NCBI GenBank assembly: GCA_043745355.1 | Contig: JAYTSY010000027.1 | Coordinates: forward strand, 1 to 52,077 | Direction: 5' to 3' | Length of the DNA stretch: 52,077 bases | DNA from: a bacterium | GTDB lineage: Bacteria > Patescibacteriota > Minisyncoccia > Phycocordibacterales > CAIZLB01 | Part shown: positions 1-52,077 of the stretch, one piece after another | Numbering within the stretch: position 1 is the first letter of the stretch | How the letters are laid out: every line of letters begins with the position of its first letter | Program-made: the position numbers and the translations under genes | Notes under the pieces: model-generated | Database searches by the model: none | What the model saw: the letters and a program-made list of their open reading frames with translations, nothing else | What the model was told of the DNA's origin: nothing

Positions 1-26
1 TGATCTGTACCCCATAAAGTGGACAC
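1..26 (+). repeat. IS left terminal inverted repeat
   Basis: Imperfect inverted match to 1343-1367. Confidence 0.9.
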
Positions 27-81
27 GGGGTACAGAAATCCATGTTTTCTTTTGTTAGAATTACCACACTAACTAAAGAAC

Positions 82-519
82 ATGAGAACAATATTTTCAA
101 ATGAAGAGATCGTGGAATTAAAGAAAAATCCATGTGTGTTCAACTGCACTACAAAGTCAGTTCACTACACATACGAATTCAAGAGACATGCTCTTGAATT
201 GTACACGCACGACGTTGGTCCGAAGGAAATCTGGAGACGTGCTGGTTTTGATGTATCAAAATGGAAGAAGGACTACTTCGCCCTAACTCTAAGGGACTGG
301 AGAAGGATTGTAGCAACAGATGGAGACGAGGGATTACACAAACGAGGTGGGCTTCAGTATGATCGAGGTCCGAAGAATACTGACAAAGACAAGCTCAAAC
401 GTCTGGAACTTCAGGTTAAATATCTTCAAGCAGAAAACGATTTTTTAGCACAACTCCGGGCCAAAAGAGCGGAGCGAAACTCAGGCCGCACCAAAAGTAC
501 AGGATTGTACGAAGTCTAA
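82..519 (+). CDS. IS3-family transposase OrfA
   Basis: HTH-like N-terminus and C-terminal LKRLELQVKYLQAENDFL coiled-coil typical of IS3 OrfA; lies inside the IRs. Confidence 0.9.
   Translation: MRTIFSNEEIVELKKNPCVFNCTTKSVHYTYEFKRHALELYTHDVGPKEIWRRAGFDVSKWKKDYFALTLRDWRRIVATDGDEGLHKRGGLQYDRGPKNTDKDKLKRLELQVKYLQAENDFLAQLRAKRAERNSGRTKSTGLYEV
441..487 (+). other. -1 programmed ribosomal frameshift signal (slippery T TTT TTA plus predicted pseudoknot)
   Basis: Heptamer 441-447 in the OrfA frame, 6-nt spacer, stem CTCCG(454-458)/CGGAG(470-474), loop GGCC(459-462) complementary to GGCC(484-487). The -1 frame is open from 420 to 1340. Confidence 0.75.
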
Positions 520-527
520 AAGGTGAC

Positions 528-1340
528 GTGAATATTCTCTGCGGCCTTGCGCACGTATCACGAAGTGGATATTACAAGTGGTTAGAGAAAGCGAACATAC
601 CTGACAAGGATCATGGTGACTACCTCAAGGTCAAAGGGGTGTTCGACAAGGGTAAAGGCAAATATGGCTGGAGAAACATTAAAATGAGGATGCCGACAAT
701 GAATCACAAGAAGATACAACGGATCATGAGAAAATATGATCTCATCGCCACAGTCAGAAGAAAAAATCCATACAAAGCCATCATGAAGAAACGTCTGGAG
801 CACAGGACGTTTCCCAATCTCTTGAAGAGAGAATTCAAGCAAATTCTTCCGTACAAAGTTTTCTCAACTGATATCACCTACATACCGTTTCGAAGTGAAT
901 TTGTGTTCCTCTCCGTGGTCAAAGATATTGCAAGTGGTGAGGCAGTCGCTTGGAACATTTCTCAAGGATTAGAGATGACTTTAGTGAGAGATACGGTGAG
1001 GAAGATGCCTCGTGAATTGTGTGAGAATGCCATGATCCATTCCGACCAGGGATTTCATTACACACATCCAGGATATATTGAGCTCGTCAAAGAGCTCAAT
1101 ATGATCCAGTCTATGTCAGCGAAAGGTAGTGCGATTGACAATGCTCCGATCGAGTCGTTCTTCGGGCATTTGAAAGATGAACTTGATTACAGAGCATGCA
1201 AGTCCTTTGAGGAATTGTGTTTGAAGGTCACTGAATATATGACATACTACAACAACGAAAGAAAACAGTGGAGTAGAAACCGGATGACACCAGTTGAATA
1301 CAGAAAACATCTTTTGGCTAGTCTGGGTTCGAGGATCTGA
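528..1340 (+). CDS. IS3-family transposase OrfB (rve/DDE core), probably made as an OrfAB fusion
   Basis: VSRSGYYKW, STDITY, HSDQGFHY, DNAPIESFFGHLKDE and YYNNER motifs. Confidence 0.95.
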   Translation: MNILCGLAHVSRSGYYKWLEKANIPDKDHGDYLKVKGVFDKGKGKYGWRNIKMRMPTMNHKKIQRIMRKYDLIATVRRKNPYKAIMKKRLEHRTFPNLLKREFKQILPYKVFSTDITYIPFRSEFVFLSVVKDIASGEAVAWNISQGLEMTLVRDTVRKMPRELCENAMIHSDQGFHYTHPGYIELVKELNMIQSMSAKGSAIDNAPIESFFGHLKDELDYRACKSFEELCLKVTEYMTYYNNERKQWSRNRMTPVEYRKHLLASLGSRI

Positions 1341-1342
1341 GA

Positions 1343-1367
1343 GTGTCTACTAAGGGGGTACGGATCA
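1343..1367 (-). repeat. IS right terminal inverted repeat
   Basis: Ends in CGGATCA; inverted match to 1-26. Confidence 0.9.
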
Positions 1368-1376
1368 ACGAATATT

Positions 1377-1401
1377 ACCGCCCAGTTGGGCGGTTTTATT
1401 T
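1377..1401 (+). terminator. Intrinsic terminator just outside the IS right end
   Basis: ACCGCCC-agtt-GGGCGGT followed by TTTATTTT. Confidence 0.7.
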
Positions 1402-1444
1402 TGGGAATAGAAGTTATAAAAAGGTGTGTTACCATAATAAAAAT

Positions 1445-1789
1445 ATGGACATATATTACATTTATCTATTCTTGAGCCTTATAGTGCTGTCATTTTCATT
1501 TTCTCATTTTTATGGTTTTAAAAAAATCAGTAAAGATATAGAGGTCAATATAAATCCATTTAAAAACTTTAGCCAGCCGGAAACAAATGGAGACTTTTTT
1601 ATGCCTCAACCTTTATTGCCCGACCTTGACCCTGATAATGCCTTAGACCAAATGAAAGCTAGGTTTAGATTACTCCCAATCAAAATCTTAGTTTATACAT
1701 TTACAGCTACGGCAATATTATTAACCTCTGCTTTAATAATTGCCCCCGTGCTTACAATTATTACTCAAAAAGTTCTGCTCTATTTTTAA
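1445..1789 (+). CDS. Hypothetical membrane protein (2 TM)
   Basis: Hydrophobic N- and C-terminal segments. Start moved to ATG 1445 because the track start at 1343 lies in the IS IR. Confidence 0.55.
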   Translation: MDIYYIYLFLSLIVLSFSFSHFYGFKKISKDIEVNINPFKNFSQPETNGDFFMPQPLLPDLDPDNALDQMKARFRLLPIKILVYTFTATAILLTSALIIAPVLTIITQKVLLYF

Positions 1790-1901
1790 TACATCACTGC
1801 CCATCATCTTTCAATCAAAAGCTCTGAACATATCTAACCACTCCCGCTAACTATAAAACAAACCTATAGTATACGTTTTTATATTGCTATATAATCATTA
1901 G

Positions 1902-2207
1902 ATGAAGCCCTCAACTCAAACAATTAGTAGTTTTATTTTTCTTGTCCTATCTTTTGTTCTATTGTATGTAACCAAGGATCATAAAAACTTAAATATATCA
2001 GGTATACCATTATGGTCAGATATTAGCGGATTGCTAATACTTCCACTTATCTCCTTTATACTTGCAATAAAATCTTTTAGAAAATCAGATTCATGGATAA
2101 AACTTTTTAACTTCTTACTCATTACGCTCTCTTTATTGCCAATTCTATTCTTTTTCCTTATCCTATTTGCTTCACACTGTGGTTTTTATACTGAAAAATG
2201 TAGATAG
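1902..2207 (+). CDS. Hypothetical membrane protein (3 TM)
   Basis: Three hydrophobic segments; TATAAT 6 nt upstream of the ATG. Confidence 0.65.
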   Translation: MKPSTQTISSFIFLVLSFVLLYVTKDHKNLNISGIPLWSDISGLLILPLISFILAIKSFRKSDSWIKLFNFLLITLSLLPILFFFLILFASHCGFYTEKCR

Positions 2208-2304
2208 TGAGTTCTAACAGCCTCAACGGTCCTCCGCCAACAGTATTTTTTATCGAGGGACTGAATCGGATGACGCAGTTGAGCGATAGAACCGTATCGG
2301 ATTA

Positions 2305-2514
2305 TTAAGCATCTTTGCGAAGGATTTCACTAATATTCTCTTTGTGAGCAAGCACTGTCTCCGCTTGTGGGTATACATCTAGAAAGTCAGAGAAATTAAC
2401 TTTTCGTTCGGTAAACTTGCATTCGTATGCATACACCTTGCCATCTTTCTCTATGACAATATCAACCTCTTTACCTTTCTTATTCCTCCAGAAATATATT
2501 TCATTAGTATCAAA
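2305..2514 (-). pseudogene. 3' relic of a DUF4143-type AAA+ ATPase gene
   Basis: Manual translation gives EIYFWRNKKGKEVDIVIEKDGKVYAYECKF...LRKDA*, the YFWR-x-EVD-x-E.K nuclease-like C-terminus. An in-frame TGA lies immediately upstream and the ATPase part is absent. Confidence 0.7.
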
Positions 2515-2615
2515 TCACATGAAAAAGTCAACTTATGAGTTACTACCATCCTATGAAAAATCGTATTTTACACCCACTGCGCTCGAGCGACAGAGACGGT
2601 TTGTATTTTACCCTT

Positions 2616-2653
2616 AAAAGAAAAACGCACCTGCGGCCGAAGCCACAGGTGCG
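2616..2653 (-). terminator. Intrinsic terminator of the PRTase gene
   Basis: Minus strand CGCACCTGTGGC-TTCG-GCCGCAGGTGCG followed by TTTTTCTTTT. Confidence 0.9.
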
Positions 2654-2678
2654 AGTGTTTTTCATATTCCCATGATGG

Positions 2679-3395
2679 TTACTGTCGCATAGTCGAGCAC
2701 AAGCGCACCCAGTTCTTTTTCACTTCGAGTTCGAGCTTGCCTGCCGCAATGTCTGCAGCGACCGCAGGATCATCCTGTTCGTATTCCGGATATGCTTCAC
2801 GAATGGAAGCGATGACCGGCAAACCCTTGTAGGTCGTGTCGTAAAGCGGAGAGCGATTGAGCGCTCCGACGAGGAGCACAATGTTGGCTCCAGTCACGGC
2901 GATCTCGGCCAAGGTCGTGTCAGTATTTTGGAAGTTGTTGAACACATCTTCCGCGATGGCGACACGTTCACCTTGTTCGAATTCAAACTGCGAAAGGTCC
3001 CAGCAGTATTCCTGTTTCCTGCCCACTTCCGTCAGCTTCGGCTTCTTGTCCGCATAGACGAAGCGTTTATTTGCAAGACGCGCGAGCGACCGACCGAAGG
3101 TTCGTCCACCCTGCGGGATGCCGCAGACGGTATCGAATTTGTCGAGCAAATCCATCTTTGCGAGCTTCAGCAAAGCTACTTCAGCGAATGCTTCAACTGC
3201 CCATGGGTGTTCTTCGATGCGCCGGAAGTTGAAGTAAATGTCTCCGACGAGGTTTCGTCCTTGGCTGTCTTTTCCCGCATAGGCGACCAATGGTCCCTTG
3301 CGTTCAAGTCCAACTTTCGGACACACATACACTGCACGGCAACGCTTTCCGAGTTCCAAGAGGTTTTCTCCTAGACGTGGAATGATTGGTTTCAT
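2679..3395 (-). CDS. Type I phosphoribosyltransferase, orotate PRTase (PyrE)-like, divergent
   Basis: DIYFNFR, GIPQGG, VYADKK and RVAIAEDV (PRPP-binding motif start) follow the PyrE order. Confidence 0.75.
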   Translation of the reverse strand: MKPIIPRLGENLLELGKRCRAVYVCPKVGLERKGPLVAYAGKDSQGRNLVGDIYFNFRRIEEHPWAVEAFAEVALLKLAKMDLLDKFDTVCGIPQGGRTFGRSLARLANKRFVYADKKPKLTEVGRKQEYCWDLSQFEFEQGERVAIAEDVFNNFQNTDTTLAEIAVTGANIVLLVGALNRSPLYDTTYKGLPVIASIREAYPEYEQDDPAVAADIAAGKLELEVKKNWVRLCSTMRQ

Positions 3396-3539
3396 AGGTT
3401 GTTTATTTCAATGTTCAAATGACGCTTTAAGGCAGTGCCGTTGCCTAGTCGATGAAATCGACTCTAGGAGGAACCTTACTCGAAAGGTGATATTAAATCA
3501 ATCCAGCTCAGGCCCTTTGTAGTATGTTAAAATTATTTA

Positions 3540-4253
3540 ATGAACAACGCCAGCCCATCTATTTCAGTCATTCTTCCTTGCCTCAACGAAGAAAAAACTA
3601 TTCCTATTTGTATTCAAAAAGCAAAAGAGGGAATTTTAGCGACAGGTCTTTCTGGAGAAATCATACTTGCTGATAATGGTAGCAATGACTCCTCTATAGA
3701 ACTCGCAAAAAAACTCGGCGCTAAAGTCATTAATGTTAAGAAAAGAGGTTGCGGAGCAGCTCTCCAAGCTGGTTTTACCGCCGCATCTGGCACATATATA
3801 GTAATGGCAGATACTGACGACAGCTACGATCTTCGGGATATCCCCTTATTTATCAACAAAATAAAAGAAGGTTACGACCTCGTAAATGGAAACCGATTCA
3901 AGGGATCTATCGTCCCTGGGGCAATGCCCTTTCTTCATCAATATTTCGGTAATCACTTTTTAAGTTATATTGCACGCATTCTTTTCTTTATCCCATGTGG
4001 GGATTTGCAATGTGGAATGAGGGCTTTCAAAAAGTCTTCTCTGGAACACGTCAAATTTAACTATACGGGCATGGAATTCACCAGTGAAATGATAATTCAA
4101 GCAAAATTAGCTGGACTACGTATTGGCGAAATTCCCATCACGCTCCACAAGGACGGACGCGGAAGACGCCCTCATCTCAAAACATTTCATCATGGCTTTA
4201 AATATCTTTTTATGATACTTAACACTCGAATTGGCACATGGGTAGCAAACTAA
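3540..4253 (+). CDS. Glycosyltransferase family 2 (polyprenol-phosphate sugar synthase-like)
   Basis: VILPCLNEE, DNGSND, DTDDSYD (DxD) and GMEFTSEM motifs. Confidence 0.92.
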   Translation: MNNASPSISVILPCLNEEKTIPICIQKAKEGILATGLSGEIILADNGSNDSSIELAKKLGAKVINVKKRGCGAALQAGFTAASGTYIVMADTDDSYDLRDIPLFINKIKEGYDLVNGNRFKGSIVPGAMPFLHQYFGNHFLSYIARILFFIPCGDLQCGMRAFKKSSLEHVKFNYTGMEFTSEMIIQAKLAGLRIGEIPITLHKDGRGRRPHLKTFHHGFKYLFMILNTRIGTWVAN

Positions 4254-5833
4254 CACAATACAGAACAGTAATACTTGGCTGCTGCCTAGCCCTTTCTATC
4301 GGCATTGGTTTATTTTGTTTTGGAGATTACGGAATTCATAGTGATGATCCAGTCAACAGAAAGTTTGGAATATACAGCCTAAATGAAGCAACATCATTCA
4401 TAGTTGCTCCGGACCAAAGAGAAAATATAAAAATAGGATGTTATCCAGACGACTGTGGCATGACATCTTTACATCAAGATGAACATACACCGTTACTCGA
4501 AATGGTATTAGTTATCATTGAAAAAATATTCGCACCCCACTCAACAAAAAGCATATACCAGATGCGACATTTTACTGTATTTTTGGTATTTATCATCGGT
4601 TTAATTTTCTTCTACAAAATTAGTAGACGATATTTTTATCATTGGGGAACTGCGCTACTTGTAACGATATTTCTCTTTTTGTCACCACACATCTTTGCAG
4701 ATGCTTTTTACAATTCTACGGATATTGGAGCATTTACTACTTTTATTATTGGAATATATTACCTACTAATCTTTTTTGATAATAAATCAAAAAAAAGCCT
4801 TGTGCTAGTAACCTTTTTTACAGGCATTGCTATAGATACGAGACTTACGGCAATTCTCCTTATCCCTTTAATCTTTGCATTTTTCATCAAGGAATATATA
4901 TTCTCGCCGAGCAAGGACTATAAGCGGAATATTTTTTGCTGGGCAATACTGTATACCCTTTTATTAATACTTTTTATCATTTTATTTTGGCCGCATCTCT
5001 GGGCTGATGTTTCTAGAATCTTAATTTCTTTGAAAACAACATTCAGTTATGATAATTTTCCTGTAGAAAATTTATACTTTGGCAAAGATATTCCCTCGTA
5101 TGAAATCCCTTGGACTTATAACATTGTGTGGATTGGTATTACAACTCCGATACTATATCTGACATTATTCATCATTGGGTGTGTTGGCGTATTGAAGCAA
5201 ATGATGAAGACTCCTTGGAAAAAAATATTAGGCTTCCATTACGAGATAATATTTTTTGCATGGTTTTTTGTTCCAGTTATCTCAGCAATTGTCACTCATC
5301 GTGCTTTTTATAACGGATGGCGACATCTGTATTTTATTTATCCCGCACTCGTTCTTATTGCTGGTATTGGCTATCAGTTCCTTGCTAACTGGTTTAAGAA
5401 AATGGGCACGAAAAGTCTTGCTACTTTTCATTTTATAATTGCAGCAATTGTATCAAGTCTTTGTATCTCAATGATACATCTTCATCCATATGAATACTCC
5501 TTTTTCAATGAACTCGCTCCTAAAATGGATTCGCTTTGTGAAGGTTTCGACAAGGATTACTTCCACCTTTCAACAAAGCAAGGTTTTGAACATATCCTCT
5601 CTGTAGACCCTAGCCCATCAATAAACATATTCTTTGAAAATCAAAATGCAACTATTGAATACCAAATGCTTAGCGAGACCGATCAGAAGCGAATTAAGCT
5701 AGTCGCAAAAGCCGATGCAACATATATGTTTCGAGACGATACACTTCGTAACTGCCGAATCTATGAAGGCCCCCTACTCTATCAAAACTCGCCTCAAGAG
5801 ATACCAATATCTGAGATAGTTAAACTTCGCTAA
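4238..5833 (+). CDS. Polytopic GT-C glycosyltransferase (PMT/ArnT-like)
   Basis: N-terminal TM then DYGIHSDD acidic loop, ~11 TM segments, YNGWRHLYFIYP; overlaps the GT2 gene. Confidence 0.8.
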   Translation: MGSKLTQYRTVILGCCLALSIGIGLFCFGDYGIHSDDPVNRKFGIYSLNEATSFIVAPDQRENIKIGCYPDDCGMTSLHQDEHTPLLEMVLVIIEKIFAPHSTKSIYQMRHFTVFLVFIIGLIFFYKISRRYFYHWGTALLVTIFLFLSPHIFADAFYNSTDIGAFTTFIIGIYYLLIFFDNKSKKSLVLVTFFTGIAIDTRLTAILLIPLIFAFFIKEYIFSPSKDYKRNIFCWAILYTLLLILFIILFWPHLWADVSRILISLKTTFSYDNFPVENLYFGKDIPSYEIPWTYNIVWIGITTPILYLTLFIIGCVGVLKQMMKTPWKKILGFHYEIIFFAWFFVPVISAIVTHRAFYNGWRHLYFIYPALVLIAGIGYQFLANWFKKMGTKSLATFHFIIAAIVSSLCISMIHLHPYEYSFFNELAPKMDSLCEGFDKDYFHLSTKQGFEHILSVDPSPSINIFFENQNATIEYQMLSETDQKRIKLVAKADATYMFRDDTLRNCRIYEGPLLYQNSPQEIPISEIVKLR

Positions 5834-5892
5834 AAGTAAAAAATATATTGTATACCGTATGTGCGATTATTTCTTATGGTACAATTATTGGC

Positions 5893-6372
5893 ATGAAGCA
5901 CCCCACGCTCCGCCCCGCAATCGTCTGGGAAGCGCACGAATTCGTTTTTCAAGAGAAAACCTCCGATTGGTATTGGGCTGTCGGTATCATTGCTATATCT
6001 ATCGCTGTCCTTGCTGTCATTTACGGGAATACTTTGCTCGCCCTCCTTTCTCTCATTGCAGGCTTCACTCTCTCACTCTTTGCTGCAAAACAACCGCATT
6101 TTATGCGATTCGAAACAAACAACAGCGGTGTGATTATTGAACAAACCCTCTATCCGTACGCTACCCTCGACTCATTCTGGGTGGAAAATAATGTTCACCT
6201 TGATCTCGAATCGAAACTTATTTTAAAATCAAAACATATTAATCCCCTAATCGTCATTCCTCTCTCGACCATCAATCCTGAAATAATGCGCGATTTTCTC
6301 CTCGATCATTTACCTGAAGCTGTACACACAGAGCCATTCGCACACAAACTATTCGAATATTTTGGTTTTTAA
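5893..6372 (+). CDS. Conserved CPR membrane protein (DUF5673-like)
   Basis: WEAHEF...KTSDWYWAVGII, two TM, then a soluble domain; extended -10 TGgTACAAT 7 nt before ATG 5893. Confidence 0.7.
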   Translation: MKHPTLRPAIVWEAHEFVFQEKTSDWYWAVGIIAISIAVLAVIYGNTLLALLSLIAGFTLSLFAAKQPHFMRFETNNSGVIIEQTLYPYATLDSFWVENNVHLDLESKLILKSKHINPLIVIPLSTINPEIMRDFLLDHLPEAVHTEPFAHKLFEYFGF

Positions 6373-6457
6373 TGAGGGAGATATAGTTTATTCGCAGGCA
6401 GATTTTTCGAAAGCAAAAGATTTATTGAAATGGGAAGCGCAGACGACAAAGATTTAA
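6371..6457 (+). pseudogene. 28-codon relic of an NAD-dependent sugar epimerase/dehydratase C-terminus
   Basis: Manual translation NEGDIVYSQADFSKAKDLLKWEAQTTKI* resembles the GD-x3-S-x-AD-x-SKA-x3-L-x-W-x-P tail of GalE-like enzymes. Confidence 0.55.
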
Positions 6458-6490
6458 CACATTTGCAAATACAGCTACAAGTTTGCCGTG

Positions 6491-6518
6491 TTGACGATAT
6501 GTACACATTGTGTATACT
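6491..6518 (+). promoter_or_regulatory. Sigma70 promoter of the TA operon with a palindromic operator
   Basis: TTGACG-16 bp-TATACT; the palindrome TACACA-T-TGTGTA (6502-6514) overlaps the spacer and -10. Confidence 0.75.
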
Positions 6519-6524
6519 ATAAAC

Positions 6525-6779
6525 ATGGATACACTACATATAAGGATTGATAAGCATACAAAGACCAAGGCGGGTAAAACTCTAGCTGATCTTGGAATGG
6601 ATATGTCTACGGCGGTTAAAGTTTTTCTCCATCAGGTAATTGTTAATGAGGGGCTCCCTTTTACTCCAAGTAAAAATATGGCCGCACTCAAAGCTCGGTT
6701 AGATCAGACAACCAATGAAGCCGTTAAGGGGGGGGGTAAGAGCTATAAAAATGCCGGTGAAATGCACGCTCGTATATAA
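6525..6779 (+). CDS. dinJ: RelB/DinJ family antitoxin
   Basis: RHH-type N-terminus LHIRID and LGMDMSTAVKVFL...GLPF; directly upstream of the toxin. Confidence 0.88.
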   Translation: MDTLHIRIDKHTKTKAGKTLADLGMDMSTAVKVFLHQVIVNEGLPFTPSKNMAALKARLDQTTNEAVKGGGKSYKNAGEMHARI

Positions 6780-6781
6780 CT

Positions 6782-7066
6782 ATGTATAGGATCGTTCCCT
6801 CTAAAGACTATATAAAATCCTACAGAAAACTTACGTGTTTAGGTCAATTCTCACCAAAAGTTAAGAAGGATCTCGAACATACTATCGATACTTTGGCGGC
6901 TGGAGAAAAACTTCCTCCTGAATATAAAGACCACCAACTAAGTGGCGAGCTTAAACATTACAGGGATTGCCACATCAAAGGTGATATATTATTGATTTAT
7001 CAGATTAGGAATAAAGAGTTACTTTTAGTACTAGCTGATCTTGGAACACATTCGGGGCTGTTTTGA
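6782..7066 (+). CDS. yafQ: YafQ family mRNA interferase toxin
   Basis: LPPEYKDHQLSG, RDCHIKGDILLIY and GTHSGLF, with the catalytic His/Asp pattern intact. Confidence 0.92.
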   Translation: MYRIVPSKDYIKSYRKLTCLGQFSPKVKKDLEHTIDTLAAGEKLPPEYKDHQLSGELKHYRDCHIKGDILLIYQIRNKELLLVLADLGTHSGLF

Positions 7067-7194
7067 GGGAGGAAGTTAAATTATTTTGAAATGAATGCCC
7101 TCCCAGAATGTTAATTTTTTGTTAACAGACAAGGGTATATGGATGAAATTAGTGAAAAAATTCAATATTTGAGCAATCAGATTTTTGTTATAGA

Positions 7195-7605
7195 ATGAGA
7201 ACTATGAATTATTTAAAAAACACCTTTATTTCAATAGGGATCTTTGCCGTCTGCTTTGCTAATTTATTTAACGCAAATAAATTAAGTTTAGCAATATCTT
7301 TATTGATTTCACTATTAGCTGCGGTAATACCGTTCATATTCTCTGCTGTGTTGGAAAATAAGAAGAAAGGACTCTCACCTGAGGAGTTAATTGGATTTAA
7401 CAATTATAGAAAACAAAACTTTTTGTATTCTTATTTATCAGTAGCAATTGTGAGTATTTTGTTTCTTGCCTTTAAAGTAGGTCTTCATAACCTCTCACCT
7501 ATGTCCAGCATCATTCCAGGTCTTTTTGTTGCAATACCCATAAGTATTGTAATAAATGCAATCTGTACACTGATAAAAGTACCCAATAATTCTAGCCATT
7601 CTTAG
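7195..7605 (+). CDS. Hypothetical membrane protein (4 TM)
   Basis: Hydrophobic segments, AT-rich; start may be ATG 7204. Confidence 0.65.
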   Translation: MRTMNYLKNTFISIGIFAVCFANLFNANKLSLAISLLISLLAAVIPFIFSAVLENKKKGLSPEELIGFNNYRKQNFLYSYLSVAIVSILFLAFKVGLHNLSPMSSIIPGLFVAIPISIVINAICTLIKVPNNSSHS

Positions 7606-7679
7606 ATCTTTTGTTAACTTGTTAACAAACTGTGTGGCCACAGGTATCGCAAAATTCAAAACAGTTTGAATTTTGCTCT

Positions 7680-7701
7680 TTTGTGCCCTCAGTAGGAATC
7701 G
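7680..7701 (-). repeat. 22-bp exact duplicate of the tRNA-Arg 3' end (att-like)
   Basis: TTTGTGCCCTCAGTAGGAATCG occurs at 7680-7701 and 7851-7872. Confidence 0.9.
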
Positions 7702-7817
7702 GTCACGGATAATTTTTATTGCATAAAAATTTCCTCGACCCCGCCTCACTCGGCAAGATTCGCTACGCTCATAACTTGCCTTCGCTCCGGCTTTCGATTC
7801 CTGCAGAAATCAGCAAA

Positions 7818-7850
7818 TGAAAAAGAGGAGCGAAAAGCTCCTCTTTTTCA
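7818..7850. terminator. Perfect 14-bp hairpin, bidirectional terminator after tRNA-Arg
   Basis: TGAAAAAGAGGAGC-gaaaa-GCTCCTCTTTTTCA. Confidence 0.85.
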
Positions 7851-7854
7851 TTTG

Positions 7855-7926
7855 TGCCCTCAGTAGGAATCGAACCTACATTTTAACTTCCGCAAAGTTA
7901 TGTCCTATCCATTGAACGATGAGGGC
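7855..7926 (-). tRNA. tRNA-Arg(GCG), CCA not encoded
   Basis: Cloverleaf GCCCTCA/TGAGGGC, anticodon arm TAACT-TTGCGGA-AGTTA, T arm GTAGG-TTCGATT-CCTAC; 72 nt. Confidence 0.95.
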
Positions 7927-7995
7927 GTCTCGCCAAATTATCACAAAAATGCCTAAATTACTAGACGCTTCCCGCTCTTGGTTTATACTATATAC

Positions 7996-8217
7996 ATGGC
8001 ATTGAACAATATCTCACTCATCGGCACAGGCATCTTCGGTGTAGCAATGCTCGCCTACTGGATAGGTGCGTTTTTTATTCTGTATCATCTCATCAGGTTT
8101 GGTGTCGGATCAAGTCCGAAAAAGATGGCGGTATTTTTTCTCAGCGGTTCATTATTCCTTTCATTGATTGCGGTGCTTTTATTCGGGCAAATTGATTTCA
8201 CCGTAATCCATTTTTAA
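7996..8217 (+). CDS. Small 2-TM membrane protein
   Basis: Two hydrophobic helices; TATACT 6 nt before ATG 7996. Confidence 0.7.
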   Translation: MALNNISLIGTGIFGVAMLAYWIGAFFILYHLIRFGVGSSPKKMAVFFLSGSLFLSLIAVLLFGQIDFTVIHF

Positions 8218-8227
8218 ATTCCATCGC

Positions 8228-8845
8228 ATGCCTAAACATTTTACATTTTTTAATACAACAAAATACACTTTCGAAGGCCGAAAAGAGGGTGAGGAAATTA
8301 TTCTGTTTCTTCATAAACACTGGTATACATTAGGAAATAAAATAATAGGACTACTCCTTGCTGCGCTCATTCCATTTGTTGTAGTTATCCTCGCTGGACA
8401 ATATCTCATTCAATTTCAAGCAATGGCAGTGTTCGCGTTTTTGTGGGCACTCTATTACTTGGCTCTCTGGTTCATTTTTTTCTATATTCTGACAATCTAC
8501 AATTTGAATAGTTGGATCGTCACTAATTTACGCATCATAGACAGACAGCAACACGGACTCTTCAATCAGGAGGTTTCAGAGCTCAGTCTTATCAATATCC
8601 AAGACGTCTCATTCAGTATGGATGGTGCAATCGCCACTATGATGAACTATGGCCGTATTGATGTACAAACTGCTGGTAAGGAAAATAAATTCTGTTTTAG
8701 CCAAATTCCAGACCCTCAGAATGTAAAAGATGAAATAATGAAAATTGCCGCTGTCGCAAAGGGACATAACGGCATTTTCACTGGTATGGATGCGGCGGAA
8801 GCTCCACAGAACGAGAAGGTAGAAATTACGCCAACGATTTCTTAA
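8228..8845 (+). CDS. Membrane protein with a bacterial PH domain (bPH_2/DUF304-like)
   Basis: Two TM, then WIVTNLRIIDRQQHGLF...IQDVS...NYGRIDVQTAG. Confidence 0.8.
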   Translation: MPKHFTFFNTTKYTFEGRKEGEEIILFLHKHWYTLGNKIIGLLLAALIPFVVVILAGQYLIQFQAMAVFAFLWALYYLALWFIFFYILTIYNLNSWIVTNLRIIDRQQHGLFNQEVSELSLINIQDVSFSMDGAIATMMNYGRIDVQTAGKENKFCFSQIPDPQNVKDEIMKIAAVAKGHNGIFTGMDAAEAPQNEKVEITPTIS

Positions 8846-9092
8846 TCATTGCGCTGAGTCGTGACTTCTTTCGGTTAGCTGCGCCCTTCTTGATGAGACC
8901 GCCCTTTGCTGCTTTGTCGATCGCTTTGTAAGCGAGAGAAAGTGTCTTCATTGCGAGAGCCTTTTCTTTCTTTCCAACAACTTTCTTGACCTCCTTAACG
9001 GCCTCGTCAAGCTTCTTCTTCCGTCTGAGGTTGAAAACGTGTTTTTTCGCTGAACCGCGAATCGCCTTTTTTGCTGATTTTGTTATTGCCAT
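8826..9092 (-). CDS. rpsT: 30S ribosomal protein S20
   Basis: MAITKSAKKAIR...AYKAIDKAAK...KKGAANRKKSRL. Confidence 0.97.
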   Translation of the reverse strand: MAITKSAKKAIRGSAKKHVFNLRRKKKLDEAVKEVKKVVGKKEKALAMKTLSLAYKAIDKAAKGGLIKKGAANRKKSRLSAMIKKSLA

Positions 9093-9134
9093 AAGTGACC
9101 GTCATCGTAACAGAATATCTGGTAGAATACAAGC

Positions 9135-9716
9135 ATGATCGCCTATCTAGCCGGAACTGTCATATATAAGGATGCCAAATACGCGGTGGTTGATGTTTCT
9201 GGTGTAGGATATAAGGTGTCGACTCCAGTAGACGTCTTGAATGGCCTAAAGGTTAACAGCGAGACCAAAATGTGGATATACACAGTGGTACGTGAGGATG
9301 CTTTAGACCTTTATGGATTCGTCGACCGAGAAATGTTAGGTTTTTTTGAACTTTTAATCAGTATTTCAGGAATTGGTCCGAAGTCTGCGCTCGGTATATT
9401 GAGCGCCGCCCCACTCGCCTCGCTGCGTGAAGCTGTCGTCTCAGGAGAAACAGCATACCTCACAAAGATCAGTGGTATTGGTAAAAAAATCGCAGACAAG
9501 ATAGTGCTCGAACTCAAAGGTAAGGTGGTATTCGGTGAGGGAGAAGAAACATCTCATTTGAGGAAGGGCGATGTCGATGCGGTTGAAGCTCTCAAAGCCC
9601 TCGGGTATACACAGAAGGAAGCGAGAGATGCGCTTGAAAGGATTAGCGAGGAAAAAATAGATTCTAATGACACGAGTGGAAAAGTACGAGCTGCACTAAA
9701 AGTATTAGGATCATAA
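9135..9716 (+). CDS. ruvA: Holliday junction branch migration protein RuvA
   Basis: VSGVGY, VREDALDLYGF, HhH motifs ISGIGPKSAL and ISGIGKK, ALKALGY. Confidence 0.97.
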   Translation: MIAYLAGTVIYKDAKYAVVDVSGVGYKVSTPVDVLNGLKVNSETKMWIYTVVREDALDLYGFVDREMLGFFELLISISGIGPKSALGILSAAPLASLREAVVSGETAYLTKISGIGKKIADKIVLELKGKVVFGEGEETSHLRKGDVDAVEALKALGYTQKEARDALERISEEKIDSNDTSGKVRAALKVLGS

Positions 9717-9730
9717 ACCCACAGAAAAAA

Positions 9731-10183
9731 CTATTTTGACTCGCTCACTCTGCCTAAAAAATAAAGACCCATAATTAAAATTATATATAGAATTATAAAA
9801 ACTCCAGCAGAAGACACAAAACAATCCTGACCGAATAGAACTTTTTCATATTCAGTGAATCCTCCAATTTTACAGACGCCACTTGATGCTATTGCCCAGA
9901 TTATTCCAGCCACAGGAAAAGAGACAAAAGCAAGCGAAACTCTTGAATCTATTTTGTGCCTTATAGCCTCGCCCTCACTCATTTGTTTATTACTTTTTGT
10001 TGCCAGTGCTACAACAAAAATATTCATTATTAACCAGATTGGTGCAGTAAATATCAAAAGAAGTCCTGACCAGGCCGCCTCCGAACTATGAGAAAATAGC
10101 ATTGGGTAAAGGATGGGCATTGCACATGCAATCGTTACAACAAGATATATTATGGTGAGTAAGATTTTTTGGTTTTTAGTCAT
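9731..10183 (-). CDS. Hypothetical membrane protein (4 TM)
   Basis: Four hydrophobic segments and a Cys pair in a loop. Confidence 0.65.
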   Translation of the reverse strand: MTKNQKILLTIIYLVVTIACAMPILYPMLFSHSSEAAWSGLLLIFTAPIWLIMNIFVVALATKSNKQMSEGEAIRHKIDSRVSLAFVSFPVAGIIWAIASSGVCKIGGFTEYEKVLFGQDCFVSSAGVFIILYIILIMGLYFLGRVSESK

Positions 10184-10268
10184 TGTTTTTTGATTAGTTA
10201 GAATGTCTTAATAATACAACAAAATGGTTTTCTGTGTCCCTCGTAGCTCTTTGTGTTAGACTCCCCTT

Positions 10269-11207
10269 ATGCCTGAACTCCCTGAAGTCCAAACAACCGT
10301 CAATGGCTTGAATCGTGTTGCCACAGGTAAAACTATTGTTGACGTATGGACCGACTATAACAGTCCTTTTCACGCACAAAATGACAACATAAAGAATCCC
10401 CTCTTTTTTAAAAAATTCAAGAGATTGATCTTGGATCAAAAAATAGTAAAAGCTTCGCGAAGGGCAAAGAATATTTTTATACACCTATCAAACGGAGAGA
10501 CGATACTCCTCCATATGAAAATGACGGGGCATGTCATGTATGGCAAATATGAATTCGACAAAAAGAAAACTCGTGATCCATGGACGCCTATTCAATCAAA
10601 AGAAAATAAGAATTATGCCGCGCTCGCTGATCCATTCAACAAATGGATTCATTTTGTCATTACCCTCTCTGACAATCACCAACTCGTACTTTCTGACATG
10701 CGTAAGTTCGCAAAAGTTGCACTCGTGAGTGGAACAGAATTTGAAAACACGGGACCTGAACCCCTAGATGATACCTTCACATTAGAGGTGTTTAAAGAAA
10801 GAATAAATAAAAGGCCAAACGAGAAAATAAAGACTGTGTTAATGGACCAATCAATCATTGCGGGTATTGGAAACATTTATTCAGATGAGATTTTATGGAG
10901 ATCTAATATCCATCCAGAGGAAAGAGTCTCAAACCTATCTTCGAAAAATTTGAAACTAATGTTTGATGCAATAAAATCAACCCTTAAAAAAGGAATTGAT
11001 TTTGGCGGTGATTCAATGTCTGACTACAGAAATATTGATGGTGAGAGAGGAAAGTTCCAAGATCAGCATGAGGCTTACAGACGGACTCATAAGGTGTGTA
11101 ACAGAAAAGGATGCGATGGCATCATCACTCGCAAGATTGTTGGAGGCCGAAGTGCACACTTTTGTAATGTGCATCAGAAAATTCTAAACACCAAGGATTC
11201 GAAATAG
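10269..11207 (+). CDS. mutM: Formamidopyrimidine-DNA glycosylase
   Basis: N-terminal PELPEV, HMKMTG, DMRKFA, H2TH LMDQ..IAGIGNIYSDE and a C-terminal zinc finger. Confidence 0.97.
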   Translation: MPELPEVQTTVNGLNRVATGKTIVDVWTDYNSPFHAQNDNIKNPLFFKKFKRLILDQKIVKASRRAKNIFIHLSNGETILLHMKMTGHVMYGKYEFDKKKTRDPWTPIQSKENKNYAALADPFNKWIHFVITLSDNHQLVLSDMRKFAKVALVSGTEFENTGPEPLDDTFTLEVFKERINKRPNEKIKTVLMDQSIIAGIGNIYSDEILWRSNIHPEERVSNLSSKNLKLMFDAIKSTLKKGIDFGGDSMSDYRNIDGERGKFQDQHEAYRRTHKVCNRKGCDGIITRKIVGGRSAHFCNVHQKILNTKDSK

Positions 11208-11672
11208 CACGATCCCCGCACTCACCCCCACATTGAGCGACTCCTTCTTCCCTTTCATTGGAATCTCAATCACATCATCACATTTTGAAAGTAATCCCTT
11301 AGGCAAACCTGTGACCTCATTCCCGAACACAAATGCAATTTTATTCTTAATTTTATATTTTTTATAATCAATAGATCGTGGTGATTGTTCAACAGCAACC
11401 AGAGTAAACCCTTCTGTTTTTAATTTGTTTAGCGCAACAATATTAGATTTCTCATACACCCAAGGAATGGTCAATTCAGCCCCTAGTGCAGTCTTTGCAA
11501 TCTCCTTTTGCACCTTCCCATACTTGTCTATAGGCCTCGGCGTATATCCCGAGAGCACGATACGAGTGATTCCCGCCGCATCCGAGGTACGGAAAATAGA
11601 GCCCACATTATGGGCGCTACGTATATCGGGCAAAACCACCACAACTTCAGTTTTTAATGATTTTTTGCTCAT
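11184..11672 (-). CDS. TrmH/SpoU family RNA methyltransferase
   Basis: IRSAHNVGSIFRT, FGNEVTGL and IPM..ESLNV SPOUT motifs. Confidence 0.92.
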   Translation of the reverse strand: MSKKSLKTEVVVVLPDIRSAHNVGSIFRTSDAAGITRIVLSGYTPRPIDKYGKVQKEIAKTALGAELTIPWVYEKSNIVALNKLKTEGFTLVAVEQSPRSIDYKKYKIKNKIAFVFGNEVTGLPKGLLSKCDDVIEIPMKGKKESLNVGVSAGIVLFRILGV

Positions 11673-11699
11673 TTTTCAATGTATGCTAGCATTACTTCC

Positions 11700-12104
11700 A
11701 TGCTTAATCCATTCCCAGAGTTACTCGATTTTCGAATCATCGCCCCTGCCCTTATCCGTATCGCGGTTGCCGTTTTCTTCATAAGTTTCGGTTGGAACAA
11801 ACTTACCAAGGAACGTGAACATCGTCAGACATTTTTTGAGTCTATCGGCCTACGTCCAGCTGGAGTATATGTAACACTCCTCGGCATTCTCCAGATTATC
11901 ATTGGTGCATCTCTCTTCGTCGGGGCCCTCACCCAAATATCAGCGATCGTTGCAGCAACTATTGCTTTTGTATCGTACATCATCAAAAAACGACACCCTG
12001 AAATGCTTTTTAGTCCTGCCGCCATCTATGCACTTCTTTTTATCATGGCGCTTTCACTTGTGTTTAGTGGTGCAGGATTTCCAGCATTCGACTTACCTCT
12101 ATAG
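11700..12104 (+). CDS. DoxX family membrane protein
   Basis: ALIRIAVAVFFISFGWNKL, 4 TM, GAGFPAFDLPL; TGcTAGCAT 7 nt before ATG 11700. Confidence 0.85.
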   Translation: MLNPFPELLDFRIIAPALIRIAVAVFFISFGWNKLTKEREHRQTFFESIGLRPAGVYVTLLGILQIIIGASLFVGALTQISAIVAATIAFVSYIIKKRHPEMLFSPAAIYALLFIMALSLVFSGAGFPAFDLPL

Positions 12105-12161
12105 ACTTTTTGGTTTTTTTTGATATATTTTGCATTACTGTCCTCAACATTTGAGGCACAC

Positions 12162-12237
12162 GCGCCCGTAGCTCAGTCGGTAGAGCGGCTCCCTTTTAAG
12201 GAGATGGTCGTAGGTTCGATTCCTACCGGGCGCACCA
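12162..12237 (+). tRNA. tRNA-Lys(TTT), CCA encoded
   Basis: GCGCCCG/CGGGCGC acceptor, anticodon loop CTTTTAA, T arm GTAGG-TTCGATT-CCTAC, ACCA end; 76 nt. Confidence 0.97.
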
Positions 12238-12335
12238 GACTTTTTTACCATACTTAGTATAGCTATGTTTGTAGGCTTATTGTTGAAATATTTGACTGGA
12301 TAGTAATAGAACTAATCTACATGCTGTTTAGAAGA

Positions 12336-12359
12336 TTCTAACCTCATCTAACCATCTCC
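12336..12359. repeat. 24-bp direct repeat, copy 1
   Basis: TTCTAACCTCATCTAACCATCTCC; 23/24 identical to 13559-13582. Confidence 0.85.
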
Positions 12360-12426
12360 ACACTCAAAATAACCTTATTTTCTATAGGTTATCTTAGACA
12401 GACTTGATTAAAGTTAGAACCTAAAT

Positions 12427-13485
12427 TTATTTTTGGTCTCCTGTCTTTCTATAAATGTTTATTGGGCTTTCAAAACAAGAGATTTGGGCTATACGCTCAA
12501 ATCCATCTTCTTCGCTAAAACTAAAACTTGAAGCATAAACAACTATAAGTCCACCTTCACCTAAGGCTCGCTTTAATTCGGTACAAATTTCTTTATAGTA
12601 TCTTTTTCCTGCGTCAACAACATCGCCATCCTCAACAACATTAGAGGTCCCTATCATATACTGATCTATCCCACTAATAAGCATCGTCACATTATCAGTG
12701 CCTTTTGGTACAAACTCTAAAAAAGTTTTCATATCATCATATACAATATGAACTTTTTCAACACTCTTAAGTGTGTCGAAATAATCTGAAACATTCCCCA
12801 ACAACTTCTGTGCATTGGAATTTTCAACTCCAACATAGTTTTTAGCACCAAACTTATCTACCATTCTTAGCCCTTCTCCCCAACTCCCTGCACCTAAATC
12901 AATAACGGTTCTACCCTTAAAAGCCGAGATAACTTCTGCGCTTGTTTTACAGTAATCATAAACATCTTCTACTTTACTAGTATCTCTGCCTGAGAATTTT
13001 GGTGCTACTGCATAAAGATTTTTATCGAGCCTTTGCATCACTACAGTTGGAGCTTTTTCAATTATCGACGAAAGATCAAATCCTTTATCTCTCAGCTTGG
13101 CAACCCCTTCTTGTGTTTGGTCATATTGTAAATAGAGAGAATCTAAAAATTTATCACAATCCTCAGGTTGGTTTAATTTAAGCCTAAGGTATTCCAATAA
13201 TTGATTATTCAGTACTTCATCATTGGTCCATGATGTAAGCCCTAGATAATACTTGATGTAGTAAAGCAAGGTACTTTTAGTAGTTGTCTGATATTCTGCA
13301 CCAAAACTAATTATTTTAGTATAACTTTCTGGCCCATCTGCTCTAAGAGAATCATAAACACTACTAAGTAGCTCTCTATCATTAATAAGATGTTCTATCA
13401 AAATCGGTTTTTTTGGAATTTCTTCAGCTTTTGTGGTCGGATCAGTAATATGATCCTGGGATTCAATAGCAGGCAATTCTTTCAT
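12427..13485 (-). CDS. Hypothetical protein with a C-terminal class I SAM-dependent methyltransferase-like domain
   Basis: TVIDLGAGSWG (motif I), YVGVE (motif II) and HIVYDDM; N-terminal helical region unrecognised. Confidence 0.6.
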   Translation of the reverse strand: MKELPAIESQDHITDPTTKAEEIPKKPILIEHLINDRELLSSVYDSLRADGPESYTKIISFGAEYQTTTKSTLLYYIKYYLGLTSWTNDEVLNNQLLEYLRLKLNQPEDCDKFLDSLYLQYDQTQEGVAKLRDKGFDLSSIIEKAPTVVMQRLDKNLYAVAPKFSGRDTSKVEDVYDYCKTSAEVISAFKGRTVIDLGAGSWGEGLRMVDKFGAKNYVGVENSNAQKLLGNVSDYFDTLKSVEKVHIVYDDMKTFLEFVPKGTDNVTMLISGIDQYMIGTSNVVEDGDVVDAGKRYYKEICTELKRALGEGGLIVVYASSFSFSEEDGFERIAQISCFESPINIYRKTGDQK

Positions 13486-13558
13486 GTACTAAATTATACT
13501 AAAAATTACCTTAATTAACATCATTAACATTCCCTCATAAAAGTAACCCCAAACTCGG

Positions 13559-13582
13559 TTCTAACCTCATCTATCCATCTCC
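13559..13582. repeat. 24-bp direct repeat, copy 2
   Basis: TTCTAACCTCATCTATCCATCTCC. Confidence 0.85.
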
Positions 13583-13852
13583 TGTTGATATTCTTACTGA
13601 TTCACAACCTCCTCCCTCTGCAATGCTCTGATAAACAATAATTTATTATACAAACCATCCATGTACTCACTGTTCGACAGGATGGTTATAATATCGTTAC
13701 GTCTGCCGCACAAAACTTTCTAAATTGGTATCACGAATTGACTTTATTTTTTACTAAAGTACTCTTCGATGAGACACTTTGTTCGACCCTGCTTTCGCTG
13801 GTTCGGGTGATCTAAACCTATACAGCCACCGTCAGGTGGTAAGGAGTACGAA

Positions 13853-14386
13853 ATGCCACAGCAAAAAGTAAACAGTGAGTTCCTAAAAACAACCCCTACG
13901 GTATGGACTTTCAAGGAAAGTTACCGAAGTGAAAAAAACTCTGCACCGATCCTCAAGTGGGCGTGGGCCAACTTTGGGGACTTGCGTCAGTGTATGGATA
14001 ACGTGAGGAAAATGACTGGAAGATTCCCTCTTTCAGAATCACCAAACAATCCAGAGTTGCTTGTTTCGTTCGGGCACCTTATGTACGAAGCAGTGCGACA
14101 GAATGACGTTAAACTTTACACATTCCTCGAGAAGGATGCTGGACGTTGTCACATCGACGTCGAGTACCACCATGACAATGTCGACGACTTATTCGTTCCA
14201 ATGGGTTGGGCGAAGACAGTCCTTGAACTTGTAGGCAAGCATGGAGTACAGCGAGTCTTCCACGATAAAAAAGATGGCCCTCGTCTATACGCCCACTTCG
14301 AAGGAACAGAAATGAAACGAGAGATGGTGAATCCGTGCCGAAATCGAATGGGGTGGAAACTCGATAGCTTCACAAGCAGACTGTAA
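13853..14386 (+). CDS. Hypothetical soluble protein
   Basis: 177-aa ORF with SD AAGGAG (13841-13846), a candidate promoter TTGACT-16-TACTCT (13738-13765) and its own terminator. Confidence 0.75.
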   Translation: MPQQKVNSEFLKTTPTVWTFKESYRSEKNSAPILKWAWANFGDLRQCMDNVRKMTGRFPLSESPNNPELLVSFGHLMYEAVRQNDVKLYTFLEKDAGRCHIDVEYHHDNVDDLFVPMGWAKTVLELVGKHGVQRVFHDKKDGPRLYAHFEGTEMKREMVNPCRNRMGWKLDSFTSRL

Positions 14387-14395
14387 TCTACCAAG

Positions 14396-14440
14396 ACCCG
14401 CCACAGTCAGGAATTCCTGCTCACGGCGGGTTTTCCTTTT
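14396..14440 (+). terminator. Intrinsic terminator
   Basis: ACCCGCC...GGCGGGT stem enclosing the palindrome CAGGAATTCCTG, followed by TTTCCTTTT. Confidence 0.7.
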
Positions 14441-14486
14441 GTGCAAAATAGGCTCGAATATCGTTCAACAAATGCACCAAAACATC

Positions 14487-15737
14487 TCACATTCCCCCAA
14501 TATCCCTCCGATACTGCATTCCCTGAAATGTTACAGCCTCAATTGCCTCGTATGATTTATTCAAAGCCTCGTTCAGATCATCTCCTGTTGCAGTTACCCC
14601 TATCACCCGTCCGCCATTTGTCACCATCTGACCCTCTTCGATTTTTGTCCCTGCATGAAATACCACAACATCTTTGTCTTTGATATTCTCTAACCCACAT
14701 ATCACTTTTCCCGTTTCATAAGTCCCAGGATAGCCAGCTGACGCGCATACAATGCAACATGCTGATCTGGATGACCACTTGATTTCTTGCTGTTCTAAAT
14801 TTCCATTCACACAAGCCAAAAGTATATCTACTAAATCTGTTTCAAGAATTCTCATGTATGACTGTGTTTCTGGATCTCCAAAACGTGCATTGAATTCAAT
14901 TACTTTAGGACCATCTTTTGTAAGCATAATTCCTGGGAAAAGGATTCCTTTGAAAGGAGTGCCTCGCTTTTCTAACGCTTTGATAGTTGGAATGACAACC
15001 ATCTCTTCTATGTCTTTCATCTCATCATCTGTTACCCATGGTAATGGTGCGATAGTACCCATTCCACCTGTATTTGGGCCCGTATTTCCCTCAAATATCC
15101 TCTTGTGATCCTGCGCTGCGGGGAACAATTTGATTTGTTTACCATCAGAAAATGCATGTATGGATATCTCTCTTCCCACAAGACACTCCTCAATGACGAT
15201 CTGACTGCCTGCGTTTCCGAATACCTTCTCTGTCATTATCTCTTGAAGCGCACTGCGTGCTTCATCCTCCGTGTGAGCAATGACTACACCTTTGCCGAAC
15301 GCCAACCCACTGGCCTTTATGACAACTGGAAACTTCTGCGTACCGATATATTCCTTTGCTTTTTCAATATCCTCAAACACTTCATAGGTAGCAGTTGGAA
15401 TTCCTTCTTCTTTCATAAATTTCTTAGCAAAGACCTTGGACCATTCGATTTGTGCAGCCATTTTTGTGGGGCCAAATACTGGGACTTTCAATTGTTCTAA
15501 TTCATCCGCCAGTCCTTCTGCAAGAAAGTCATCAGGACCTACGATCACTAGATTGATAGGATTATTTTTGATCCAGAGGAGCATCTCTTCGAGAGTTGTA
15601 GCTTCTACATTCGTCCCGAGTTCTGCTGTTCCTGCATTTCCAGGAGCAATAAATATATTCTTAACCTTTGGAGATTGCTTTATTTTCCAGGTGAGGGCGT
15701 GTTCTCTTCCCCCACTTCCAATGATTAAAACGTTCAT
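14487..15737 (-). CDS. purD: Phosphoribosylamine-glycine ligase
   Basis: GSGGREHAL, APGNAG, KASGLAFGKGV, QDHKR, NTGGMG, EFNARFGDPETQ, YRRDIG. Confidence 0.97.
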   Translation of the reverse strand: MNVLIIGSGGREHALTWKIKQSPKVKNIFIAPGNAGTAELGTNVEATTLEEMLLWIKNNPINLVIVGPDDFLAEGLADELEQLKVPVFGPTKMAAQIEWSKVFAKKFMKEEGIPTATYEVFEDIEKAKEYIGTQKFPVVIKASGLAFGKGVVIAHTEDEARSALQEIMTEKVFGNAGSQIVIEECLVGREISIHAFSDGKQIKLFPAAQDHKRIFEGNTGPNTGGMGTIAPLPWVTDDEMKDIEEMVVIPTIKALEKRGTPFKGILFPGIMLTKDGPKVIEFNARFGDPETQSYMRILETDLVDILLACVNGNLEQQEIKWSSRSACCIVCASAGYPGTYETGKVICGLENIKDKDVVVFHAGTKIEEGQMVTNGGRVIGVTATGDDLNEALNKSYEAIEAVTFQGMQYRRDIGGM

Positions 15738-15803
15738 GAGTGAATTGTATCAAATTTACCTAATCTTTATCTTTCTTTCATCACGCCTGCTTATTATAAT
15801 AAT

Positions 15804-16190
15804 GTGCAAAAAGACTTTGATGTTTGGAATGAAATAAAGAAAAATCTCAACGGAAAAATGCGTGTGCCCTTTTGCTATTCGAGAGAAATTTGGTGGTGCT
15901 CTTTAGGTGTAAATGTGGGGTCAGAAGAAGATGGTAAAAACAACATGTTTGAGAGACCGGTTTTGATTATAAAAGTTATTAATAAAGATATGATTCGAAT
16001 TGTCCCTTTGACGAGCAAAATAAAGGCGGACCCTCAGCATGTTCCAATAAAGTATGAGGGACGAATTGGCACACTAAGACTATCCCATCTCAAAACCATC
16101 AGCACCAAAAGACTCTCAAGAAAGCTCTGTACCCTTGATGAAATCCAATTCTCAAAAGTAATCACTGCAATTATAAATGACCTCATATAA
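15804..16190 (+). CDS. PemK/MazF family endoribonuclease toxin, no adjacent antitoxin ORF
   Basis: REIWWCSLGVNVGSEEDGK...FERPVLIIK...VPLTS...ISTKRLSRK. Confidence 0.88.
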   Translation: MQKDFDVWNEIKKNLNGKMRVPFCYSREIWWCSLGVNVGSEEDGKNNMFERPVLIIKVINKDMIRIVPLTSKIKADPQHVPIKYEGRIGTLRLSHLKTISTKRLSRKLCTLDEIQFSKVITAIINDLI

Positions 16191-16242
16191 AATCGAAACC
16201 GCCTCTTTTGGAGGCGGAATCTCGGAGCCCTAAGGCGAAAGT
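16187..16242 (-). ncRNA. Candidate small structured RNA convergent with the MazF gene
   Basis: Hairpins GCC-TTAG-GGC and CGA..CCGCCTC-CAAAA-GAGGCGG..TCG with a T-rich tail, directly downstream of a minus-strand promoter; could instead be only the holA terminator. Confidence 0.4.
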
Positions 16243-16248
16243 ACTATT

Positions 16249-16276
16249 ATATTAGCAAATCCACGAATGCAGTCAA
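16249..16276 (-). promoter_or_regulatory. Candidate sigma70 promoter antisense to the MazF gene
   Basis: Minus strand TTGACT (16276-16271), 16 bp, extended -10 TGc-TAATAT (16254-16249). Confidence 0.55.
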
Positions 16277-16279
16277 GTT

Positions 16280-16984
16280 TTACGAAACCAAACTAAATTT
16301 TTCCAACTCCACCAAAAAATCTATCTCACCTCGGTGAGCCAAGTGATACATATCAACAAGCCGATCAAGTGCTTTTTCTAACGAATTATCCTTCCACAAT
16401 TTCTCCGCTCGAGAGGCTTTTTGTTGGACATAAGGGGACAGTCCCCGCGCACCACTGCGCGCATGCATCAATGATTTAAATTGCCACCACAAGACTCCGT
16501 GAATTTCCTCTGCTACTGTTTCATCTCGAAGGAGCTCTTGAAACAAAACCCATGCTTTTTTGTTGTCTCTCATTGCAATCGCTTCGGCGTATGGGAACAC
16601 AGCCCCTGTTTCTTTTTTCTGTTTTTCAACAATGTCGCATTGCTGAATCTTTGTCGCGTACTTTTCAATCTTTTTTAGATCAGCTGCAAGAATCTTTTCT
16701 TCGATCAAGATACAAATATGCTCTGACTTGCCCATCTCTTTTATCGATTTACCGACTACCTCTCCCGAGATCGTATTATTTAAAAGGTTATCGATAACGA
16801 TAATATATTTCGGAGAAAATAAACCCGTTCCACTGAGGAGCTCGTTTAGCATAGAGTCATTCCAATTTTCACCATTCAATCGAAAGAGCGACGCATCAGG
16901 ACGTTTTTTCTGAAGCGTGTCTATGAGCTCAGTTAGTTTTGAGCGTGCCTTTGTGAAATCTTTTCCGTAGATGACGTATAGCAT
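16280..16984 (-). CDS. holA: DNA polymerase III delta subunit
   Basis: MLYVIYGKD, GLFSPKYIIVI, FPYAEAI...KKAW and GLSPYVQQK; follows polA; start set to ATG 16984. Confidence 0.8.
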   Translation of the reverse strand: MLYVIYGKDFTKARSKLTELIDTLQKKRPDASLFRLNGENWNDSMLNELLSGTGLFSPKYIIVIDNLLNNTISGEVVGKSIKEMGKSEHICILIEEKILAADLKKIEKYATKIQQCDIVEKQKKETGAVFPYAEAIAMRDNKKAWVLFQELLRDETVAEEIHGVLWWQFKSLMHARSGARGLSPYVQQKASRAEKLWKDNSLEKALDRLVDMYHLAHRGEIDFLVELEKFSLVS

Positions 16985-16986
16985 AT

Positions 16987-19437
16987 TTATATTTCCTGCA
17001 TCTCTCCCCAATTATCACCGACATTGGCCGAGCTCACTATCGGAATATCTTTTGTTTCTTTTAATGTGAGAATATTTTCCATTACTTCTCTGATCTTTTT
17101 TGATACTTTTTTAACATGATCATCTTTTACTTCGTACACAAGCTCATCATGGACCTGCATGAGGAGTCTCGCGTCGTCTTTCCACCCCTCACGAATAAGC
17201 ATTGCATCGACTTCGATCATTGCGAGCTTCACAATATCAGCCTCTGTTCCTTGAATAGGTGCATTGATTGCCATACGTTCTGCAGAGGCACGGATGAATG
17301 GGAGGGGTGAACGGAATCCTTCGAAGTATCGGCGCCGTCCATAGTATGTTTCTGTAAACCCATCGCGCTTTGCCTCGACTTTCACCCGTTCGAGATACAC
17401 CGCGAGCTCTTCAAAATTGCGGAAATATTCGCTGAGAAGTTGTTGAGCTTCTTCGCGAGTGCCACCGAGATTTGTTCGAAGTGCATTCACTCCCATACCA
17501 AACAAGATACCAAAGTTGATCACCTTGGCTTTCCGTCGCATATCTTTGGTCACATCCACGGCCGGGACCCCAAAGACTTGTGCGGCGACACCCGTGTGTA
17601 CGTCTGTGCCGTTCTTGAAAATATCAATCATTTTACTATCTCCAGAAAGTATTGCGGCGATACGGAGCTCTATCTGTGAGTAGTCGAGGGACACGAGCTT
17701 GAAACCTTTTTCAGCAATAAACGCATGTCGTATACGTTGTCCGAGTTCAGTCTTGATAGGAATATTTTGAAGCCCTGGGTTTTGAGAAGCGAGGCGGCCA
17801 GTTGCAGCACCGGTCTGCAAAAATGTCGCATGCACTCGATCTCTGACATCGACAAGTGTCGGTAATGGATCAATATATGTACCGAGCAGTTTGGACAATT
17901 CGCGATGTTGCAAAACGAGATCAATGACGGGGTGCGCGCCACGCATTTTTTCGAGCTCGGATTCTTTGGTTGACCGCGCACCCCCCGCGGTCTTCTTCAT
18001 GCGCACTCCTTTTTCTGGCTCTAATGCCAACTTGTCGAATAATATTTCCCCGAGTTGTTTCGGCGAACTGATATTAAAATCAACACCAGATTCCTTCCAA
18101 ATTGATTTTTCAAGTTTCGAAAGCTCAACATGATATTTTTTTGAAAGTTCTTTCAAAAATTTCACATCAATTTTTACTCCCACCGCATGCATCTCATTAA
18201 TTATCGGTATGAGTGGCACCTCTATCTTTTCATACACTTCTTCGGATCGACCCTTCTCTTTTAATTTATTGCGCAAAATACGCTGACATTCATCAATATC
18301 TTCGCTGTTACAAAAATCATACACGTCTTCGAGTGTGGGATTAGTCTTGTTGGAATCAACGACAAACAACATCACCTTGAGCTCCTGGAGTTTCTGAGGG
18401 GGAACATTTGCAAACAATCCCTCTACAATTCTCTTTTCTTTTTTGATATCCTCCTTTTTATCTTGAGGCTTTCCTGCGATCTTTTCTGCGACAATCTTTA
18501 TTCGCGCAATGAGTGATCGAAATTCCATATCTCTAAAGAATTTTTCTACCGGCTCCATTTCAAACGTTTCCCTCCATGTTTTTGGCGGAACAATAAATTG
18601 GACTGGTGCATCTCGGCGAATGGTTGCAAGCATTTTACTGAATAATGCTTCTTCCTCGCCATTTTTTAGTAGCTCAATGATACGATCTGTCACCCCAGCA
18701 GCCTTCACTTTTGCTGAATCTTTTTTTAATACTTTATATATCTCCTCCACTGTTCCAAAGGCAGTAATGAGAGTTGTCGCTGTTTTCTCCCCGATACCAG
18801 AAATGCCAATGATATTATCAGACGGATCACCACGTAGCCCTTTGTAATCTGGCAACAATTTGGGTGGAAAACCAAAACGTGCCATGACAGCGTCTTCGTT
18901 ATATATCACGGTATCTTTGATTCCTTTTTTCAAGGTGAATACTTTGACTCGATCATCAACGACCAACTGCAAAGTGTCCATATCTCCTGAAGCAATCATT
19001 ACATCAAATTCTTCCTCGCATGGTTTTCCATCACAAATCACTTTGTTGTCCAATATCTGTTGCACGATTGTTCCCAACATATCGTCCGCCTCGAATCCAG
19101 GTTTGTCATACATTGGAATATTAAATGCTTCAAACAATTTTCGTGAAATGATCAATTGTTCAACAAGTGCAGGATCTGATTTCTTGCGTCCCGCTTTGTA
19201 CGCATCATATGCTTCGTGACGATATGTGGGCTGAGGCAAATCGTAACAAGCAATGACATGGTCCGGATTAAATTTCTCAATGATTCCCATGAGCATTGTG
19301 GAGAGTCCGTAGATAGCACCAGTCGGTACGCCCGAGCTTGATGCAAAATCAGGCAATGCATGATACGCACGATGAATAATTGCGTGCGAATCGAGAAGAA
19401 CAACTAATTTATTTTTTTCTTTTGAGGATTTTACCAT
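16987..19437 (-). CDS. polA: DNA polymerase I
   Basis: 5'-3' exonuclease (LDSHAIIHRAYHA, EADD, GDPSDNIIG) and family A polymerase (DYSQIELR, KVINFGILFG, NAPIQGTEAD, QVHDE). Confidence 0.98.
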   Translation of the reverse strand: MVKSSKEKNKLVVLLDSHAIIHRAYHALPDFASSSGVPTGAIYGLSTMLMGIIEKFNPDHVIACYDLPQPTYRHEAYDAYKAGRKKSDPALVEQLIISRKLFEAFNIPMYDKPGFEADDMLGTIVQQILDNKVICDGKPCEEEFDVMIASGDMDTLQLVVDDRVKVFTLKKGIKDTVIYNEDAVMARFGFPPKLLPDYKGLRGDPSDNIIGISGIGEKTATTLITAFGTVEEIYKVLKKDSAKVKAAGVTDRIIELLKNGEEEALFSKMLATIRRDAPVQFIVPPKTWRETFEMEPVEKFFRDMEFRSLIARIKIVAEKIAGKPQDKKEDIKKEKRIVEGLFANVPPQKLQELKVMLFVVDSNKTNPTLEDVYDFCNSEDIDECQRILRNKLKEKGRSEEVYEKIEVPLIPIINEMHAVGVKIDVKFLKELSKKYHVELSKLEKSIWKESGVDFNISSPKQLGEILFDKLALEPEKGVRMKKTAGGARSTKESELEKMRGAHPVIDLVLQHRELSKLLGTYIDPLPTLVDVRDRVHATFLQTGAATGRLASQNPGLQNIPIKTELGQRIRHAFIAEKGFKLVSLDYSQIELRIAAILSGDSKMIDIFKNGTDVHTGVAAQVFGVPAVDVTKDMRRKAKVINFGILFGMGVNALRTNLGGTREEAQQLLSEYFRNFEELAVYLERVKVEAKRDGFTETYYGRRRYFEGFRSPLPFIRASAERMAINAPIQGTEADIVKLAMIEVDAMLIREGWKDDARLLMQVHDELVYEVKDDHVKKVSKKIREVMENILTLKETKDIPIVSSANVGDNWGEMQEI

Positions 19438-19445
19438 TGGTTCAA

Positions 19446-19874
19446 TTATAAAGCATATTCGATTTCTCGCGTCGTCTCGTCAATAAATTTAAACTTAATA
19501 TATATGGTATCAAAAGGAAGTATTTGTTCTACTCGTTCAGGCCATTCAATAAATATAAGTGTTCCCTTCTGTTTCAAGAGATCTTCAAACCCTAAAACTT
19601 CGAGCTCTTTTGCCTCATCAAGCCTATATGCATCTATGTGTATAAACTGTGGGAAAGCTGTGTTTTTCGTGTGATAAACTTTTTCAATTACAAAAGTGGG
19701 GCTTGTCACTATTTCTTTTACGCCTAGTATCTGAGCCGTAAATTGTGAAAATGTCGTCTTTCCCGAACCCAAATCACCGGATAATCCCACGACCACTGCT
19801 TTATCCCCAGCCTCTAATTTATTGAGGAAATCTTCAGCAATTTTTTGTGTATCAGAGAGACTGTGGGAAATCAT
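19446..19874 (-). CDS. tsaE: t6A biosynthesis ATPase TsaE
   Basis: GDLGSGKTTF, SPTF, HIDAYRL, IEWPE. Confidence 0.97.
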   Translation of the reverse strand: MISHSLSDTQKIAEDFLNKLEAGDKAVVVGLSGDLGSGKTTFSQFTAQILGVKEIVTSPTFVIEKVYHTKNTAFPQFIHIDAYRLDEAKELEVLGFEDLLKQKGTLIFIEWPERVEQILPFDTIYIKFKFIDETTREIEYAL

Positions 19875-19893
19875 GCAGGCATTCTAACATGCA

Positions 19894-19934
19894 GAAAGAG
19901 AAAATCGCCGCACTTGTTGCCAAGTGCGACGATT
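19894..19934 (-). terminator. Intrinsic terminator of the 333-aa ORF
   Basis: AATCG-c-CGCACTTG/CAAGTGCG-a-CGATT stem followed on the minus strand by TTTCTCTTTC. Confidence 0.8.
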
Positions 19935-19957
19935 GTTGTTCCCTTTCGGGCTTCCTT

Positions 19958-20959
19958 CTATTTGCTTGCCAGCGGGTCGAGCTCCGGTTTGTAGGGAAAC
20001 CTTTTCTTGAGGTCCCCTTGCAAATCAACGTTCTTGATACCAAAACCCCGATAGAGGATTTCACCCCGGTGACGCACCTGCTCCCAAGGGACACCAACCG
20101 GAGCAGTCGTCATAGTGTTCTTGGGTACCTTGATCCAAACGCGACCAGTTTTCGGATCCAACTGGACCTGACCACGGGTGCTTGACCCCTGTTCGCCATC
20201 CTGTTTCATCAGGGTTGCGACGTGATCCAGCCACCGCTTATCGGCTGTACCACGACGATCTGACGGATCCGCCGGAAGGTCATCTGGGACAACAGTGAAT
20301 CCGCCCAACACTTTCACATCGGACCACTTGTCGGCTACCTGAACGGCGGCCGGCGGTACGATTTGAGGTGTCTGCGTAACAGCCTTCTTTTCCTCTGCTG
20401 CTGCAAGCGGTGCGACCTTATCGAGGTCGAAAGTTGGTTCGAGAATGGTATCCCCGACCTTCTTTTGCGCGCGGGTTTGTTTTTCAACTTCCGCCGCCGC
20501 GTTTTTAGCTTCGGCTTCAGCTTTCATCTTGGCGAGCTCCTGTTTGAGGCTTTCCTTTTCAGGATCCGGCAAAGGTGCAATCTTGACAGCCGGTTGCGCG
20601 GGGGTGATTTCAACGACAGGGGTTTTATTCCTGCCGTTGTATTTTTCCTTGGCGAATTTACTGACCTCCATGAGTGCGTAGATAGCAGCACTCACGATGA
20701 CTGCAATAGCAACGATCCAAAGGATCGCCTTAAGGAGAAATGCCTTGACGCTTTTCTTGGCGGAGGCTTTGACGTTGATCCACAAGGTTTGCTTCCACGA
20801 CGGCCGCTTCGCGGATGTGGTGGAGCGGGGCGGAGGCGTCGTCGGAGCGACCGTTGCCGTAGGCGCCGGAGAAGCGCTAGGCGGCGTTGCCGTGGGAGGT
20901 GTGGTGGTAGCACCTGCAGGAGGAAGTCCTGCCGGAAGTGCTGGATGTGTGGTATTCAT
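19958..20959 (-). CDS. Hypothetical single-TM protein with a Pro/Thr/Ala-rich N-terminus and coiled coil
   Basis: PAT-rich first ~45 aa, TM AILWIVAIAVIVSAAIYALM, KQELAKMKAEAEAK coiled coil; own terminator. Confidence 0.75.
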   Translation of the reverse strand: MNTTHPALPAGLPPAGATTTPPTATPPSASPAPTATVAPTTPPPRSTTSAKRPSWKQTLWINVKASAKKSVKAFLLKAILWIVAIAVIVSAAIYALMEVSKFAKEKYNGRNKTPVVEITPAQPAVKIAPLPDPEKESLKQELAKMKAEAEAKNAAAEVEKQTRAQKKVGDTILEPTFDLDKVAPLAAAEEKKAVTQTPQIVPPAAVQVADKWSDVKVLGGFTVVPDDLPADPSDRRGTADKRWLDHVATLMKQDGEQGSSTRGQVQLDPKTGRVWIKVPKNTMTTAPVGVPWEQVRHRGEILYRGFGIKNVDLQGDLKKRFPYKPELDPLASK

Positions 20960-21145
20960 AATTTTTTCTAATTGGTTTGGTTTTTGGTGAATTTAAGTCA
21001 CGCAAACACGTAGGTGTCAGCGATCGATATAAGGCCTAATTTTAAGCATTAAATCGATCGCAAACACCTCCAAAGAGAAAAACTTTTCTAGCAAGCAAAT
21101 TTTTAAAGATCTTTATTACTGCACTTATTATATCATAATATATAT

Positions 21146-21190
21146 AAAAAAGCAACCCCCAGACCTGCATAAGCTGGTCTGGGGGTGTTG
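21146..21190 (-). terminator. Intrinsic terminator of the lipoprotein gene (approximate ends)
   Basis: CCCAGACC/GGTCTGGG stem followed on the minus strand by a T run. Confidence 0.75.
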
Positions 21191-21214
21191 TTTTCGTTGT
21201 GGTTGTAGGGCGGT

Positions 21215-21901
21215 TTAGCGGCGACGGACGGTTCTCCGACCATAAGGCTGGGCCTCTTGATCGGGGTTGTCCACATAGATAGGATCGCCACTTTCCCGCT
21301 GCATCTGATCATAGCCGCGAAGACTGTTGGGTTTGTTACGAGTTGCCCCGTTTTCCCCAATCTCCGAATGCCACCCACCGCTCGCACGATAATCGTCGTA
21401 CGGACCACCAACACCCGGAGGTGCGTATGGCGCCGCATTTGAGTACCGAGAGCGAGACGAGGTAGCGTTGGATGCCGGAGGAATGCCTCCGCCATTGTAG
21501 TGGGTCTCGTGATCAAGCGGTTTAACCACCAAGTGACCATGACTTGCCTGTTTGACATACTCGACGCGGTCGTTGCGTGATGCCATCCCCATACCACTTC
21601 TGACATGGGTGAGGATCGCCTGGACTTCCTCCTCGGAAATGTCCCCGACTGCTTCGACTTCGATCGTGTCTTGCACCACTTCGTGGTGCTGCCGACTGAT
21701 GCCACCGCCACCACCCTGTTCGGGACGATACGACTGGCCGCAGGGCCGCTGCTGGCTCGCGCAGCCACCCATAAGGAGACTGCACAATGCGAGGGCGAAG
21801 ATGCCGCGGTTGATGTTGATGTTTTTGAGGTTACCGGCACGCACGAGGCGAGCCACAATATTACCGCTGGTTTGGTTTTTCATAAGAGTTTTGAGCCCCA
21901 T
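21215..21901 (-). CDS. Hypothetical lipoprotein with a Gly/Pro/Tyr-rich disordered tail
   Basis: Hydrophobic GIFALALCSLLMGG-C lipobox; exact start uncertain. Confidence 0.65.
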   Translation of the reverse strand: MGLKTLMKNQTSGNIVARLVRAGNLKNININRGIFALALCSLLMGGCASQQRPCGQSYRPEQGGGGGISRQHHEVVQDTIEVEAVGDISEEEVQAILTHVRSGMGMASRNDRVEYVKQASHGHLVVKPLDHETHYNGGGIPPASNATSSRSRYSNAAPYAPPGVGGPYDDYRASGGWHSEIGENGATRNKPNSLRGYDQMQRESGDPIYVDNPDQEAQPYGRRTVRRR

Positions 21902-22053
21902 TTATGGGACACAAAACTCTTATGAAAAAACCCTACAACTGTTAAAGAACTTTTACCTCTGTATTATATCACTTTACAAAACAAAGTCAATACCCCCTTA
22001 TCCTTTCTTTATACTTCCCTCTTCCCTATAAAAAGGCTAAAATAAAGGAAATT

Positions 22054-23781
22054 ATGACCATTGTTTTCGACGAAGATAAACAAAACCAGAGACTCCGATC
22101 CCTTCATTTGGATGAGGAGGAGAAAGTGGCCCAAATGCTATCTGACCGCTACAGCATTCCATACATTGATCTCACTCGCGTACCAATAAATACTGATGCT
22201 TTGCGTCTACTACCCGAAGTAGATGCTCGCCAACACCAACTAGCGGTATTTGAAATTATTGGCAAAAGCATTTCTGTTGCCATTCACTCCCCCACTAACG
22301 ATCTAACTAAAGAATCCGTAAATATGTTATCGAGCAAAGGATATGTGGTATCTCTTTTTATGACGTCAACAAATAGTTTGGCCAAAGCATGGGATAGATA
22401 TAAGGATTTATCATTTGCGTTTGAGACAGAAGCAGGCTCACTGGATATTTCAAATGATGAGATTGAACATTTGATTGAAAAAACAAAAAAATTGGCAGAT
22501 GTGACGACACTGATCAAGGATGCTCTCGCACTCAAAAAAAGTCATCGTGTCTCTCACGTGCTTGCGATCGTTATGGCTGGCGCACTCTCAACATCAGCAT
22601 CTGACGTTCATATTGAACCAGAAGAAACGTATGCACGATTGCGTTATAGACTCGACGGTGTGTTAGTCGAGGCAGTACAGTTTGATGTTGATACATATCA
22701 TCTCTTGTTGTCGCGTATCAAATTGTTAGCGGGACTCAAGTTGAATGTAAAAGAAAATGCACAAGACGGTCGATTCACGGTGAAGATTTATATGTCTGAT
22801 ATTGAAATTCGTTGTTCAACAATTCCAGGAGCATACGGCGAATCAATCGTAATGCGAATCCTCAATCCAAAATCTATTTCGGTACCTATTGAAGAGCTCG
22901 GGATTCCAAAAAAACTCTTTGGTATTCTCGAAGCGGAAATTGCACGTCCTAACGGGATGATATTGAATACAGGTCCGACAGGAAGTGGTAAAACAACTAC
23001 ACTGTATGCTTTTTTGAAACGAGTCCAGAGTTCTGAAATAAAAATCATTACCATCGAAGATCCTATTGAATATCACTTGCCAGGCGTCGTGCAGACACAG
23101 GTAGAAGAAAAAAAGGGTTATGATTTCGGAGCTGGGTTGCGTTCTGCAATGCGTCAGGATCCGGACATTATTATGGTGGGTGAAATTCGAGATGGTGAAA
23201 CAGCCTCGACAGCTATTCAAGCGTCGCTCACTGGCCACCTTGTATTCTCAACACTCCACACCAACTCTGCGGCAGGCACATTTACAAGACTTGTTGATCT
23301 CGGCGCTGATCCTAAAGTTTTGACATCAGCAATCCATGTGGCTATCGCGCAGCGACTTGTGCGAACATTATGCAAAAATTGTAAGAAAAAGATTCCTCTG
23401 CCGGCGGCACGTGTGGCACTCGTCACCGAAGTACTCAGGTCGCTCAAAGGACTCGATGAAGAAAAAGAATTCCCCACTGTCCCAACAGAAATTTGGGGAC
23501 CGGTGGGATGCGATGTATGCAACACAACAGGATACAAAGGACGACTCGGTGTGTTCGAGGCGATCCTTGCGGATCGCCACATCGAAAACATCATTCGAGA
23601 GAATCCGAGCGAGCGTGAAATAAAAGACGCGGCAAAGCCGCAAGGGATTATCGACATGAGACAGGATGGAATACTGAAAGTGTTACGTGGTATCACTTCG
23701 TTCGAGGAATTGGAGCGTGTTATCGACCTCAAAAGCGATGATGAACCAGTTGCGGTTGAGCCGAACACGCCAGCTGTGTAA
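22054..23781 (+). CDS. PilB/GspE family type IV pilus assembly ATPase
   Basis: N-terminal MshEN/N1D-like region, ASDVHIEP, GPTGSGKTTT, TIEDPIEY, RQDPD, TGHLVFSTLH, CxxC/CxxC. Confidence 0.95.
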   Translation: MTIVFDEDKQNQRLRSLHLDEEEKVAQMLSDRYSIPYIDLTRVPINTDALRLLPEVDARQHQLAVFEIIGKSISVAIHSPTNDLTKESVNMLSSKGYVVSLFMTSTNSLAKAWDRYKDLSFAFETEAGSLDISNDEIEHLIEKTKKLADVTTLIKDALALKKSHRVSHVLAIVMAGALSTSASDVHIEPEETYARLRYRLDGVLVEAVQFDVDTYHLLLSRIKLLAGLKLNVKENAQDGRFTVKIYMSDIEIRCSTIPGAYGESIVMRILNPKSISVPIEELGIPKKLFGILEAEIARPNGMILNTGPTGSGKTTTLYAFLKRVQSSEIKIITIEDPIEYHLPGVVQTQVEEKKGYDFGAGLRSAMRQDPDIIMVGEIRDGETASTAIQASLTGHLVFSTLHTNSAAGTFTRLVDLGADPKVLTSAIHVAIAQRLVRTLCKNCKKKIPLPAARVALVTEVLRSLKGLDEEKEFPTVPTEIWGPVGCDVCNTTGYKGRLGVFEAILADRHIENIIRENPSEREIKDAAKPQGIIDMRQDGILKVLRGITSFEELERVIDLKSDDEPVAVEPNTPAV

Positions 23782-23788
23782 TTGTCAA

Positions 23789-23817
23789 TTGACTTCAACT
23801 TACGTGGGGCGTATCGT
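23789..23817 (+). promoter_or_regulatory. Candidate sigma70 promoter firing into the repeat tract
   Basis: TTGACT-17 bp-TATCGT. Confidence 0.4.
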
Positions 23818-23851
23818 TGAAAGGGTTGAAAGGGTTGAAAGGGTTGAAAGG
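23816..23851 (+). repeat. 9-bp tandem repeat (GTTGAAAGG)x4
   Basis: Four exact copies. Confidence 0.95.
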
Positions 23852-23917
23852 GGTCAGACCCCTTTTTGCCTCAAAGTGAAAGATTAGAATTGGAATAAAA
23901 AAAGGGGGTCTGACCCC
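23850..23917. repeat. Inverted pair of REP-like palindromes GGGGTC-W-GACCCC
   Basis: GGGGTCAGACCCC (23850-23862) and GGGGTCTGACCCC (23905-23917), with facing T and A runs. Confidence 0.8.
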
Positions 23918-23918
23918 T

Positions 23919-24093
23919 AAAAAGAAAACAGCCCTTTGAATCTCTAAGCAATGCCTTCGGTCCTAAGACTGAAGGCCCGATAGCCCTTTAAGGATGGATT
24001 CAGGAACGTGCTCGAAAGTCGCACCAAACCGTCCTATAAGAAAAACCGATAAACCCGTGAGAGTTGTATTGCTTAGAGATTCAAGGAGCCGTT
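23919..24093 (-). ncRNA. ~170-nt structured ncRNA, possibly 6S RNA
   Basis: 26-bp closing stem with 25 pairs (24068-24093 with 23927-23952), an internal 10-bp hairpin, a consensus promoter upstream and a U-tract downstream. Confidence 0.6.
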
Positions 24094-24100
24094 AAAAACT

Positions 24101-24129
24101 ATATTAGCATACAAGTCTTTTTATGTCAA
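24101..24129 (-). promoter_or_regulatory. Near-consensus sigma70 promoter for the ncRNA, overlapping the ruvB start codon
   Basis: TTGACA (24129-24124), 17 bp, TGc-TAATAT (24106-24101). Confidence 0.75.
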
Positions 24130-25175
24130 GCACACCAATATCATCCTCTGACAACCCCATCACTGCGAAAGACGAGGAGATTGCTGTGAATCCGGAGGAG
24201 CAAGCACTTGATCAGACGTTGCGCCCACATCGTTTCGATGACTATATCGGTCAAGAAAACATAAAAAACAATCTTCATATATTATTGACGGCAGCAAAAG
24301 AGCGTAATCATCCACCAGAGCACCTTCTCTTCTATGGGCCACCTGGTCTCGGCAAGACCACTCTCGCTCACCTCATCGCCAAAGAGACTGGTGCTCAAAT
24401 GAAGGTAACATCTGGGCCTGCAATCGAACGCGTGGGTGATCTCGCCTCGGTTTTGACCAACCTTTCTCCGGGAGACATATTGTTCGTGGATGAAATTCAT
24501 CGTTTGAATAAAACGGTCGAGGAAGTCCTCTATCCTGCTATGGAATCAGGTCAAATCGATATTATTATTGGCAAAGGTCCGTCGGCTCGCACTATCCAAC
24601 TCGACTTGCTTCCTTTTACATTGATCGCAGCGACTACTCGTATTGCGATGATTTCCTCCCCTCTTCGTTCGCGGTTTTCTGGGGGAGTATTTCGACTGGA
24701 ATTTTATACAGAAGGAGAAATTGAAAAGATTGTGAAGCGATCAGCGCAGATCTTGGGGATCGAGGTCGAGAGTTCAGCATTGATTGAAATTGCAAAACGA
24801 AGTCGATCAACTCCCCGAACAGCAAACTATCTTCTAAAGCGTTGCCGTGATTTTGCGCAAATTAAAAAGACAGCACTGACAAAAGACGTTGTCGATGGCG
24901 CATTAAAATTATTGGGCATCGACGACAAAGGTCTCACTCTTTCTGACCGAAAGATTTTGGAGACTGTAGTCAATAAATATAATGGCGGGCCTGTGGGGCT
25001 GAACACCATCGCAGCATCACTTTCTGAAGACCAGGCGACAATCGAAGAGTTCAACGAGCCATATCTTATTCAAATCGGTTTCATCGAGCGTACTCCACGT
25101 GGACGTATTGTGACAAAAGCGGGCTACGCACATCTGGAGATGGAATATCCTGACGAGAAGCAGCTTTCGTTATAA
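24123..25175 (+). CDS. ruvB: Holliday junction helicase RuvB
   Basis: LRPHRFDDYIGQ, GPPGLGKTTLA, DEIHR, RTPRGR. Confidence 0.98.
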   Translation: MSSTPISSSDNPITAKDEEIAVNPEEQALDQTLRPHRFDDYIGQENIKNNLHILLTAAKERNHPPEHLLFYGPPGLGKTTLAHLIAKETGAQMKVTSGPAIERVGDLASVLTNLSPGDILFVDEIHRLNKTVEEVLYPAMESGQIDIIIGKGPSARTIQLDLLPFTLIAATTRIAMISSPLRSRFSGGVFRLEFYTEGEIEKIVKRSAQILGIEVESSALIEIAKRSRSTPRTANYLLKRCRDFAQIKKTALTKDVVDGALKLLGIDDKGLTLSDRKILETVVNKYNGGPVGLNTIAASLSEDQATIEEFNEPYLIQIGFIERTPRGRIVTKAGYAHLEMEYPDEKQLSL

Positions 25176-25231
25176 TGTCGTAAAGATTTATATTTATTTT
25201 TTAATTAGTATTTTTTTAAATTTAATTCATT

Positions 25232-25762
25232 ATGTCTGGTCATAATAAATGGTCCCAAATAAAAAGACAGAAAGGAAAAAGTGATGCTCAAAAAAGCAAA
25301 GCATATTCGAAGTATGCACGATTGTTAGGTGTCGAATCCAAAAAAGCTGCTGGAAACATAACATCCCCGAGTCTTGCTGCGGCAATCGAGAAAGCCAAGA
25401 AAGATAATGTGCCAAAAGATGTTATCGATCGTGCTGTCAAAAAGGGAGGTGAACAAGGTGGGGCAATAATGGAAGCGATCACTTACGAAGCATATGGCCC
25501 TGGAGGTTGTGCCATCCTCATCGAAGCTCTCACTGATAATAGAAATAAAGCGGCACAAGAAATCAAACATATTCTCATCGCGTTCAATATTGCACTTGCT
25601 GGAATTGGCTCTGCGACATGGGCATTTTCAAAAACGGGCAGTGAGTGGGTACCGACAATGACCGTTCCTCTTTCAGACGATGACTTGGAAACGCTTTCGA
25701 GAATTGTTGATAATCTTGAAGACAATGATGAGGTGCAAGCTGTATTTACGAATGCCGAATAA
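25232..25762 (+). CDS. yebC: YebC/PmpR family protein, internally shortened
   Basis: MSGHNKWSQIK, YEAYGPGG, LTDNRNK, LEDNDEVQAVFTN. Confidence 0.95.
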   Translation: MSGHNKWSQIKRQKGKSDAQKSKAYSKYARLLGVESKKAAGNITSPSLAAAIEKAKKDNVPKDVIDRAVKKGGEQGGAIMEAITYEAYGPGGCAILIEALTDNRNKAAQEIKHILIAFNIALAGIGSATWAFSKTGSEWVPTMTVPLSDDDLETLSRIVDNLEDNDEVQAVFTNAE

Positions 25763-25774
25763 TATATTCAATAT

Positions 25775-26257
25775 ATGAAAGTATTATCAATTGATCCAGG
25801 ATACGAGAGACTCGGTATTGCTGTAATTGAAAAAACTGGCGGTAAAAAAGATTTGTTACTTTACTCATCGTGCGTGCGTACGTCTCCTAAAGATGTTTTT
25901 GAAAAACGACTATTAGTATTGGGAAACGAAGTGGAGAAAGTAATTGCTGAGTTTTCTCCCGAGGCGCTTGCAATTGAAAACTTGTTTATGAGCAATAACC
26001 AAAAGACTGCGATGCGCGTGGCGGAGGTGCGTGGTCTTATTATATATCTCGCTGTCAAAAACAATATGGCCGTCGCCGAGATGACGCCTCTCCAGATCAA
26101 ACTGGCAGTGACCGGCGACGGCAAAAGCAGTAAGGACCAAATGATGAAAATGGTCAGGTTGCTCATCACCCTGCCTCACACAAAAATGCTAGATGACGAA
26201 TATGATGCCATCGCATGCGGGCTAGCCTTTTTTGCTCTTAGAAAGGTATTCATTTAA
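25775..26257 (+). CDS. ruvC: Crossover junction endodeoxyribonuclease RuvC
   Basis: SIDPG, LAIENLF, TPLQIKLAVTG.GK, DDEYDA. Confidence 0.97.
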   Translation: MKVLSIDPGYERLGIAVIEKTGGKKDLLLYSSCVRTSPKDVFEKRLLVLGNEVEKVIAEFSPEALAIENLFMSNNQKTAMRVAEVRGLIIYLAVKNNMAVAEMTPLQIKLAVTGDGKSSKDQMMKMVRLLITLPHTKMLDDEYDAIACGLAFFALRKVFI

Positions 26258-26345
26258 AGCGGTTCGGTTATCCCCAACCTGCCAGATTTGCATATTTTTC
26301 ACGATATGTTAAAAACTATCTACAAGATTTAATTTAAACCAACAT

Positions 26346-26549
26346 ATGTCCGACGAAGATGAATTGAAAGATAAAGAAGAAAAAGAAATTGATATGCCCG
26401 CAAAAGGAGCGATAGAAGAAGCAATACCTGTAGATGCATTTGATGTATTTCTCGCTGACCCTGATGAAGAGGATGAGGAGGAAGGCACCTATCACGCTCC
26501 AAAAGAAGAAGACGAGGAACAGTTTCCATTTGATCACAACGCTGAATAA
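26346..26549 (+). CDS. Small highly acidic hypothetical protein
   Basis: 28 of 67 residues are D/E; followed directly by a terminator. Confidence 0.65.
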   Translation: MSDEDELKDKEEKEIDMPAKGAIEEAIPVDAFDVFLADPDEEDEEEGTYHAPKEEDEEQFPFDHNAE

Positions 26550-26605
26550 TAAATTTCACATAAAAAGCCCGGACACACGTCCGGGCTTTTTATGTGAAAT
26601 TTATT
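26548..26605. terminator. 27-bp perfect hairpin, bidirectional terminator
   Basis: AATAAATTTCACATAAAAAGCCCGGAC-acac-GTCCGGGCTTTTTATGTGAAATTTATT between convergent genes. Confidence 0.9.
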
Positions 26606-27791
26606 TAACCATGAAACGCACAAACCTCCGTTTACCAACTTTGACGGTAATCGTATTCTGAATGACAAAATTAAAATCAGAAACCTTTTCTTCACCAATA
26701 GTCACAGCGCTTTCTTTAACCAATCGCTTATACTCACCGATCGATTCAACAACATGAGCGTCGAGTAATGCTTTAGATAGCGCTGTGCCCGATTCTATAT
26801 TCACTTCAGGAATTTCATCTGGCACATCACCTTTGGAAAAGGTATTGATAAAATTCTGTTCAGCGGCCTCGGCAGATTGTTCTCCGTGATACTGCGCGAC
26901 AATATTTTTTGCCAAGCGTATTTTTAGATCGCGAGGGTTTAGTGATGAGCTATTTAAATCTTTATTTATTTTTTCTAATTCTTCAACACTCACATTTGTA
27001 CAAAGTTCAAACCCATTTGGTATCATCGTGTCTGTCCAACTCATGATCTTTCCAAACATTTCCGAAGGAGAATCGTCGAGCGACACAATATTTCCTTCGG
27101 TCTTTCCCATCTTTTTGCCATTAGCATCCGCAAGTAACTTCATTGTTATTGCAAACTTTTCTTTATTTTTTATTTTTTTCAAGAAGTCGCGTCCAACAAG
27201 CATGTTGAACATTTGGTCATTGCCTCCCACTTCTACATCAACATCAAGCATTACACTATCGTAACCCTGAAGAAGGGGATAAATGAACTCGTGGATATAA
27301 ATTGGTTTTTCCTCTTCAATTCGTTTTGCAAACATGTCCCGCTTCAACATTTGGTCGACCGTCATGAGAGAGGTGAGATGCAAAACATCTTTCAAAGAAA
27401 GTTTCTTTAACCATTTTGAGTTGTAAACTATCTCAGCGCGATTCGTTCCCCAAAAACTAAGGAATTTTGATGCTTGTTTTTTATATAATTTTAAATTTTT
27501 ATTTACCTCTGTTGTTGTGAGTACTTTTCGTGCCGCCATTTTGTCAGTAGGATCACCGATTTGCGCAGTGAAGTCTCCGATAAGGAGAATTACTTTGTGA
27601 CCAAGTGTTTGAAACTGCTGTAGTTTTTTTAGGACGATCGCATGGCCGATATGCAAGGTTGGTCCTGTAGGATCAATGCCTGCATAAATGCGCAACTTAT
27701 CACCCTTTTGGATTCTGGAAGATAAAAAATCAGCAGAGGGGAGTATTTGTTCAACGCCGCGGGTCAAAAGTGTATCTAAATCCTTATTCAT
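26601..27791 (-). CDS. tyrS: Tyrosine--tRNA ligase
   Basis: GIDPTGPTLHIGH, YPLLQGYD, GGNDQ, KMGKT and a C-terminal S4-like domain. Confidence 0.98.
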   Translation of the reverse strand: MNKDLDTLLTRGVEQILPSADFLSSRIQKGDKLRIYAGIDPTGPTLHIGHAIVLKKLQQFQTLGHKVILLIGDFTAQIGDPTDKMAARKVLTTTEVNKNLKLYKKQASKFLSFWGTNRAEIVYNSKWLKKLSLKDVLHLTSLMTVDQMLKRDMFAKRIEEEKPIYIHEFIYPLLQGYDSVMLDVDVEVGGNDQMFNMLVGRDFLKKIKNKEKFAITMKLLADANGKKMGKTEGNIVSLDDSPSEMFGKIMSWTDTMIPNGFELCTNVSVEELEKINKDLNSSSLNPRDLKIRLAKNIVAQYHGEQSAEAAEQNFINTFSKGDVPDEIPEVNIESGTALSKALLDAHVVESIGEYKRLVKESAVTIGEEKVSDFNFVIQNTITVKVGKRRFVRFMVK

Positions 27792-27848
27792 GAAGATAAA
27801 TCTAGCATATTTCCTCTCTTTTTGGTACGCTTACCAACACAACATAAA

Positions 27849-30362
27849 ATGAAAATTATCTCAAGAATTACTGCTTGGGCGAAAGCCTTCTATCGTACAG
27901 CTCGCCACAGCTTAAAAAACCCACATTCCCGAAAGCTGATCATTCGAGACACTCTCCTCCTCGGACTCATCCTTTTGGTAGTCCTTTCAGGAAGCTTCCT
28001 CTTGTGGGCAGCTAGCCTTAAAACCCCTGATCTTGGCTCTTTTGACGATCGACTCCTTGGACAATCAGCCAAAATCTATGATCGAACGGGCACAATCCTC
28101 CTTTATGATCTCAGCCAAAAAGTGCGCCGTACTGTTGTACCTTTTGATCAAATATCCCCCCTTGCAAAGAACGCGGCAATTGCCATTGAGGACGCGGATT
28201 TTTATAATCACAAAGGCATCAAGGCAACATCTATCATTCGAGCTATTGTTGCAAACATCTTTTCGCTTCATTTTAGCCAAGGAGGATCAACCATTACGCA
28301 ACAAGTCATCAAGAACTCACTCCTAAGTTCCAACAAAGACATTTCACGAAAGCTCAAGGAGTGGATCCTTGCAATCAAACTTGAGCAGGCCACTGACAAG
28401 GATTCTATTTTAAATCTTTATCTCAATGACACTTCATATGGAGGAAATCTTTATGGAATAGCAGAGGCTAGCTCTGTCTTTTTCGGAAAGAAGCCTTCAG
28501 AGGTCACGCTGGCTGAAGCGGCATATCTTGCAGCTATTCCTCAAGCGCCCACATACTACTCACCGTATGGTACACACAAAGCAAGTCTTGATACTCGAAA
28601 AGACCTAGTACTCAAGAAAATGCTTGAGAATAAATTAATTACAGAAGACCAATACAATGCGGCCCTGGCAGAAAAAATTACCTTCCTCCCCAAAAGTGTT
28701 ACCGGTATCAAAGCACCTCACTTTGTGATGTTCATTAAACAATATCTTGAAAACAAATATGGTGATGAAACACTCCAACAAGGGGGATTCAAAATCATCA
28801 CAACCTTGGACTACAACCTCCAACAAAAAGCTGAAGGAATTGCCAAAGAATATATTATTAAAAATGAAAAAGCGTTTAAAGCGTCAAATGGGGCGATGGT
28901 GGGAATTGATCCTAAAACAGGACAAATATTAATGATGGTGGGTTCTCGAGATTATTTCGATACTAATATTCAGGGAAATTTTAATGTAGCAACGGCTCAT
29001 CGCCAGCCAGGATCATCCTTTAAGCCTTTTGTGTATGCCACAGCCTTCAACAAAGGATTTACTCCTGATACACCTCTCTATGATGTATTCACAGAATTCA
29101 ACGCTTCGTGTTCTCCAATAGGTACACCAAATGTTCCCAATGCAAAATGTTATCACCCTCAGAATTACGAAGGTGGGTACAAGGGATTAATGAGTATTCG
29201 TAGCGCCCTCGGACAATCCCGAAACATTCCGGCGGTAAGACTTCTCCATCTTGTTGGTATTGAGGATTCGATCAGCACTGCCCGAGCAATGGGAATTGAT
29301 AGTTTGACCAATGCAGGCCAATACGGACTAACGCTTGTTCTTGGAGGTGGGGAGGTGTCTCCTTTGGATATGGCTAGTGCATACGGAGTATTTGCAAATG
29401 ATGGAGCGCGCAATCCATATACAGGCATCTTGAGCATACAAGGAGCCGACGGAAATGAGCTAGAAGCGTACGCAACATCCACCAAACAAGTTATTCCGCA
29501 GCAGACGGCTCGACTCATGAACAATGTTCTCGCCGACCCATACGCACGGTCAAGTATTTTCGGATCACGATATTTCGGAGACAAGAAGGTAGGTATAAAG
29601 ACTGGTACTACTAACAACTCTCGAGACGCATGGATCGTTGGATATACACCAAACCTCGTAGTTAGTGCGTGGGTGGGAAACAATGACAACTCACCGATGA
29701 TTCAGAAAGCCTCTGCAATTATTGTTGCCCCTATGTGGAAACAATTTATGGATTACTCCCTTGATCAATTGCCTGACGAGAATTTTGAGGCGCCAGACCC
29801 AATTTCACCCGATATAAAACCATTTTTAGGAGGAGCATGGCTAGGTCCGGGGAATACTGTACACTCGGAGTTGTATTGGATTGATAGAAACAATCCAGCA
29901 GGTGATCCGCCGTCAAACCCGGCAGGGGAAAGTCTCTATAATAATTTTGAGGTGGGTGTTCAGAGTTGGGCCAACTCTCTCACTGGTGCAATGACTATAT
30001 ATCAAGGAAATCAGTCAGCAACCTCTTCTCCAGCGGGTATCAATTCTGGTTCAACAACAAACCCACAACAAAACCCCACAACCCAAACAAATGCTTTCTA
30101 TATTTCAACACCAGCGAAAGGCGCTGTATTAGGTGGGCAGGAGCGAGCAGTTCTTGGTGTAGGAAATCTTCTCAATCAAACTTCAAAAGTTGATTATTAT
30201 GTAAACAATATTTTGATTGGGTCTGCAACAGAAGCTCCATTTAGTTTTTCTTTCATCCCCAGGTCAGTATCTGGTATACAGGACGAAAATGATCTAAAAG
30301 CGGTTAATTTTAACCTTCTAGGAGAACACCAAGAGGCTGTCTCATATTTCTCCATCAAATAA
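27849..30362 (+). CDS. Class A penicillin-binding protein with a C-terminal Ig-like domain
   Basis: Transglycosylase EDADFYNH and GGSTITQQ; transpeptidase SSFK, SRN, KTG; Thr/Asn linker then a beta-rich domain. Confidence 0.95.
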   Translation: MKIISRITAWAKAFYRTARHSLKNPHSRKLIIRDTLLLGLILLVVLSGSFLLWAASLKTPDLGSFDDRLLGQSAKIYDRTGTILLYDLSQKVRRTVVPFDQISPLAKNAAIAIEDADFYNHKGIKATSIIRAIVANIFSLHFSQGGSTITQQVIKNSLLSSNKDISRKLKEWILAIKLEQATDKDSILNLYLNDTSYGGNLYGIAEASSVFFGKKPSEVTLAEAAYLAAIPQAPTYYSPYGTHKASLDTRKDLVLKKMLENKLITEDQYNAALAEKITFLPKSVTGIKAPHFVMFIKQYLENKYGDETLQQGGFKIITTLDYNLQQKAEGIAKEYIIKNEKAFKASNGAMVGIDPKTGQILMMVGSRDYFDTNIQGNFNVATAHRQPGSSFKPFVYATAFNKGFTPDTPLYDVFTEFNASCSPIGTPNVPNAKCYHPQNYEGGYKGLMSIRSALGQSRNIPAVRLLHLVGIEDSISTARAMGIDSLTNAGQYGLTLVLGGGEVSPLDMASAYGVFANDGARNPYTGILSIQGADGNELEAYATSTKQVIPQQTARLMNNVLADPYARSSIFGSRYFGDKKVGIKTGTTNNSRDAWIVGYTPNLVVSAWVGNNDNSPMIQKASAIIVAPMWKQFMDYSLDQLPDENFEAPDPISPDIKPFLGGAWLGPGNTVHSELYWIDRNNPAGDPPSNPAGESLYNNFEVGVQSWANSLTGAMTIYQGNQSATSSPAGINSGSTTNPQQNPTTQTNAFYISTPAKGAVLGGQERAVLGVGNLLNQTSKVDYYVNNILIGSATEAPFSFSFIPRSVSGIQDENDLKAVNFNLLGEHQEAVSYFSIK

Positions 30363-30374
30363 ACCTTGGCGGAA

Positions 30375-30629
30375 CTATTGAATATCGAGAATTCCTCTTT
30401 CAGGAAAAAGTGGAATAAGAATATTTAATACTGAAGTTTTCTTAAAAAAAAGAGCTGATTTAAGTGCTGAGTGTGCTGAAACTTGTATCAGTGTTTTTTT
30501 GAATTGGATTTGAGAAGGAAGTATTTCAATACCACACTGTTCTTTGATAACAGAAGAAATTCTTTCTTTGTCGAGAGATGGATCTCGAATGAGAGTGAAC
30601 TTTTGAAGAAAATTTGAGAGGTTCTTCAT
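30375..30629 (-). CDS. Probable DciA (DUF721)-like helicase-loading factor
   Basis: 84 aa directly after dnaN; LIQVSAHSALKSALFFKK resembles the DciA KH-like core. Mostly a positional inference. Confidence 0.5.
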   Translation of the reverse strand: MKNLSNFLQKFTLIRDPSLDKERISSVIKEQCGIEILPSQIQFKKTLIQVSAHSALKSALFFKKTSVLNILIPLFPERGILDIQ

Positions 30630-30650
30630 AACCTCTTTATCATAACATAG

Positions 30651-31751
30651 CTACCTATTCATAGGCATCACCAAATACATGAAGGTTTTATCTCCTACCC
30701 CACGGATAACGAGGGCCTTGGTGGGGCCACTAAAGTGAAAAGAGAGGCTGTCTGAATCGACTGATTGAAAAGAGTCACTCAAATAGCGATAATTGAAATT
30801 GATGTCGATACTATCCCCAGTGATTGCTCCTACTAATTTCGAAGTATTCTCTCCTATTTCGTTATTTTTAGTAATAATTGTCATCTCTTTGTTTTGAGGA
30901 TGAACGACAAACTTCACATGATTAAACGCATCACTAAAAATCGTACTCAACTTCAATACATTTGCCATATCTTGTTTTAGAACGACAACCTCAGTACTGT
31001 TTTCTTTTGGGATAATTGATTTATAGTCTGGAAAATTCCCTTCAACTGTTCTAGAGACCACATAAATACCTTCTGTTTCGATTGCGAGCTGATTCTTCTC
31101 GATGGAAATTGTTAATTCAGAATCAACACCCTCAAATACACGGATAATTTCTGTTGCGTTCTTAACTGGAATGAGAATGTGGGAAAAATCTGGAACATTT
31201 TTTACTTTGATTGTCTTCTCAGCCAATCTAAATCCATCAGTAGCAACAAAAACGAGCGCATCGTCGCTAGGATAGACTCTTACGCTAGAAAGCTCAGGTT
31301 TGATACTCGAGGTCGCAGAACTATACCAAACACTCTTTAAACCGCGGATAAAGGCTTCTGATGGGATAGTAAATACTGAGTCACTCTTCACCCGAGGTAT
31401 CGAAGGATAATCCTCAGTTGGGTAGGCTTTGATGACAGTACTTGTCTTTGCAGTTGAAAGAAGAAGGTTCCCTTCTTTTAATTCCATATTTACTCCCTTT
31501 TCTCCTGCAAGGTGAGAAAGAAAACTATGTATAGTGGACCCGGGTACAGCAAACATTCCTTCATTTTCTATTTTTGCAGGTATGGTAATTTCAATACCTA
31601 TGTCCAAGTTAGTCGAACGGACAACTAGTGTGTTTTTCTTTGCTTCGAAAAGTATACATTTCAAAATAGGCAACGTCGCATTTTTACTCGCGATCTTTTC
31701 TGCTTTAGCTACCGCGCTCGCCAATTTTTCTCTGACACTTTCGAGTTTCAT
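30651..31751 (-). CDS. dnaN: DNA polymerase III beta sliding clamp
   Basis: TLPILKCIL, STNLDIGI, ATDGFRLA, GNFPDYKSIIP, FNYRYL, YLVMPM. Confidence 0.98.
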   Translation of the reverse strand: MKLESVREKLASAVAKAEKIASKNATLPILKCILFEAKKNTLVVRSTNLDIGIEITIPAKIENEGMFAVPGSTIHSFLSHLAGEKGVNMELKEGNLLLSTAKTSTVIKAYPTEDYPSIPRVKSDSVFTIPSEAFIRGLKSVWYSSATSSIKPELSSVRVYPSDDALVFVATDGFRLAEKTIKVKNVPDFSHILIPVKNATEIIRVFEGVDSELTISIEKNQLAIETEGIYVVSRTVEGNFPDYKSIIPKENSTEVVVLKQDMANVLKLSTIFSDAFNHVKFVVHPQNKEMTIITKNNEIGENTSKLVGAITGDSIDINFNYRYLSDSFQSVDSDSLSFHFSGPTKALVIRGVGDKTFMYLVMPMNR

Positions 31752-32012
31752 ATTTTTTCTCTTTTATATTAATTAAAATCTATTACTTTATTTATACCTG
31801 TGGATATGTGGATATCTTTTAAACCCTTACATTAAGCCATCTTAATGTTGAATGTTATTTTATGGCTGTGGATATCTCGTGGAAGTAATACTGCCTTATT
31901 TTTCCCCTGTGGACAAGTCCTTTCTTTTAAACAGGCTAACTTTTCATAATCCCCATCTTTTCCCTCACCTTGTTCGAGGGTTCCCAGGGGTTTATCCCCA
32001 GGTTTATCCCCA
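31752..32012. other. Replication origin oriC (dnaA-dnaN intergenic)
   Basis: AT-rich tract 31752-31796 next to tandem TGTGGATAT boxes (31799, 31807); more boxes at 31867 and 31908 (TGTGGACAA), and TTATCCCCA at 31992 and 32004. Confidence 0.8.
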
Positions 32013-33344
32013 CTAAATCAAAGAACGAATCTGGGCGAGATCGTTAATAAGCTCACTATTTGACTTGAGTTCGTTTCTTATTTTTTCACACGAGTGGATG
32101 ACGGTAGTATGATCTCTTCCCCCCAATTTCTGCCCAATAGATGGGAATGAAACACTAAAATCCTCTCGAAGGATATACATAGTGAGTTGCCGTGGTTTAA
32201 CCACCTCTTGGCGGCGAGTTTTGTTATAAATACTGTCTTCCTCAATGTTATAGAAAGATGCTACCGCTTTAACGACGTCTTTAACCGAAACGTTCTTGTG
32301 AGGCTTACTTGAATTTTTTGTAGTGTTTTTTATTTCGGCCAGACTAAGGTCTTTTCCTTTAAGTTGAGTTTGGCAGATGATCGAATTGAGAACACCCTCG
32401 AGCTCTCTAATACTTCCTTCAACAGCAGATGCGAGATAATAAGCAATTTCGGGGGCAAGATCGAAATTATTTATTTTTGCTTTTGCTTGGAGGATGGCGA
32501 TGCGAGATTCTATGTCAGCTGGAGCAATATCAACAATCATTCCCTGCATACAGCGAGATTTGAGACGATCCTCGAGGTTTTGAAGGTAGTTAGGATGTTT
32601 ATCTGAAGAAAATATAATTTGTTTATTACTATCATAGAGGTGATTAAACAAATGAAAGAACTCTTCTTGTGTTTTTTCCTTGTTAGCGAGAAATTGTATG
32701 TCGTCCATTATCAAAACATCATATTTTCTATATTTTTCCTTGAAGTTATTTACCTTATTGGCCTGAACCGCATTAATAAAGTCGATAGTAAACTTTTCTG
32801 AGGTTACATAGTGTACCCGTTTTTCTTTGTTGTGCAGTTTGTAGTGGTTCCCTACGGCTTGCATGAGGTGAGTTTTTCCAAGACCAGTATTTCCGTAGAA
32901 GAAAAGTGGGTTGTAAGCCACTGGTTTTTTGAGAATAGCTTGGGCGGCAGCGTATGCAAGCTCGTTGAAAGGCCCCACAACGAATGTCTCGAAGGTATAT
33001 CGAGGATTAAGGTTGTCTTCTGGGTTGATATAGAGCCCCTCGAGAGGTAATTCCTTGTTTTGGCTAGGAATTTCGATAGTAACATCATCTTTTTTCTTTA
33101 CTTGAGAGATTGAATATTCAATAGAGCGCACCCCTTCTGTAAGATTGCGAAGAGATTGCAAAATTGTCTTGTGATACTTTGTTGCGAGCCAATCTTTTAC
33201 GAAAGTGTTGGGAACAGAAAGATATACGACGCCGTTATCTACTTTTGAAATGTAGGTGTCCTTAAACCAGGTGTTGAAGTTTGCTCGAGAAACTTCGAGT
33301 TCAGCTTGCATCAATACCGTATCCCACAATTTTTTTGCATCCAT
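32013..33344 (-). CDS. dnaA: Chromosomal replication initiator DnaA
   Basis: FNTWF, LNPRYTFETFV, YNPLFFYGNTGLGKTHL, DDIQF, GGRDHTTVIH. Confidence 0.99.
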   Translation of the reverse strand: MDAKKLWDTVLMQAELEVSRANFNTWFKDTYISKVDNGVVYLSVPNTFVKDWLATKYHKTILQSLRNLTEGVRSIEYSISQVKKKDDVTIEIPSQNKELPLEGLYINPEDNLNPRYTFETFVVGPFNELAYAAAQAILKKPVAYNPLFFYGNTGLGKTHLMQAVGNHYKLHNKEKRVHYVTSEKFTIDFINAVQANKVNNFKEKYRKYDVLIMDDIQFLANKEKTQEEFFHLFNHLYDSNKQIIFSSDKHPNYLQNLEDRLKSRCMQGMIVDIAPADIESRIAILQAKAKINNFDLAPEIAYYLASAVEGSIRELEGVLNSIICQTQLKGKDLSLAEIKNTTKNSSKPHKNVSVKDVVKAVASFYNIEEDSIYNKTRRQEVVKPRQLTMYILREDFSVSFPSIGQKLGGRDHTTVIHSCEKIRNELKSNSELINDLAQIRSLI

Positions 33345-33423
33345 GTTGGAGATATTATATTCCTATCAAAAAATTAAAGAACTTGTAAAAACATAATAAC
33401 TATGTTCATAACATGTTGATAAC

Positions 33424-33507
33424 TTAAATTACAAAACAAAAGTGTACCTTGTGAGGGGGCACGGCCTATCTCCCCCTCACAAGGTACACTTTTGTTTTGT
33501 AATTTAA
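33424..33507. repeat. 36-bp perfect inverted repeat with a 12-nt loop
   Basis: 33424-33459 is the exact reverse complement of 33472-33507. Confidence 0.95.
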
Positions 33508-33551
33508 CTCCTCTTGTTAATCATTATATTTTAGGTTATGATGCTTTCACT

Positions 33552-33692
33552 ATGTCATTTACGTATAATCCCAAGAAAAAGAAGCGAGCAAAGACTCACG
33601 GTTTTTTGTCTCGCTCAAAGACTCACGGTGGACGTCGGGTGTTAAAAGCACGTAGACAAAAAGGACGAAAGAAGCTTTCTGCCTCAGTTTAG
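33552..33692 (+). CDS. rpmH: 50S ribosomal protein L34
   Basis: MSFTYNP..KRAKTHGFLSR...GRRVLKARRQKGRKKL; start ATG 33552. Confidence 0.97.
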   Translation: MSFTYNPKKKKRAKTHGFLSRSKTHGGRRVLKARRQKGRKKLSASV

Positions 33693-33723
33693 TTGAAATA
33701 TGGCTTAGATAAGCCACTAAATT

Positions 33724-34059
33724 ATGAAATTACCACGACTTTCATCTGAAATGGTAGGAGAAGTGATGCTAAAAGGGAGGTCGGCGCCTGCCGCCTCTTT
33801 TTTGTTTAAACACCTGCCTCACAAGGAGGCGGTGTTCGCCTTTATTGCCTCAAAAAAGCTCTTTCCTAGGGCGGTCCTTCGTACAGAGGCGCGCCGTCGA
33901 GGACGCGCCGCTCTGCGGCGCGTCCTCGACGGCGCCCACCCCACCCCTGTTATGGGTGTTTTTTTGCTGAAGCCTTCTGCAATTCATACAGAGTTCACAA
34001 TATTTGCTGATGAAATCAGGAATGTTTTAATAAAAAGCGGTATACTTACCAAACTATGA
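33724..34059 (+). CDS. rnpA: Ribonuclease P protein component, divergent
   Basis: Between rpmH and yidC; FAFIASKK and AVLRTEARRRGR (degenerate RNR motif). Confidence 0.8.
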   Translation: MKLPRLSSEMVGEVMLKGRSAPAASFLFKHLPHKEAVFAFIASKKLFPRAVLRTEARRRGRAALRRVLDGAHPTPVMGVFLLKPSAIHTEFTIFADEIRNVLIKSGILTKL

Positions 34060-34793
34060 TTTCATCAATTTTTGCAACAATCTTTTATAATCCACTTTAT
34101 AACGGTCTGATCTATCTCATTGGTCATCTTCCAAACGGCGATATTGGTATCGCTGTTATTCTTTTTACTTGTATCGTGAAGTTTATACTCTTCCCTCTTT
34201 CAAAGAGTTCGGTAGTCACTCAACTCAAAATGAAAGCACTTGAACCTGAATTACAAAAGATCAAAGACAAGAACAAAGGTAACAAAGAAGAAGAGGCCCG
34301 ACAAACATTAGAATTTTATCGTGCCAACAAACTCAATCCTTTTGCGGGTGTGCTCCTTATGCTTATTCAGTTACCGATCATCATAGCTTTAGCGTTTATT
34401 TTTTATCGTGGAGGGCTACCCACTGTACACCTCGACATCCTATACTCATTCATCAAAGTTCCCGCAGTTATTAGTATGTATTTCTTTGGCACCGTCAATA
34501 TCGCTGTAAATAGCATAGTACTCAGTGTTATAGCTGGGGTTAGTCAGTTTTTTCAGGTTCAGTACTCTGTGCCTAAATATAAAAAGCCAGAAGGACAAAC
34601 AGAGCCTAATTTTAAGGATGACTTGGCTAGGAGTATGAATACTCAGATGAGATATGTGCTCCCTGCAATGGTCTTCTTCTTTTCCCTCGGGATATCAGGT
34701 GCTGTGGCCCTCTACTGGATCACAAGCAATCTCTTTACAATCGCGCAGGAAGTTTACTTCCGACAGACCATAAAAAAAGTTAAAGCTGTATAA
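34056..34793 (+). CDS. yidC: YidC/Oxa1 membrane insertase (short form)
   Basis: GIAVILFTCIVKFILFPL, LEPELQKI, NPFAGVLLMLIQLP, ALYWITSN. Confidence 0.96.
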   Translation: MISSIFATIFYNPLYNGLIYLIGHLPNGDIGIAVILFTCIVKFILFPLSKSSVVTQLKMKALEPELQKIKDKNKGNKEEEARQTLEFYRANKLNPFAGVLLMLIQLPIIIALAFIFYRGGLPTVHLDILYSFIKVPAVISMYFFGTVNIAVNSIVLSVIAGVSQFFQVQYSVPKYKKPEGQTEPNFKDDLARSMNTQMRYVLPAMVFFFSLGISGAVALYWITSNLFTIAQEVYFRQTIKKVKAV

Positions 34794-34800
34794 CAAAAGT

Positions 34801-36246
34801 TTATCGATCTGAAGGGCGAGTTGATGTACCAATAGGCTTCGTTATGAGAGTGCTTGTTGAAGTTCGTGTGATAGGTAGTCTGTTTATTGTACTAGTTGAA
34901 ACAACCGGAGCTTGGGGGGCTACCGTTTTGGGATTTTCTAGGAGATATGACCATAACGAAAGGTCGCTTTTGTTTTCAAACATTATGTAGTCCTCATTCT
35001 TGCTCAATGTGAGGTTTATCATGTCGAGGGGCACCTCCTCCAAACTCGTAGGCTGCATGATGCGCTCACTAAACCCTGTAGTTGTGTCTATTTTCCACAA
35101 ATCATCTGAGAACCACACAATACCCTGGTACCACACATCAGGATAATTTGCATAGACGATATTTTGAGGTACCGCACAATATATTATTGCTGTATCTTTT
35201 TTACTCCAAATACATTTTTCGGGAAGAGTTCTCACAAATAAATCTCGAACTATATTGTCTTTGCGGGTGAGAAGCTCGAGTCTGAGAGATCCTTGGGGAC
35301 TCTCCCCTACTAATGCTTTTGTACTATCTGGGGACATGAGCACCGTCATTCCATTTTTGTTTCCCACAAGTTTTGTAATCGCTTTACTCTTTGAATCCAG
35401 AATATATGAGAATCCTTCAGTAATAGCTGATGGCTTTGTGGTGAGTACGATTGATTGAGATGTTGGCCAAGAAGTAAGCCATTCATGAAAAGGTGATGAG
35501 AAAATACTTACCTGGCTTTTTCCATCAGGATTTGAAAGCACACCTCGATTATTTCCAGGAATGATAGAGAATAATTGTGTTCCTGAAGGAGAAACAGAAT
35601 ACGCCGAAATGTTACTTTGTAAATCAGTTAATTTTATTATTTGTTGTGTTGAGGTGGCGTCGAGTGGTTGTAATACACCGTATTGAGTTGTAATAATATC
35701 AGTACCATCGAGCAATCCCCTCAAAAGAACGCTTGTGCCTTTTGAATCAATAAATGAAGCCTCATATACTCTTGGGATAGTTGTATTGGTGATTCGGGAT
35801 GTTGCGAGTGTTGATGAACTCGTTTCAAAAATATTACCCGTTGCCCGATCTATCCACCTGAATACTTCAACTGAACCAATGATAGCTGGGGCGGTCTTTT
35901 TTGTAGATGAAGCAATGATAATCGTTGTTGTTGAAAACAAATCTTTATTAATAAATGAAAATCCTGCAACAGGAGCCAGCGTGAGATGTCGAAGCATAGG
36001 AATAGGTTTTGGAATTGTTGAGGTAACAACTGGAGTTGTTGTTGCTATTTCCGAAGGTCCTTGAGGTTGCGGTGTGCTTGTACTGGAGTTGGTGTTTCCA
36101 AAGTTAGAGAATCCCCCATTAGTTGAGGTTATATTATTTCCCCCGACGGGTGAGTGTTTGTTGATATAGAAATAAAAACCAAAGAGCCCGCCAAACACGA
36201 GGCTGATAATAATTATTATTGTGACAATGAGGGTGGTTTTGGACAT
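34801..36246 (-). CDS. Membrane-anchored protein with a Thr-rich linker and probable beta-propeller
   Basis: N-terminal TM; repeated blade-like ends (SVSPSG, LMSPDS, LSKNE); last gene of the T4SS-like cluster. Confidence 0.7.
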   Translation of the reverse strand: MSKTTLIVTIIIIISLVFGGLFGFYFYINKHSPVGGNNITSTNGGFSNFGNTNSSTSTPQPQGPSEIATTTPVVTSTIPKPIPMLRHLTLAPVAGFSFINKDLFSTTTIIIASSTKKTAPAIIGSVEVFRWIDRATGNIFETSSSTLATSRITNTTIPRVYEASFIDSKGTSVLLRGLLDGTDIITTQYGVLQPLDATSTQQIIKLTDLQSNISAYSVSPSGTQLFSIIPGNNRGVLSNPDGKSQVSIFSSPFHEWLTSWPTSQSIVLTTKPSAITEGFSYILDSKSKAITKLVGNKNGMTVLMSPDSTKALVGESPQGSLRLELLTRKDNIVRDLFVRTLPEKCIWSKKDTAIIYCAVPQNIVYANYPDVWYQGIVWFSDDLWKIDTTTGFSERIMQPTSLEEVPLDMINLTLSKNEDYIMFENKSDLSLWSYLLENPKTVAPQAPVVSTSTINRLPITRTSTSTLITKPIGTSTRPSDR

Positions 36247-36250
36247 GGAT

Positions 36251-37462
36251 TTATTTTATAGGGAGGGGTGTGCTTTCAACAGTGTCATATGTTTTAGTAG
36301 AATTGTCAGTCGTTTTTTGTGAAGAGTTTGATCCAATGTAGTTGTTGGGATTGTTTCGTATTGTACTAACACCACTTGCTCCTTGTTTTGTCGGTGGTAC
36401 GTACAAAACCTCAATATTATTATGTGTTGTTACGCTATTTGCTTTCCGAACATCTCTTGTAAAAATATCAACAGTGTAATTGTTTGTTAAAACATCATTT
36501 ACAGGAAGATGTGTTTTATTGCTTATATTATTATCGTCAATTACATATAAAATACCGTTAGATCTTATTAAGGTCCCTGGGGGATAATATACTGAAGCTG
36601 CTGATCCTACGACGCCAGGCCCCCCTTCTACTAAAGCACCGAAAGCTCCTAGGCCGCTATTAGTTCCTGAATCACTAACGCGTTCGTTGGGAGCAAAATA
36701 AGTTTGTCTTCCAGAAATAGTTTGTCCCGTCATCGATGAAGCTGAAGGGTCTCCCCATTTAGAGAGTCCATTTGCATTTACATGCCCTGTGGTTGCTGGA
36801 GGTATTCCATTTGCATTATTTAAAGTATCTAATTGAGTTTGTAGTCCAGCCCATTTGTTTGCCGCAGCTGTGCTGCCACCAGCAAGAGCCGCCTGATCCG
36901 CATCTGACCATTGATTATAAATTCTGTCGTAAGCGGCTTGACTGGCAGCAGCTGTATTGGCTGCTGGATTTCCCCCAACCACCGGCACAATTGATGACGC
37001 GTAGCTACCACCACCATTTACAGCTGGAATACCCAACGAACCATAGTCAGCATCACTCAATATTCTCCCCGACAACAAATCCGGATTCAATGTATACAAA
37101 ATCAAATATGAACTGAGAGCGAGCAACAGTCCTTCAATTGCTCCCCAGATAGTTTTCTTCCCATCGTCCTTGCCAAACACTGACTCGGTCAATGTGTATT
37201 GAATGCCTCCGTATATGATGTACAGCACCGCAAGCGCCCCAGCAAGTGAGATCATTATCTTAACAATGGTATTTAGATAACCCCTTAGTCCGTCCGGAGT
37301 AATCTTTACTTGTGGTAGTATAAAATTTCCAATTGGCTCCAATGGACAATACACATGTGGTACTGCAGAAAAAGGAGGGCAAGGGGCACTTGCCTGAGCA
37401 ACAACAGAAAAAGGACTGAGTATGGTGAGTGCTATTAATAATGTGAGAATATTACGTTTCAT
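36251..37462 (-). CDS. CPR VirB2/TrbC-like pilin fused to a C-terminal 3D (DPBB) domain
   Basis: Signal peptide; YCPLEP...ISLAGALAVLYIIYGGIQY...GKKTIWGAIEGLLLALSSYLILYTLNPDLL; later AASVYYPPGTLI...YVIDD...VDIF. Start set to ATG 37462. Confidence 0.7.
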   Translation of the reverse strand: MKRNILTLLIALTILSPFSVVAQASAPCPPFSAVPHVYCPLEPIGNFILPQVKITPDGLRGYLNTIVKIMISLAGALAVLYIIYGGIQYTLTESVFGKDDGKKTIWGAIEGLLLALSSYLILYTLNPDLLSGRILSDADYGSLGIPAVNGGGSYASSIVPVVGGNPAANTAAASQAAYDRIYNQWSDADQAALAGGSTAAANKWAGLQTQLDTLNNANGIPPATTGHVNANGLSKWGDPSASSMTGQTISGRQTYFAPNERVSDSGTNSGLGAFGALVEGGPGVVGSAASVYYPPGTLIRSNGILYVIDDNNISNKTHLPVNDVLTNNYTVDIFTRDVRKANSVTTHNNIEVLYVPPTKQGASGVSTIRNNPNNYIGSNSSQKTTDNSTKTYDTVESTPLPIK

Positions 37463-37463
37463 A

Positions 37464-38501
37464 TTATTGGCCAAAGAATAAACCTCTGCTGTTATCAAAA
37501 TAGACGCCAAACTGTGATTGTGCAGCTTGAAGAATTTTTGAAACACCTGTAATGCTGACTGCAACCCGTGCATCCCCCTTCTGATCCTCTGTTTTTCTGA
37601 ATGTCATAGTGTTATCGGTGTCAGGAGATGGAATTCTTGTATCATTAAGGCTCCATTCGTAGATAATATCAGCGTTTTTATTTTTTCCACTAAAGAAAAA
37701 CGGATAGACATTAAATTTCTTTTCATTATCAGTCATTTGGTATTGTCCATACAGCGCTCGATTGAATAATACTCCATACAAGGCACTGTCTTCATATATG
37801 AGTGCCGAAGGATCTTTTGCTTGAAGTACGTATGAACCAGTTCCCGCAACCCCTGAGTCGGCAGATGAATATCCCTCAACGCTTACCTTGTTGTCTCTCA
37901 ATATAATTGGCCCATTAAAAACAAATGTGTTTTTACCGTACCCTGACTTATCTCCTTGAACATCAAAACCAACTTTCCATTTGTAAACTGCTTGAGAGGG
38001 TGAGACACGACTGCCTTTGGCAATCATATTTGGAATTGCTACAAACGTAACCTCGGCTTGGGGTGTAAATAATGCTTTTCCTTTATAAAAAGGAGGTGTG
38101 TAGGTGTTAGCTTCCCATAGCATATCTATTTCAGCAGGGGTAAATGAAAATGTTTTGACTATAGCAGGTCCATTGACGGGTGTTACAGAGAGATTGACGG
38201 TATTTGTTGATCCCACCTGTCCGACGTAGAATTTGACTTGTTTTTCACCTGTTCCTGAAAGCAGTTTCTTGCCATTAAACGTCCAACTGACGAACGCACG
38301 ATTTAAGTCAGTACCATAGGCTTCAATATTGATAGTTACTTCATCACCAGGCCTTGGAATTGTTGGGCTGATATCAACTGAAATCTGTTCCTGAATATCA
38401 GGAATTTGGCCAGGGATGGATAAGTTAGCTTCCTGTGCAAAAACAGCCGTGCCGTTCAAAAGAAAAGCTGTGAGAAGTATTGAAAAAAAGTACCCTTTCA
38501 T
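37464..38501 (-). CDS. Secreted protein with tandem Ig/PKD-like domains
   Basis: Signal peptide; three beta-rich repeats each with a Y/VxWx motif (VSWTFNG, YKWKVG, YEWSLN). Confidence 0.7.
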   Translation of the reverse strand: MKGYFFSILLTAFLLNGTAVFAQEANLSIPGQIPDIQEQISVDISPTIPRPGDEVTINIEAYGTDLNRAFVSWTFNGKKLLSGTGEKQVKFYVGQVGSTNTVNLSVTPVNGPAIVKTFSFTPAEIDMLWEANTYTPPFYKGKALFTPQAEVTFVAIPNMIAKGSRVSPSQAVYKWKVGFDVQGDKSGYGKNTFVFNGPIILRDNKVSVEGYSSADSGVAGTGSYVLQAKDPSALIYEDSALYGVLFNRALYGQYQMTDNEKKFNVYPFFFSGKNKNADIIYEWSLNDTRIPSPDTDNTMTFRKTEDQKGDARVAVSITGVSKILQAAQSQFGVYFDNSRGLFFGQ

Positions 38502-38526
38502 TACTATAATAATACCACACCCTATT

Positions 38527-38991
38527 TTAGGCGGAAGGCTCGTTGTTGTTTTCTAGGCGCGCACCATTGCCTCTTCTAAAAGAAGGCCGCGCATGCCTGT
38601 CGGGACGTTTGCTGCTTTTTGCATTCTCCTCATCTTCTTCCCTTGTAAGAGCAATTATTTTTTCCACAGTTTTTACAATTCCGGGCATCGGAAGGCCACT
38701 TTTCCCAAGAGAAAAATAAAAGAGATTTACTATAGGGATAACAGAAATAATCATGCTAAAGAGAAACTTTCCTGTTACCTTGCCTCCTAATATTTTGACT
38801 CCAAGGCGATTAAACCATAATGCAAAGGCAGCATACATAATGGCCATAAAAACCGGGCTCACTATTTCTCCAATCCCGACCCAGTCAAGAATTAATTCAA
38901 TCAGAAAATTTGCGCCATATACCGCGTAAGCCACAGCTTTCATCTCGGCCTCCTTCCCCGCTGATATCCTATAAGTTATTTCCGTTTCCAT
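38527..38991 (-). CDS. Hypothetical membrane protein
   Basis: Three hydrophobic segments; overlaps the VirB4 stop region. Confidence 0.65.
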   Translation of the reverse strand: METEITYRISAGKEAEMKAVAYAVYGANFLIELILDWVGIGEIVSPVFMAIMYAAFALWFNRLGVKILGGKVTGKFLFSMIISVIPIVNLFYFSLGKSGLPMPGIVKTVEKIIALTREEDEENAKSSKRPDRHARPSFRRGNGARLENNNEPSA

Positions 38992-40873
38992 GTTCGTTTG
39001 CTAGTGGGTTATCTGCATTACCTGCCATTTTGCCGAGATTTGGGGAGGCAGCATTTTCTTGCATCTCAGCCATGTCAGCTTTTGCTTTTTTTATTGCGAG
39101 GATTTGTGAAGGATTTGATGTAATAATTTGGTCTTCGGTATATGAAGCAATAATTTTGATGGCTACATGTTTAAGTCCGGCAAAGAAAATTCCCTCTCCT
39201 ACATCAGATTCAAGCAAAAGATATTTTTCTTCGTCAGTAAGGTTGAATGTCTTTTGAACAATATCGATTGAGGAAGGAGATTGTTTGAGAAGAATTTGAA
39301 TTGAAGAGTTGGTAATGATCGGAAGTCCGTACGGAGATTTGAGGAAATCCTCGACGTCCTGGGTGATTGTGGCGAGGCCGAGATAATATTTACGTCCTCG
39401 TTTAGCGAGTCCGTAGAGAAATGATGCCGTGTCGTCTGATTTCATCATCCACCATGCTTCATCAATAACAAGAAGGCGCTTTTTTAATTCTTTTCGAACT
39501 GAGTTCCAAATAAAATGCATGACGATGTACATCGCCACAGGTTTGAGCTCGTCTTCCATATCTCGGAGTGAAAAAACCACAAACTTTTTATTGATATCAA
39601 CGTTTGATGGGCGGTTGATAAATCCGCTCCAGGTGCCCTTTGTGTATTTTGTAAGGCGCTGTACGAGCGACTCCCCTCCTTCCATACCGGCAAGTACAAG
39701 TTCGAAGTCCGACATGAGAGGTGGTTCAGTTGTTGCAAAATTTGATTCCGGAGTGATATCTTTGAGGGCGTATGTTTCACTGATAGCTCGATCAATGATT
39801 GAATCCTCCTCGGGAGTAAGTCCTCCGAGCATGATACGGAAGAGTCCTACGAGACTTACAATGTTCGATCGCAGTACGTCGGCGGACGATTCGTCTTCGC
39901 GAGCGTGCGGCAAGTCAAATGGATTAATATGGTGTTCCGAGGTGAGCGAGATATTGAAGTATCGTCCGCCGGTAGCTTCAGCCATATATTCATATTCTTT
40001 TTCCGGGTCGAGAACAATAACATCAGTATCAAACATCAGTGTTCGAAGAATTTCAAGCTTTGTTGCATATGATTTTCCAGAACCAGCCTTTGCAAACGTT
40101 ACAGAGTTGTAGTTTTCAAGTGAAAACCTATCAAACAAAATAAGTGATGAGTTGTGGCGATTGATGCCATATAAAATTCCTTTATCAGATGTAAGGTCAA
40201 AAGAGATAAATGGAAACATGCTTGAAAGCGGAGAAGAGTTCAGTTTTGAATGCACAGAAAGTTGGTCGTCTGCAATAGGTAAAATACTCTTGTAACCCTG
40301 CTCTTGCTGAAAAAGTGCGGGTTTTACATACACAAGACTCGCTTCGAGTATGGATTTGATTTCAGATTCAAGTTTGTCGAGATCACCCTCGTTGTCTCCA
40401 TAAATAGAAATATAAAGCCCAACATCAAATATTTTTTCTTGAGCCTGCTGTAAATTGTCTCGAAGTGTTTCGAGGTCTTGATATGCCGTATCGAGCATTG
40501 GATCTCGCACAAGTCCCTTCTCCTCCCTGATATGAATTTGGCTCTGCACTTCGGCTACTTTTTTCTGGAAAGTGCGCAGTACTGCAGCAGTATCAATTGG
40601 ATGAATAAAAATAGAAATATCAAAAATTTTATCGAGATTGATGATAGGTGCAAACCAGCTTTCAGAAAGGAATCGAGGGTATGAAATAACAAAGAATGTG
40701 CGAACAATTTTGTCACCAAGGTTTAACGAGCGCGGACTTACTTTGAGTGCAGATGGCGCAATGATATCTTGCAACTCGAGTACACCTGACTGATAGATCT
40801 CAGAAGGCAAGATCGAGGTGATCGGGTTACGCGCAGTGGTTGGTTTTGTTTTTAGAAAATCGAGAAGTCCCAT
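38969..40873 (-). CDS. virB4: VirB4-family ATPase
   Basis: YGINRHNSSLI, Walker A AKAGSGKS, VLDPEKEY, INPFD, Walker B VIDEAW, KRGRKY, ITQDV. Confidence 0.9.
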   Translation of the reverse strand: MGLLDFLKTKPTTARNPITSILPSEIYQSGVLELQDIIAPSALKVSPRSLNLGDKIVRTFFVISYPRFLSESWFAPIINLDKIFDISIFIHPIDTAAVLRTFQKKVAEVQSQIHIREEKGLVRDPMLDTAYQDLETLRDNLQQAQEKIFDVGLYISIYGDNEGDLDKLESEIKSILEASLVYVKPALFQQEQGYKSILPIADDQLSVHSKLNSSPLSSMFPFISFDLTSDKGILYGINRHNSSLILFDRFSLENYNSVTFAKAGSGKSYATKLEILRTLMFDTDVIVLDPEKEYEYMAEATGGRYFNISLTSEHHINPFDLPHAREDESSADVLRSNIVSLVGLFRIMLGGLTPEEDSIIDRAISETYALKDITPESNFATTEPPLMSDFELVLAGMEGGESLVQRLTKYTKGTWSGFINRPSNVDINKKFVVFSLRDMEDELKPVAMYIVMHFIWNSVRKELKKRLLVIDEAWWMMKSDDTASFLYGLAKRGRKYYLGLATITQDVEDFLKSPYGLPIITNSSIQILLKQSPSSIDIVQKTFNLTDEEKYLLLESDVGEGIFFAGLKHVAIKIIASYTEDQIITSNPSQILAIKKAKADMAEMQENAASPNLGKMAGNADNPLANEHGNGNNL

Positions 40874-40883
40874 AGTATTTTAA

Positions 40884-41540
40884 TTATGCCACGTGTATTG
40901 GCTTGTCTACATCTCCTGGATTAAATATTTTATAAAAAAGTTCAATGAGTTCCTCGGTCCCCAACTCAACTACTCGTATACCGCATCGCACGAGGCCTTG
41001 TTCTACCACATCCATGCGCTGTTGGAGTTGACTACGATGCTCCTCGAATGTACTAGTAGCCTCAGTTTTTGCCTCTTCTTTTGATTTTTTATTTCCAAAC
41101 ATCGAAGTGACGCTTGAAATAGGACTTCTGGTTCCTCCGCCAATGAGTGACGGATTGTAAGGCACTACAATAAAGAAGCTCTTAGTCATGATATTGGTCG
41201 ATTCGGTGAAGCTCTTGATGAATTCTATATATTCCCTTGTTTGCATTTTCATCAAGTCCCCTACTTGCTCTTTCTGACGCTGTTCGAGAAGGGCAATGTA
41301 GGGTCTGATATCCAATCGCCTCGATTGAACATAAATTTGCACCGAAAAGTTGAGTGAATTTAAGAAATTTTGAAATTGAAAAATGATTGACTGCTGCTCG
41401 TCGGCCGATTTCAAGGCAAAATTGAGAGATGAAGCAAGGAGGATAGCTCTCATACCGCCGTCTTTCAATATAAGTACGCCATCACGTACTTCTTTTACTG
41501 GGACAAAGGATTGTGTGGGTGCAGCATTAACTTGTGCCAT
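40884..41540 (-). CDS. VirB4-associated protein, likely equal to the N-terminal part of long TraE/PrgJ-type VirB4s
   Basis: SLNFALKSADEQ..IIFQFQNFLNSL; lies between PrgI and VirB4. Confidence 0.6.
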   Translation of the reverse strand: MAQVNAAPTQSFVPVKEVRDGVLILKDGGMRAILLASSLNFALKSADEQQSIIFQFQNFLNSLNFSVQIYVQSRRLDIRPYIALLEQRQKEQVGDLMKMQTREYIEFIKSFTESTNIMTKSFFIVVPYNPSLIGGGTRSPISSVTSMFGNKKSKEEAKTEATSTFEEHRSQLQQRMDVVEQGLVRCGIRVVELGTEELIELFYKIFNPGDVDKPIHVA

Positions 41541-41560
41541 ATCTGAAATAATAACACAGA

Positions 41561-42034
41561 TTACAACGCACGCGGACCCCGTTGAGGCATTCCGCTACCC
41601 ACCTGCAGTTTCTTTGAGTCTCTTGAGTAGATGGTTTCGTTGATATCTAGGCTCCATGTCAGGTCTTTTAGTTTACTCTCAGAGAGTTTAGGTACATAGA
41701 GACCGGCAGCTTCTTTTGCAAGCTCGACGGCCTCGTGTATTTCTTCCGGTTTTTTATCTACCCTTTTCCATATATAGAGTTTGTTGCCGAGGAGATAATT
41801 GAAACCAGATTCGAGTACTTCGATAAATGCACGCCCATTCATTTTGTAAAACGCCAATGCACCAGAAAGGGCTCCAGCGGGAATAATGATAAATATTCCA
41901 ATGTAAATTGGAAGAAATCTGTATGCGAGAAAACATGTGCCTGCTCCCCCCACAAGATATGCAAACTGTTTGAATGTAAAAGGGCCGAATATTTTATCTT
42001 CTACTTCAATAAATTGTGGTACTTGATATTTCAT
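41561..42034 (-). CDS. PrgI family (VirB3-like) membrane protein
   Basis: YQVPQFIEVEDKIFGPFTFKQF, 2 TM, then GRAFIEVL. Confidence 0.85.
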   Translation of the reverse strand: MKYQVPQFIEVEDKIFGPFTFKQFAYLVGGAGTCFLAYRFLPIYIGIFIIIPAGALSGALAFYKMNGRAFIEVLESGFNYLLGNKLYIWKRVDKKPEEIHEAVELAKEAAGLYVPKLSESKLKDLTWSLDINETIYSRDSKKLQVGSGMPQRGPRAL

Positions 42035-42036
42035 TA

Positions 42037-42723
42037 TTAGTTTACTGGTTCGAGATATGGATCGAGGCTGTGCTTTATTTCAGTAGGCTTGCTTGAGAGA
42101 GGAGCTGACATTGTTTGGTCAAGTTTGGTGGCAATGTTTTCTGAAGGGGTTGGGGCAATCGGGGCAACAGGTGCGACTGCAGGTTCAATAATGGGAGCAA
42201 CGACTGATGGCACTGATGGTGGAGGAAGTGGTGTTGTTTCAAAAGGAGGGGCCATTTTTGTACTAATTGTAGGACTAATTGTAGGACTAATTGTAGGCTT
42301 TTCAATTTCAGCCAAAATATCCTCAGATTTTAGTGTTGCATGATACTCAGGTGTTTCAGCGATAGCTTCTGGTTGCTCATCTACAGATTCAATGAGCACG
42401 TTTTCTCTCTCGATGCGTTCTATCTCGATTTTGATGGGCTCAATAATATTTTCGTTTATAGCATTGGCGAGGAGATTGGATTGGTCTTGGTTAATATGAA
42501 GCTCGTTTTGCATGTCCTTCATATACTGCTCTTCTGTAATGTCGCCAAGCATGAGCCTGAAAGTGAGCTCTTCGAGAAGGGCGCCTTGGTCGATATGGAG
42601 GCGATATTGGGTCTGGATTTTTTGGAGGGCAGCGAGGAAGTCAACGGCGAGGACGCCTTCTCGGATGTCGAGGGGAAGTTCCTGTAGTCGGGATATAAAG
42701 TTTTCGAGAGGGGTTTTGTTCAT
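42037..42723 (-). CDS. Hypothetical protein with a helical N-terminus and Pro-rich tail
   Basis: LHIDQGALL helical domain, Pro/Ala-rich linker, C-terminal DPYLEP. Confidence 0.7.
   Translation of the reverse strand: MNKTPLENFISRLQELPLDIREGVLAVDFLAALQKIQTQYRLHIDQGALLEELTFRLMLGDITEEQYMKDMQNELHINQDQSNLLANAINENIIEPIKIEIERIERENVLIESVDEQPEAIAETPEYHATLKSEDILAEIEKPTISPTISPTISTKMAPPFETTPLPPPSVPSVVAPIIEPAVAPVAPIAPTPSENIATKLDQTMSAPLSSKPTEIKHSLDPYLEPVN
42262..42297. repeat. In-frame 12-bp tandem repeat x3 (PTIS)
   Basis: ACTAATTGTAGG three times exactly. Confidence 0.9.
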
Positions 42724-42725
42724 GT

Positions 42726-52077: not shown

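Follow-up and report, generated by a model that had tools for sequence, protein, structure and literature searches.

Small, folded, gene-less modules at the ends of tRNA genes form a widespread family in Saccharibacteria

The structured block situated behind a tRNA-Arg gene in the window, the term used here for the whole 52,077-nucleotide stretch of DNA that was analysed, belongs to a widespread family of small, folded modules that carry no genes and sit at tRNA gene ends in Saccharibacteria. The modules are about 100-170 bp in length and share a conserved core of ~90 nt, and no cargo gene was found in them. The family is apparently undescribed so far, and full-text literature searches returned no description of such elements. 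The reading favoured here, with a probability of roughly 0.45, is that of a non-autonomous insertion module which is structured as a single strand, is specific for the segment of tRNA genes between the T-loop and the 3' end and is turned over through recombination involving its tRNA-derived repeats.

The organisation of the block (window positions 7610-7926) is summarised in Table 1. A duplicated tRNA-Arg 3' end had been proposed in the first-pass annotation to bound the block, and the duplication was recovered as a direct repeat of 25 nt with one mismatch, of which 22 nt are exact (7680-7701 versus 7851-7872, spacing 171). The downstream copy S2 agrees with its own tRNA at 17/17 of positions 57-73, and its first 10 nt provide the 3' strand of a closing helix, P1. 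The 5' strand of P1 is provided by S', whose partner in the MFE fold is 7682-7700. Within S', the stub GCAGGAATCGAA (7793-7804) corresponds to T54-C65 of the tRNA in antisense, and the distal part is decayed. The antisense relationship to the T-arm noted earlier is real but its extent was drawn too short: 7793-7813 as a whole is antisense, in decayed form, to the complete tRNA 3' end, with 13/19 positions matching and 15/19 being pairable when G-U is included. The inverted repeat formed by AGGAATCG (7694-7701) and CGATTCCT (7795-7802) does close the core (I10).

Table 1. Features of the block behind tRNA-Arg, in window coordinates
Feature	Position	Strand	Basis
tRNA-Arg(GCG), complete	7854..7926	(-)	ARAGORN; Rfam RF00005, 62.9 bits
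S1, direct-repeat copy 1 (tRNA-Arg C56 to A73 + CAAA)	7851-7872	(-)	repeat D1
H1, perfect 18-bp hairpin with 5-nt loop	7814..7854	(-)	inverted repeat I1 and terminator scan
S', antisense copy of the tRNA 3' end	7793..7813	(-)	inverted repeats I5, I10
Core, conserved	7702..7792	(-)	alignments A1, A2; model R1, 116.3 bits, E = 1e-33
S2, 22-nt exact sense copy of tRNA-Arg, C56 to 3 nt beyond C74	7680..7701	(-)	repeat D1
H2, perfect 12-bp hairpin immediately past S2	7649..7676		inverted repeat I7; + strand terminator scan
Two short palindromes, TTGTTAAC..GTTAACAA and CTGTGGCCACACAG	7610..7643		at outer border of block

The hairpin H1 had been described as 14 bp long; its perfect arms (7814-7831 / 7837-7854) extend over 18 bp and are terminator-like in both directions in the terminator scan. 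Together with the tRNA-Arg, H1 is 83% identical to the tRNA-Arg trailer of genome G035, which itself bears a module. The core opens with AAAG and P2 (GCC/GGC), followed by a helix of 2 bp bearing a tandem G-A internal loop and by P3, a hairpin GGCAAG...CTTGCC (arms 7775-7780 / 7752-7757, loop UAUGAGCGUAGCGAAU), and ends with GG and P4, a long AT-rich hairpin GGUCG...bulged A...UGACC. Both of these hairpins, the 12-bp hairpin H2 and the two palindromes had been listed earlier and all of them were located. A T-run follows H2 on the + strand, and the hairpin can thus serve as a terminator for the convergent gene of 136 aa (7195-7605). The palindromes (~7610-7629 and 7630-7643, the latter with a terminator-like match), at most putative parts of the module, showed no conservation in the other module copies compared. 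The identity of the T-arm with that of the tRNA-Lys at 12162 holds over 17 nt (GTAGGTTCGATTCCTAC). The single-sequence fold of the block has a z of -2.7 and recovers the family consensus. The window copy lacks P0, a hairpin found in many other members of the family; its sense copy is fresh and its antisense copy is old and decayed. Among Rfam 15 families only tRNA exceeded the gathering thresholds, and the core searched at E <= 10 gave only spurious sub-threshold matches to miRNAs and sRNAs.

The core is a structured single-stranded nucleic acid, either RNA or ssDNA, under selection. In alignment A1 (MAFFT), 90.7% of the cells of the P1-P4 fold are paired as compared with 72% in shuffles, and double changes occur in 25/33 pairs, a value reached by 0/500 shuffles; with 99 distinct copies, the values rise to 94.5% and 32/33 pairs, respectively. 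The fold is conserved solely on the tRNA-sense strand, with 204 G·T against 38 A·C wobbles across the family and one G·T pair invariant. A protein-coding core is ruled out by the covarying stems and the tolerated G·T wobble. The single-stranded motifs GAAAGCCGGAG, GAGGCGGGGUCG and GUGACC are invariant across more than 100 genera.

Searches for the core elsewhere, as suggested by the first-pass annotation, revealed a large family. The covariance model identified 4 copies in this genome and matched 122/151 genomes and 109/131 genera of the order with 0-24 copies per genome, 29 genomes having no match to this core model; within a single genus the copy number ranges from 0 to at least 8. In a phylum sample of 301 genomes, matches were found in 5 genomes of the same order, 3 of the same class and 10 others. 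The family is thus order-wide in Saccharibacteria and patchy elsewhere in Patescibacteria. The cores cluster by genome and not by tRNA type, their identity being 0.57 within a genome and 0.485 for the same tRNA type against a background of 0.48; a vertical lineage for each tRNA was therefore rejected, as cores at the same tRNA are no closer than background. Variants of P3 and P4 are distributed as a mosaic among the copies. A tRNA or tmRNA lies upstream on the same strand in 83/103 copies, in 73 of these within 95 nt. Some copies are located within tRNA clusters at spacings of 1-8 nt, which leave no space for a promoter or terminator, and these copies must therefore be co-transcribed.

The flanks of the modules derive from the adjoining tRNA. 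The typical order is tRNA, usually a terminator hairpin, antisense copy, core, and a sense copy that runs from C56 to about N74. Within the antisense copy, a' (against positions 66-73) and t' (against 54-65) can be distinguished, and in many copies the conserved hairpin P0 lies between them; t' and the sense T-loop form P1, the helix that closes P2-P4. The sense copy agrees with its own tRNA at 16-17/17 positions in 35/66 copies. Its left edge is C56 in 35/35 copies, and the distance from G57 to the right edge is 16-21 nt in 25/35 (mode at position 74) and 24-68 nt, with the whole terminator included, in the other 10, so that the duplication has a modal length of 18 nt and a full range of 16-68 nt. 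Agreement of the stub with the T-stem of its own tRNA amounts to 3.98 of 5 positions; when the tRNAs are permuted it is 2.57, and none of 2000 permutations exceeded 2.92. In the window, the stub GCAGG fits the T-stem CCTGC of the tRNA-Arg(GCG) of relatives better than the CCTAC of this genome and the sense copy is exact to its own tRNA, which indicates that the two flanks differ in history. Three of the 34 tRNAs of this genome bear a module, and the best downstream match to the own 3' end is 16-17/17 in these three and 8-12/17 in the other 31; like the z of the fold, this shows that the arrangement is not due to chance.

In copies with a long antisense segment, the tRNA tail together with H1 and S' folds into one extended perfect hairpin. 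This hairpin, the ability of the stub to pair with either sense copy, and the exact correspondence of the sense copy to a fragment from the T-loop to the mature 3' end would suit a device acting at the RNA level, the second idea of the first-pass annotation, namely a ribozyme- or intron-like RNA with the antisense stub as an internal guide for the T-loop, which could cleave, swap or sequester the 3' half of the tRNA, or could have become established in DNA when a chimera of the core and a tRNA fragment was reverse-transcribed. Such a device is, however, highly improbable: no self-cleaving ribozyme or intron of Rfam matched even at E <= 10, the genomes with the highest copy numbers (G069, G123 and G086) carry no reverse transcriptase, the upstream tRNA is complete and makes splicing unnecessary, and the direct repeats at times reach far into trailers that look untranscribed.

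The main rival to the insertion module is a host-beneficial RNA of tRNA operons, with a functional core carried in a tRNA-like minihelix. The pairing a':a would then mimic the acceptor stem and t':t the T-stem, P0 would replace the D and anticodon arms, and RNase P and RNase Z would excise the core RNA from tRNA precursors; the copies would arise by local duplication of tRNA ends and be kept by selection, with genome reduction leading to their variable number. The specificity of the fold for the transcribed tRNA strand, the invariant single-stranded motifs and the short spacers within tRNA clusters agree with such an RNA, as does the occurrence of the full a'-P0-t'-core-t-a layout in at least 6-8/66 copies; 6-8/66 copies have both the a':a pairing and an intact sense copy, and in the window copy this pairing is decayed. 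At the seemingly orthologous tmRNA and tRNA-Ser(GCT) sites, the fold is intact with compensatory changes while the sense copy decays, which likewise fits selection on a host RNA. However, the antisense part a' also extends over nucleotides complementary to N73 and to the trailer, a trait of a DNA palindrome and not of a tRNA-like design, and in many copies a strong terminator separates the tRNA from the module. The wide range of copy numbers in the order and in one genus, the genomes with no match and the few tRNAs equipped here are also difficult to reconcile with a host function. A host RNA is regarded as somewhat unlikely.

The sites are polymorphic between species. The tRNA-Arg(GCG) site is empty in genomes G002 and G003 of the same genus and in further relatives (among them G006, G009, G016, G021, G026, G030, G033 and G054), and in G035, G011, G029 and G014 it holds a second, unrelated core class with the same flanks. 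This second class at the same tRNA, and the existence of truncated, nested and tandemly amplified copies, also speak against a host RNA. Exact-match scans of metagenomes for empty and filled alleles at the strain level gave no matches. The first-pass annotation had offered the scar of a deleted island as the alternative to its own proposal; the size of the family, the strong compensatory covariation of the core and the empty orthologous sites make a mere scar unlikely. Tandem identical units are present at loci L048, L049 and L050, and arrays of mixed class also occur. At L041, a 6-kb islet with a SET-domain gene and two EamA transporters lies between 94% identical repeats of 370 bp, each with a module. 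Near-identical whole cores at different tRNAs of one genome were not found beyond a single pair with 95% identity at two tRNA-Ser genes of G127 and the tandem arrays; the copies in a genome have thus diverged, and recent bursts of transposition are not evident.

Several of these features would also be expected of remnants or satellites of recombinase-borne islands, in which the repeats would represent attL and attR and the core a conserved arm, with the recombinase acting in trans or deleted; such units could be CIME-like or integron-attC-like and be served by the single host tyrosine recombinase or by common large serine recombinases. The architecture of a tRNA att site, whose inner edge is fixed within the T-loop and whose outer edge falls at the end of the tRNA, supports this explanation, as do the tandem and mixed-class arrays, the islet at L041, the presence of a tyrosine recombinase in every genome, and large serine recombinase genes that are convergent to tRNA genes in relatives. 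On the other hand, covarying pairs in the proportion seen here (32/33) are not expected in a mere scar.

Candidate mobilising enzymes were surveyed in a panel of 32 genomes, 16 with and 16 without modules. No recombinase ORF lies within 2.5 kb of the window copy. Nearly all genomes have one tyrosine recombinase gene (PF00589) whether they carry 0 or 23 copies, and a dedicated tyrosine integrase was rejected since the gene count does not vary with module number. Serine recombinases (PF00239) are present in 11/16 genomes with modules and 9/16 without, and absent from this genome; large serine recombinase genes are common but show no correlation, and their loci beside tRNA genes have neither a core match nor a sense duplicate. 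Recombinase content thus does not track the presence or number of modules, which counts against island remnants. The att-site logic put forward earlier holds in that the insert lies between direct repeats of the tRNA 3' segment, but no integrase tracks the modules. The family was not found in GenBank phages, and only 1 of 2.9 million IMG/VR contigs matches, one that carries host-like genes; a phage origin was rejected on these grounds, and island remnants are considered improbable.

A SINE-like or retron-like retroelement is contradicted by PF00078, which was found in several copy-free genomes but not in G069, G123 and G086 with their 19-24 copies. A TnpB omega-RNA or Cas12 guide was rejected with PF07282 above cut-off in 1/32 genomes (3/32 at E <= 0.001) and none in this genome, and an IS110 bridge RNA with PF01548 above cut-off in 0/32 genomes, control genomes being positive. 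REP/REPIN-RAYT elements were excluded as PF01797 occurs in 9/16 genomes with modules and 8/16 without, and is absent from G123 with its 23 copies. For an IS91-type rolling-circle element with a GTTC target, the Y2 HUH transposase family (PF04986) gave matches in 0/32 genomes, with the control genomes silent too. A MITE was rejected given tRNA-specific inverted repeats, the variable length of the duplication and no transposase family that correlates. The candidate partner proteins encoded upstream of two copies in genome G005 are not related to each other.

In the favoured reading of an insertion module, the T-loop-to-3'-end segment of the tRNA gene would serve as both target and address. Upon insertion, the core and the T-loop would become joined at a constant junction, 55/56, and two tRNA tails would remain, so that the tRNA is kept intact. 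The fold of the single strand, whether ssDNA or co-transcribed RNA, would present P1 as a mimic of the target, and selection would preserve that fold. Loss, tandem amplification and patching of copies could proceed via recombination at the direct and inverted tRNA-derived repeats and between cores. Natural competence has been described in Saccharibacteria (PMC10633639), and spread from cell to cell through natural transformation and homologous recombination is plausible. The catalyst for new insertions would act in trans; none of the reverse transcriptase, TnpB, IS110, Y1, serine or tyrosine families tracks module presence, an observation which also agrees with a host RNA. The rewriting of both flanks for a new tRNA is not simply accounted for by any model tried. 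The earlier proposal of a non-autonomous tRNA-linked element and/or a structured RNA thus lay in the right neighbourhood and is partly supported.

A bolder proposal, which is held to be unlikely, is that the modules constitute a new class of protein-gene-less elements addressed by base pairs, in which a folded scaffold (several core classes and P0) would carry a rewritable bipartite address of ~20 nt, sense and antisense, for the T-loop-to-3'-end segment of any tRNA or tmRNA gene. An enzyme, host-supplied or other, would read the folded strand and insert it at the addressed tRNA, sometimes with gene islets, by integron-like or IMEX-like capture tied to the tRNA genes of these ultra-small bacteria.

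Comparison with known systems shows partial likeness to several of them. Integrative elements at tRNA and tmRNA genes (prophages, ICEs, islands), including the integrase-less CIME type, resemble the modules in the 3' tRNA target, the junction in the T-loop, the gene-sparing direct repeat, tandem accretion and presence/absence polymorphism. Unlike them, the modules have no integrase in cis and no matching one in the genome, carry as cargo only a fold of ~90 nt and an extra antisense copy of the target, and may number as many as 24 in a single 0.8-Mb genome, where they occupy many different tRNAs. Integron attC sites and the attP(+) of CTX phage, the latter used by host XerCD (IMEX), are conserved in the structure of one strand and not in its sequence, have no recombinase gene in the unit and occur in arrays; two inverted segments, which resemble the target and are separated by about 100 nt, can form a duplex imitating it. 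The modules resemble these sites in one-strand structure, inverted segments, recombinase-free units and arrays, but their target is the tRNA T-loop and not attI or dif, and no IntI-like gene was seen at the heads of arrays.

MITEs and the RAYT-mobilised REP/REPIN elements are likewise small, non-coding, hairpin-rich, multi-copy and gene-free. The modules differ from them in terminal repeats that stem from the target tRNA and vary by copy, in lying strictly behind tRNAs in one orientation, in the divergence of copies within a genome, and in that Y1 genes do not track their presence. Some families of casposons, mobilised by the Cas1 casposase, insert at tRNA 3' ends with target duplications of 14-15 bp. 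The modules share this location and a roughly constant duplication (mode 18 nt), but lack casposase or polymerase cargo, are only about 150 bp per unit and have some duplications of 24-68 nt. The bridge RNA of IS110 and the TnpB omega-RNA of IS200/605 similarly combine a structured scaffold with about 10-20 nt that match or complement the target, but IS110 DEDD and TnpB proteins are essentially absent here, no protein gene is adjacent, and pairing takes place between the sense and antisense segments themselves. Full-length modules can also form a helix resembling acceptor and T stems and identical to that of the neighbouring tRNA, as tRNA-like non-coding RNAs (YrlA/Y-RNA-like, mascRNA-type) do; they are unlike these in having no Rfam match, in turning the T-loop into a helix with a 90-nt insert and in that each copy mimics a different tRNA.

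On either reading, the covariance model can now be used to annotate the modules, and accounts for many "tRNA fragments", contig breaks and structured intergenic regions in CPR genomes. If the modules are host RNAs, they would be among the most abundant uncatalogued RNA families of Patescibacteria and a new kind of tRNA-scaffolded RNA. If they are mobile, they would represent DNA that targets the most conserved sequence of the genome, the tRNA T-loop, without encoding an enzyme. Their address, apparently written in base pairs, could then offer a compact principle of targeting, and the modules would bear on gene exchange and gene capture in reduced, competent epibionts such as Saccharibacteria.

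The block behind tRNA-Arg(GCG) in the window is one copy of a small, gene-less folded unit, referred to here as the module, in which an antisense copy of the tRNA tail, a core (helices P2-P4) and a sense copy follow the tRNA gene. Every feature named at this block by the first-pass annotation was found, with the first hairpin (H1) measuring 18 bp and not 14 bp. A chance origin of the tRNA-tail repeat is ruled out, since the best 17-nt match to the tail within 450 nt downstream reaches 16-17/17 at the three module-bearing tRNAs of the window's own genome (G000) and only 8-12/17 at its other 31 tRNAs. The sense tail is intact, agreeing with the tRNA-Arg of G000 at 22/22 positions; the antisense copy of the acceptor end (a') is decayed and P0, the hairpin that separates it from the antisense T-arm segment (t', the stub), is absent. 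The stub carries GCAGG, which fits the T-stem CCTGC of the tRNA-Arg(GCG) of the relatives and mismatches the CCTAC of G000. Folded singly, this copy adopts the family consensus (-42.6 kcal/mol, z = -2.7), with P1, the helix of t' with the sense T-loop, extended to 19 positions. It contains no cargo gene. The hairpin after the module (H2) can also act as the terminator for the gene convergent with it, and H1 resembles the tRNA-Arg trailer of G035, a relative in which the site is likewise occupied. The ORFan adjoining the module had no match in the relatives' loci compared. The tRNA-Arg block as a whole is in reverse orientation with respect to a conserved neighbour, a small membrane-protein gene that 13 relatives have downstream of the tRNA, reading the same way; in the window this gene diverges from the tRNA-Arg 5' end across a gap of only 70 nt.

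Locations of the window copy, its neighbours, the other copies in G000 and selected loci of the relatives (C, contigs of G000; L, loci)
Feature	Location	Strand	Remarks
tRNA-Arg(GCG)	window 7926-7854	minus	
H1, perfect 18-bp hairpin	window 7854-7814	minus-strand order	directly after tRNA-Arg
Decayed antisense copy of tRNA 3' end, 21 nt	window 7813-7793	minus	terminates in GCAGGAATCGAA, antisense to T54-C65
Core, ~90 nt	window 7792-7702	minus	
Exact sense copy of tRNA-Arg, 22 nt	window 7701-7680	minus	C56 through three bases beyond C74
H2, perfect 12-bp hairpin	window 7676-7649	minus-strand order	after sense copy
136-aa membrane-like ORFan	window 7195-7605		adjoins module's outer end; RelB/YafQ pair on same flank
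RelB/YafQ toxin-antitoxin pair	window 6510-6779, 6782-7066		named by Pfam only
Small membrane-protein gene	window 7996-8217	plus	opposite flank from ORFan
Window copy	C27		tRNA-Arg(GCG); found by R1
Module copy	C6		tRNA-Ser(GCT); found by R1
Module copy	C22		tRNA-Glu(CTC); found by R1
Orphan class A copy (L046)	C9:39916-40035		behind rpmB and a tRNA 3' fragment; found by R1
Class B at tRNA-Arg(GCG)	L005 1293-1500		
Class B at tRNA-Arg(GCG)	L007 1575-1790		
Class B at tRNA-Arg(GCG)	L012 300-527	minus	
Class B at tRNA-Arg(GCG)	L020	minus	
Islet with module-bearing repeats	L041 695-1109 and 6700-7657		

As the first-pass annotation had suggested, the core was sought next to other tRNAs and a covariance model (R1) was built; related cores were detected by BLAST and nhmmer behind other tRNAs in G000 and its relatives. 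In a MAFFT alignment of 21 copies, RNAalifold gave compensatory changes at 19 of 25 predicted pairs, and on addition of the closing helix P1, 90.7% of the cells were paired, as against 72% when shuffled and 32-48% with slid partners, with double changes at 25 of 33 pairs. R1, on 99 distinct aligned copies, raised these values to 94.5% of the cells and 32 of 33 pairs. G·T exceeds A·C among the pairs (204 versus 38), with an invariant G·T at one pair; the conserved fold is thus strand-specific, confined to the tRNA-sense strand in the form of RNA or single-stranded DNA. A guide or ribozyme device acting at the RNA level is highly improbable and finds no positive support. Rfam 15 holds no model for the core.

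Four copies were identified by R1 in the 0.66-Mb genome G000. The orphan among them follows the truncated 3' fragment of a tRNA and a hairpin; two G-U pairs maintain its P1, and the tRNA-Ser that its sense tail resembles was not found in the 85%-complete assembly. Immediately past the tRNA-Ser(GCT) module, ARAGORN predicts a tRNA-Ser with anticodon ACT (C6:14331-14418), an odd-looking call, and the same pair recurs in a relative (L035 of G003). Cores matched by R1 (class A) occur in 122 of the 151 genomes and 109 of the 131 genera of the order, at 0-24 copies per ~0.8-Mb genome, and among 301 genomes sampled across the phylum matches were obtained in 5 of the same order, 3 of the same class and 10 others. 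No member of the family occurs in GenBank phages. A strict pattern retrieved one IMG/VR contig, L104 (IMGVR_UViG_3300033463_005745), in which a tRNA-Ser-like site at the contig end (2843-3310) carries a module array; because the genes beside it are host-like (epimerase, cytidine deaminase, GDSL lipase), the contig is probably host flank or misclassified.

Linkage and co-orientation with tRNA or tmRNA 3' ends are strict. A same-strand tRNA or tmRNA lies upstream of 83 of the 103 copies collected, at a distance of up to 95 nt in 73 of these, and the remaining copies are second array units or orphans; the host genes comprise at least 20 tRNA species and tmRNA. A full module follows the order tRNA, H1 (usually), a' (antisense to 66-73), P0, GU, t' (antisense to 54-65), core, t (56-65) and a (66-73/74), often with a second terminator. 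P0, defined by eye from the sequences like class B below, is a conserved hairpin, GAGCAGGCAAACUGCUUUGCCUGC, with a covarying stem. The core is made up of P2 (GCC/GGC), a 2-bp helix containing tandem G-A pairs, P3, GG and P4; an A is bulged in P4, and GCGNAGC mini-hairpins often cap P3 and P4. The flanks are specific to the adjoining tRNA: of 5 T-stem positions, the stub agrees with 3.98 in its own tRNA, whereas 2000 permutations of the tRNAs gave 2.57, and 2.92 at most. Of the 66 tRNA-adjacent copies, 35 have an intact sense tail, accompanied by a matching a' in 6 and not in the other 29; in 5 more the tail matches partly (13-15/17). The long antisense copy alone is kept by 14, where it and the tRNA tail often make up a perfect palindrome across H1, and 12 keep neither. 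The junction is fixed in the T-loop, the repeat beginning at C56 in all 35 intact copies; it ends 16-21 nt past G57 in 25 of them (mode, position 74) and extends for 24-68 nt in 10, at times spanning the entire terminator. The tRNA-like full architecture and the copies embedded in tRNA clusters favour the main rival, a host RNA excised from tRNA precursors, which is considered doubtful.

Modules are gained, lost, amplified and mosaic. Relatives with an empty tRNA-Arg(GCG) site at the orthologous position include G002 and G003, of the same genus, and several others (among them G006, G009, G016, G021, G026, G030, G033 and G054); in related genera (G035, G011, G029, G014) a second core, class B, occupies the site. 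Class B shares the stub-GAAAGG junction and the sense tail with class A and differs in its hairpins; in its layout, a long hairpin that terminates in GGGAAACC follows the stub-GAAA(A)GG junction, and a small hairpin of the CGTAG type precedes the sense tail. Decayed class B remnants are present in G036 and G024, and class A precedes class B in tandem at L073 and L099. Identical tandem units stand behind tRNA-Gly (three units of 148 nt in L048), tRNA-Lys and tRNA-Leu, and truncated 3' remnants are common. Identity between cores of the same genome at different tRNAs is 0.57, compared with 0.485 between genomes at the same tRNA and a background of 0.48. P3 of the window copy is 94-97% identical to that of the tRNA-Ser copy of G000 and the tRNA-Gln copy of G001, with a different P4; such independent assortment indicates recombination between copies. 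Exact-match metagenome scans for strain-level empty and filled alleles returned no match. An att scar or a satellite of recombinase islands, an improbable origin, would accord with a 6-kb islet in G005 (L041, G005:C1:177776-185838), where 370-bp repeats (94% identical), both bearing modules, enclose two EamA transporters and a SET-domain gene; further 53-nt repeats in this locus combine a tRNA-Trp-like 3' end with the trailer that belongs to it.

The modules bear no gene, and no known enzyme correlates with them in a survey of known Pfam families in 16 genomes with 4-24 copies and 16 without class A matches. Across these 32 genomes, reverse transcriptases (PF00078) showed no correlation and were missing in G069, G123 and G086; TnpB/Cas12 (PF07282) was above cut-off in one genome (three at E <= 0.001); tyrosine recombinases (PF00589) occur almost everywhere at one per genome; and IS110 recombinases (PF01548) and Y2 transposases (PF04986) were not detected, the control genomes being silent for the latter as well. 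Y1 transposases (PF01797) were found in 9 genomes with modules and 8 without, and serine recombinases (PF00239) in 11 and 9, respectively, with none in G000. That no mobilising enzyme was found also speaks for the excised host RNA. In G000 itself there are three reverse transcriptase genes, with products of about 350-400 aa (C9:19837-20448, C11:39187-39798, C33:9927-10538), and one Y1 HUH transposase-like gene (C4:10085-10429); G076, in which class A modules are absent, has 13 Y1_Tnp (HUH) genes of ~220 aa, unusually many for a genome of 0.7 Mb. Large serine recombinase genes (450-600 aa) converge on tRNA-Ala/tRNA-His at L105/L111 (G086), L107/L113 (G154) and L110/L112 (G045), and thus represent a separate island class using tRNA ends in the order; these loci contain neither a core match nor a sense duplicate. 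At L112, the interval from the tRNA to the recombinase gene includes a 9-nt antisense T-loop stub (GGGATTTGA).

The reading preferred here, with a probability of roughly 0.45, is that of a non-autonomous module whose insertion would be addressed to the segment from the T-loop to the 3' end of a tRNA gene. In its folded single strand, P1 may imitate the target. Two alternatives account equally well for the sharp outer edge at the tRNA end: a target duplication of ~18 bp, or a replacement tail brought by the element and maintained through selection on the tRNA. Copies would be turned over through recombination at the tRNA-derived repeats and may plausibly pass from cell to cell by natural transformation, given the competence demonstrated in Saccharibacteria (PMC10633639).

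Follow-up and report, generated by a model that had tools for sequence, protein, structure and literature searches.

A MazF-family toxin gene and a convergent, conserved small RNA, a candidate RNA antitoxin, in a Patescibacteria genome

The toxin locus

Between purD and holA, the window (the whole stretch of DNA analysed, 52,077 nucleotides of contig JAYTSY010000027.1) contains two short genes that face each other. One, on the plus strand, encodes a toxin of the MazF/PemK family, and the other, on the minus strand, is a predicted small RNA gene whose 3′ end lies at the toxin stop codon. The features of the locus are as follows.

15788–15800, plus strand: candidate −10 region of the toxin promoter (TGcTTATTATAAT), read from the sequence
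15804–16190, plus strand: MazF/PemK-family endoribonuclease toxin gene, GTG start, 128 aa (Pfam, fold, catalytic residues)
16187–16193, minus strand: U-rich tail of the predicted small RNA, overlapping the toxin stop codon at 16188–16190 (terminator scan)
16188–16242, minus strand: small RNA gene, about 55 nt, ends predicted (covariance model, fold, promoter, U-tract)
16194–16224, minus strand: hairpin 2, the terminator stem-loop, with outer stem CGAGA/UUUCG and inner stem at 16217–16199
16221–16225, minus strand: invariant junction core CCGAG, whose partner is the invariant CG at 16195–16194 on the 3′ side of hairpin 2
16227–16236, minus strand: hairpin 1 (GCC-UUAG-GGC), a stem that covaries in 68 homologues
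16249–16276, minus strand: predicted promoter of the small RNA, with −35 TTGACT (16276–16271), a 16-nt spacer and extended −10 TGcTAATAT (16257–16249) (promoter scan)

The toxin ORF matches Pfam family PF02452 (PemK_toxin) with an E value of 5e-13 and 49.6 bits, against a cut-off of 23.1. Its AF2 model (pLDDT 80.5) has an N-terminal helix (residues 3–17), the MazF beta-barrel and a C-terminal helix, and the top Foldseek matches of this model in the PDB are MoxT, B. subtilis MazF and S. aureus MazF (probability 1.00, TM 0.64–0.75). The motifs ERP and PLTS lie at residues 50–52 and 68–71, and in a profile alignment to 4mdx R51 (FERP) corresponds to the catalytic R25 of B. subtilis MazF and T70 (PLTS) to its T48; among 30 homologues R51 is invariant and T70 nearly so. 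The product of 15804–16190 is a genuine member of the MazF/PemK family, with an SH3-like barrel and the catalytic Arg and Thr. Toxins of the family are only 40–60% identical to one another, and the N-terminal motif KDFDxWNxxKK is invariant across them. The candidate −10 region of the toxin gene ends 3–7 nt upstream of the GTG, which suggests that the toxin mRNA is leaderless or nearly so, and many homologous loci have a −10-like box 6–9 nt upstream of the start codon and lack a Shine-Dalgarno sequence.

A protein antitoxin is absent at the toxin locus. The gaps to purD (start at 15737, minus strand) and to the holA stop (16280) are 66 bp and 89 bp, no antitoxin ORF fits either, and none is adjacent to any of the five MazF paralogues of the same genome. 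A search of the 659-kb genome (85% complete) for one antitoxin family, the MazE-like PF04014, gave no match above the cut-off. A protein antitoxin hidden on the antisense strand was considered and rejected, as antisense ORFs around the stop are not conserved, the longest measuring anything between 0 and 123 aa depending on the locus.

The small RNA, with its start placed 7 nt after the −10 and its 3′ end placed by the U-tract, is predicted to be 5′-ACUUUC-[GCC UUAG GGC]-U-CCGAG-AUU-[CCGCCUC CAAAA GAGGCGG]-UUUCG-AUUUUA-3′, and its 3′ end overlaps the toxin stop codon by 1–3 nt in the window. The predicted fold consists of two hairpins (−21.7 kcal/mol, z = −2.87 versus shuffles), and the terminator-like hairpin at 16217–16199 on the minus strand is followed by the tail TTTCGATTTT. 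Promoter-like sites are rare rather than common in this region, since the 6.5 kb around the locus contain five against 13.8 expected from shuffles; the small RNA promoter is one of the five. The sequence TGCTAATATA, here preceded by TTGACA, recurs at 24101–24132 on the minus strand, a promoter motif common to both sites. A covariance model (R1), built from 60 homologous 3′ flanks, matches the copy in the window at 16183–16248 on the minus strand (58.6 bits, E 8e-15). Rfam 15 returned only noise for positions 15000–17000 (E at least 0.73) and only two tRNAs for the whole window at the gathering threshold, and the small RNA falls in no Rfam family. We do not claim a kink-turn at CCGAG/CGA, because the A that follows the CG is often U.

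Much of this had been read from the letters alone in an earlier note on this stretch, which pointed to the two active-site motifs, the short gaps without a MazE-type ORF, the minus-strand promoter in the downstream gap, its resemblance to the site at 24101, and an RNA of about 55 nt with two hairpins and a U-rich tail over the toxin stop; all of these are borne out here.

Conservation of the RNA and its linkage to the toxin

The RNA, which occurs with this toxin subfamily in more than 70 other genomes, is linked exclusively to this clade of toxins, and its strand, structure and promoter are conserved. First, the R1 model finds it nowhere else in a search of 320 kb from 85 sources, in which all 72 matches are antisense to a gene of the MazF clade and directly 3′ of it. 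In 151 genomes from across the phylum there are six matches, every one of which adjoins such a toxin gene or its remnant, as do 16 of the 20 matches in the genomes of relatives. All five MazF paralogues in the organism's own genome have a convergent RNA gene, and a single intact toxin locus out of 80 (L064) lacks a recognisable RNA. Copies of the RNA are also kept beside degraded toxin genes (G069:C1, G161:C21, G169:C2, G166:C5 and G171:C35).

Second, both hairpins covary. Overall, 89% of cells are paired compared to 66% in shuffles, with 176 versus 56 double-change cells, and none of 500 shuffles equals the observed score. Hairpin 2 has compensatory changes in eight of its nine pairs and 94% of its cells are paired; again none of 500 shuffles equals its covariation. 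RNAalifold, run on a MAFFT alignment, missed hairpin 1 through a shift of register, and this hairpin was established by anchored parsing. Its stems in 68 homologues include GGCC/GGCU, GGGC/GCCU, GGC/GCC, GCC/GGC, GGAC/GUCC and UGCC/GGCA, its loop is UUCG in 35 of the 68, and G.U closing pairs occur on the RNA strand only. Six nucleotides (C24, G26, A27, G28, C54 and G55) show no variation among 60 sequences.

Third, the signals that flank the RNA are conserved as well. The promoter at the homologous position scores 9.7 of 12 over 68 loci compared to 7.6 in shuffles; the −35 is TTGAC[TA] in 49 of these and the −10 ends 22–26 nt from CCGAG in 56. Across loci, the RNA strand has 4.2 U in the eight nucleotides that follow hairpin 2 and the toxin strand has 1.1. 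Together, the UUCG and GNRA loops, the G.U pairs, the promoter and the U-tract fix the strand of the RNA gene.

Finally, the RNA is found whatever the neighbouring gene may be. Same-genus genomes keep polA-holA without the RNA element, and in these genomes the synteny downstream of holA is lost and purD lies elsewhere. The earlier note had proposed a survey of the 3′ flanks of orphan PemK/MazF homologues for an RNA that is conserved, covaries and has a promoter independent of the neighbouring gene, and had named a mere holA terminator as the outcome that would count against it. Such an RNA is what the flanks contain, and the terminator reading is ruled out by its presence at five of five paralogues, in unrelated contexts, and by the same-genus polA-holA pairs that are devoid of it.

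The RNAs and their loci vary in several respects. We distinguish class A, with CCGAG, from class B, with CGCC...AAAC, and in further variants an ACGA linker precedes hairpin 2; class-B RNAs lack the U-tail, and their transcripts would continue into the toxin gene in antisense orientation. Two class-A modules present in one genome have the same invariant core. Approximately 19 of 68 loci have a toxin ORF that extends into the RNA gene. Tandem duplicates of the RNA are rare (L006 and, in the organism's own genome, C12), each copy having its own promoter, and RNA copies are in general dispersed rather than arrayed. The modules are patchily distributed and set between housekeeping genes, such as livH and livM, and the surroundings of the five copies in the organism's own genome showed no recombinase gene. 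The toxin family comprises about 1,000 clusters at 50% identity in a clade centred on Patescibacteria/CPR, with further members in Proteobacteria-labelled MAGs and on plasmids of Campylobacter and Helicobacter.

A possible RNA antitoxin

We propose that these genes form a two-gene toxin-antitoxin module, in which the MazF endoribonuclease would be accompanied by a convergent RNA of about 55 nt in place of MazE. That the small RNA serves as an antitoxin, in whatever manner, we regard as likely; that it does so by binding the toxin protein directly, the mode we favour, has somewhat less than an even chance. A near-consensus promoter of its own would drive the RNA, probably to levels far above those of a weakly expressed and probably leaderless toxin mRNA, and the RNA would fold as two stable hairpins joined by the CCGAG...CG junction. 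It would then bind the toxin and block its RNase groove, much as in type III systems except that one RNA unit would take the place of the repeat array, and the family-specific N-terminal helix is a likely extra point of contact. A second, antisense layer, through pairing with read-through toxin transcripts and promoter collision, is probable, given that the RNA gene reaches or overlaps the 3′ end of the toxin gene. If RNA synthesis stopped, either by loss of the module or by phage shut-off of host transcription, free MazF would cut cellular RNA. For the clade as a whole we offer, more tentatively still, the view that these toxins (about 1,000 clusters, Patescibacteria/CPR-centred) have given up MazE in favour of an RNA of about 55 nt, a single unit with two hairpins, that inhibits the enzyme directly through the CCGAG...CG junction and the N-terminal helix, and so constitute a repeat-less, type III-like class. 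That the RNA is transcribed in this organism, that it neutralises the toxin and how it does so are inferred from the sequences.

How such an RNA might act can be argued in two ways, both of them allowed for in the earlier note. The junction nucleotides are invariant even though the toxins are only 40–60% identical, and antisense action in cis requires no such constancy, which points to a protein partner that recognises sequence; the toxin is the only protein inherited together with the RNA. A purely antisense RNA of type I kind would leave the protein untouched and would instead pair with read-through toxin transcripts in a perfect duplex of 30–55 bp, leading to RNase III cleavage and decay, and the strong convergent promoter would in addition block toxin transcription by collision. 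We think this rather unlikely, in that it leaves the invariant CCGAG...CG and the conserved UUCG loop unexplained, complementarity in cis being automatic. In addition, closed UUCG and GNRA tetraloops nucleate pairing poorly and are poor sites for antisense kissing contacts, and a soluble RNase of 128 aa is unlike the small membrane peptides of the known type I families. Pairing in trans with the toxin 5′ region was rejected, as RNAduplex gave no excess complementarity over shuffles (mean z 0.04 over 43 loci). Several observations nonetheless favour antisense action over direct binding. Without exception the RNA gene converges on the toxin gene and touches or overlaps its 3′ end, a strict layout that is typical of antisense systems, while an RNA that binds protein could sit anywhere; in B. 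subtilis, txpA/RatA and bsrG/SR4 act via such 3′ overlaps. Roughly one locus in four has a toxin ORF that reaches into the RNA gene, and because the U-tract is on the RNA strand toxin transcripts should continue into that gene. Class-B RNAs, with no terminator tail, would conversely read into the toxin gene. The variable hairpin 2 would give paralogue-specific action. The two class-A modules of one genome share their core, so that recognition of nothing beyond the core would leave them open to cross-talk. The antitoxin cjrA on the Campylobacter plasmid pVir (see below) is described as antisense, type I, and by analogy would argue the same way. The AF2 model of the toxin carries no information on RNA binding.

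Two further explanations dispense with an RNA antitoxin altogether. The RNA could be a substrate, cofactor or guide of a MazF-like enzyme whose low expression or narrow specificity keeps it harmless, and there are several observations with which this agrees: the linkage is strict, the conserved junction could be a site of recognition or cleavage, the weak and probably leaderless GTG start suggests a very low level of toxin, and five modules in a 659-kb genome are many for a pure addiction element. We consider it improbable, given that the fold and catalytic residues match those of classical toxic MazFs and that an RNA antitoxin is reported on the plasmid bearing the homologous Campylobacter toxin. 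Moreover, RNA genes outlast decayed toxins and intact toxins without the RNA are almost absent, an asymmetry that fits an antidote better than a cofactor. The other explanation is that there is no functional RNA gene, and that the element is a bidirectional terminator with a chance promoter or a DNA-level site for recombination or mobility of the cassette. Hairpin 2 is indeed plausible as a holA terminator in the window, and the patchy occurrence of modules between housekeeping genes (such as livH and livM) suggests mobility, but we give this explanation very little credence. The element tracks the toxin rather than its neighbouring gene and is missing from the polA-holA of same-genus genomes, the −35 and −10 boxes are kept at a fixed distance, and hairpin 1 lies outside the terminator and yet covaries, with tetraloops of RNA type and G.U pairs on one strand. 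An integron attC-like or other DNA site is ruled out by the dispersed copies, which form no array and, in the organism's own genome, have no recombinase gene in view, together with the conserved promoter and the strand-specific, RNA-like features. The corresponding Campylobacter RNA is, furthermore, visible on Northern blots.

Few bacterial toxins have been studied as thoroughly as MazF, whose control by the MazE protein is textbook knowledge; pairing with a dedicated RNA is barely described for this toxin family. Here a whole MazF subfamily, with about 1,000 clusters and five copies in a 659-kb genome, is paired with a structured RNA that is absent from RNA catalogues, and in the literature searched as full text we found no description of either the breadth of the toxin family or the conserved structured RNA. 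If the RNA is the antidote, then many annotations of 'orphan' MazF proteins would be wrong, censuses of toxin-antitoxin systems in the ultra-small CPR bacteria would miss a major class, and the boundary between types I, II and III would blur. The module would also provide a compact, 0.5-kb pair of RNase and RNA inhibitor for studies of RNA-protein recognition, phage defence and plasmid addiction.

Comparison with known toxin-antitoxin systems

The toxin shares its family, its fold and the catalytic Arg and Thr with those of the type II systems MazEF and PemIK. It differs in two added elements, a conserved helix at the N terminus and five residues inserted ahead of the catalytic RP, and in that no MazE-like gene adjoins it or scores above the cut-off in the genome.

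Among type I systems, B. subtilis txpA/RatA and bsrG/SR4 and the fst/RNA II pair of E. faecalis par have convergent antisense RNAs that overlap the toxin gene at the 3′ end. The locus described here resembles these in its convergent genes, shared terminator region, strong predicted RNA promoter and possible 3′-end duplex. In contrast, its toxin is a soluble RNase of 128 aa and not a hydrophobic peptide of less than 60 aa, the two genes overlap over a short distance (in most loci the terminator plus the stop codon), and the RNA has invariant nucleotides and closed tetraloops that complementarity does not require.

With the type III systems (ToxIN, AbiQ/antiQ, CptIN and TenpIN) the locus has in common an endoribonuclease built on a Kid/MazF-like barrel, a neighbouring gene for a small structured RNA and the lack of a protein antitoxin, and, as we propose, direct inhibition of protein by RNA. 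The type III comparison drawn in the earlier note stands as regards a MazF-fold RNase with a structured RNA, but not as regards the toxin itself. In both sequence and fold the toxin is closest to classical MazFs, a true PemK/MazF protein by Pfam rather than a ToxN/AbiQ, CptN or TenpN; no PADLOC model matches at the locus. Type III antitoxins are, in addition, tandem repeat arrays located upstream on the same strand, whereas here one RNA unit with a promoter of its own lies downstream of the toxin gene on the other strand, and Tandem Repeats Finder reports no repeats at 15500–16600.

The note had further held the arrangement to be unlike both type II and repeat-array type III loci. This is correct for both, but it is not wholly without precedent, since on plasmid pVir of C. 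jejuni 81-176 the gene pVir0047 faces the small RNA CJpv3. The pVir0047 protein (WP_011117588.1) is 35% identical to our toxin over 102 aa (BLASTP, E 7e-18), belongs to the same N-terminally extended MazF clade with the common motifs FDxWNExKK, a GSE..GK loop, RPVL and VPL(S/T)SK, and likewise has no adjacent protein antitoxin annotated. CJpv3 is a 77-nt RNA convergent to pVir0047 and detected by Northern blot, with 16164 transcription start site reads compared to 28 for the toxin. It extends from 31119 to 31043 on the minus strand and so ends 5 nt past the stop of the pVir0047 coding sequence (31038). It too has an extended −10 promoter and a 3′ hairpin that adjoins the toxin stop, as does the RNA predicted here (about 16242–16188, with the toxin end at 16190), but it is longer, has three hairpins as judged by eye, and lacks the CCGAG core. 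With filters off, R1 finds nothing beside pVir0047 (its best match, of 10.8 bits, is elsewhere on pVir), and the two RNAs are therefore not one sequence family. Shen et al. (2016, Mol Microbiol 101:909) reportedly described a 'type I' system, cjrA/cjpT, which is probably CJpv3/pVir0047. The cjrA RNA is reported as an antitoxin on pVir of the antisense type I kind. The two modules also differ in their setting, in that the one is on a plasmid of an epsilonproteobacterial pathogen and the other on a CPR chromosome.

The toxin gene and its product

The toxin gene lies between purD and holA and faces a predicted small RNA gene on the opposite strand. The features of the region are as follows.

15804-16190, + strand: toxin ORF, GTG start, 128 aa, Pfam PemK_toxin (E 5e-13)
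16276-16271 and 16257-16249, - strand: small RNA promoter within the gap downstream of the toxin, -35 TTGACT, 16-nt spacer, extended -10 TGcTAATAT
16217-16199, - strand: GC-rich hairpin of 7 bp, same gap
After the 16217-16199 hairpin and into the toxin stop codon, - strand: tail UUUCGAUUUU, same gap

The earlier note held that there is no room here for a MazE-type ORF, and this is upheld: the toxin ORF is flanked by gaps of only 66 bp, up to the start of the divergent purD, and 89 bp, up to the stop of the convergent holA, and therefore no ORF fits beside it. The RP and PLTS motifs that it assigned to the active site are likewise present, and in a profile alignment R51 (FERP) and T70 (PLTS) correspond to the catalytic R25 and T48 of B. 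subtilis MazF. In the AlphaFold2 model (pLDDT 80.5) a beta-barrel is preceded by an N-terminal helix (residues 3-17) and followed by a C-terminal one; the closest structures are B. anthracis MoxT, RNA-bound B. subtilis MazF and the S. aureus and M. tuberculosis MazFs, and ToxN is absent among the best structural matches. The window toxin is a true MazF. It belongs to a large clade of 1,069 clusters at 50% identity (E <= 1e-10), with the N-terminal helix and a five-residue insertion ahead of RP as clade-specific traits. The alignment starts at about residue 1 in almost all of the best 150 of these clusters, and the N-terminal motif KDFDxWNxxKK, W30, W31, E50, R51, P52 and P68 show no or almost no variation among 30 homologues. 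A predicted protein of 3,945 aa (P0224) with 13 separate stretches matching the clade (E 8e-22) would be a giant multi-MazF-repeat protein.

A candidate -10 box (15788-15806 region) is located a few nucleotides upstream of the GTG start. Homologous toxin genes, too, are often preceded by a -10-like box, 6-9 nt from the start codon, without a Shine-Dalgarno sequence. The proximity of the box to the start codon and the lack of a Shine-Dalgarno sequence suggest that the toxin mRNAs are leaderless, in which case the window copy would start at its GTG.

The convergent small RNA gene

The minus-strand promoter, two-hairpin RNA of about 55 nt and tail over the toxin stop codon described earlier are all present in the 16276-16188 region, and the predicted RNA folds at -21.7 kcal/mol (z = -2.87). 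The region has fewer promoter-like sites than shuffled sequence (5 observed vs 13.8), which sets the promoter match apart from background, and as judged from its sequence it is a much better promoter than the toxin's own. No Rfam family matches the RNA. The motif TGCTAATATA, said to be common to this promoter and that of an ncRNA at about 24101, was confirmed in both. This unannotated ncRNA lies downstream of a second strong promoter, TTGACA-17-TGCTAATAT (23919-24132, minus strand), is about 170-190 nt long with its 3' end at a GC hairpin near 23900-23925, and has no family in Rfam, where matches at E <= 1 are noise only.

Structure and conservation of the RNA

Eighty homologous loci were fetched from other genomes, mostly Patescibacteria, with a few from MAGs labelled Hyphomicrobiaceae, Gammaproteobacteria, Verrucomicrobiota or Bdellovibrionales. 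Their common 3' flank pattern is stop-AAUCGAAAC-hairpin-GUUUCUCGGAG-GCC-CGAA-GGC, and the element has several features. First, 8 of 9 pairs in hairpin 2, the terminator stem-loop, have changed in a compensatory way; the share of paired cells is 89% overall (66% when shuffled), double-change cells number 176 vs 56, the observed score is reached by 0 of 500 shuffles, and the signal collapses when partners are slid by one column. Second, the short 5' hairpin 1, which is outside the terminator, also covaries (GGCC/GGCU, GGGC/GCCU, GGC/GCC, GCC/GGC, GGAC/GUCC, UGCC/GGCA), with a UUCG loop in 35 of 68 copies. Third, UUCG and GNRA loops and G.U closing pairs occur on the minus strand only, which also has the U-tract (4.2 U per 8 nt vs 1.1 on the toxin strand). 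Fourth, the promoter scores 9.7 of 12 across loci vs 7.6 in shuffles, with -35 TTGAC[TA] in 49 of 68 loci, -10 TATACT in 28 of 68, and the -10 placed 22-26 nt from the core junction in 56 of 68. Finally, six positions do not vary across 60 sequences; they belong to the CCGAG that precedes hairpin 2 and the CG that follows it. By these comparative criteria the element is a structured RNA on the minus strand.

Association of the RNA with the toxin

Five paralogues of the toxin are encoded in the bacterium's own 659-kb genome, none with an adjacent antitoxin ORF. In all five a GC hairpin directly follows the stop codon, in the orientation of an opposite-strand terminator, and is followed by a short second hairpin and an opposite-strand -10 and TTGACA. 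Besides the window copy there are four such paralogues with convergent RNA genes, one of them between livH and livM; by contig, they are:

C9:52430-52880
C3:16719-17230
C9:86250-86753
C12:7790-8348

A covariance model of the element, R1, trained on 60 homologous 3' flanks, scores the window copy at 58.6 bits and gives 72 matches in 320 kb, each antisense to a toxin and directly 3' of it; the sole other row, from within the element of locus L078, matches only in part, over 24 nt of the toxin strand (18 bits, E 0.054). The earlier note had proposed looking in homologues' 3' flanks for a conserved, covarying RNA with its own promoter, and the outcome is positive. Matches were found in 3 of 151 phylum-wide genomes, where 6 of 6 adjoin a MazF-clade gene (one a remnant), and in 14 of 41 relatives, where 16 of 20 outside the own genome adjoin a toxin gene or remnant and the rest have no toxin match, one lying at a contig end. 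The four other same-genus genomes among these relatives have no R1 match; they retain polA-holA, the genes that begin 20-50 nt beyond holA are unrelated ones, and the RNA element is missing there. The element is therefore not simply a holA terminator, the outcome the earlier note had named as refuting. As a conserved partner, the RNA gene belongs with the toxin and not with the neighboring gene.

Intact-looking RNA genes (R1 E 4e-5 to 3e-11) also stand beside frameshifted, stop-interrupted or truncated toxin genes (genome:contig:positions):

G069:C1:34136-34579
G161:C21:32571-33023
G169:C2:321631-322075
G166:C5:17739-17920
G171:C35:1529-1743

Variants of the RNA

Three of the five own-genome RNAs are missed by R1; they retain the architecture with different junctions. 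The C12 locus has two tandem RNA genes, and an ACGA-CCCCGCCCG junction replaces CCGAG in the second of them and in the C9:86250-86753 RNA. Most loci lacking an R1 match have a class-B RNA, promoter-ACAAAU-GGCUUCGGCC-U-CGCC-stem-GGC-AAAC. This variant shares the promoter and the UUCG hairpin 1; neither strand has a U-tail, so that no terminator is obvious. Toxins paired with it mostly end in LFG, LFP or LFD.

L025, L043, L045, L050, L055, L062, L067, L079, L081, - strand, about 40-110 nt after the toxin stop: class-B RNA
L012, L026, L028, L035, L041, L085 (proteins P0064, P0093, P0117): toxin ORF read through the RNA gene, no stop before the RNA

Such extension into the RNA gene occurs in about a quarter of loci and yields '...GISE.P' tails; these conserved-looking C-termini (..G(I/F)SE..P) are simply the translated RNA core. 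Two loci have a long form with three hairpins, and L064 is the only one of the 80 without any recognizable RNA. Downstream of one toxin gene, L006 has a tandem duplicate RNA gene (1871-1936 and 1961-2028, minus strand), each copy apparently with its own promoter.

Function of the RNA

There is no protein antitoxin, given the small gaps, the lack of a conserved antisense ORF near the toxin across homologous loci, and the lack of a MazE/AbrB match above cut-off in the own genome. The RNA itself is probably the antitoxin, by whatever mode. Degraded toxin genes with a persisting RNA number five or six and intact toxins without an RNA are almost nonexistent, the asymmetry that an antidote role predicts.

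As to mode, we tentatively favor direct binding of the RNA to the toxin protein. The invariant junction and closed tetraloops are not needed by a cis-antisense RNA and imply a sequence-specific protein partner, which would be the toxin, the sole co-inherited candidate, whose basic N-terminal helix is specific to the clade. That the RNA acts only as an antisense to the toxin transcript is the less likely alternative; in its favor are the strict convergent 3' overlap, the toxin strand without a U-tract, the toxin ORFs that overlap the RNA gene together with the class-B RNAs, and the 'type I' label given to the Campylobacter system described below. Protein binding and antisense layers may act jointly. 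Pairing of the RNA with the toxin 5' region is unsupported (mean z 0.04).

Relationship to known systems

The CPR-wide MazF-RNA module with its structured RNA family, and the module as an explanation for a large set of 'orphan' MazFs, are undescribed in the literature searched. It is not unique to the window, with five own-genome copies and copies in many other genomes. The comparative evidence makes a strong case, one that specialists would find surprising; function and mechanism are proposals from sequence.

One homologous toxin is already known to face a mapped convergent sRNA. The window toxin matches pVir0047, annotated as a PemK/MazF toxin, on plasmid pVir of C. jejuni 81-176 (30634-31038; 35% identity, E 7e-18), in an alignment that takes in the N-terminal motif. 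According to the supplement of Dugar et al. 2013, the 77-nt CJpv3 sRNA (31119 to 31043, opposite strand) is Northern-detected, with 16164 TSS reads vs 28 for the toxin. A later paper, citing Shen et al. 2016, assigns this strain a type I system in which the antisense sRNA CjrA is the RNA antitoxin; an RNA antitoxin is thus published for the plasmid, and the identity of CJpv3 with cjrA is only putative. The architecture is the same, seen experimentally in pVir and known from sequence in the window. By R1, CJpv3 is not homologous to the window RNA.

The module differs from type II systems in having no protein antitoxin, and from classical type I systems in that its toxin is a 128-aa RNase. It does not belong to the type III families either: its toxin does not resemble ToxN (by structure matches, and with no PADLOC match) and the window locus has no repeat array. 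The module may nevertheless work like a type III system.
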